A stretch of DNA of 64,000 nt from the human T2T-CHM13v2.0 reference genome, Homo sapiens. Shown in pieces: positions 1-64,000 of this stretch (the first letter of the stretch is position 1; each line of letters starts with the position of its first letter). The position numbers and the translations under genes are program-made. The notes beneath the pieces are model-generated. The model ran no database searches, was not told the DNA's origin, and saw nothing but the letters and a program-made list of their open reading frames with translations. Location: assembly GCF_009914755.1 (NCBI RefSeq), contig NC_060931.1. One strand, 5' to 3'.

Positions 1-273
1 CATTCTGAGCAAACTATTGCAAGGACAGAAAATCAAACACTGCATGTTCTCACTCATAGGTGGGAATTGAACAATGAGAACACTTGGACATAGGGTGAGG
101 AACGTCACACACCAGGGCCTGTCATGGTGTTGGGGGAGGGATAGCATCAGGAGATACACTTAATGTAAATGACGAGTTAATAGGTCCAGCACACCAACAT
201 GGCACATGTATACAAATGTAATACACCTGCACATTGTGCACATGTACCCTAGAATTTAAAGTATAATAAAAAA
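1..273 (+). mobile_element. L1PA (about PA5-6) 3' end, cut by window edge
   Basis: Typical L1 3'UTR (ctcactcataggtgggaattgaacaatgagaac...catgtaccctagaatttaaagtataataaaaaaa). Confidence 0.9.
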
Positions 274-1639
274 ATATATATAATTCTTTAGGAAATACTT
301 GCCATTTTCTTTAGGGCTTTGTAAATATTTCAATATCATTTTTTCACATTTTAATTTTTTAGCACTGTTTTTCCCAATTAGACTGTGAACTTCCAGTGAG
401 GGAGATACTGTGCCATTATTGCTGAATTAACCAAGAGGCGAAGAATGGCACATTGGATGTAAAATTTTAGGAGAAATAATCTGATTTTTAGTGTATTCCA
501 AAATAGGGAGTATTAAAATAGTTGTAAAAGGGAAAACAAGAACTTTATTGGGTGTTCTCATCCTAGTTGCATTATTTAGTGTAGTTTCTATTTTGATTTC
601 CATATCGAGACCATTACCTTTTTAATACTTTGGAACTCTAAAGGTCTTAACTAACTCTGTTCTGTGTTTCTTTTTCATTTTTGTATGAGAGTCTAGCACT
701 GTAGGGGACTGATAATGTTTGCTGGATAAATAAACTTACCATTTGGAAAAGTTTTCTGCCTAAGGCAGATCTTAGGACACGTGTGGAAACACTTAGCAAA
801 TAGAGTCTCTCTTCTTTTAACTTACTAGTAGTGCACTATCTATCTTGCCTCAATGCCATCTATCAGCAAATTCACCAACCAAGCAGCCAACCAACCGATC
901 AACAAGTATTTACTGAGCCTTTGCTGTGTACTCGGTACTACGCTAAGTACGATGATGGCCACAATACACGGTTTCATCATTAGGAACTTACAGTCTTTGA
1001 TTTTATGGTGGTGGCACTTGTAAGGCTGAATTGCATTTAAAAAAATTTCGGTACAATAGTTACTGAAACTGACTGGATATTTTGTTCCAAATACTGCTGT
1101 TTAATGTATTAGAATAACATTGCTGCATGATATGTTACCATTTTCAGTTATTCTAACTCATCAGAACAGATTATTTTTAAAGATAAGGCGTCATTATTTT
1201 ATCTATGTTGAATATCATTTATCTGATAATGGCAAAATAATGAGCCTCATCTTACCTTGTCTTTGTACCTATCCCCTTTAACCTGTCTATGACTTTTAGT
1301 TTTTTGTGCAGTACCTTTAATATTTACATAGGTATAACTGACTATAATTTTTGATAATGTAGTAATAGTTCAGGGATGGTATCCATGCTGCTGGCTTAGA
1401 GAAAGTGAGTCCCTGAAAGATCACATTGACAAATGAGGCTTTGTTTTCTTTTCAGCTGCTTCCACCTTATATCTATATGTTGTGGTCTACTTTGGCTATA
1501 ACCAGAAGATTGACTATGTGAATAAATCCATCTCTGTGCCTCTGTTTTTCTCTTAGACTAACAGGAGAATAAACTGTAAATTTGTGCATCTGAATGCTTA
1601 TCCACTGAAGGAAAGATAGCCTCATAACCTCTATTAAGT

Positions 1640-2825
1640 TTAAAAGAATCTCTCACATGACCTCTGAGGGTGTGAAATCTTATTCAGCGTCCTCAGTATC
1701 ATCGCACATATATGATCACTATCTTCCTCGAGGAATTTCTTCACTTGGCTTCCAGAATACAGAATTCTCCTAGTTCCTATCACAATGACTGTTCAGTGTG
1801 AGCAACTACACTAGCAATTGCTAGTCCCTTGTTCTGTGCCCTTTCATCTTCTTTGTTCATACTTTTAGTCCATAGATAATCTCATCCGATCCCATGGATT
1901 TCAATGTCATCTATTATGTCAGTAGCCCTCCCCTAAATAAGTATCTCCAGGCACAGTGTCTCCTGTAAACTTCAGGCTCAACTACTCAATACTAGAATAT
2001 CCATAGTCATCTCAAACTGAACGTGCATAAAACTGCTTCTCTGTGAGTCTTTCCCATCTCAGAAATTGGTACCGTTATTCAGGACAAAAACTTTACAGCC
2101 GTCTTTGATTTCTCCCTCTTTTTACTCCAATAATTCAAAAAATCTACCAGCCAATCCTGTCATGGCTACCTCCAAAATATGTATTTACTCTATGTCTCAC
2201 CTTTGCCATTGCTATTACCCTAGTTTCAGCTATAACGCTCCCTTTCTTTGGCTACTCTAATAGCTTCCTAACTGGTCGTCCTGCTTCTACTCTTGCCCCA
2301 GAGAGTCCATTGTCAATCAGAGTATTACAAACCAGAGTAACATTTTAAAAATCCAAGTTTTATTATTTTATTCCTCTGCTAAATGATTACTCATCATGTT
2401 TAGAATGAAAGCCAGAAGATGCCTTACTGTGTTCTATGAGGTCCTACATAAACAGAGGCAATCATCTCTGTAATCTCACCCTAATTCATGTTCCCTAACC
2501 AGCCTGTTGCTGTCAGGCCAAGCAAAGCATATCCTTAGGCCTCTGGAGTTTCTGTTCCCTCTGCCTAGTATGCCCTTGCCTCACACCTTTTAGGTCTCTG
2601 ATCAAATGCCCTGCCCTCACAGACATTTCTTGAGTATTCTATTCACTTATTCTGGTTTTTCTTCATTAGCACTTCTGACATAATATCCAGGAGGGATTTA
2701 TTTATTTGCATTCTCTCTCTCCCACTAAAATATTCCAAGATGCTGGGGCTTCATTTACTATGGTATGCCTTGTACCCAGAGAGTTTGGTACATACAGATA
2801 AATATTTTTTTCGGTGAATAAACTC
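1640..2825 (+). mobile_element. L2 LINE remnant
   Basis: Degenerate L2 motifs (cccatggatttcaatgtcatcta, catctcaaactgaac, tagcttcctaactggtc) ending in a tgaataaa-like tail. Confidence 0.65.
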
Positions 2826-3418
2826 AGTAGAATATAGAAGCATTTATTAGCTCACTCCCTTTTCTCCACAGCATCCTTCTCCAAAATTGAGTAACTTCTA
2901 GTGGTTTCGGAAATGCTTGCTTAAGCATCAGAGGGAAACTTACTTATACTTGCAAATAAATGCATGCTATTTGCTGAATGAATATTTAGCTTTGGAAATG
3001 AGCCAATACAGGAATTGATGCCAAACAACCCTGAACAGCTCAGTCAGCGTGGGAAAGGCTCACCTGGCAAAGCCCAGTTAGGTACGTTTACACAAGGAGT
3101 GCTTTTTTACACAGGGCAGTTGAGGAGAAGTCATGTGCTATAGCTCGCTATAGTTAAAAGCACAAAACACTATGAAACTAGGGCTACTTCCTTAATCTCT
3201 CTAAGCCTTTGTTTTCTCAACCATTAAAAAGGGCTTACAGCAAATTTCTGATGCAGAAGAATTACAAATAATTTATGTAGCTATGTAAGGTGGTGGAGTA
3301 TAACTCTAAGGTGTGAGACTGTAGGCTGCACAAAGTGACTTCCTTCCAAAGAGTACCGAAGGGAAAGGGAGGACAAAGAGCAACTTTATGGTAGATAAAC
3401 CTGACAAACACTACACTA

Positions 3419-4185
3419 GCTCATCATCACTGGCCATCAGAGAAATGCAAATCAAAACCACAATGAGATACCATCTCACACCAGTTAGAATGGCAATCAT
3501 TAAAAAGTCAGGAAACAACAGGTGCTGGAGAGGATGTGGAGAAATAGGAACACTTTTACACTGTTGGTGGGACTGCAAACTAGTTCAACCATTGTGGAAG
3601 TCAGTGTGGTGATTCCTCAGGGATCTAGAACTGGAAATACCATTTGACCCAGCCATCCCATTACTGGGTATATACCCAAAGGACTATAAATCATGCTGCT
3701 ATAAAGACACATGCACACGTATGTTTATTGCGGCATTATTCACAATAGCAAAGACTTGGAACCAACCCAAATGTCCAACAATGATAGACTGGATTAAGAA
3801 AATGTGGCACATATGCACCATGGAATACTATGCAGCCATAAAAAATGATTAGTTCATGTCCTTTGTAGGGACATGGATGAAATTGGAAATCATCATTCTC
3901 AGTAAACTGTCACAAGAACAAAAAACCAAACACCGCATATTCTCACTCATAGGTGGGAATTGAACAGTGAGATCACATGGACACAGGAAGGGGAATATCA
4001 CACTCTGGGGACTGTTGTGGGGTGGGGGGAGGGGGGAGGGGGGAGGGATAGCATTGGGAGATATACCTAATGCTAGGTGACGAGTTAGTGGGTGCAGCGC
4101 ACCAGCATGGCACATGTATACATATGTAACTAACCTGCACAATGTGCACATGTACCCTAGAACTTAAAGTATAATTAAAAAAAAA
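3419..4185 (+). mobile_element. 5'-truncated young L1 (L1PA2-like), ORF2 C-terminus plus 3'UTR
   Basis: Near-consensus ORF2 C-terminus ([50 protein letters not shown]), G-rich tract at about 4019-4048, 3'UTR 'tgacgagttagtgg' (GAG, not the ACA/ACG of L1HS), poly(A). Confidence 0.9.
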
Positions 4186-4691
4186 GAATTGTCTGGGAAA
4201 AAAAAAAGATTAACATTAACAAGCAATGTCATGTTGATAGCATATACTTTCGATATGATGTGATGAGAATGCCATTTTACATCTGTGGTCTTCCTCACAA
4301 AATTCAATAGTCTCAGTATAATCATGAGCAAAACATCAGACAAATCTCAAATTGGGGAGCATTCTACAAAATTCCTGAACAGTACTCATGGGAATTGTCA
4401 AGGTCATCAAAAACAAGAAAAGTCTAAAAAACTGTCATGGCCATGAGGAGTCTAACGAGACATGACAACTAAATGTAATGTGGTATCCTGGATGGGACCC
4501 TGGGACAGAAAAAGAACATTAAGTAAAAACTAAGGAAATCTTAATAAAGTATAGACGTTCGTTAGTTAATAATACCACATCATTGTTGGTTCATTAAGGG
4601 TAACAAATATACTAAGGTAAGATGTTAAGAAGAGAAATTGGGTGTTGGGTATATGGGAGCTCTCTGTACTGTCTTCACAATTTTTCTATAA

Positions 4692-5304
<613 letters not shown>

Positions 5305-5784
5305 TATAACGGTTTTAAAATAAAAAGTTAATTTTTAAAAAGAAGGTTTATTGGGAAGGTCAAAGTAAAATAACGTATGGCAAATTCTGAATCCTACCAC
5401 ATCTTAAAACTATTTTTTACTGGTTGCTAACTTGAAGAATGAGTCATATTTCAAATTTGTCACAGATAGAAAATTTAAGCAGTGCTCGTTACATGAAATA
5501 TGCTATTCATCATAGTAACAATGTTGCTATCTAGCAGGAAGGGTATGGCTAAATGAGATAGAAAATACCACACAATCATTAAAACTTTTAATGGCTGTAA
5601 ACATTATGGGACAACATGAAAAATGCTTATGATACAATGCTTAAAGTAGATACAAAATTATAAGCACAGTATGATTATGGCAATTACAAAATAATTGGAA
5701 AGAAGTACAAAAAAATGCTACAGGGAATATGCCAGTGGGTGTGTTATATATGGGTGATTTTTTTTGGGGTTGCCACTATTCTGT

Positions 5785-5981
5785 TTTCCAACTTTTAAGT
5801 TTAGGGGTACATGTACAAGATGTACAGGTTTGTGACATAGGTAAACTTGTGCCATGGTGATTGCTGCACAGATCATTCCATCACCCAGGTATTAAGCCCG
5901 GTATCCACTAGCTATTCTTCCTGATCCTCTCCCTCCTCTCAACCCCCACCCTCCAACAGAAACAGACCTCAGTGTGTGTTG
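5785..5981 (-). mobile_element. Older L1PA 3' end fragment
   Basis: ggggtacatgtacaagatgtacaggtttg...gtaaacttgtgccatgg...ctgatcctctccctcc is the reverse of an L1 3'UTR. Confidence 0.8.
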
Positions 5982-6149
5982 GATTCGTCTTATTCTTTTT
6001 GTTTTCTTCTTTTGTGGGTATTGTATTTAAAATGGCAAAAATTAATTTAATACAATTAAGAAGTATATAAAAACATCAATCAAAAAAGTATGGAAACTGC
6101 ATTTCAGCATACTAATCACAAAACGAGTAAAATTTTTCTTTTTCATCAT

Positions 6150-6605
6150 GGAATTTTTGGGGTTCTGGGTGAAATTCAAGGGGTTTGTGAACTTGGATGA
6201 GAAAAAATTACATCTTGATTTTCAGTGAATTCTAACATAAATATTTGCCACTGACAACAGTAGTATAAGCAGAACCTGTGACTTTGTTATCCACAAAAAT
6301 CACAGACATTTTTATATTATAGTTCTTGCAGATATCTCAAAGTAACTTTTATGTTAATTACTATATTACAACAGCTATTACACTTGCTGCTGGGTCTTAG
6401 CATTTAATAATTTAATGAAGAATCGAAAATGTTACTATATCACAAATTTGTGTTTTAAAAATATGTGGTTAACTACATATCAGTGTAATTGTTTTTCTAT
6501 GTAATCCTCTGATTTTATGCATTTAAAAGCATTATTCTGAGAAGGGGCAACAGGCTTCACCAGACTGCCAAAGACAATCATGACTGAAATAGTTTAGGAT
6601 TGCTG
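6150..6605. mobile_element. hAT-Charlie-like DNA transposon remnant
   Basis: attattctgagaagggg...caggcttcaccagactgccaaag end motif recalled from Charlie-family MERs. Confidence 0.5.
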
Positions 6606-7974
6606 ATTGAAAGAAGTCTGAAAGCACCACCATAAACAACGTGAAATTTCATATTGCACTTATCCATGAATTTTCATATAAGTAAAACAGCTTAGTGGAC
6701 ATCCTTAACAGCCCACGGTGGCAATAGGTAATTAATATCAAGCCCATTCACAGATAGAAATCAATACCGATTAAAGGCACTCAAAATGGGGAAGAAAGTT
6801 GATATGCGTAAGTTAATTTCTCTACTTTCCAAATTAAAAATATGGTGCCTAATGAGCTGTGACTTAGTGTCAAGGAAAGAACTGATTCCCCAGGGAACAT
6901 GGCAGAAATATTTTACATGGAAATCCTATAAATCTGAGTGCTACTACATTATAAACATTCTATGTTGCTATGTATTTGCAGGTTTTCTTTACTTAAAACG
7001 TATCTAAAAGTTCCTTGGAAAGGAATAACAAAATTTGACTTCCTGCTTTTTGAAATAGGCTTTCACCTGATCTCAATTGGGAGGCGTGCTTATTACAAAT
7101 TATCAAAGAGGATGGTAGCCAAAACATATTGAGTCTGGCACTGTACTAAGCACTTTGTATTAATTGTCACAGTAACCCTGTAATGTAGGAATTAATGTTA
7201 AATCCATTTTAAGATGAACAAAGTGAGGTGTAAGAAGACATTATACAATGAGTGGTGGAACTAGGGGTCAAACCCAATCACTGTCATTCCAGGGACCAAG
7301 CATTTAATGACCATGTCATGCTTCCATGGGTGCTAATTTAGAACAAACATCCCTAGACTATGGAATGGTTTTGGCTTCTACAGCTTTAAGATGCCAGACA
7401 TAAAAGCACTACATGAGAAAAATCTGGAGCTAGTGACCCGGAGTCAGAAAAGAAGCCAATGCAAGAAATATAAAACTTTCAAGAAAGATCAGTAAATTTC
7501 AGAAAAAAAACCCTTCCATATCACAGTTACATCCCCAACAAAATGTCTCTGACACAAACGCTCTTAAGACACTTGGAGTACAAACATGTTCCCCAGAGGA
7601 ACAATGTGCTGTGAATCCATCAAGTATTTGGTGGAACCAGGCATGCGAGACTCAGGCGACACAAGAACCACTTAAAGACTTACAGTGCACGATGATTTCT
7701 CTAATGCTTTCCCTTTGGAATGCAGGAAATTTCTGCCCCAGACATAATTTGAAATGATTCACATGAAACATATCCTTCACACTTCAGTCTGGTTTTTGTC
7801 TGTCTCTTTGTTTCTTATTCATTCTCATATTTGACTGATGATTGGAAACTTTTCTTTTTTTGTTTTGTCCTCTGAAGTCTTATGCTAGCTTCCTGGCATT
7901 TGCATCCAATACCAATCTCAGCAGCTTTGTACTACATTCAAAAATTGCAATTCATTTTTCTATGCTTGTACATA

Positions 7975-8225
7975 TAGAGTATGTGCTTAAGATCAGGGGT
8001 TCCAGAGCCAGACTATGTGAATTCCAGTCATGGCCTCATTGTTCTCAGGCTGAGTGACTTTCAGTAAGTTATTCAAACCTCTTGTTCCTCAGCCTCCCAA
8101 TCTATAAAATGGGGGTGATAACAGCATGCCTATTGAAAGGGTTATCATGAGGACTAAATGATCTAATGCACGTAGAGCCCTGAGCACAGGGTCTGGCACA
8201 TAGAGTGCTAGCCAAATGTTAGTGA
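7975..8225 (+). mobile_element. MIR
   Basis: MIR core: cctcagcctcccaatctataaaatgggggtgataacag...gggttatcatgaggactaaatga. Confidence 0.8.
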
Positions 8226-8900
8226 TTATTACATTTACTAGACTGTAAACCCCATCAGGGAGAACATTTATATTTTGATCATTATTGTATTTATAGCATA
8301 AAATTAGTGCCTGAAACAAAGTAGAAGCTCAATAAGTTATTGAATTACATTAAATATTAAATGACTTAGCTATTTCTTCCTATTTGTACCATTTCAAATT
8401 CCTTTCACATTCTTATTCAGTCATATGCCAAACTCAGTAGACTATGGAAAAGTTCCATATAAATGCCTTGGTCCCATCTTTACAATAGAGAAAAAAAATT
8501 CAAAGAGCAGTTTTTAATGCTTAATTTCATCCCCAAACATCTAGGGAATATAACGTGGTCACCGGGTCTGTCAGTGTGGTGAATATTTCAAATTTGGATC
8601 TCAATCTGGTGGGCAGGTGACCTAAAACATACTTTATATAGAACAGGTCCCATCTGAGATCAAGTTGTAGTTGAAATATGACCTTTAATTTCACTCTCTG
8701 CTTTCTCTATTCTGCTTCTGTGTTTCACAAACCACCTGGTTTACTTTATTACAAACGAATATAAACAGCTTCATCTGGGATCTTATGGCTGCCATCCATC
8801 CATCCACTCCCATTTATTGAGTGCCTAATACATTTCAGGCACTGCCCCTGGTGCTGAGGCCCTAGACATGAAAGGCAAAAGGCCCTTTAAGGAACTCAGT

Positions 8901-9089
8901 GATATCGAATAGGCATTTAAAATTTTATCATCTCTAAAACTCTTAATTCCTACTTCCCCATTCCCCACCAAGCTATTCCTTTCATAGTCTTCCCCAATTC
9001 AGCTGATGGCAACGTCATTACACAGTTGTTCTGCCTTAAATTCTTACTTTCCTCTTTGAAATCTCCCTCTTAGCACATCCATCTATTCC
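8901..9089 (+). repeat. 189-bp dispersed duplicate of 10084-10272
   Basis: Ungapped manual alignment, 178/189 identical. Confidence 0.95.
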
Positions 9090-9265
9090 TTCAGGAACCA
9101 AGTGGGATATGAACAGGTAAAGAGGCAATCCTAAGTATGTGATGGAAGCTATGGCAAGATAGAAACAACCCTAACTCAAACCAGGAGGCAGGGAGGGGAA
9201 AGATTTATTGGCAGAAGTGATATTTGAACTGAGTTTTGAAGAATGAATAGGGCTTGGCCTTGCTA

Positions 9266-9758
<493 letters not shown>

Positions 9759-9934
9759 TCACTTGTAAAGCACTGTGCAGTCAGCATCCTCTCCTATTAC
9801 CTTTAGTCTTCGTTCACTTTCCTTTTTCAAGCCCAACTTAGATTTTCAATCTTCACTCCCACAATTTTCCAGTCACTATATAAGTGCTTGGTAAATGGGA
9901 ATGCACTATGCAAATGTTAGGGGTTTATTCTAAT

Positions 9935-11310
9935 TAACACTAATTCCCTTGGTGATCTCATCTACTCCCATGGTTTTAAATACCATCTATACACTGATGA
10001 GTTCCAGACTTATATTTCTAGCTTTGACCTTTCTCTCACAATTCAGACTAAAAATCTCGCTGCCTACTCACTATCTTCACTTAGATATTGAATAGGCATT
10101 TAAAATTTTATCATCTCCAAAACTCTTAATTCCTACTCCCCCACTCCCCACCAAGCTATTCCTTTCATAGTCTTTCCCAATTCAGTTGATGGCAATGTCA
10201 TTATACAGTTGTTCTGCCTTAAATTCTTACTTTCCTCCCTGAAATCTCCTTCTTAGCACATCCATCTATTCCATTAGCAAATATTGTCAATTTTACCTTC
10301 AAAAACTATCCTGACTCTTACACTTTCATTGCTCTCATACCAATCTAAAGTACTTGGACTATTGCCTTCCTTTCTGTTTCTGTTCTCCTGCAGTGCATCC
10401 TACAACTCCACAGCTTTCCAGCTCACTCAGAATAAAGTCCACATCCTTAACAGGGCTCATGCTATCTTTCTGACATAATCTCCTATCACTCTCCTTAGCT
10501 CTTGCCACTCCAGCCAAGGATGCTCCTACCTTTTCCTCTCCTGTTCTCTCTGCCTGGAAAGCTCTTTCCTCTGATAGTTGTGTGGCTTGCTCTTTCCTTT
10601 TACTTAGGTTTTTATTCAGATGTTACCTGTTTAGAAAGACCTTTCCCAGTCTCCCTGGAAAAGAGCAACACATGATTTGCTTAATCACCTTAACCCTACT
10701 TTCATTTTTGTCTTATTTCTTCATAGCACCAATATTTCTTGAATGTTCTAGGTACTGTCCTGATGCTGAGAATATAGCAGTAAACAAAATAGGCAAACAT
10801 CCCTTTGTTTCATGGTGCTTACTTTCCACTTGAGAAAGAAACAATAAGCAAACAAATTAAATAGCATGCCAGATGATAGTAGCTCCTGTGGTGAAAAATC
10901 AAAGCCAGGAAGGGGGATAAGACGTATTGGGGGAAGAGTAGTGGTTGCTACTTTAATAATGAAAGCTTCCCTGATAGGAGGCTATTTGAACAGAGATCTT
11001 AAAGAGTGAGGAAAGTGAGCCTCGTGAATATCTCAAAAAGTATCTCAGGTGGAGGGAACAAGTGCAAAGGCCTGTGGCAAGGTCATGTTTGATGGTTCCA
11101 AGAGCAGTCAGGAGACCAGTGTGTGTGGAATGGAGTAGCACTTCTACCACCTGCCATTATATTATAGATTGATTTGGTTTTTATTGCTGACATCTTTACA
11201 CCAGAATGTTGGCTGCATAAGGGCAGTGTCTTTTTTATTTCTTTTGAAAACAAGAACAACTTTATCCTGAGAATTCAGAACTGAGCCTTGTTCTAGTGGG
11301 GACTCAATGA
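9935..11310 (+). mobile_element. L2 remnant with a nested opposite-orientation L2 piece (about 10735-11135)
   Basis: cccatggttttaaataccatctatacactgatga, gcctactcactatcttcacttagatatt, ctctgcctggaaagctctt motifs. Confidence 0.7.
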
Positions 11311-14300
11311 ATTGTCATGCACTATAGACAGACTTCACTATTCGGAACCCCTTAACATGCCCCACGTGTTTTGCCTTTCTTGTCTGATTTTCTCCATCTG
11401 GAATGCAGCTCTGTCTTTCAAAAAGCCTACCCTTCAGGACACTCCAATGCTACTGCTTTAATGAAACCTCGCTTGGTTGGCTCTCAGCTAAATGTCATTT
11501 GTGCCCCCTTTGTATGGAGATAACTCTGTACTGTCGTTGCTGCTCAACCAAAAGCTCCGTGAGACAGCGAGCGTGTCTACTTGCCTCCTCAGGGTAGAGT
11601 GCCAGTGTAGCCTGGTGCCTAATCATATGTGCCAGGTGCTCAGTAAATAATGAAATAAATGACTATCTGTTTAAGGCAATGAGTTGCTTTAAGATTTACC
11701 ATACTCAATACAGATTGCTACTGTGTTCTATGGTAATATGCAAAGTAACTCAAGATCCTTAGAAGTTGGTCACCATCTCAGAATTTGAAACCCCTTATCC
11801 AACTAGCAGTGTAACCATGAGCTCCAACCTCCTATGCAAGGGGGACTCAGGAATCCTCTAGAAGGGCAACTCCCTTTGCATTCTCCAAGGAACTGTATAC
11901 ATGAAAGAGCCTGTTCCTTTTCTTTCCAATTCAGCCATGGATTTTTCTCTATCTTTAAGCATACCTGATTGGTAATATAGTCTTTTCAAAACTAAGACAA
12001 TTATGAGCTTTAGTTTAAAACATTGTTTTAAATCCACAATACATTTCTAGTCATTTATAAATAAATGTCATATCAAGGAGGAAAAAATACTTGCTGGTAA
12101 CAAATAATGTGGCATAATTTTTGCTGAACACCCTTCACCTTAAATAACTTGGCCTTTCAGAGAACTCACATTTGTTCAAATTAGGAAGGAAAAAATTCAC
12201 ATTTTGGACAAATTGAATCAGAAAATATGAAAATACCCATTGCAAGTCGTTGTTGTGGTAACAAAGAGAAGACCACCTGTGTTTGTTGAACTGAGCTGAA
12301 GTGGATGTGCTAATGTAGTTTCACTTCATTGTTATCAAAGACTTGAAAGGCTTCTTCTTAGTTAATTGAAAGGCTAATTGGCAGGTCTTTTTAAGGACGA
12401 GCTAATCTAAGTTGGATTTTCTTTTATTTTCTCATCCAACCCCTTGTCTCCCTCTAGTCATCAGTTATGTGAGTGATGAACTCAAGCAAAGCATGTCAGA
12501 TGGTATAAAATGGGTTATATGATGTACTTTTCCTAGAGGGTGGCATCTAAAATAACAGCACTTCGATAAGTTATTGTTCATTCATTCAATTTAAATCCAT
12601 TTTAACTTGGCTATCACTTCACTAGTTGACACTGGTTTGTTGTCCACATTCCAACTATGTGCATAAAATAAAGTGCTATCTAGAGTGTTCTTGCCTTTGA
12701 AACTGTCATCAAGTCATTTAAATAAAAGACAAGCTGCCAGATATTAATGAAGCTTATTAGTAAAATGCTATGATGCAGAAGATCCCCCAGGACATAAAAT
12801 TATGGTTTTATGCACTAATTTCAGCACCAAATGACTGTATTCTTCTTTTGCTGAAATAGTAAATGATGCTCTAAATGTTGGAAGTTCTGGGAAAGTGGAG
12901 TGGGCTATCATTTGACACATTTCACATGTTCTCAATGGCCATTTCTATCCTGAATTAATTAACATCTGAGTCCTGAAAGTCATTGGTATGGTTTTAAGAA
13001 TAATGTTTATGCAATGTCAGCAGATTAAAAGCTAGTGCAAGTAACTTACAAATGAGAAATTTCTGAATACTTTGATCAAAGAGTTTTAAATCCTATTTAA
13101 AATAGTCAAGTGAACAGAGAGACGCATATGTCCAATTCAGGTTTAAACATGTTAAACCATCATTGCCATTATTTCCAGAGCACAAAATATACCCTGGAAA
13201 ATTAAATTTTGTTTCATTTTCATAATTTCTGTAATCATTAGTCAACGTAAGTTGAACTATCGGAATATTAATCCCATACTAAAGAAAAGAAGAGAGCATT
13301 GACACATACATGTCATAAATTCGTCTTTGTCAGTTCTATAATTTTAGACGACTTCATGCCCAAAGGACAACTTTTGTAATACAAAAGGTAATTTTATTTA
13401 CCCTTGTAAAAGTATTTTACATATTTTCACTCCTATTACTGCTATACAAGTTGTTAATTATGCAGTTAATTATTAGAACAATTAAAAACTTGTTACTGAC
13501 CTTTTGGCTAATGAATTTAAATAGGTGCAGATACTTTGTGGTACAAAAGTACAAATATTTTTACTGTTCTCTGGATACTATGTCTTTGCCAGGTAGTGAT
13601 AGTGTGGCTTATAAGGCTTAATTATATAGATTGCCTATTGTGAAACTCATATTATATTAGATGTGGTTTTACATATGAAATATGCATGCAGCTTCCCTGT
13701 GTACCTAGAGAGCTTATACTACAGTGTTGTAACAGAAAGAACATTACCAGATAACAAAACATGAAGCAGTAATATTGCCCCAGATGAGGTCAGGAAGGTA
13801 ACAGAGCAAGTTTAGGCAGCAATAATTAGAGAGAAATTTCATTTCAGACATAGGATTTGAGGTAGACCTTAATGAATCTAAGCATAGAGGAGGAGAAAAT
13901 GCCTTTCCAGACTGGCTAAGAGTTGATAACCTAAGTGCTGAGTATGTGGGAATTAATTGTACTATTTTCTCTACTTCTATATATGATTAAAATTTTCCAG
14001 AATAAAAACTTCTAAAAAATCGTTTCAGGAATGACTAGAATGAGCAAAGATGAGAGGAGTCTTTGAAAAGAGGGGCCCTCATTATTTCACCTACCTGCCC
14101 AAGCAAGGTGCTAGAGGCAGCTAGGTGAAATAATAAGGGACAATTCAAATGGGGTCAGATTTTGAGAGGCATTGGATAAGAGAATTAAAGACTTAAATTC
14201 CAGTTAGGTCATTGGGAATCAATTTGCTGAATCAAAGAGAACCAAGCTCACTTTAAATAATGGGCAATGAATTTCTAATACTCAGCATTTTCCCCTACCC

Positions 14301-15156
14301 TGTTGATGGTGAAATTCACTGTCAATGTTATTCAGTGCCAGTGCCATTCTAATGGGGGATGTGATATAGGAGAGCTTCCTTGTTGCTGCTAAAACTTCTT
14401 TGAGAAGACAGCATCTGGGTTGAGTCTCTGTGATTTAGGTAGGTGGTTCTCAGCCTGTCTGGACACTCTGAGGCCACCTTGAAATGGTCAGACTCAGTGA
14501 TACTCAGACACTAGGAAGAGAGACCAATGTACAACAAGACTGTCAGCTTAGTCATTCGGAGTGGGGTATCCCCTTTTCTGTTCTATTTCTGCATACTGAA
14601 GTGTTTGGAAGAACAAATTAAAAGGCTTCTTATTTAGTAGGGGCTTAGAGCAAGAGAATACATATAATCTTTAAGGAGAAGGCATCTAGGCCAGGGTGAG
14701 GTCCGACCCATCTTTTTTTTTTTCTTTTTTTTTCTGGAAAGGGATGGAGGCACAGTAGTCTGCTTCTCTACACCCCATTTTCTTTGCCTACCATTTTTCT
14801 TCTGTATTACTCCCTTCCTTTTCAGGTGTTCCATTACTATATTCACACTGAAGTCCACGAGAATCTCAGAGACAGGTAGGTAGCAACCTCCTTAGGTCTA
14901 TACTTGAAGTCCCTTTGTAAGTCAATATTCAGCTGAGTTAGGCATCAGTCACTTAGGAAACTGCTTCAGGTTTTCATCATATTATGTGCTGTTATTTTAG
15001 TATACTTATACTATGGGGCTTAGAATTATCAGATAGACATAATACATAGTTTATCTGGTAATTCACTCATTCACTCAAAATTCATTAACAGTACACTACG
15101 TGTAACGTATTACTATACAATTTTTCAAATGTAGTAAGTTGTTTAAAATGATTATT

Positions 15157-15870
15157 CAAAATCACAATGAGATATCATCTCACACTAATCAGAATGACTA
15201 TTATTAAAAAGGAAAAAAAATAACAGATGCTGGTGAGGCTGTGGAGAAAAGGGAATACTTACACACTGTTGGTGGGAATGTAAATTAGTTCAGCTACCAT
15301 GGAAGGCATTTTGGAGATGTCTCAAATAACTTAAAACAGAGCTACTATTTGACCCCGCAATCCCATTACTGGGTACATGCCCAAAGGAAAATAAATCGCT
15401 CTACCAAAAAGACACATGCATTTGGATGTTCACTGTGGCACTATTCACAATAGCGAAGACAAGGAATCAACCTAGATGCCCATCAACAGTGGTTTGGATA
15501 AAGAAAATATGATACATATACACCACGGAATACTATGCAGCCATAAAAAAGAATTACATAATTTCCTTTGCAGCAACATAGATGTAGCTAGAGGGCATTA
15601 TCCTAAGTGAACTAAGGCAGGAATAGAAAATCAAATACCGTATGTTCTCACTTATAAGTGGCAGCTAAGCATTGGGTATACATGGACGCAAAGAGGGGAA
15701 CAATAGATACTGGGGACTACTGGAGGGAAAGGACTGAAAACTAGCATAGTGGGTACTATGCTCACTACTTGGGTGAAGGAATCATTTATACCCCAAACGT
15801 CAGTGTCACACAATATACCAATGTAACAAACCTATATGTGTATCCCCTGAAACTAAAATAAAAAAAAATA
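15157..15870 (+). mobile_element. L1PB-like 3' fragment
   Basis: Decayed ORF2 C-terminus and 3'UTR; candidate TSD aaaat(g/a)attatt on both sides. Confidence 0.85.
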
Positions 15871-15899
15871 GATTTTAAAAAATAATTATTGAGGTCTTT

Positions 15900-16145
15900 C
15901 AATAGCACAATGGAAAAAGCATAGAACCTGGAATTAAGAGCCTGAGGTCAAGTTCTGGCTTTCCGGCTTCCTGGCTGCATGATCTCTGATAAGCTGCTTA
16001 ACCTCTGTGAGGCTCAGACCTTTCTTCTATAGATTAGGTTGACATTAATATTCTTTTCATTGAATTATTGAGAAGATAAAATAAAATATTCTACATAAAA
16101 ATCCTATGTAAAGCTTAATGTAGAGAACAAATGTTAGTTATCATT
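15900..16145 (+). mobile_element. MIR
   Basis: agcatagaacctggaatt...cttaacctctgtgaggctcag motifs. Confidence 0.65.
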
Positions 16146-16342
16146 ATTATAGTAGTGGTAGCAACATTGGCCCTTTTGTATGATACCTAGGGTTTGTGGC
16201 AGCATTTGTATAATCCTTCCTGCTTATTTTCTTAATCTTCCATAAAAGCAAAAAATTATTCTTCTAAAATTTTATCTAATTAAAATAAGTTTTTTATTTT
16301 ATGCAGTTACATTTTCAATATATATTTTAAAAGTACATTAGT

Positions 16343-16675
<333 letters not shown>

Positions 16676-16789
16676 TTAATAATTATTGATACAGTTGATT
16701 TTTTAAAATTCCAACTTCTTGAGTAGATGAACACTAAGTAGAGCAGAATATAACATATTGAAATGATGTTTATAAGACCTTGTTTGGTT

Positions 16790-17760
16790 GGAGTAAAGAT
16801 GCTGGGAGTAGGGATGTTTACTAAGATGACAAGGATCTGGACCAAGGTGGGAAATTGAAAAGTTACAATGAAGAGAGGACAAGCTTAGTAACAAGATTAA
16901 ATGGAGATGATAAAAGAGAAATGTTAAATTTGTAGGATATCAAGCTTGATTACCTGGAGGATAGCAATACTAGCAATAAAAAAGGGTCACTTGAAAGCAT
17001 AAGCTATTTTGATAAGGGAATATAGCCCAAGAAATTGACTTTTGTTACAGACATGTTGATATTTGACATAATGTTGGCAGAATATTCTTAAAAGCACTTG
17101 GAAATATGGAATCATACATCGAAGTAAAGATCAAAGGTGAAGATGTAGCTTTGAGTGTGATGAGATAACAAATAATGGTCATGGCTAATGATGACTTACC
17201 ATGTGACAGGGATTGTTCTCAGTGCCTTCTAAGTGCTAACTCATTTGATTTTTACCTCAACTAGTATATCAAATTTACTGATGAGAAACCAAAGAGCTGC
17301 CAAATAACTCACCTTACATTACACAGCTAATAAGTAGCTAAGCTGGGATGACAATGGATGAGCTCCTTCAGGAAATAAAATAGAGAAAGAAAAACAGAAG
17401 ATGGAGTGAGAAGCAATCCCCATGGTCAGTAGAAAGATGAAAAAGAAACCAGATCCCAGGAGCAGTGGGGAGGCTGGAAAAGAGGAACAGTTGAGCAATG
17501 CCATAGAACAAGGGAAGGCAGAATTTCAAGGAGAATTGTGTGGTCCATATCATTAAATACTTCAGAAAATTCAAGAGCAATGACTCGAAGTCTCTGCATT
17601 TGGCAGTACTGACGAGACAAGAGTCTGGGTAAAGAGGTGTTTCAGAATCCAGACTACAGAGGATCAAGGGGATGGATCTAAAGAGAGGGAAGTAGTAGGG
17701 ACAGAATAATTTTTCATGGCATTTTCCTGTGAAAAAGAGAATGATAGTATAAAGAAACAA
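16790..17760 (-). mobile_element. L2 remnant (with a MIR piece near 17170-17330)
   Basis: Purine-rich reverse L2 motifs (gaatttcaaggagaa, ctctgcatttggcag). Confidence 0.55.
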
Positions 17761-17961
17761 AAGAAACAACTGAAGCTTTTAAAATTAGAATGTCATCTGA
17801 TGCATGAGAACATGTCAACGTGGTCATCTTTTCTTGATTATAACTCTAGATCAATAGAGATAAAATATCTTTGTAAGTGCTCACATACTGATAAAACATT
17901 TAGACTTTGTCTTTTTAATTAAAAACATTAATATGCAAACTTATGACACTTTCACAAATTC

Positions 17962-18255
17962 TTTTTTTTTTTTTTTGAGACAGGATCTTGCTGTGTCATC
18001 CAGGCTGGAGTGCAGTGGCATGATCTAGGCTCACTGCAACCTCTGCCTCCCGGATTGAAGTGATTCTCCTGACTCAGCCTCCCTAGTAGCTGGGATTACA
18101 GGTGCGCGCCACCACGCCTGGCTAATTTTTGTATTTTTAGTAGAGACGGGGTTTCACCATGTTGGCCAGGTTGGTCTCCAATTCCTGACCTCAAGTGATC
18201 TGCCGGCCGGCCTCCCAAAGTGCTGGGATTACAGGCATAAACCACTGCACCTGGT
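17962..18255 (-). mobile_element. Alu (AluSx-like)
   Basis: Full reverse dimer; TSD acaaattctt. Confidence 0.94.
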
Positions 18256-18589
18256 GACAAATTCTTAATCTGTTAAAGGAACAGAAGGGACCTATTAATC
18301 TAAATACGATTTTACATGAAATGGGCATTTATATATTGGAAAGCAAAGCAAATTTGGTTGAATGGAGGCTGTGGAAAAAAACTTCATGCCAAAAAAAGTT
18401 GTTTTATTTTGAAACATTTTTTTTTCTACATATAAATTAATATATAGTAACATTTAATTTAAATAGGAAAAATTAGGGTCAAAATGAAATTTACATATTT
18501 TAAGAATGAACATCAAACCTAAACTTCTTATGTAGCAGAGACATCCAGTTCTGCAATGAGTATAGGCGAACTGTAAATTTTAGCTACCG

Positions 18590-19550
18590 CAAAAAGTATC
18601 ATAAAAACTTATTTAGAAATAATCAACAGGCAATATATAGAATGGGATAATTTGCAAACTATGCATCTGACAAGGGACTAATATCCAGAATCTACAAGGA
18701 ACTCAAACAACTCCACAAGAAAAAAATAAATAGCCCCATAAAGACGAGAATAAACATTTTTCAAAATAAGACATACAAATGGCTAACAACATGAAAACAC
18801 TCTCAATGTCACTAATAATCAGGGAAATGCAAATGTTGGTGAAGACATGGAGAAAACGAAATGCTTATACACTGCTGGTGGGAATGTCAATTAGTTCAAC
18901 TTCTATGGAAAGCAGTTTGGAGATTTCTCAAATAACTTAAAATAGAACCGCCATTCCATCCAGCAATCCCACTCAAGGGTATATACCCAAAGGGAAATAT
19001 TATATCAAAAAGATACCTGCATACATATATATTGTATATATATACACATATACAATCCCACTCCTGGGTATATACCCAAAGGAAAATATTATATCAAAAA
19101 GATATCTGCATATATATATATATTTTATATATATGTGTATATAGATATATGTATATACACACACACACACACATCGCATAGAATACCACTCAGCCATAAA
19201 AATGAATGAAATCATAAAAAAGAGCGAAATCATGTCTTTTGCAGTGACATGGATGGAACTGGAGGTCCTTAAGTGAAAACTCAGAAAGTCAAATACTACA
19301 TGTTCTGACTTATAAGTGGGAGCTAAACAATGTGCACACATGGACTTAGAAAGTGTAATGGTAGATAATAGAGACTCAGAAAGGTGGGAGCATTAGAGTG
19401 TGGTGAAGGATGACAAATTACCTAATGAATACCATGTACACTATTCAGGTAATGGTTACACCAGAAGCCCGGATTTCACCACTGCAATATATCTATGTAA
19501 CAAAATTGTACTTGTATCCCCTAAATATATAAAAATAAAAAATAAAAAAA
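18590..19550 (+). mobile_element. L1PB/L1MA 3' fragment with internal deletions and an 89-bp-period duplication
   Basis: tatgcatctgacaagggactaatatccagaatctacaaggaactc...ttgtatcccctaaatatataaaaataaaa. Confidence 0.85.
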
Positions 19551-22500
19551 TTTCATCTTGGAGGAAAAATGACATTAACTGTACTGGAAAGTGAAACAAA
19601 GCTTAATGACATAAAAAAATTCAAATTCTATCATTGTGGTTGTCAGTTCAAAACATCAAAATGCATTTTCCAATTTGAATAATAAAGAATAGAAACAATG
19701 ATACCAACACAAAATATTAAAATCTAAGTATGTGTGTAAAAACAGTTACAAACATTAGAAAGAAGAAGAGAAAAATATTTTTTTTGATATATAGAAATAG
19801 GTACTTTGCTATTGGTACAAAAAAAAAAGTCAAGAAATTTATGGAAGGGGAAGTATTCTTGTCTGTGTATTATTAAGCTCAATGGCCAGTAGCACATTTT
19901 GTTTACTTTTTTGCTCTTAAAACTATATCTGCTAAGCAACATTTCTTTTCAGAGACGGAAAAAAAATCATATGCTTATTTGCTATTTAATAGATTTAAGT
20001 TCCTCGGATACTACAATGACTTTTTAAAATGACTTAAAAATTATTGTATTTATGATTTAAAATGAATTATAGGAAGAAAGTTTTGAAACTGGGAAACATG
20101 AGTTAAAGTTATGGGTGCCCTGGGGACTTAAGTTAAAATGGAGACATGAATTAACCTATACTAAGTTAACCCACACTAAGATGCTGTTCACTTTGAAAGA
20201 CCTCTCATTCTCCATTTGCATTAAAAAGATTAATCAAACATAACGTTTCTGTACGATTTATCATGGAGCCAAAGGATTGGTTCCTTGAATACAAAGATAG
20301 ATTGATTTTATAAGTGCCTAATCTTTAAATAAGACTGTAATGGACTCACACTGCATTAAATGGCATTAGCCCAGAAGAAGGCCTGGGTAGCTCAAGAGCC
20401 ATATACTATTTTGTTTGATAGCATATATTTTATATGATATACTCATAGGACACAATGCAGATTAAGTATTTATTAATGCCTCTTTATTGCTTTTTCATGA
20501 CTTCCAGTGGATATAAAAATGATGCCTTACAGCTCTCTAAAAGAGGATAAAACAAATTATATTATGGGATGAAAAAGGAAGTTTGTAAGACAGATAATTT
20601 GCTGAGGAATTATCATGCTATCCTGAAAGGAAGAGGGCATGGAAAAAGATGACTGACTTATAAGAGGGCATGGAAAAAGATGGACTTCACTTATAATACA
20701 AACTGCCCACATCCTAGCCCTAAGGAGCAATGATCCAGAACTTTGAAACTTTAGCATTGGCTCTATTAGTAACAGTTTAAGAGTGTTAACCAGGGGCATG
20801 TGCACACATGGCCCCTGGGGCCTCTGAGTTGATTGTTTTTCAGCCTATTACTTTTTGTTCAGTAACTTTAACCATCATTCTTTGCTCAATTATAATAATT
20901 GTGGAGTATACTCAAATCACGCTCCAGGATAATTAAACATTATATGTTGTTGTTATGCTTTTGATTGTGTTGTTTCTTGTATATATTCATGAGAAGTTAT
21001 AAAATTAGCTGACCATACCTTTGTTGGCACTTGTGTTTTGACTCTATTCGATTGTATTCAATTGATTGTGGTTGTTTCTATTAGAGGATAGGACACGGAT
21101 ATCAGAGTTAACTGTTGGGTATACCCCTTTATTACGGGTGGACTTTATCCAGTTTGCAGATAGGACATGCTATAGAAAGGTCACAGTTTTATACTGGCTA
21201 GACCAATATTTGTAATTTTGTGGTTCACAACTGTCCATTTGTATAACTTTAGAGCTGGAGAAGATCTGAGACCTACTGTCACATTTTTTGGCAATAGGTC
21301 TGTAAGGAAGAAGTCACTTTTCCAAGTTTCCAAATGTCCTAGTTACCACCTCATGTTGACTCCCACTTGGAATTAAGTGTTTTGCATTTTGATTTCATAC
21401 AGCTTAGGGACATCAGTAAGCAATATGACCTGGTATTAAGTGAGAGACATCACTTGGGCTCAGGACGTCTGTGGGCCAGAGGGTTAACTCATGTTCAAAA
21501 TGAATCACACTAACTGGCATATACTTGGCAGGGTTTCACATTTTGCCATTTTCCCAGAAATAAGAATTGATGATGGAGTTCATACATCCTGTAATTCCTT
21601 TTATTTCTTATAAGTGCTGCTGTCTATAGAATTTAGTCATGCTATTCACATTGAGTTCTTCCTTGGAGGGTTTTAAACACGGATCAGGGGTATTATTACT
21701 AGTCCACTGAGCCCAACTAAATCATATAGCTCCTTGTTCGCATACACCCATCAATAATTATAGGCTTAGAGAAGACTGAACATTATGCCAGAAACTCATT
21801 TTAAAGAGTATTATCATTCTCAGCCAATTAGATCAGAATCTATTATATTCAGAATTGCAAACTGTTCAAATAAGAATTAAATGTATAGTAAGAGGCTAAA
21901 ACATTATCTTCAAAATTAGAGCTTCTTTACTGTTCCATTTCAACCTCGTTTGTCTCTATTCATTTCTATTTTATAGGTAGTAAGTTTCTACCTTTAGAAT
22001 TCATTTGCAGGTGTATAAACATGTTCTTCATTTACAGGAAGAACTGTGGTCATCTTTGTCTCTCGGTCATTTTCTTTCTCAGTATTGATTTGCTTTGCTT
22101 CAACAATTTCCTATACTTTCTCTGGCTTACTCCAAAACATATTCTTCCTTTAAACCTTTTCATGATGGAAGATTTGCCATTTTCTCAATCCATCGGGAGT
22201 CTCTGGGTTTGGGCACTTCTTCAAATATATCCCAGAGTCCACTGGGAAGTGTCTTAGCTGTCCGTCTGTGAGTGACAGAGAATGATCTATGATACTTTGC
22301 TGTCTCTTTTACAAAGTGTCCTTTTATCCCCTGCAGCTACTACTTTAAATGAAAGTGCTTTCAGATGTAAAGGTGTCACTCAATATTTTTCAAGGTGCAT
22401 TGCAAACAATGAATAAAGATGTGTGTATTCTTTTCTCTTTCATCAAATTTTAGCCCAGTAATAAAACTGGGTGTATATAAATAAGAATTCATTATTTACA

Positions 22501-23714
22501 CTGCATTTTAGTGCTGATACAGATACAGTGAGTTCCTGCCCTTTCCTCTCCTTTATATTGAAGGGATTATAAATGAAGCTCTTTAAACATTCTGAGATCT
22601 TTAAGTTGATTTCTACATGAACTCCAAGTGGTGTTAATGACATTTTCAGAAAAGATGCTTTACTTAGCTGACAAGAAAAAGTACTCTGTAAGCCTTTATT
22701 TGTATGTGATAAAACAGAGTTGATAAAATAATCTACTATTAACTTATCAATGCAGTCTTACAGAATCCACCTATTACAAAGTAGATAATTTTGTTTTCTT
22801 TCCTTTTGTTTCAGTAGAAACTGTCAATTAAAATCAATAAAGTTCTAGAAAAAGCCATGGTAAACTTGGTTACAAACCAAGAGAGAGTCAACTAAGGTGA
22901 AGAAAATGTGAAACTCTTTATTAAGCACTTGAGAAGCACTTAAATTATAACCCTAGAGTGAGTAAATACTGTTCAATCCTTACAGATTTTATAAACTATA
23001 TAGGACAGCAGATGAGCAATCAGGGATTCTGGCCCATGAGCTGATAAACCATGAATCTTTGAGCTTTGCCAAGTGTTTTTTTCTCTTTACTTACAAATTA
23101 GGTAAATTAATATTTTCCCTACCCTTGCTTCACCCGTGATTCTCTAAGGAACACAGTTAACACATCTTAAACATTTTGAGACACTCCTGAAAGTTCTATA
23201 TATGAATTATTTGCTTATTTCCCAAATGGCACAACACATCTATTTTCCCATAAAAACTGTCAGCCCTCTTGGAATTGAATAGCGCTGCATAAAACAACTA
23301 TTGCATATTGATTTTTTCTTTTGCATTTATTCAGGCTGATTCCCCATTCCATAGGTTAGTGGCTTAGCTATTATACTCTCATAAAAAGAAGAACTTCTTG
23401 AGTATTGAGTGAGAATTCATTTGTTCTTTTTGCCTTTTTCTCACCCTCTTCTGAGGAATTTTCACTCCACTGAGCTTTCAGAAGATGTATTATTATATCC
23501 CACCAATCAAGAACAGGAGAATATGGATGATTAAATACCAACAGTGTACTGTTTCTGTACTAAACACAGAATTAGCCATTGGCCTCCACCTAATGAATCT
23601 ATAATCTAATTAGACAGCTTGACAACCCCAAGAAGGGAAACGATAAGAATGCGCATCAGCATAGTAGGTTAAATGGAGAAAGTGGCATATTAAGATACGT
23701 AAGAAGGTAAAATT

Positions 23715-28954
<5,240 letters not shown>

Positions 28955-30316
28955 TTAGGTGAACTAAATCTAAACTTATGATGAAAATGTGTTGTTAAAG
29001 TTGTATATGAATATTAGTAACTCAGAGTCTTAAGTTGTCCTGTCTTTGGAGTTTCGACCCTAAGGAAATATATACATATATATATGTTTCAGTTTTCTGG
29101 TATGACACTGAAAGGTGAAGAATGCTGCCTTGTTATCTTATAACTGACTTGGAAGTCCTATAAAGAAAAATATCAAAAATATTGAGCATTTTCTCATCTA
29201 AAAATAAATATGTGTTCATCCAATGAAGAGAAATAAAAACGTCTATGGAAGAAAAAAAAAAAAAGGTAAAATTACCAAAAAAAAATTTACATTTGAAGAA
29301 GGTTTTGCAGTTTCCAAAATGTTTGTTTAGTCACTTCTTTATACTGTACTATGATCCCAGAGGTTTTCTAGGCAAGAATATCAAGTATATACTTGGGTCT
29401 GAGGCATCAACAGACTATAATGCAATGTCTTGGTATTGAACTACAAGAAATATCTTTCTGTGATTAATTTTCCTCATAAAACCGAGGACCTCATTCCTTC
29501 AGCATCTCAGCAATGTGAGCAAAGGACATTCATACTTCTTTCCTTCAATTAAAAAAGATATGGTATGTTTGGATTGGCATAAAATTCTATGTTGTCTTGA
29601 GAAGACATCAACCCTCTTTGGATCACTTCTTAGGTAACACTACATTCTTTCATTTATCACATGCTTGAAACAAAACAAGGGTCCTAAAGCTCTTACCTGG
29701 GGGAGATAGTTTGGAATTAGAAGCCTCAGAGACCAGCCCTGGAATCCTGCTTCATTGCCTTGGAATCCTGCTTCATTACGCTTAGTCTAACTAGTTAGGT
29801 TTAATTTTTATGGTCATAGTTTTTTTTGTGTTTGTTTGTTCCCCCCGGCCCCATAGAACCTAGTTTCATTTTAACATCAACAATCAAGTGAAATCTTCTT
29901 GTAATTCTAAAATTGTGCTTAATTTGGTAATCTAAATGACATAAAAATTATTGCATAGTTCTTATTCTGAGGAGCTTTGAAACACCTTTAACTTAGTACT
30001 TCTTAACAACAAATGATACTCACTTATTGATTAAAAATGTAAAGTGACTTCTGGATATATTTGCTGGCTTTTTTCCTCTGAAATCAATGAGGGTTGGGAG
30101 CAAAAACCTGGGGCATATAGCAGGGAAATAAACCCATGCTGGTATGAAATTTCTATACGTTCTGTGTATTGATCTTGAAATTTTCTTTTTAGCTAACCAG
30201 AGTATTTGGATATACAGACAAGGGTATATTAGTAAAAAGGGAATGGACTTTTATCTCTTATCTAAAACTTTCCCTCAATGTGTGTTTTTATTTAAAAAAT
30301 GGAGCAAAATAATTGA

Positions 30317-30411
30317 CACACTACACTACACTACACTACACTACACACTACACTACACTACACACTACACTACACTACACTACACTACACTACACTACAC
30401 TACACTACACT
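30317..30411. repeat. (ACACT)n pentanucleotide microsatellite with CA interruptions
   Basis: Directly visible ctacactacactacac... array of about 95 bp. Confidence 0.97.
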
Positions 30412-30599
30412 TTAGAAGCCTGACTGAGGGGGAAAAAAAAAACAGAAGGCTGGTGGAGAGTGAGAATTTTATCACACTTTAGAGATGGGACTTAAGGAAT
30501 CATATGGTTCATCCACCAACCAGAGCCTGAGAGGCAATTACTGAGACTCGTATTAAACCTCCAGTTTAGTCGTGTTGACTGTTCTCCTGGAAGGTAGAA

Positions 30600-30810
30600 C
30601 AGCACAGTAGTCAAGACAGGTTTGGATCCCAGGCTTATTGCACACTGCTGGTGTGATCTTGAGCTAGTTTCTTACCTTTCCTAAACTTCAGTTCTTTATT
30701 TGTAAAATAATTATACCTATCCTACAGGGTTATCACAAAAATTAAATTAGATATTATATATTAAGAATGTGGCACAATGTCAATATAACTCTCAGTGAAT
30801 GAGTGTTATT
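30600..30810 (+). mobile_element. MIR
   Basis: gtgtgatcttgagctagtttctt...cagttctttatttgtaaaat...cctacagggtt. Confidence 0.7.
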
Positions 30811-30875
30811 ATTAGATAACCCATTCCATTGTAAGGTAGCTCTGTTATTAAGCTATTTTTTAAAATAATGAATCT

Positions 30876-31310
<435 letters not shown>

Positions 31311-34300
31311 CTATTTCATGTCTGAAGCACTTTGCATTCTTTATGTTGTAGACTTCAGCATATATACTTATTATCCCACTGTACCCCTAAGAGTATAGGC
31401 TAAATGAATCCTATTGCTATCATTACTTCCTGAAAAGAACCAAAAAGGGAATCATAAAACACTCAACAAAGAAAATATAGCTATGAAACTGAGAACCAAT
31501 TTGTCTTTGATGGGAGACAGTTTATAGATGCTGAATCTTCCAGACAAACTTTACAGCCTTGTTCACATACTACCTGACCTAACCTTATTCCTTATGACTT
31601 AAGAGATATTAAAGCACCTTAATTAGGTGAAAGTGATGTAATGCCTGCTCCTCCTTCTACTATCATAGTCTTCCCTAGTTGCTCCAGCTTGAAACTCAAA
31701 CAAGCAAACATACTTGACTCGTTCTCCACCCCTCTCTTCTATGCAGACAAGAGGGAACACTAATTCTATGGTCCAGATATTTGTCCTTTCATTCCTGTTT
31801 TTCTTCTCATGGTTGTTAGAGCTGACATTTCCAATAGGTAGATGACCAGCATACAGCAAACTAGCAGCAAAGAAACCAATGCATTAAGAACCAGGACCCC
31901 ACTCTCATCCTGCCCTGTGATCACCTGCTACTTCTTCCCACTGACCCAACCCAAGTGGAAGCCACAGGGCAAGGGAGCCCATTGGTGCAGTGAATAAAGA
32001 GAACTAGAAGGGAGGAGTCTGGAGAGGAAGATGAACTTGATTCCACACATTTCTTAACTTCTTTTCTGACTTCTGTTTCTCTCTCTCTCCAGAGGTATCT
32101 TTTGATCAAAATCATTTTGAATGTTACATGTTTGATCATGTTGCTCCCCTACTTTTATAATCTTTCCATTCCTCTTAAGCAGACTTTATAGTTTCCTCCT
32201 GATCAACCTCCTGGCAGCCTTTCACCTTAAGTTCTGTTTCCACTTTCCTTCTCTGTTGTCTCCTAGGCTTCAGGCATAACAGACAAGCTGATGGTTCTCC
32301 ATGTCTCCCAGATTTAGAGACTCCCAAGGACCACATTGCTTTCATCTTATAAGAAGAGATTGTACCTGACGTAGCCCCAGGCTCATAGTAAATGCTCCAC
32401 ATGTGCCTGCTGAATAAAGGGATGTCTGCACTTTTGCACACAATATTCTCTGAACCTGGATTGCCTAATAAATTCTTAATTTCCCTTCCGTCTCTGAATC
32501 ATACTTCTGTGAAATCCACCCTGATCTCTCCACATGACATCTCCTCTTATGAGAGACTCATTCCTCTGTCCTTGCTCTGCAGTCTGTACACATCTCTTTT
32601 AGCACTTATCTCCAGGTGCCCTTTTAAATTACTCACATTCCTCTGTGGCTTTACCAGACTGTACATTCCTTTATGGCAGAGACTGGTATTACACATCCAC
32701 AGATCCCCAGGACCTGAAAGGATGCCTGATGCATGGTGGGTACTCAATGCACATGCAACCTGTTTACTGAGGAAAATGGACTCGATCCCACTCATTTCTT
32801 CTTCTCTGGCTTCTGTTTGTTTCAGAACGACAGAAGGGGAGGTGGAAGAGGTATAAAAATATAAGATAGTATTTTTTACCAATTACTACTTTCATTCCTT
32901 TTCCCCATTCCTTAATGATATCTTGGGAAGATTATTAACTTTTAAGTAACTTTTTGCTATAATATATTCAGTCTCATTAAAGCCCCAACACCAAACTTGA
33001 TTTAAATCACTTTCCTTCCTCCTCCGTGGAGAGGTATGGTCTGCCTCTGAATCACTGCCTTTCCCCTCCCTTCATTCTTCAAGGTCTAGTTCTTCCAGTG
33101 TGTTAGGGGCAGAGAGGAAGATCTTTCTCTCTCTCTCTTTAACTGGTTGCAATTGTATGCTTTTTTATGTTGGCTGTGGCTGCTTGTCTGGTGAATGGTA
33201 ACTGGCTGGCATCCAGTGGCTGGCTCTTTTGTAGGATGGATCTGTGCATTCTTCCTCCGGCCAGTGTAATATTTGGCTCAAGCTTGACCTCTTTCACCTC
33301 TGTCAGCTCCTGCCACATTGGAGCACTGCCCAGTCTGTTGACACTGGGTATTCCTTGCCCAGCAGGCAGCTCTCTTGAGTGGAGGGTAGAAGACAGCTGG
33401 CTCAAGTCAGGCTCTATTCTCCATGGCCACTTCAACCATAGAAATCTCACATAGCAACCTCATGCCAAATACTGAGTTGCGATGGCTTCATTGCCATGTC
33501 TTCTGTCTCTCCTGCCATCTCTCTCCAATTCACTTCTTTCCTGTTATGACTGGCAAAGGAAGCGAGTCCACTGCCTGAGCAGATGTCCAATTTGGAAACC
33601 TGATCTCCATCTTCTCTTCTTACAGGCTACCCCAATTTCAATGAGTGATTCTCCTGTAGCCTCCCCTTTCTTTTTCACGCAGATGGTTGTGTTACCTCTC
33701 AAACACAAATCCCACATAAGAAAAATCTACCCTGAAGATTCTGTTTTCCCCTCTTCAGCTTCTGTTTATGGAGGCTAGGGTGAGAGGAGAGGGTTTGATT
33801 ATAGTAGGGGAGCCCCCACAGTAGCACTGAGGTAGGTTTTTGGGTCCTGGAGTCAATTCTATGAAAAATACCACTCAATATCCCCTGATAAGGTTTGCTG
33901 AATAAATGAATGAGCAAGTGGATGCATCTATCTTGAATAGTTGATAATAGATGGGAATACTGATGCTGTGCAATAAGGGGCTAGGTGGATTGTAAAACAG
34001 AACAAGATTAGTCGATGACAGAAATCAGATGTAAGCCCTGGACTTCTGACTCAGGGCTAAGTGCCCCAGCCTGCCATCTTTGTATAACCTCTGCTTGTCT
34101 CAGCAAGACATGTAGTCATAACATTAATTAATAATGCCACTCCACACATCAATAAGAGCCTTGGAAATTTACCATGAAAAATCAGTTTTGTACTTTTTAG
34201 AATTTGCAGCTCTGAATAGGGAGGAAAATGTCATTTCTGCCAGAGGCACAGCATCTTGTTCAGCTCTTATGTAAACTCACTGTCAGGCAATCCTAGAAAC

Positions 34301-34696
34301 TGCCTCCACTTGCCTCTGGGCAAAATGTCTCCTTTTCTTAGAAAAATGTCACCTTTTCTCGAGGAAATGGCAGGTGGTTATTTTTTTTCCAAAGGAAAAA
34401 TGACCTTTGCATTTTGTTAAAAAAAACCCAAAAACCCCTCAAGGACTTACGCCTTGATGAAAACACTGAAAACAATTCCATATCTTTTACTTTGTACTTG
34501 AGGTTCTACTCTGTAAGTTTTGAGATTACATCTGTCACCACTGATGTAGCCTGTAGGCAAATGTCAGTGACCAGAAATACTGAGTTAAATATATAGGATA
34601 TATTTAAGGATATAAGATGCCAGAAAATCCTGGCATCTTGTTTTCCAGGAATGTTCAACGGATGCTTATATCTCAGCTCTTGTTGCTCCCAGCTCT

Positions 34697-34699
<3 letters not shown>

Positions 34700-34757
<58 letters not shown>

Positions 34758-34777
34758 CTCTCTCTCTCTCTCTCTCT
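34700..34777. repeat. Compound (CA)n(CT)n microsatellite
   Basis: Long pure CA run followed by a CT run. Confidence 0.97.
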
Positions 34778-36914
34778 TACTTTATTCTCATTACTTTAAC
34801 ACTTTAAAGGCTTTATATCCCAATCCTGGATCACAATCTTATACAAGTCCATGAAAGACTCCTCTGAAAAAAATGCCAATGTTGCTACATTACTTATCAT
34901 TGTGCTTAAAATTATGTTCACTATTTCATATGAAATTTATACCTGTGGCAATCTAAGTAATTTTTTCATACCAAATATTTTTCTTCTCTCATGAGGACAC
35001 GGGAGAAAATATATCCAGTATTCTTTCCCACCACCCCCCATAGTCAGATAAGAAAATACAAAAGAAATACAACAAAGAAGTAAGAGGAGTGAAAATATTA
35101 GGACGTAATACTTTAAAACAAAGAGAGCAGGAAGATAAAAGTGATGATATAAAGAAAGACAGTTCTAGGTTATTAACCTTGGCTTGACGAAACAAAGTTC
35201 CCACTTCTTTTGTCAATATTTCATATACGTGGTAGAATTTTTTTCCCTTGTGACAATAGTTCTTGCCATTAAAAAAAGCAAAATTTACCTTACAGAGTTT
35301 GATTTTCCAGCAAAGTAGTAAGTTAGATGATGACACTCAAGATTTACCATGTGTACTCTTGTCACTTCATGCAAATCCTCAGCTGGAGCATATGAGAGGC
35401 ACATTAATTACATTGGATACAGGGATAATGTTTCTGCAGCTGCAGCAGTTTTGATATTTGCAGACTCCAGCGCACTCTATCTGTAATTTCACTGGCAGCT
35501 TGCAAAAACCAGCAGAATCACACTTATAAACAAAGGTCTGCATGGTAATTTATCTCCTATTGACTTCAATGAAGTCTCTTTATTCAGAATACTAAGAAAT
35601 TCATAATTATGAGCTAAGATCTATGACTTAGCTAAAGAAAATGAAAGATATGTTTCTTGCCTCTTGTCACTTATATTCCACATACCTGTGGATGATGACA
35701 CATATGTGCATATCTATACAATTGAACTTTTCACTGAGCACTTGCAAACCCATATGACAAGCTATAGGAATATGCACCAATATCCTATATATTTAATTCA
35801 AGGAGTGTTATTTCTCTTAGCAGAAACATTTACTTTTCTTCATGCATACTCCAACTATCTTACCCTTCTCAGACTTTTCTTTTTGTTATGATTCAGAATT
35901 GACTTGCTTTTATTTTTGGAGTGGGTTACCATAACAAAAATGGAGAGATCATTATTAAACAAATGAAGATTAGGTTACTGATCTGTAAAACGTGCCTAGC
36001 AAAAAGAGATGAGCATCCTACGGCATACTTACATGGCACCTAGCCCAATTTCAGTGTCAGATAATGCATACAGAAGAGGTGAAATGTCCCTATTTCAGCT
36101 GCCAGTCTGCCAACAGAACAGTTGTCAACATGGCACCACAATTCTGAAAATTTTCTGATACCTCTATGAAGTCTAAAATGATTTAAAGAAGCAAGAGGTG
36201 TCTTTAAATGTTCAATGCAGAATCATTTTGTCTCCAGGATCCAAAGGGTGAACATCCTAAGAGTTCATAAGATCTTTTCATGTATCCATTACTTCTAGAA
36301 TATTATAGCTTTAATTAATTGGGAGATAGTCTTATGGAGATTCATAATGGCTACCATTTCCGAGAGATTCCATGTGCCATGACCTAAGTATTTTATATAT
36401 AATAACACATCTGGTGAGATGTTTGGTTAAACTAGACTAAGAAAAGCTTTAAATAATTCTGTAAGGACAACATAATCATAGAAGACTCTATGATGATTAC
36501 AGCAAATCTTCTGCCTCCATAGTAATCCATGTCAGACTAGTGCTGCATAGAAAGATTCCTTCACTTATTTAATCAACAAGTTGAATATTTTCCATATACC
36601 TGGTTATGAACTAAGCCTTGGGGATTTATTAACGATCAAGTCAGACACAGGTTTTGATCTCAATGAACTTATTATAGTCAGGTTGGGGAGGCAGGGGCTG
36701 GCAAATAAGAATTTCCAATTCAGCTGAGGGAGGATCAGATAAAAATAAGCATCTTTCATAAAAAGCAGATTGTTTCCTGATGAACCAAAGGCTCAGTTCA
36801 GAGAGACAGAGTAGTACGAACTGAACGAATCTGACATTGTCTATAAGAGTGCATATGGTGCGTATACACGTGCATGTGTGTACACACATACACACACCAT
36901 AGAACACACACACA

Positions 36915-37290
36915 CCACAGAATACTATGCAGCCATAAAAAATGATGAAATCATGTCCTTTGCAGCAACATGGATGCAGCTGGAGGCCACTGTCCTAAGT
37001 GAATTAACACAAGAACAAAAATCCAAATACTACATGTTCTCACTTACAAGTGGAAGTTAAACATTGGGTACATATGGATATAAAGATGGAAATAACAGAC
37101 ACTAGGGACTACTAGAGTGGGGACAGTCGGGGCAAGGGCTGAGAAACTACCTATTGGGTACTAAGCTCAATACCTGAGTGACAGGATCATGCATACCCCA
37201 AACCTCAGCGTCACGCAATATACCTATGTAACAAACCTGCACAGGTACCCCTGAATCTCAAATACAAGTTGAAATTATGTATAAAAAAAT
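36915..37290 (+). mobile_element. L1PB/MA 3' end
   Basis: gaatactatgcagccataaaaaatgatgaaatcatgtcctttgcagcaacatggatgcagctggagg...aacaaacctgcacaggtacccctgaatc. Confidence 0.87.
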
Positions 37291-38321
37291 AATGCAGATG
37301 GCAGTCCAGATAGCAGAATCCGGTAAATCTTTGGATCTAGCTGTGCTCACTTTGGTTCATTGATAAAGCAAGGCAATTGGTGATTTTGGACCTACACTTA
37401 AAAAGCTAAAGTGATAATAACTGCTTAAATGCATTTAGTTATTACTTTTAGTTTAAATTTATCTTAAGGTAAACACCTCTCACTAATATAGTCACAGCCA
37501 ACCACCTACTCCTATACTATTAAGTATAAAAAGATGATGTTAACCCCATATCTTCCAGTCCATTTCTATTATATTTAAATAACAGGCTTTCAGAATTCTT
37601 TTTAAAATGCCAATTTTATACCCAGTAGCATACTCTGGTACTCTAATATAACATTCCTGGTGTTATAATGTCTAGCACCATTCTGAGCTCTGCTCTCAGG
37701 CCGAGTAGAGGCCCCATCTATATTTTACTTTAGCTCCTCAGAGGGCCAGTGAGCCTTAGTGCAAATTAATATAAATATTTTGTGCAGAATAACTTAAAAA
37801 TAATAGTAATAAATGTACATTTAAGTGCATTGACTTCCATGACCTTAACAGGTAAAATCATCATGCATATCATATCTCAATTACTGTGTGACTAATCCAA
37901 ATGGATACCAATACTGAAACTAGAAAAAAATGTGAAGTAGCACACTTCGCTATATCTGCACTAAAATGATACTAAAGTTCTTAATCCTGCAGCAGAGATG
38001 AGAACCTAGGATAACATTTGTATAGTTACCCCTTCTCAAGTGAACTTTTATCAAAATGTGATTTTAAATGAAGAGGGAATAAAGAGGACTGTGCAAGGCA
38101 AAAAGAAAAGACAGAAATGAGAATAAAGAGGCACCACAATAGCATTTGGGTTACAAAGGCCTCTTTTTAAAACTAAATGTTTTGCTGAAGCATAGCATGG
38201 TTTTAAGAATTGATGCAATGACGTTGTTTTTAATCCCCAAGTGGTTGGTCTGTAGCCAAACTCAAGCACTTTTCCAGGTGTGACATCTGTATCACCTATG
38301 TGTCATTATAAAAGGAGAGTA

Positions 38322-38635
<314 letters not shown>

Positions 38636-39284
38636 CTAGAAAGTGTTCAGTGCTGCTCTCACCCTCACTGTGAGAGGTCATGTTATTGGTCTGAGAGATA
38701 CATTACTAGCAGTGGAGATATTAGGTATTTGAACAAAATGAAGTGGAGTTTTGAAAGTTAGGTGTGTTTAGAAAGAACAAAGAGTAAATATATTGATGGG
38801 CTAAGTTTATTTCTTTTCTACTGGAAGATACTAGCATTGGCCAGCTGGCTAGAAATTTATTTTCTGACTTTTAGAGAGACCAAAATGTTTTCATTAGCAC
38901 CTAAAGTTCATAAATGTCTAAACAGGCAAAATGATGTTATGTCATGGCAGTTTTAGAAAATTATCTAACACGATGTGAGTATGAATATTTTGCTAGATTA
39001 AAACCTTTTTTTAAAAATTGAATTCCTATAACCACTTCCTTTATTTTTATTAGGAAGATAAAGCTAGAGACCTGGTGGTTTTACTGCTTATAATTTCTGG
39101 ATGTGGTACTATGATTCACTATTATTTATTGCTAGCACTACAGAGAACTGAAAGGGAAAACATTATCAATGCTCTGTACCAGAAAGATTGTGAGAAGGCA
39201 GAGTGCCCATAAAAGTGAAAGGTACTTTCTTAGGGGAGTTTGCACAAACACAGGGAACTCTGAAACAAAGCAGCCACAAGAAGC

Positions 39285-39853
39285 ATACTGCAGCAGATAA
39301 AAGATTACTAAAAATTTTTTGCTACTTCTCCACCAAAAGGTTCCCCCTTCTCTTGAGTCTGGGCTGACCTATGACTCTCTCTGATCCAAAGAGTAGAAAA
39401 GTTGCATTTCTCTGATTAGATCATTTGGTTTTAGGAATTGACAGACCACCTCAATGATTTATACCACCTAAATCAATGGAATGAGGTGGAAGTGATACTG
39501 TGCAGGATCCAGCCTAGGCCTTAAGAGGCCTGACAGCCTTCCCTTTTGCTCTCTCAAGCTACCCTAAGCTACCTTGTCATTGAGACTGTGTGGAGCAATG
39601 CCTGGCAAGATCTCAGGTGTCCCAACCATCCCAGCGGAGGCATGAAGCGTGAGTGAAGCCGCCCTGCGCATGCTAGCCCCAGGAGAGCTTCATATGACTG
39701 CAGCTGGGTGATGAGTCCCAAAGGAAGTCTAGTAGGAGACAGCGACCTGCCTGATCCTGAGTGAGATCGCAGAATCATGAGCCAACAATCTAGTGTTCTT
39801 TTAAATCACTTGAGTTTGGCATAGTTTGTTAGGCAGCAATAGAAAACTAAACA
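39285..39853 (+). mobile_element. MLT1-type (MaLR) solo LTR
   Basis: cttgagtctgggctgacct...agcctaggccttaagaggcctg...tagtttgttaggcagcaatagaaaactaaaca terminus. Confidence 0.8.
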
Positions 39854-40848
39854 GGTACTTCAAAAGAGTAGAAAAATTACATTTCTCTGATTCTCAGTGT
39901 GTGCTCAGGTTTCAAAAGGAAGCCTGCTCTGGATATAGGTTGGTTATGAAGTGGTGGAAAAACAAGCCAGAAAACATTTTCAAATGACTTCTTAGGCTTT
40001 CTTGCAGCTCTTTCTCAGGGAATGTTTAATGAACAACCAGGAAATTGTATTAAACTGCTAAGGAGCTCAGAATGGTTAGGAAGGGCCAAAGAACACTGCG
40101 CTGGGGTAGAGTGGGAAATCACTGGATGACCATTAACTGGAAAATCAACATGGAATGGCCAGCACTAAGAAGAGAGGCAGTAACTACTCATCGGAGAGCA
40201 GGCCCATCACCATGCACATGGACCTCAGGTTAATCCTCACTCTTCCCTAGAGGGTAAAAAGGGTAACTAAGATTTCAGATAATAATGCTATGGGATAGAA
40301 TTTCCTGAAACAGTGCTAAAACCCCCAAAGTGAGAAACTGCTCATAGTCCAACATCCTAGACTTATTCCCAGAAGCCACTTAATGTGACTGATAAGAAAG
40401 ATAAATGTAAAGATTAGGGTTTTTTCTGTTGGAGAGAAGCCCATAGTCTCCACCCTAAAAGTTAATCCCCACTGTTATTCACAAACACCCCTTCAAAGCA
40501 GTTCTGAGCATAGGCTTGGATGGGAGAGGGGGAGGTTAGGATGGAGGGTGTTTGCAAAGCTGTACAGTAGGTGAGAAAGGAATCTTCTTGCTACTACTAC
40601 AGGCAGTCGTAGCCCAGGCATATCCACGGGGCATATGATGCGGATTCTGACTTTTGGTTCAAGATAACAGACTGAACACACATCTTTCTCTTTAACAAGG
40701 ACTTTAAAATAGATAAACCCACAGCAATGAAGAGCCCCAGAGAAAGACTGTTATAAGGACAAGACAATGGAAGAGAATGCTAGAATATGGAATGTCAGTA
40801 AAGGCATGAGAGCAGAGGTATCATGACTTTGAAAAGTATATTCCAGAG

Positions 40849-41080
40849 CAGGAGCTGGCAAACTAAGACCCATGAGACAAAACCTGCTGCCACCTGTATT
40901 TGTAATTAAAGTTTTATTGGAACACAGCCATACTCTCTTGTTTTTACATGTTGTCTAGGGCTGCTTTCACGATAGCAGAGTTGAATAGTTGTAACAGAGA
41001 CCATCTGGTCTGCAAAACCTAAAATGTTTTATCTAAGTATTTACTAATATTTGACCCTTTAGAGAGTTTGCTGATTTCGG
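40849..41080 (+). mobile_element. MER58A (hAT-Charlie MITE)
   Basis: caggagctggcaaact...aaagttttattggaacacagcca...gtttgctgattt, with degenerate terminal inverted repeats. Confidence 0.85.
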
Positions 41081-42345
41081 TTCTAGTGTCTTCTTGGCTG
41101 GGAGGGCAGCATGGATAGGAAGGACTCTCAGTTGCTCCACGGAACCCCAGAAGGGCTAGGGATTCGGAAACATCTGATCTGAGTACATGGAAGATCGGCT
41201 TGGCCATTTGCCTGCATGCAGAACTCCCACCACACACCCAAGTCAGAGAATGGGAGTGTCTCCAAAACAGAAAGAAAATGCCCCAGAGAACAGATTAGAC
41301 TTTCTTATTCTGTCCCTGCTTCATAACCCTAAATAAAATCTGACTAGTCTTCAAACTCTGCCACCAACGTTGGACTCCCAAGTATCTTTATAGGATTTCA
41401 CTCTTAAATATGGAAATCTAGAATCATTAGACATGTGAGCACCACACTCTAGTAAAATAAAGGTATGTGAGAAAAAGAGGATATGGATAGGAATAACAGG
41501 GGACTGTGTTTGGGAAAAATATAATGCAAAGTCCCTAAGTGTCAGCCATGCAACCACCCCACTAGACAAGGGTTGGAAGACAAAAAAATGACCAGAAAAA
41601 GGGAGATCCTCCATAGTACCTAACATGATGACACTTTTGGGGGAAAATATGATTATTTTAAGAAATATATTGCAATAAAGAAAGAGTATAAAACTCCACA
41701 AAGCTGTTTATGGGAAACAATATATTTATGGTACATTACTGGGCTCAGTGAACAAATGTACAAAGCCATAATGATGCAAAAACTATGCAAATTTCACTAA
41801 AATTAGTGTAAAACTCCACTGGGAGGATGTAGGAGGGTTACCAGATGCTAAAGCTTCATTTCTTTCTAAAAGAAAGTAAATATAGGTCATGTCTAAACCG
41901 TTAAATCAAGACAACTGTATAAGTGTATTTGTTAGAAGTGTGAAGGTAGCTACCAAAAGAATTGTCTAAAAGAATATAAACTAATCCACTGTCTCTGGGA
42001 TTATAGGTTTAGAGGGTGGGAAGGGACAGGGTGGAGACATTTTAAGCATGATAAATATTTTGATCCTTTTTTATTTACCATGCACATGTACTGCTTCAAC
42101 AATTAAAAAAATACATATATATACACACATGCTTATTGTTGAACACTGCTTCTAGAAACCTGGAATCAGTAGGTCTGGGGGCACAGGAAACTGTATTTTT
42201 AAAAAGCTCTCCAAATGGTTCTGACAAAGTTAATCTTGTGCCCTTACTTTCAGAAGCACAGATATAGAGGTAGCGACCACTGAAAGAGCAGTGATATCTA
42301 CCTGCTCAAGTGGAGAAGTGCCAGGGGCTGAAGAATTCTAGGATC

Positions 42346-42720
<375 letters not shown>

Positions 42721-43782
42721 AGAATGCTAGGATGCTCGCGAGTTTTTCTCTCAGGACACTTTCTTGTGATTTTACTAATAAAATGGATAAATACTAAAGG
42801 AAGGCAAATAAAAATGAACGGGTTATGAGTTACTTCTAATTCAACCCCTGCCTATGGAAGCACTTCATGAATAGGTTAGCTCTCTTCTCTCTCGTGTATG
42901 CTGCAAACCACAAGCTTTGATTCAAAAATTAGCCTAGGGAAAAACACAAAACATCATGTAAAGAGGGAAGCTTTTTAACTGAAGGATGTTAGATAAATAA
43001 CTATCTATCAGACTCTGTGGTTTCTGTGTAAGCCATGTTACATCAAACTTGATTTTTAAAATACTTTAAAGAATGTAATCAGGGTCTCTAGTGTTTACAA
43101 ATGATTGCTGGGATGTGTAGAATACTTAATAACCAGAACTCAGAAGGTTTCTGGGCACTGTGATAATTCTTTCTGAGAAACCTTCTGGAACATCATAGGA
43201 TCATCAGGGATTGGCTCAGTGATTGTCAATAAGCAGCTGTTGTCAAAAAGCAGCCAAAGGCACACTGCCCTCATTTTCTCCTGTTCTCCATACCTTCCCA
43301 GGAGTCAGTGCTGACTAAGAAAGAAATAATTCCCAACTCTACCCTTGTTTCTCTTGTACAGGACCCTGGTTCAAACTTTTTGGTACAGAGGATTTTTCTT
43401 TGTGCCTACACAAACTACTGACATCTTTTTGCCTAAATTAGAGATCACCTAGAGCTGGAGAAGTTGATTAAAATACTTTCATGTTGATTTCAATGTCAAA
43501 TGAGACTGCTCACCTTTTCAATACCAATGACTTATCATTTATATCTGTAGCATCTATTATTTGTGTTAATTTTTGAGGTTCATTTGATATATAAAGTCAT
43601 TATAAAAAAGAAAATTAATTTTGTCTTTACCATGTACTTGTCTTTTAAATTTCATCCAGAAAATGAAAAACTGGTTTGTTGGTGCTTCAGTGGTCCGCTA
43701 CATTGTCCAATTAGCATTGACTAGGCTATACTGTAAAAGAGGAATTCAGCCTATTCAAATTTCATTTCTTCATTTATAAAAG

Positions 43783-43831
43783 CATCCATCCAATCACCAT
43801 CCATCCATCCATCCATCCATCCATCCATCCA
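43783..43831. repeat. (CATC)n at an L2 tail
   Basis: ccatccatcc... array next to reverse L2 3' end motifs. Confidence 0.9.
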
Positions 43832-44764
43832 AGAAGTACTTATGAGCACCTGTTATTTGCCCAGCGCTGTTTTATGTGCCAGGAGCATGTAAGTAAAACA
43901 AAATATTAGCCATAGAGCAAACCTCTATGCCAAATGGGCTAAAAATTAGTTGAAAAATTCTATGAGAATGGTTTTAATTACAGGTATATGTGTATTTGTG
44001 ATATTTTGGTTTTTTTATTTGAGGATATATGACTCTATACTGTCTCTGATGTTTGCTACAAGTCTAAGTAGTTCATCTTTACCACTTATGATGATCATTT
44101 TACTCCATACTTCACCATAAATCCACACTGAAGGTGAAACATTAATGTACACGGTGGCGGCGTACCGCTTTTTCTAGGCATTTCTCACTACTGTGCCTCT
44201 CTGCATGTGCTATTTCCTCTTCCCATGATCTTCCTCACTTGTCCACCTAGCAGATATCTGTTCGTCATCCAAAACTCTTTCAGGCATCATCTTCTCTATG
44301 AGGCCTTCCCTAAGCACCTCCCAGCAGAACTGATTCCCCCTTTCCTGTGTACTATTGTTGTACTTATGTACATATTTTTATTATAGCATTGATATAAATA
44401 CTCATTAACATGTCACTGGTAAACTTCTTGAAGATAGAAACATTTGTCTCATTTTTGCATCCCTAGTAATTTGGGATTTGCTAGTAATTAGCAAAATATC
44501 TGGCACATTCACTAAATATTTGCTGAATTGAACTGAAGAGCCATTCCCTCTATTATAACATGTGGGATGTTGCAGAAATGTGTTTTTACATGTCATTTTA
44601 AATTATCTCACAATTACAGGTAAACATTTTATATTTTTGAATATTTAACAAGCATTACATTCTGTTTGATTAAACTCTTTTCCAATGAGAGACATTATCA
44701 TCCCTATAAAAGCCTAATAAAATTATACAGTTAGCAATATACTTTAAAAAATTTCTGTTGCTTA

Positions 44765-44932
44765 GCCGGGTGTGATGGTGCATGCCTGTAGTCCTAGCTA
44801 CTTGGAAGGCTGAGGCAGGGGGATTGCGTGAGCCCAGGAGTTTGAGTGCCACCAGCCTGGGCAACATAGTGAGACCCCATCTCTTGAGAAAACAAACAAA
44901 CAAACAAACAAACAAACAAACAAACAAACAAA
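44765..44932 (+). mobile_element. FLAM_A-like free Alu monomer with (CAAA)n tail
   Basis: Single monomer (gccgggtgtgatggtgcatgcctgtagtcc...gggcaacatagtgagacccc); TSD ttctgttgct. Confidence 0.85.
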
Positions 44933-46211
44933 CTTCTGTTGCTCACTCCTCCTACTCTCCTGACTTTGTGCCAATATTGTGGTTATTACGTACCTATTAT
45001 ATTTTGTTACAATTACTTGTTTATGGGCCTGTGGCCCCTCCTAGATGTGAACTCCTTGAGAAACAGTTCTGTGTTCTTCCCATCTTTATAGCCCTGGTGC
45101 ACTGCAATGACTATGAAAGGGAGGTTCATAGTCATTGAAGGCTCAGCAAGTTAAATGCATAGAGGACTAAATAGGAGACGGTGAATAGAATTAAATCTTT
45201 GGTTCTTTTATCTTGCCTAGGACCTGCTTTGTGATTATCTTAAATGAAGACAATCTGCTAAATTCTAAATAAAGCTTTGACTTTGTGGTTGAATAAAGCT
45301 AACTTAGACTGTGTGGGTGTGGCAAACTAGCAAAATGAGTAAAAAAGAAAAAAGATTTTCTATTCAAATATTTTTATTTTGTCTTTTAAGTTTACACTGA
45401 AATAAGTCTTTTCTAGTTTTGAAACATGAAATAGTGGAAAGAAAAATAACTACATTTTTTATTCTAAAAAGTAATGGATTTGTGAAATATTTCACTGAAG
45501 TTCAAAAGCACTGGGGGAGTCTTTCCCCTTTCCCAAGATGGAATTAGTCCCACAATTTTGTCTTATTCTAATCGTAGGCAATAGGGTAATTTTTATTGAA
45601 ACATTTGATGTTTGTGAGGTTTTGGCAACATGAAGATGTGGATGCTCAGTAAAATATCACCAAATGAATGGCAGAGTTGGACACCCTCTAACTCACTCTT
45701 GTAGAAAATTATGTACACATGACTTTTATAACAGTAGCGTTTGGAAACGTGGTGAGTTAGTTTTGAAACTTCATCTCAACTTTTAAGGAGATATAATATG
45801 CATTATTACTCACAAATGAGTGGCAGTGACAAATATAAGGGCACCATAAAAAGTTATTTATACAGAAACTATATGATAAATGGCAATACAGCGTTGGTGA
45901 TATTTAAAATTAAAAATGTCAGATGAATACCTCAATTTTTTTTGTTTCTCTATACACAAACCACTTTAAAACCCATGGAAGAACAATTCATAAGTGTATT
46001 GGTCATAAAAATGGCAGAACTTTTTCTCCAAAGGAATTCTCTAATTTTTGTATCTATTAGAACTGATTGAGTTTATAAAGTTGATATCATGAACTAAATA
46101 AATGTGAAAAACATGACAATGGGGATAGAGTATATTCCTTTAGAGATATAGTTATTGTACTTTATAATAGTATTCTAAGGAATTTAAAAATTACACTATA
46201 CCAAGAAAAAT

Positions 46212-48884
<2,673 letters not shown>

Positions 48885-49584
48885 TTACACTATACAAATC
48901 TTGAATCAGCACTTAAAAGACATAAGGTCATATTTAATTTCTTCATTGTTTTCTAGATAAGGAAATTCATATTTACAAGTTATGGGACTTATCCAAGATC
49001 ATGGGCCAGGCAAGAAAATTTAAAATCAGACTGTGAAGCCAAACCTTGTTCATTACTTTTTCATTTACTCTGTGTAATTTTTGTATTTTATATGTTTCTG
49101 TCCTTAGCAATTTGCCTCTGTATTTCCACAAGAAATAAATTTCAGTTGTAATTTGAGTAGACATCTGAGTAATTATATATGAAAAATAATTTTTAAGGGC
49201 TAGAAAAGACTCATATATTAAAACATAATATAGGGACATATACAGACCTAGTCCAGTTTAAAGTTTTCCGTATGAGATGGGCATGTATATTTCAATAACT
49301 AACCTGGGTGATATAGCATGAGAATATTATAAGATTAACACAGATTTTAAAATATTGTGGCTGAATATAAGTTAGAAAAGTGTGAAATGTTAATCACACC
49401 CCTAAGAACAAACTCTAGAGATAAATTAGAAAAGTGTCAATCTCAAGAGTCCATTGAATCCAGCAAACAGAAGGGGTAGTTTAAAAAAGAAGGCAAAAAT
49501 TATATTCAAAATTGTTTCCAAATTAATTCAACTTGATATTTTTAAACTTAGGGGAAACATAATTTATGCTTCATGCTTTTCCTA

Positions 49585-49896
<312 letters not shown>

Positions 49897-51360
49897 TTAA
49901 AAAAGAAAAAGGCATGTTCAAGTCAAGTTCTCAGACAAGAGAAAGCCAGCCCCTGAGCAGCGACAATCCCAGGGGTAAATGTGGGGGGTCTTATACAGCA
50001 AATGCAAGCAGGTGGTGACTGCAAGAGGAGCAAAACTATTAGAACTTCCTACACACGAAGAGCAGTCCCAAGCATCCAGGGAAAGATGAAAAAGCTGTTT
50101 GGTTTGGAGACAGACTTTTTGTCAAATCAGTTTCCACTCATTAAGTTAGCCTTCTTGTGCTTAAAAAAGGCTGTGTCAACAGGCTGCCAGAGCCTTCTAA
50201 GAAAGAGGACAAGGAGCCCAAATCATCCAGACAACATCTGGATCTGTTCCTGTTGTTATTGTGAAAGATTCCAGGTAGGAGGTATGTGTCAGTGGCCGAT
50301 CCTAAACTAAGCCTTGAAGAAATAAGGGTAGAGAAATGAAATGGACATGGACTTGTGATTTTTTTTTTAAGTGAATAAGAGCACAATATTTCAGCATGTG
50401 CAATATCACAAACAGAGAAACAGTGGAATGTGATCACATACTCAAAGGTCCAGATTGCTTAGAAAGAGTACCTGTATGTGGAACTGACTTTTGTTTACAC
50501 TGCTCTATTGTGAGATACTATAAAGATAACCAGATAAATAAATTGCTATTGGCTCCGATAGTGTTTAGTATACTCTAAAATGTGAGCAAAAGGCAAGCCA
50601 ATGTTTTTAGATATAATTATGAATGTAAAGGTAACACATTTTGTCACAATATGTTGATAGATTCAAATCATATGCCCGAATAATCTGAATAGGCACTGCA
50701 TAGATTTACCTGCTAATTTGTTATATAATATGATTTTCCAGCTATGATCTGTAATAAATATATTCCTAAGTATAGTAAGTGTTTTAAAAAATAATAGTCA
50801 TACTAGGAAACAATTAATATCTGCTTTAAATTCCATCACAGATAAATATTTTATATGATTCTTTTAAAATGTGTTATATTTAGGTGGTCTGACTTAATAT
50901 TTTTAACAGCCAAATTGTATATGGTAACTCAGTTAAGTATTCTGCATGATATCTTTGTTGTTACATTTTGGGTGACAAGTAATAAACTCTAAAATAATGA
51001 GTCATTCTATTAGACTTCTGCTTTTTCTGTCCGCTTACATATCACACGTATCTTTATTAAAAACAGAGGTTCTTTAAAACATAAATAAAAACCACATATA
51101 ATCCTTTCTCCTATGTTTTCTTTATCAAATTAATGTTTATAGTTGGAGATAAGTTCACCAGGAGACCTTTACATTCATTTAATTATGCTGCAGTATATGG
51201 CGTGAAAACTACCAGCAGGCAAGCCTAGGCCTCCCGACTCTAAAGGCTGTTTTGTGCTTTTATTTAGAAGCTCACTAGCTGTGAAAAGTTTGTGCAGCAA
51301 CTCATCCCACTACGTGGCTCCCAGGTGTAGTCAGGTCCCGCAAGCAGCCCTGGGACATAC

Positions 51361-51489
51361 CGAACAGCCAGGGCCTCCCTGCTGGGTCGCGCTGATAGTA
51401 AGACAAGTCATTCACGCTGCGCGACCTCTCCGGGGCAGCACGGGGGCGGATGGATTTGGGCCTAGGTAATGTCCATGAGGAGCTGTCTA
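51361..51489 (-). CDS. MAGI2: Candidate alternative (cassette) MAGI2 exon, 129 nt / 43 aa
   Basis: Acceptor cttgttctcctttgtgacag and donor TTCG|gtatgt; phase 1 at both ends; open in the MAGI2 frame (VDSSSWTLPRPKSIRPRAAPERSRSVNDLSYYQRDPAGRPWLF); about 9 CpGs in 129 nt in an otherwise CpG-poor intron. Confidence 0.7.
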
Positions 51490-51838
51490 CTGTCACAAAG
51501 GAGAACAAGCCTCATTCTTGTGCTTGGTCTTTTAAGGACAAACTTATGAGTCTCTATGAATCTCTCAGTTTACAGTGCCACTATAAAAATCCATTAATCT
51601 CCACGTGGTGACATGCTGTACATTCCTATAAAGTACTGCCTGTGGCTATAACTTCATCTGCGGTTGCTAAAGGCATTAGTTTAGAGAGAATGCAAACATC
51701 CAGCTAAAGCTAATAGGAAGGTCTGGAGAAAGCAAATCAATTTTTCAAAATGGTCCAAGCTACAGACATATTTGGAAGAGCAGGCAGTTTGACAGACAAT
51801 TTTCCCTTTGAAACATCACATGCTGACAGGTATCATAC

Positions 51839-51960
51839 CTCGGAAACCTGGGGCCTGCAGGGGCTTTGTTCCAAGTTCTGTGTGGGGCATGTTATGTTGC
51901 TGTAGCTTCCTTTTTGCTTCCAGGACAGGATTTTCAAACTGTGTTCTTCTATTTATGTGG
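51839..51960 (-). CDS. MAGI2: MAGI2 internal coding exon (122 nt; end of WW2 and WW2-PDZ1 linker; probably exon 8)
   Basis: Reverse strand reads ttttcttttttag|C CAC ATA AAT AGA AGA ACA CAG TTT GAA AAT CCT...GGT TTC CGA G|gtatga = (D)HINRRTQFENPVLEAKRKLQQHNMPHTELGTKPLQAPGFR, matching MAGI2 as I recall it. Canonical AG/GT. Not in the ORF track. Confidence 0.96.
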
Positions 51961-53319
51961 CTAAAAAAGAAAATTTCAGATTAGGATAACCGTGGGGCAA
52001 AGTTATTTAAAAGACCATATGTATGGCTCTATGGAGAGCAGGTGATTAAGGGCCACCTTATCTGATTACAGTCAAGTGCCTCACCCAGCACGCGGTCAGG
52101 CTCCTGACTGGGCTGGCCTGTGTACAACACACATTTCTGTGACAAGTGCTGAGTTTTCAAAGGCTCTCTCATATGTTATTCTATTTACATTATGCATAAT
52201 TCAGCCAAAAGAACTAGAATGTGCACTTGCTTTCTGGTCTACTGTGTTCATTTGAGATGAGTTTAATATGCATGAAACTAAGTGGTCAAGAAATGAAATT
52301 TATACTGAATGGTATTGAAGAAAAGAGCATCACCTGAGCTTTGCAAAGTCCCCATATCCAACAGGATAAATGTGAGGTAAATTCATTGATAGAGTATAGC
52401 AACCAGAGTCTGCACTTTTTAGAGTTGGTCCTGGATTGAGAGACTGGGATCCAGGAGAAAGAGTTTGCAGAAGTTACAGAATACATATGTAGGACAGTTG
52501 ATGCTGAAATCAAGCAAAAGTAGAGAATTCATATTCTACATGGTGAGAGGGCAAATTTGTAGGTATCAGACGCAGAGTGGCTTGAAGCAACTGTTGCCCA
52601 GCTAAACTGAGAGCTTATAGTCCAAGCAAACTGTGAATTTCTGTATAGCAGGCTGTTTGAAATGCAGAGTTCCTTATCTGTGGGGAGAGTAGAAACCAAC
52701 AAATCTGCTTTTAGTGGTGGGCCTATGCTGCTCTTTCTCTAGGATATAAACATCCCATGAGAGGGCTGGCATATACATTGATACATAGAATTATGGCAGG
52801 CAAGCATGAAGAGGAGAGAAGGAATGGAAGAGAAACTGACAAATACTGAGTACTTAACTCTTGGCCAGTTACTATGTATAGTTTTCCTCAGTGAAGTTTC
52901 ATAACAACCCAGACTTGCATTCCAATTATTCACCTTTTAAAGGCAATGAGACTGACACATGGAGAGATCGGATTATTTGCTCTAAATCACATGTCTCGTA
53001 AGTGGAAAGGCTGGACTTGGCCGGGTTTATTTCTAAACTGAATCTCTGCACACTTTTTTCTTTTGGATATACAATTTCACATTGGCATGTGCACACACAC
53101 TTATTGTGTGTATACACCCTGCACGTCCCCAACATAAACCACTTACAGCTTCAGAAAGGAAAGGAGACAGAAGCAGCAACATCTCAACAACCAATTTCCA
53201 ATACTATGAATCAGATCATTTCAAAGCAGTTCCCAGAAACATGGTAAGTCAACCGTAAGATCTAATTCTTTCCTCACGGGAGACAGGGTAAGGTAGCTGC
53301 CTGCCCCACAGGCTCTGCA

Positions 53320-53520
53320 GTTAATCAGTCCTGTATTCAAATTCCAGCTCTACCACTTGACTAGCTATGTGACCTTGGTTGAGTTATTGAAACTGAGTCT
53401 TAGTGTCTTAATCTGTAATAGCAGCGTAATGCCTCCTTCTTGGGGTGGTTGTGAGGATTAAGTGAAATAATGAATATTAGCACATGGTTTTGAGTACAGA
53501 CATACTCAATAATTAGCAGC
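53320..53520 (+). mobile_element. MIR
   Basis: ttcaaattccagctctaccacttgactagctatgtgaccttgg...ggttgtgaggattaagtga. Confidence 0.8.
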
Positions 53521-54114
53521 AGCTTGTATCATCATCTTAATCACCACCATTACTGTCATCATTTTTCATCCATAAGAAAGGCTTTACTGGGGAACTTCAG
53601 AAGCACTGGGACCTTGCTCTAACTGCCTTTGGTGCTGTTTAGGAAGGGAGTGCTTCTAACAGTGCTCTTTGTTAATGAAACTCATTTGTAAGAGGTTCAA
53701 AGTACAACCATCTATGTAAAATTATTTTCCCACTGGAAATAAAACGTTATTGTAATGCTCTTGTTCACCAAGGCCTTGTGCATCATGACTGTGGTGCACA
53801 GTGAACTAATAATATCTGTGCCTGTAAAGCATGTGAGCTGTAAACTCTAACACTGCCACCCTGTTTTGGAAGGACCAGAGTTTGATGCCTGTTTTCCCGT
53901 TTCTCCATTGTTACATAACTTCCTTACCAAAATCCTTTGAAACCTTCCTATTACTTAAACATATACTGTTCCTGATTTTGCCCTCACTCATTTCTGTAGC
54001 TTCACCTTTGGCTGCATCACCACATGTGCCCTCTACGTTGAACATACTTGGAGCTACTTTGATCAGTGACCCTCTATCAGACCTCTTATCTTTCCACGAG
54101 AGATTCAGTATGTA

Positions 54115-54260
54115 AATGGTGCAGCACTTGAAGCAAGACAACCTGGGTTTCAGGTGGCATCTTGGGCAAATTTCTAACTCTCTAAGCTTCAATATCTTTA
54201 TCTGTAAAATGGGGACATTAATAGCTACATCACGGGTTGCTGTGAGGATAAGAGAATTGT
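54115..54260 (+). mobile_element. MIR
   Basis: cttgggcaaatttctaactctctaagcttcaatatctttatctgtaaaatgggg. Confidence 0.75.
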
Positions 54261-54544
54261 TTACAATGTTTACAATGTTTGTATCTCCCTTAGATACCCA
54301 GGGAGAACCCAACAATGAAGTTATGGTTGTTATTTTTTTGAGGTACAGTTATTTCTTATTACTATTATTGAAGTGTTGCAGTGGTTATTGCCATTATTCT
54401 AAGGATGTTTTTCCTATCTCTCCTGTGTCTCCTTCCCTCACTCCTCCCAGCCACGTTCCCTGCCTGTGTGATATTCTTCCACCTTGGGTTCTCAGAAAAC
54501 TTTGAACAGACTTCTCTCATTGCAGTTTATTCACTTAAAAAAAA

Positions 54545-54644
54545 TCCATCCACTGAAGCATTTATCCTTTAAGTAACAAATAATCCAATTACATTCTTTA
54601 AGTTATTTAAAAATATACAATTAAGTTATTATTCACTATAGTCA
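54545..54644 (-). mobile_element. Short L1MA 3'UTR fragment
   Basis: gcatttatcctt...aatccaattacattcttt...caattaagttattattcactatagtca. Confidence 0.65.
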
Positions 54645-56213
54645 GTATTCACTTATTTTCTTATACTCCACTTCATCATTAAGAAGATTTGAGGACAACA
54701 ACAACAAAAGTAAACAAAATTAGGTTGAAGTTAGTTGAATCAAGGTGGGAGATCAATAGAATTGATAAGATAGGTTCCTATTTATTTACTAGAGTTTTGT
54801 TGCAAATTAGCTTTCAGCTTTTAAGCTGCTAATTCAACAGGAGAGAGAAACCAATTATACTATTAAGAGTATTTAAGATGCACCGAAGCCAGTTGTTTAG
54901 AAGGACATAGTATTCCTAAGTCTTATTGACATTCCTTTCCAAATTTTGAATAAAGAGATTTCTGTGACGTAGTATACAGCATCCTAAATGATAATTTTAC
55001 AATAATGAATTTCACAGGCTATACTAACTTTATTAAAATGTGTTTTAATGATTAATTTTCATGCTGATTTCCTTCCCTAGATTGTGTACTTCTATATACA
55101 GGATACATGTGTTATTTATCTTTCTGTATTGAGCATCTAATACAGTGAATGGAAAATAGCTTTTCTTGTTAAATGACTAAATGATGAGTGTGTGTTTTAA
55201 AACATTTATTTTCAAACATATGTCAATAACTTTAAGAAACCAAGAAACAGCTTTGAAATGTACTAGGATATCAACTTTTCTTGTTTCCTATCTGTTCTAT
55301 ATCCGTTTTGCTAGGTCATTGTTCGTCATATGCATAACTTTATCCTTAGAAAATACATTACGAAAACTTTCTGGGATGCAGTTATGCATACAACCCAGTT
55401 CCTCCAACTTTCCACCTGCATGTAATTATTTTCTTAGAAAAGTTAATGTGCAGCCACCTGCTTTATGGTCACTATGTTGAAAATATTCCATTTACCATCA
55501 AAATGAGTTTCTAGAGTTCACAGAGAATGAGAATACCAATGAGCTAGTTTGGCATGCCTTGGACCCCACAGACAGCAAAAGCAGGATATGGCTATAGCAC
55601 CATAAGCTAATTGCTACAGAACATTTCCATTGTCACAAATGAAGTCATTCATTTGAAACTTAAAATGCTCACAAGCTCTAAAAGACTTATCACAAAGAAA
55701 TGTGATTGTAGCTGAATAGAAACTTGTCTTCCTTATGCTTCCAAAATGAATAGTTTCAAGTTCTTTCAGCAAGGATTTGGGGGTCTTACAATGTGTACAA
55801 AAAGATGTGAATGACAAATGCCATCCTTCTCATTGTTTAGGCTCTGTGAGGTAAGTACTAGCTATTTCATCTAGCTTCCATACAGAACAAGAAGCTGGGA
55901 AGCTACCAAGAGTTCTTGCTATTTAATTATATCTAGTCTATTGTCATATTTTGCTAAGAGAATCTTGAGCTATTAAAAGCTAAAAGCGTAAGAGTCATAT
56001 TCTGAAGTGCGTATATCTTAAAGATTCCGTTTTCTCTTTACAGAAGGGAAAGACTACTGATGAGAGATGCTTCCAAATTAAAAGTGGCAAAGGACTCAGG
56101 ATATTTAAGGATGAGATTCCATTGCCTGATCTCTTTGTCTTTACATTCACTTATCTGCAGTCTGACTCTCTCCTCTCACCATGGAATGGAAACTTAGAGT
56201 AAGTTCGTATGTG

Positions 56214-56397
56214 GCAGTGCTTTGAAATTCCAGATGCACCAGAGAGCTTCAAAAACAAACAGAAAACAGAAGACTCAGGGCTACCCTAAATCAACTGATT
56301 CATAATTTCAGAATGAGATCCACAGGCATTGGCATTTTTTAGATGAAAGAAAGCTTCCCAGGTGTCTCTAGTGTGCAGCTACGGCTGTGATCCCCTG
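56214..56397. mobile_element. MER5-type hAT MITE
   Basis: cagtgctttgaaa...aagcttcccaggtgtctctagtgtgcagc...cccctg pattern. Confidence 0.6.
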
Positions 56398-57140
56398 AGT
56401 TAGAAGCTGAGAATGTGTGAAGAGGTGTTGCATAAGGAGTATCTTGCCTGATAAGATTTATGCAGAAGCCTCTTTTTCTATATGTGGCCTCAGGGAGGAT
56501 TAGGAAATGCAACTTTGCTCCTGAAGAGGACTTCTGCCCTCAGAAGTTTCAGACAAGCACTGAGGGAAGGAAATATTTGCAGCTGATTAGAGGCCATGCT
56601 GCCAAAGGTGGTCCCTGGTCCAGGTCCTGTTTGCCTGCCATTTTCTTCATTGTGGAGAGGAAAGGGAGGAATTAGGAGGAAAGTCTTAAATACTGAGCCC
56701 ATCAGTATGCACAGGACAGGTAGGCTGAAGGTTATCAAAGCCATTCCCCGACCCTCACCATCAATGCTCCCTGTATATCTATATCTCAGCCTGTTCACAA
56801 CCCACCTTGCTTCTCCTGGGGTTTTTGGAGACAGGCTCTTTTAGTGCATAGTCGTGGATGACACCTTTGCACCTGCAGGTTACTATCCTGCTATCTTGAC
56901 TTCAGTTAACATTTAGAAATAATCAATGTGGAAGAGAGAAGGGAGCAGCTTTTAAGTGGAGACTGTGTCACAGATAAAATGTTTCCAAGGTATCCAAGGT
57001 GTCTGTGCTAATTATCCAAGACATGAGGTACATAGTGCTCAAATATTTACTGAATAAATACATGAATGGAGCAAGGCCAGCAGGAAAGAGGATATATCTC
57101 ACTGTTTTCTAGCTTCACTCTCCTGTAAAATACACATTGT

Positions 57141-57313
57141 GGGCAGGGAATGGTGACCCATTTCTGTAACCCCAGCACTTTGGGAGGCTTAGGTGGGCAG
57201 ATTGCCTGAGCATAGGAGTTTGAGACTAGCCTGGGCAACACGGCAAAATCCCGTCTCTACTAAAAGTATAAAAATTAGCCAGGCATGGTGGCACAAGTGT
57301 CTGTAGTCTCAGC
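57141..57313 (+). mobile_element. Alu truncated in the right arm
   Basis: Left monomer plus linker; stops after ctgtagtctcagct with no A tail. Confidence 0.88.
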
Positions 57314-57809
57314 TTGGGTTACAACAGAAAAGTGTGAATAAGGAAAAGCACTATATTAGGGATGAAATGTGGGAGCATTAGACAAGCAGCAACTCAGCAT
57401 TGAGAGAGGGAGTGAGAGGACTGGCTTGGGGCTTGGCGTTGTGGCTCAGGATGACCACAATGCAAACTGGCTTCTTTTGGGCTTCCTGAATGAACCTAGT
57501 GTGGATTTCATCATTGCTTGGAATCCCTAGGCTTTCTCTAACCCCAATTCCAATTCCCCATCTCTGCACTGTTACCAACTCCCATCTGAACCCCTAGACT
57601 ACAGCTGAACTAGCAGGCAAACACAGACATTGCACCCTCCCTGACTATATTTTATTCATTTTAATATGAGCCTTGGGAAGACTTCATAATTTTTTCTCTA
57701 CTGTCATGTTTGAAAAAATGGAATAAAAACAACTTCATGCTTTGGAAACTGGGAGGAAAATAACCCTAGAAGGATCTTCTGGAGCCAACCCTCTTCAAAG
57801 AAGACAGGA

Positions 57810-58050
57810 TAGTATAATTATGAACTCAGTCTCTGTAGTCATGATGCTCACATCCAAGCCCCTGCACATCCTAGGTATGTAACCGTGAGCACATCATTTA
57901 CCCTTTTTTTGTGCTTCAGAATTTTTCACCTGTAAAGTCAGATAAAAATAATATTCACCTTACAGAGTTGTTGTGCATATTAAATGTGTTAAAATGGGTA
58001 AACTACTTAAGAACAGTGCCTGGATGTAAGTACTCAGTCAATGCTAACTA
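57810..58050 (+). mobile_element. MIR
   Basis: gtgcttcagaatttttcacctgtaaag...agaacagtgcctgg. Confidence 0.7.
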
Positions 58051-59334
58051 TCATCATTCATCGCATATTTATTTCCCAAAGTCTCTTGACTAGACACTAT
58101 GGTTGATAGGGGAGGGACAAAGATGAATCAGGCACATAGTCTAGCAGGGGAGAGAAAACAGGGACAAAAAAGAATTATGATGCAAAACAAGGTTACATAA
58201 TGCAATGTGTGCCTTACAGGGCTTTGAAATGCTGAATTTTAGAAGTACTAGATTAAAGCCTAATGTTTTAAATACGTTATTATAAAATATGAGCTTTGAA
58301 TAAATGGAAAAATGGCATCTATTTTACTTGGAGCATTTTTTAAAAACAGAATAATTGAATCCTGCCTCTTGAAAGATTTCTTCCCAATTCTAACACTTAA
58401 GTGATAATTTTCCTTCTATAAACGTCCATTCATTATTTCCTACTGTACCTGGGGAAATGTCAGTTTGCTTTGTGAATGTGAATGGGAAGATTGAGTCATT
58501 CACACGTTAATTTCTCCTGCTCTTCCTGGACATGAGGGTGTCTATGTTGGGGATATAGTATCCAGCTGGGAGGTGGAATCATGGCCAACTGAGAAGAATA
58601 TCCACATATTGGCACTGAAACTCTTACAGCTGAGTCTGTCCTCTACTCCACACTAGGTTGAGCTTCTCAAAATGCAAATTTTCATATAAATGAGATCTCT
58701 TCCCTCCCTCGGTGGTAATGCTAGTTATTTAGTTAAGACATTAACCTGTAATGTGTATTTTATATATAAAGGAAGATTCATCACTAAGCCATTACTCTTC
58801 ACTAATTCCATGGAAAACTTCGAACTAACTCCTAGCAGACATGGCCGTGTGCACCATCAATCATGTCATGAAGCACCCAGGACCTACAAGGTACATAGAT
58901 TCAACTTCAAAAAATTCAGAGCCACTAGGCATGCATTAAAAAATGTTGTTTTCTATCGATCCCTTTTCACTCCCATAAAGTATCTCTCTAAAATGTTATT
59001 GCTGAGTGCAGGAGGAGATCATTGTTATCAAAGGTATTTCTAACCTTTTGCTTCTAGATTGAGTGAAAGTAGTGAATTATAAGTTCATAGAATAGGATTT
59101 AGCTAAAGGAAAACTAAAAGACTACACTATTTCAAGATCTTTCTGTATTAGAGACAAGACTAATAAGTCCTCTTCTACTGGTGTCTGACAATCTGACTAA
59201 GTAGTTTAAGTCCTTTACGTCTCATATATAATTCCATTGATTCCTCAGTATTCTGGGCACTAAGGACACAAAAGTGAACATGACAAAATCCTTTCCCTCA
59301 GGAGGCTCATGCTCCAGTGGGGGAGACACACAAG

Positions 59335-59447
59335 TTGGATGACCAACCATTTCAGTTTGCCTGGGACTAAGGAGTTTCCTGGGATGTGGGGCTTTCAGTT
59401 TTCAAACAGGGATATCCTGCATAAGTTAAGATGAGTTACTCATTCTA
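59335..59447. mobile_element. MER81/MER94-like hAT-Blackjack MITE within an L2 remnant
   Basis: gatgaccaaccatttcagtttgcctgggact...gatgagttactcattct. Confidence 0.6.
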
Positions 59448-62254
59448 GAAGTGGTCAGGAAAATATAACACAAGGCAAAAACTGCTGAAATTTGTATGCA
59501 TGACGTAAATACTCAGAGGGAGAAAAGACAACTTAGTCTGATGGCTCAGGGAAAGCTTCACAAAGGAAGAGACATGTAAACAGACTGTAGAAGGATGAAA
59601 GTATTTTGCTGGTTGGAGAAGGGGGCATTTTAGGAAGAGAGTAGTAGATATAGAGGTGCTCAGTAATATTCAATTCTGCCTACCTAGAGTACAAGGCTAG
59701 TGCACACAGACATGCATGTGGTTGTGTATGGGTGGCAATGTGGGAGCAAGAGGCGTAGGGGAGCGGATGGAAGCTACAAGACTGGAAGGACAGTTCTGAG
59801 TCATGGTATGGAGTTTTGTTTAGTCTGAAGATCTCCCTACTTCCATTGTGACCTTAGTCTAATGGAACTGCAGCTTTTAAGGTCTCCATCTTGGATGATG
59901 TACCTTATTCCTGAACTTGGGAGCATTATAAGATGAGCTTCAACACACATCAACCAAGTAGGAAAGCTGTGGTTCTCCCTAGAATTCCCAAGCATTTCTG
60001 CATCATTTCCTGGCTACCTTCAGTGTCCTAGGTATTGTTTTCACCTAGGGTATGAGGTTGAATTAGAGATGTTCCATGCGTATGAAAAAGTCATCCAGGG
60101 AAATAGCCATTTCTGTGTACAAGGAAGGGTGAGAATAGTCTGACTTGTAACATACTCTATGTTGAACTGGATTTCTATTTCTTAATAAATTACTTATGAG
60201 TTGCTAAAATGTGCAGTCACAATATAACTTAATTGAACTCCAAAAATACACATTCATACATAATGGTAAGCATACACAGCCATGGATACAGGAATCCTTT
60301 GGAGCTTGACTCTAAGGAGAGTCAGAGAATTACCAAGGACACTCAGAATACCGGGCAATGGCAAAGGCAACATCACTGATGTCTGGGATTATCCAGGAAG
60401 GAGGGAATCAGGAGAAGAATGCTAGTGAGGGGAAATTGACAAGACTGGGGACAAGGCTGTGGCAGATTATGAAAGTCACCAGGCCATGAAAATAACTCCA
60501 ATTCCATATAATACCCAAATTCCAGGTTTCCAAGACCAACATTCAGAGATGAGAAAAATACTGAAAAAGTATTATTCTTGACTACTGAGTCTTTATGACC
60601 ACATAGAGCAGGAGGAAATCAAATATATAGCAATTCCTTTTATATGCTAGAATGGGATGCAAGAGGGATTAGAAAACACAAAAAATTAAGAAAAAAATAC
60701 TTTTGACGAGTTTTAGGGAGAAAAGGATATATTGCTGGATACCTAGAATCTGCACAGAATCTTTAAATACCTTGCCACTAAATGTGACTGCAAGGTCTAG
60801 GAGTGAGCAGGAGGCTACAATTCTGTTAGGTAAGGACTCTGGGAAGATAGAAGAGGTATGGAGAAAAAGTAGGAATAGAGGATAAAGGTTCAGCAGCCCC
60901 AAGAACAGAGAAAGGTGGCAATAAGTTGCTTCAGTGTTGTTTTTAATAGATTGGTTTATTGGGGATAGGTATTGTGACAGAGTTTTATATAATTAACATA
61001 CTATGTCTAAAATTATGCCATTACTAGAAGATCAAAGCTTTGGACAAATGAGATGATAGTTTCATGTAACTGTAATGGGGGATGTATTTTCAAATAACTT
61101 GTTTGTTCTTTTCCATAATACAGATTTATATCCCCACAGTGGGCTGAGTTTGTGTTTTTCATTCTGAAGCTCTTAATAAAGAACAGGAAAGGTGTGATGT
61201 TGGATATTTCTGAAGAAAATTCCATTTGTGCACTTTTAAAGTTAATTCCAATTCAGATTTAAATTCTGTTTAATAGATGCCACAGTTTGCTGAAAGAAAC
61301 AGTTGCATGAAGAATGAATGTCAGCCTTGTAAAAAAACAAAGGAGAGACTAAAGGGAAGATAGTGGATGGCAGAGTGGGATGGGAACTAATATTCACCGA
61401 GCGAATACTATATGCTGACCCTCAGTGAAATAGGTTGCATGCTTTTAATTCACTTGCTCTTCCTAGAGGGTAAAACATTTTCTGCAGATCTTACATTAAG
61501 CGGCAGATGCACAAACAAAGCCTAGCTCCGTGTACTGCCAACATCCAAGAACACTGAGTTAGGTGATTCTGCTTCAAATATACACTTAGCTTTTATGGTG
61601 AAATTACTTATGTATGTACAGACATGGGCTATGTCTGGTAATCTGCAACACACTTCAGCCAGGTGATTCTCAATTTCTTTTTATCAGTTTTCATTACGAA
61701 ATTGGAAACTTTAAAAACATTGTGAACTACCTGCTTACTTTCTGAAGACAAAAATGTGAAAATACAGATATATTAAATATATTTTTTAAAGAACTCAGTG
61801 ATCACGTGCATAGAAACAGTGACTGAACGTGTTTTACCAGAAAATGTGTGTGTGTATGCGTTTTACATATTGGAGAAAGTGAGAAATGAAATGGTAATGA
61901 GGGCATGAATGAGGAGTCAGGAGACTGGGCTTTGTGTAACATTGCTTTCAAACCAGAAGGATCTGTTCCAAGGGTTGTCTTTCAGCTTCCCTTAGGGCAA
62001 GTCCTAACATCAATTTCTTGAACTCTTTGCCCTTACTGACTCTGGAAGTTGAGGGTGGGTCATGTCTCTGGCAATTATGATAATGATAATAAGGTGATTC
62101 TGTGCTAATATTCATGAATAAGATTACAGTTCTATGTGAGGGAGAATGGAGGTAGTCAACAATAACAAAACTATGTATGTCTTGTCTCAAACTTATAAAA
62201 GAATGCTGCATGTTGTAGGCCAGGTTCAGTTCTTCTGAGGGCCAGTGATCTAAG

Positions 62255-62530
62255 AAGAAATGGAGGGAGTTGTTAAAGGATATAGACTTACAGCTAGATA
62301 GGAGGAGTAAGTTCTGGTGTTCTACACCACTGTAGTATGACTATAATTTACAATAATATGTAGTCTCAAACAGCTAGACGGAGGATATTGAATGTTCCCA
62401 ACACAAATAAATTATAAATGAGATGATGGATATGCTAATTACCCTCATCTGATCACTACACTTTATAAGTATCAAAACATCACTATATACTCCATGAATA
62501 TGTATACTTATTATTTGTCAATTGAAAGAT
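62255..62530 (+). mobile_element. L1MA 3' end
   Basis: gataggaggagtaagttctggtgttct...gaatgttcccaacaca...gatatgctaattaccct. Confidence 0.85.
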
Positions 62531-63988
62531 TTTATAAAAGGACATGGAAACATGTTAATTAGCAAGGAATTTTTTATGTAACAGGGTGGAAGCTTGAGCG
62601 CTGGTGGGAACTCTTCCCAAACACCCACATAAAAGTCACCTGAAAGGGGTACACTTCTCACCCCACCTGTGCTATATTCACCACCAAACCTTGGACACCA
62701 ACAAAGGCAAGGAGGTGCCACTTGACTCTTGGTATCCTCAATCTCACTGAGATTCACCAAAGTGAAAGCCACTTCCAATGAGTCTGAGTGGTCCTTCTCT
62801 TCCATCTTTCAGACCAAACCAGCATTTTGGGTTTAAGCTACAATTGAAGATTTTGTCTACCACTCACTATCTTTGAGAAATTCCCCTAATGTTTCTGAAC
62901 TGCAACTGCCTCATCTGTAAATATTCTACTCATTTCATAGGACTGTTTTGAGGAGCAAACAAGATAAAATATAGAAAATGTTTAAAGATGAAGCACTGTA
63001 TAAATTTGATTTTGACATTCTTGGAATATTCAGGGTCTGGGAGTCAAGTGCAACTTAAATATGGACAGTGTGAAGTCTCTTAATTCTTGTCCTGGGCTGC
63101 AACAATATTTTTATCACCTACTAGCTTGATGGCCTGGCTTCTTTAAGTTTCATTTTCTCTGTTTGTAAAACAGCAGTAATAGTATCTCCCATTAAGCACT
63201 GTGGTGGTGATTAAATGAGTTTTACAAAATGCCTAATACATACCAAGTGCTTAATAATGGTAGCTATTAATATTTTTTTCTCTGGGTTGATTAATAGTTA
63301 CTAAATAAGACCCCCTTGGAGATAAAATTTACATATGAGGTCAGTGCCCCAAAATAAATTACTAAGCCACACTAGCAAAAAAGAAAGACAATCATTCCTG
63401 TCATTTTATTTATCTGAAAATATTATTCACATTATTTTGATGCCCAATTAAAACTGGAGAAAGTGAAGTAAGAATAATAGAATGGAGGGGCCCTGTCAAC
63501 CTTCATAGCTGAGTGTTGTGCTTAGTGGAAAGTTGAATTAAGATCTTTACATGACAACAAACTCAACAAGTAGTGCTTAATAAGCTTTCAGAGATTTGTT
63601 ACCTTATGATAAGTTTGAGACTAAATTTATGCAAAACTAATTTTATTAGCACAACAAAGAGCCTTTTTTTTTCTTTTGCCTTTAGTAGATCCAGTTAACC
63701 TTCTCAAACACAGAATGGAATTTCTTTTCTTTACAATTGTAGTTTGGCTTAATTGTATTAAACTTAAATGTGAAATTTGATGATAAAAGTTTCTATGATT
63801 CACCCATTTTTATTATACAATTAACTCAGTCTATGTAATATAATCTTATCTAATTAAATATGAAATCATCTGATAAACACTAGTAATAAATAATGTTTAA
63901 TGATGTCATTTTTTATTGTTAAAAAAAAGAAAAACAGGTTTCCTTTCAAATGTGTTCAGCTTTGACAGAAGTTAAAAATATATCTCTG

Positions 63989-64000
63989 GGCTGGGCGTGA
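63989..64000 (+). mobile_element. Probable Alu 5' start at the window edge
   Basis: ggctgggcgtga; only 12 nt are visible. Confidence 0.45.

What the first reader, a model, noticed from the sequence alone, without database searches (positions are those of the whole stretch)
51361..51489. Hidden frame-preserving 129-nt MAGI2 exon between WW2 and PDZ1
Seen in sequence: a minus-strand acceptor (ttctcctttgtgacag) and donor (TTCG|gtatgt) bracket exactly 43 codons, phase 1 at both ends like the flanking exons, with no stop. It holds about 9 CpGs against a CpG-depleted background, which suggests constraint. It would give ...APGFR-VDSSSWTLPRPKSIRPRAAPERSRSVNDLSYYQRDPAGRPWLF-EKPLF..., absent from the canonical MAGI2 protein as I recall it. 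Inference: the insert is a basic, Pro/Ser-rich linker with an RxxS basophilic kinase-type site (RSRS), so it could be a tissue-specific regulatory module. It may already exist in predicted isoform sets; I cannot check.
Basis: partly seen in the sequence, partly recalled or inferred. Interest (0 to 1): 0.8.

Follow-up and report, generated by a model that had tools for sequence, protein, structure and literature searches.

The report
Annotated alternative MAGI2 linker exon
This is a real, in-frame alternative exon of the human scaffold gene MAGI2 that adds about 43 residues between the second WW domain and PDZ1; gene catalogues already list it, so it is ordinary, although nobody seems to have studied its conserved serine motif.

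Summary
On the minus strand, 51361-51489 is a 129-nt segment bounded by AG and GT. It is open only in phase 1 and joins the flanking MAGI2 exons in frame. It holds 9 CpGs, the only such stretch in the 64 kb window. It is not hidden. The hub's RefSeq table lists 51361-51489 and 51361-51486 as exons of other MAGI2 transcripts. These two forms come from a cagTAG tandem acceptor. Named predicted MAGI2 isoforms of placental mammals, marsupials and many birds carry the same insert. The insert evolves faster than its flanks: 14 of 43 columns are invariant, against 32 of 40 and 60 of 61. It keeps two conserved islands, T-L-P-R-P-K and R-S-[R/H]-S-V-N-D-L-S. No copy was found in another human locus or in another protein family. 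My searches found no paper that describes the exon. The most likely role is a disordered linker insert carrying a phosphorylation-type docking motif, but this is inference. It does not fit the published MAGI2 GK-ligand motif. Tissue pattern and transcript support could not be tested here. Verdict: already known, low interest.

The parts
51361..51489 (-). Alternative MAGI2 cassette exon, 129-nt form (43 codons counting the split Val codon), phase 1 at both ends
   Evidence: The hub RefSeq table lists it among 'exons of other transcripts'.
51361..51486 (-). 126-nt form of the same exon, made by the second AG of the tandem acceptor. It lacks the Val, and the junction codon becomes GAC (Asp).
   Evidence: (the incl126 join is open) and the hub RefSeq table. 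10 of the 42 orthologue isoform rows extracted also lack the Val.
51487..51492 (-). Tandem NAGNAG acceptor, cag|TAG|
51493..51510 (-). Pyrimidine-rich tract upstream of the acceptor (gcttgttctcctttgtga); pyrimidine fraction 0.76 over positions -20 to -4
51355..51360 (-). Donor gtatgt. Its crude score is 5.6, weaker than the flanking exons' donors at 7.1 and 12.5.
   Evidence: matrix recalled from memory
51455..51472 (-). Codons for conserved island 1, T-L-P-R-P-K
51401..51427 (-). Codons for conserved island 2, R-S-R-S-V-N-D-L-S (an R-x-x-S site). It contains 3 of the 9 CpGs.
   Evidence: The pattern match at the same place confirms the coordinates.
51839..51960 (-). Upstream constitutive MAGI2 exon (end of WW2 and start of the linker), ending ...GGTTTCCGAG|gtatga
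   Evidence: hub table
49695..49877 (-). Downstream constitutive MAGI2 exon (EKPLF..., start of PDZ1)
   Evidence: hub table

Best explanation
This is a genuine, already annotated alternative coding cassette exon of MAGI2. A tandem cagTAG acceptor gives 129-nt and 126-nt forms. When included, the exon lengthens the linker between WW2 and PDZ1 by 43 or 42 residues without changing the frame. These points are shown. The inserted segment is basic, rich in Ser, Arg and Pro, and probably disordered. It carries two short conserved motifs, T-L-P-R-P-K and R-S-[R/H]-S-V-N-D-L-S. I infer that the second motif is a site for a basophilic (R at -3) Ser/Thr kinase. In this reading, phosphorylation creates or removes a docking site, with 14-3-3-type binding the most likely candidate. 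That would give exon-containing MAGI2 isoforms a regulatory handle beside the WW tandem and PDZ1 that the selected isoform lacks. My confidence is about 0.9 for the exon itself and about 0.3 for the phospho-docking mechanism.
For: The annotation comes from the hub RefSeq table, which lists both forms. On orthologues, 11 of 14 candidates and 43 of 4512 candidates passed the E-value thresholds, and every one is named MAGI2; they come from placental mammals, marsupials and birds. In one search, 42 isoform rows held the insert in frame at the same junction: 28 with 43 aa, 10 with 42 aa and 4 with 40 aa. P0044 also has 43 aa. These rows are isoforms, not independent species. In the 13-row alignment, invariant columns are 32 of 40 (upstream exon), 14 of 43 (insert) and 60 of 61 (downstream exon). 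In the 18-row alignment that includes the human-identical chimpanzee fragment, 12 of 43 insert columns are invariant, among them R39 S40 S42 V43 D45 L46 S47. The insert has 7 Ser, 7 Arg and 6 Pro in 42 residues. It has no Pfam match. It falls on the disordered side of the charge-hydropathy line. The AlphaFold2 model of the 75-aa fragment has no confident fold (mean pLDDT 61, pTM 0.16). The exon and 100 nt on each side are single-copy in the genome, and no Rfam hit overlaps it.
Against: I had no transcript, junction-read or peptide data, so inclusion level and tissue are unknown. The orthologue evidence consists of predicted isoforms, which are reported only where the frame is intact; species with a broken exon would not show up. 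I saw no named reptile, amphibian or fish isoform. No orthologous DNA was available, so I could not test synonymous against non-synonymous change. The kinase and 14-3-3 reading rests on motif resemblance recalled from general knowledge. The canonical 14-3-3 mode-1 Pro at +2 is Asn here. The AlphaFold2 and charge-hydropathy results are weak evidence for disorder; the same hydropathy test also put the WW2 stretch on the disordered side.
Confidence: 0.8

Rival explanations
1. The insert is a pseudo-ligand for a guanylate-kinase-like (GK) domain. Once phosphorylated, R-S-R-pS-V-N-D-L-S would bind MAGI2's own PDZ0-GK module in cis, or the GK domain of a DLG-family protein in trans, and so switch the scaffold's conformation.
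For: The published MAGI2 PDZ0-GK motif is R-Phi-x-pS-Y-X-X-A-Psi (PMC10171801, passages and section 10). The exon motif matches at R(-3), small polar S(-2), S(0), non-Pro at +2 and +3, and small polar S(+5). It has hydrophobic residues at +1 and +4.
Against: The same paper reports a 10-fold loss for Y(+1)F and a roughly 285-fold loss for A(+4)V. The exon has Val at +1 and Leu at +4, so two of the fixed positions fail.
Confidence: 0.06
2. The exon acts mainly as a spacer. Inclusion changes only the length and flexibility of the WW2-PDZ1 linker, and the sequence itself has no specific partner.
For: 29 of 43 insert columns vary among 13 species. A 3-residue in-frame deletion is tolerated in 4 isoform rows of one bird genus. 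No fold is predicted.
Against: Two islands are invariant or nearly so from mammals to birds: T-L-P-R-P-K and R-S-[R/H]-S-V-N-D-L-S. A pure spacer would not need this.
Confidence: 0.1
3. The exon is a rarely used or non-productive splice product that prediction pipelines propagate between species. Its conservation would then reflect a non-coding role of the CpG-rich DNA, such as a regulatory element.
For: I had no expression data. All orthologue evidence is predicted protein. The CpG-rich stretch extends about 57 nt beyond the donor into the intron, to 51304.
Against: The length variants are all in frame (43, 42 or 40 aa in the 42 rows). The conservation pattern is at amino-acid level, with islands. 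Unnamed gene predictions from other genomes hold the same peptide (7 of 9 hits). RefSeq lists both acceptor forms (hub table).
Confidence: 0.04

Closest known systems
RefSeq alternative MAGI2 transcripts and predicted MAGI2 'isoform X' proteins of other amniotes
   Same: It is the same exon at the same junction, with the same two acceptor forms (hub table).
   Different: Nothing differs. This is why I rate the finding as already known.
MAGI2 isoform 1 versus isoform 2: a 14-residue in-frame insert in the PDZ2-PDZ3 linker (review PMC8428372, figure-legend passages read)
   Same: Both are in-frame alternative inserts in an inter-domain linker of the same protein.
   Different: The linker, length and sequence differ. 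The passages I read name only that insert and the alternative-start forms, not the WW2-PDZ1 insert.
MAGI1 alpha insert: 28 residues in frame upstream of PDZ3 (same review)
   Same: Both are alternative linker inserts in a MAGI paralogue.
   Different: The position differs and I found no sequence likeness. Neither the profile search nor the whole-genome searches found the MAGI2 insert in MAGI1 or MAGI3.
GK-binding repeats of SAPAP and other MAGI2 PDZ0-GK ligands, R-Phi-x-pS-Y-X-X-A-Psi (PMC10171801)
   Same: Both have an R-x-x-S core with a small polar residue at -2, no Pro at +2 or +3, and a small polar residue at +5.
   Different: The exon has Val instead of Tyr at +1 and Leu instead of Ala at +4. 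The paper found both positions critical.
14-3-3 mode-1 site R-S-x-pS-x-P (recalled from general knowledge, from no call)
   Same: Both have R at -3, S at -2 and a phosphorylatable S at 0.
   Different: The exon has Asn, not Pro, at +2. Binding has not been tested.

Membership tests
Alternative coding cassette exon of MAGI2 | AG acceptor with a pyrimidine tract, and a GT donor | tested here: met
Alternative coding cassette exon of MAGI2 | Length divisible by 3 and an open frame in the phase of the flanking exons | tested here: met
   (129-nt and 126-nt forms both open). The other two frames have stops.
Alternative coding cassette exon of MAGI2 | Present in some annotated transcripts and absent from others | tested here: met
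   The hub RefSeq table shows NM_012301.4 skipping it and other transcripts including it. I took this from the table and did not recompute it.
Alternative coding cassette exon of MAGI2 | Same insert at the same junction in orthologues | tested here: met
   placental mammals, marsupials and birds. These are predicted proteins only.
Alternative coding cassette exon of MAGI2 | Junction reads or cDNA showing inclusion | not testable with these tools
NAGNAG tandem acceptor | Two AG dinucleotides 3 nt apart at the 3' splice site, both used | tested here: met
   cagTAG. Both exon starts are in the hub table. Both 43-aa and 42-aa forms occur among bird isoforms.
MAGI2 PDZ0-GK phospho-ligand (R-Phi-x-pS-Y-X-X-A-Psi) | Arg at -3, a permitted residue at -2, Ser at 0 | tested here: met
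   R-S-R-S, compared with the motif
MAGI2 PDZ0-GK phospho-ligand (R-Phi-x-pS-Y-X-X-A-Psi) | Tyr at +1 | tested here: not met
   Val in all 15 aligned rows. Y(+1)F already costs 10-fold.
MAGI2 PDZ0-GK phospho-ligand (R-Phi-x-pS-Y-X-X-A-Psi) | Ala at +4 | tested here: not met
   Leu in all 15 aligned rows. A(+4)V costs about 285-fold.
14-3-3 mode-1 binding site (recalled consensus R-S-x-pS-x-P) | R at -3, S at -2, S at 0 | tested here: met
   The consensus itself is recalled, not taken from a call.
14-3-3 mode-1 binding site (recalled consensus R-S-x-pS-x-P) | Pro at +2 | tested here: not met
   Asn at +2 in all 15 rows, and Asp in P0044.
14-3-3 mode-1 binding site (recalled consensus R-S-x-pS-x-P) | Phosphorylation of the serine, and binding that depends on it | not testable with these tools
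   This needs phosphoproteomics or a binding assay.

The most novel reading that the evidence does not exclude
The exon gives MAGI2 an isoform-specific phospho-switch. A basophilic or AMPK/MARK-type kinase phosphorylates the invariant R-S-[R/H]-S-V-N-D-L-S. The phosphosite then recruits 14-3-3, or less likely a GK domain, next to the WW tandem and PDZ1. This would gate which partners the scaffold can hold at synapses or at the podocyte slit diaphragm. My searches found no paper that describes this motif or this insert.
Probability: 0.2. Interest if true: 0.45.

Novelty: already known. Interest (0 to 1): 0.15.

Why it matters
MAGI2 (S-SCAM) is a scaffold protein of synapses and of the kidney filtration barrier. 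An isoform-specific, conserved phosphosite-type motif in the WW2-PDZ1 linker could explain isoform-specific regulation, and variants in this exon would be missed by pipelines that use only the selected transcript. As a sequence feature, however, the exon is already in RefSeq and in predicted isoform sets of many species. What remains open is its function and its expression pattern, not its existence.

Tried and rejected
**Structure and binding**
- AlphaFold2 on the 777-aa tree-shrew protein with a 15-row alignment failed (mean pLDDT 29.4) and says nothing.
- Complex prediction tested MAGI2 residues 1-200 (PDZ0-GK) against residues 405-455 (insert) of P0004. It gave no verdict (score 0.00; the alignments were not used). 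This is not evidence either way.
- No PDB chain holds the insert. The 3 hits at E 0.3-0.5 look like chance.

**Regulation and non-coding alternatives**
- Within 400 nt of the exon there is no TGCATG, no GCATG downstream, and no PTB or CELF cluster. Tissue specificity cannot be inferred from sequence.
- Rfam over 49000-53000 gave 2 sub-threshold snoRNA-like hits, neither overlapping the exon.
- Repeat origin is rejected: the exon with 100 nt on each side is single-copy in the genome.

**Paralogues and deeper relatives**
- The human peptide against the whole genome found only itself, plus one hit at E 4.1 that contains 3 stops.
- A degenerate DNA pattern for the core motif gave 12 matches against 23 for the reversed control. 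None is on contig C3, and the two on C1 lie at 216 and 239 Mb. The MAGI1 and MAGI3 locations I compared with are recalled from memory.
- The profile search of 1.84 billion representatives gave 9 hits. Seven are short unnamed predictions holding this exon; 2 (P0052, P0053) are repeat proteins I judge spurious. No MAGI1 or MAGI3 appeared.
- I tried to name the taxon of the most divergent copy, P0054, but one search returned no names.

**Other**
I took the counts by eye from the invariant-column lists instead.

**Literature**
- The peptide strings occur in 0 papers.
- MAGI2 plus 'alternative splicing' plus 'cassette exon' gave 1 paper, which mentions only MAGI2-AS3.
- The other searches were seen as listings only. 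None of the 15 papers listed holds 'MAGI2'.
- The EMBO Mol Med paper PMC13562739 names magi2 among alternatively spliced zebrafish genes without exon detail (passages).
- I did not read any supplementary tables. Splicing atlases may list this exon there.

Full report
**Observation.** Read on the minus strand, the window shows ...gcttgttctcctttgtgacag|TAGACAGCTCC... with the first exon base at 51489, and ...GGCTGTTCG|gtatgtccca... with the last exon base at 51361. That is 129 nt. The frame starting at 51489 opens with TAG. The frame starting at 51488 has two stops. The phase-1 frame is open and reads DSSSWTLPRPKSIRPRAAPERSRSVNDLSYYQRDPAGRPWLF. The upstream exon ends ...GGTTTCCGAG|gtatga and the downstream exon starts tgtag|AAAAACCACTC.

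Joined by coordinates, skipping, the 129-nt form and the 126-nt form all give one open frame. The inclusion forms read ...APGFR-(V)DSSS...PWLF-EKPLF....

**Chance.** The exon has 9 CpGs, CpG o/e 0.75 and GC 0.61. The window as a whole has o/e 0.18 and GC 0.38. The flanking constitutive exons have 1 and 3 CpGs. Only 0.09% of all 129-nt windows reach 9 CpGs, and all of those lie in 51304-51489.

Splice signals plus an open frame are not special on their own. Among 1537 AG..GT phase-1/1 open candidates of 60-400 nt on this strand, 468 are at least 129 nt. Five of those (3 acceptors) have a donor score and pyrimidine tract at least as good as this exon. The donor scores 5.6, against 7.1 and 12.5 for the neighbouring exons. 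A weaker donor is usual for an alternative exon.

**Known status.** The hub's RefSeq table lists 51361-51489 and 51361-51486 as exons of other MAGI2 transcripts, while the selected NM_012301.4 skips them. So the exon is annotated in human.

A word-indexed search with the 42-aa translation found 11 proteins at E of 0.001 or better among 14 candidates, all named MAGI2. They include a 75-aa chimpanzee fragment identical to the human reading. A profile of eight inserts found 43 proteins at E of 0.01 or better among 4512 candidates. Again all are named MAGI2, from tree shrew, rodents, shrew, two marsupials and many birds (names are cut short in the output).

Extracting the junction region from the stored proteins gave 42 isoform rows with the insert in frame: 28 of 43 aa, 10 of 42 aa lacking the Val, and 4 of 40 aa. 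One more 43-aa copy is in a gundi protein. The 42-aa form in birds suggests that the tandem acceptor is old as well. These rows are predicted isoforms, several per species, and are reported only when the frame is intact. They therefore show presence, not absence of decay elsewhere. I saw no named reptile, amphibian or fish protein.

**Conservation pattern.** In a 13-row alignment of 5 mammals and 8 birds, invariant columns number 32 of 40 in the upstream exon, 14 of 43 in the insert and 60 of 61 in the downstream exon (counted from its invariant list). With 18 rows including the human-identical fragment, 12 of 43 insert columns are invariant.

The invariant columns form two islands, T-L-P-R-P-K and R-S-[R/H]-S-V-N-D-L-S. 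The last third of the insert is free to vary. Several variable positions are Arg or Pro codons with CpG in human. In other species they read His, Cys or Leu, which would fit CpG decay. This is inference, because I had no orthologous DNA.

**Uniqueness.** A profile search of 1.84 billion cluster representatives gave 9 hits at E of 0.001 or better. Seven are short unnamed predictions that hold this exon and read on into the intron; one of them also carries the upstream exon. Two are repeat proteins that I judge spurious. No MAGI1, MAGI3 or other family appeared. The taxon of the most divergent copy stayed unknown.

In the human genome the peptide matches only itself (E 1e-21), plus one hit at E 4.1 that contains three stops. 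A degenerate pattern for the core motif gave 12 matches against 23 for the reversed control, and none lies where I recall MAGI1 or MAGI3 to be. The exon with 100 nt on each side is single-copy, so it is not repeat-derived. No Rfam family overlaps it.

**What it encodes.** Pfam on a full-length isoform that carries the insert finds six PDZ stretches, two WW, the GK fragment and MAGI_u1. The insert-bearing 75-aa fragment matches no family. In that isoform the insert is residues 409-451, between the WW2-bearing exon and the exon that starts PDZ1.

The human insert has 7 Ser, 7 Arg and 6 Pro in 42 residues, with 8 basic against 4 acidic residues. It lies on the disordered side of the charge-hydropathy line. 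That test is weak, since it also misplaces WW2. The AlphaFold2 model of the 75-aa fragment has no confident structure (mean pLDDT 61, pTM 0.16). The larger 777-aa model failed outright (mean pLDDT 29). No solved structure contains the insert.

**Mechanism.** It is shown that this is an annotated, conserved, frame-preserving alternative exon with two acceptor forms. I infer that it adds a flexible segment whose conserved R-x-x-S-hydrophobic motif is a basophilic-kinase site serving as a phospho-dependent docking or regulatory element. 14-3-3-type binding is the most obvious candidate, since R-S-x-S fits the recalled mode-1 core, although +2 is Asn rather than Pro.

I considered a more specific idea: that the motif is a ligand for MAGI2's own PDZ0-GK module. 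The published motif is R-Phi-x-pS-Y-X-X-A-Psi. In that study Y(+1)F cost 10-fold and A(+4)V about 285-fold (PMC10171801; passages, section 10). The exon has Val at +1 and Leu at +4 in all 15 aligned rows, so it fails two fixed positions. I rate this idea at about 6%.

**Literature.** The 2021 review of MAGI proteins (PMC8428372, passages) describes for MAGI2 only the 14-residue PDZ2-PDZ3 insert and the alternative-start forms. Three peptide strings from the insert occur in 0 papers. The other searches turned up nothing that describes this exon. I saw most of them only as listings and read no supplements, so splicing atlases may still tabulate it.

**Verdict.** 'Hidden' is wrong. The feature is already known at the annotation level. 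Its function and tissue pattern remain open, and only that gives it modest residual interest.

Noticed in passing
window 51473-51475 (-), residue 6 of the insert: Human and chimpanzee read Trp (TGG) where 14 of the 15 aligned orthologue rows read Ser. The gundi protein P0044 also has Trp. This looks like a recurrent change at a non-conserved position.
   Followed up: partly
window 50148-50278 (+) and 50546-50604 (+): Weak snoRNA-like Rfam matches lie in the intron downstream of the alternative exon: SNORA51 at 24.1 bits against a gathering score of 50 (E 0.2), and snoZ267 at 23.4 against 43 (E 0.33). Both are probably chance.
   Followed up: no
window 24149-27591 (+) and 46551-48671 (+): Open frames of 127-183 aa whose translations look like LINE-1 ORF1 and ORF2 fragments (my reading by eye). 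They lie inside stretches that the hub table marks as repeats.
   Followed up: no
P0003 (tree-shrew 'MAGI2, partial', 777 aa): The precomputed Pfam list includes PF01248, and the C-terminal part is unlike MAGI2. The gene model looks like a chimera of MAGI2 with another gene.
   Followed up: no
G000:C2:200620010-200620035 (+): This is one of the 12 genome matches to the degenerate core pattern. It would read R-S-H-S-V-N-D-L, the owl and gundi variant of the motif. The match count is below the reversed control (12 against 23), so it is most likely chance.
   Followed up: no
window 53928-54239 (-): An AG-to-GT open segment of up to 312 nt has splice-like signals as good as the real exon. It lies in the RPL13AP17 region and overlaps a 134-aa ORF. 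I have no evidence that it is an exon.
   Followed up: no
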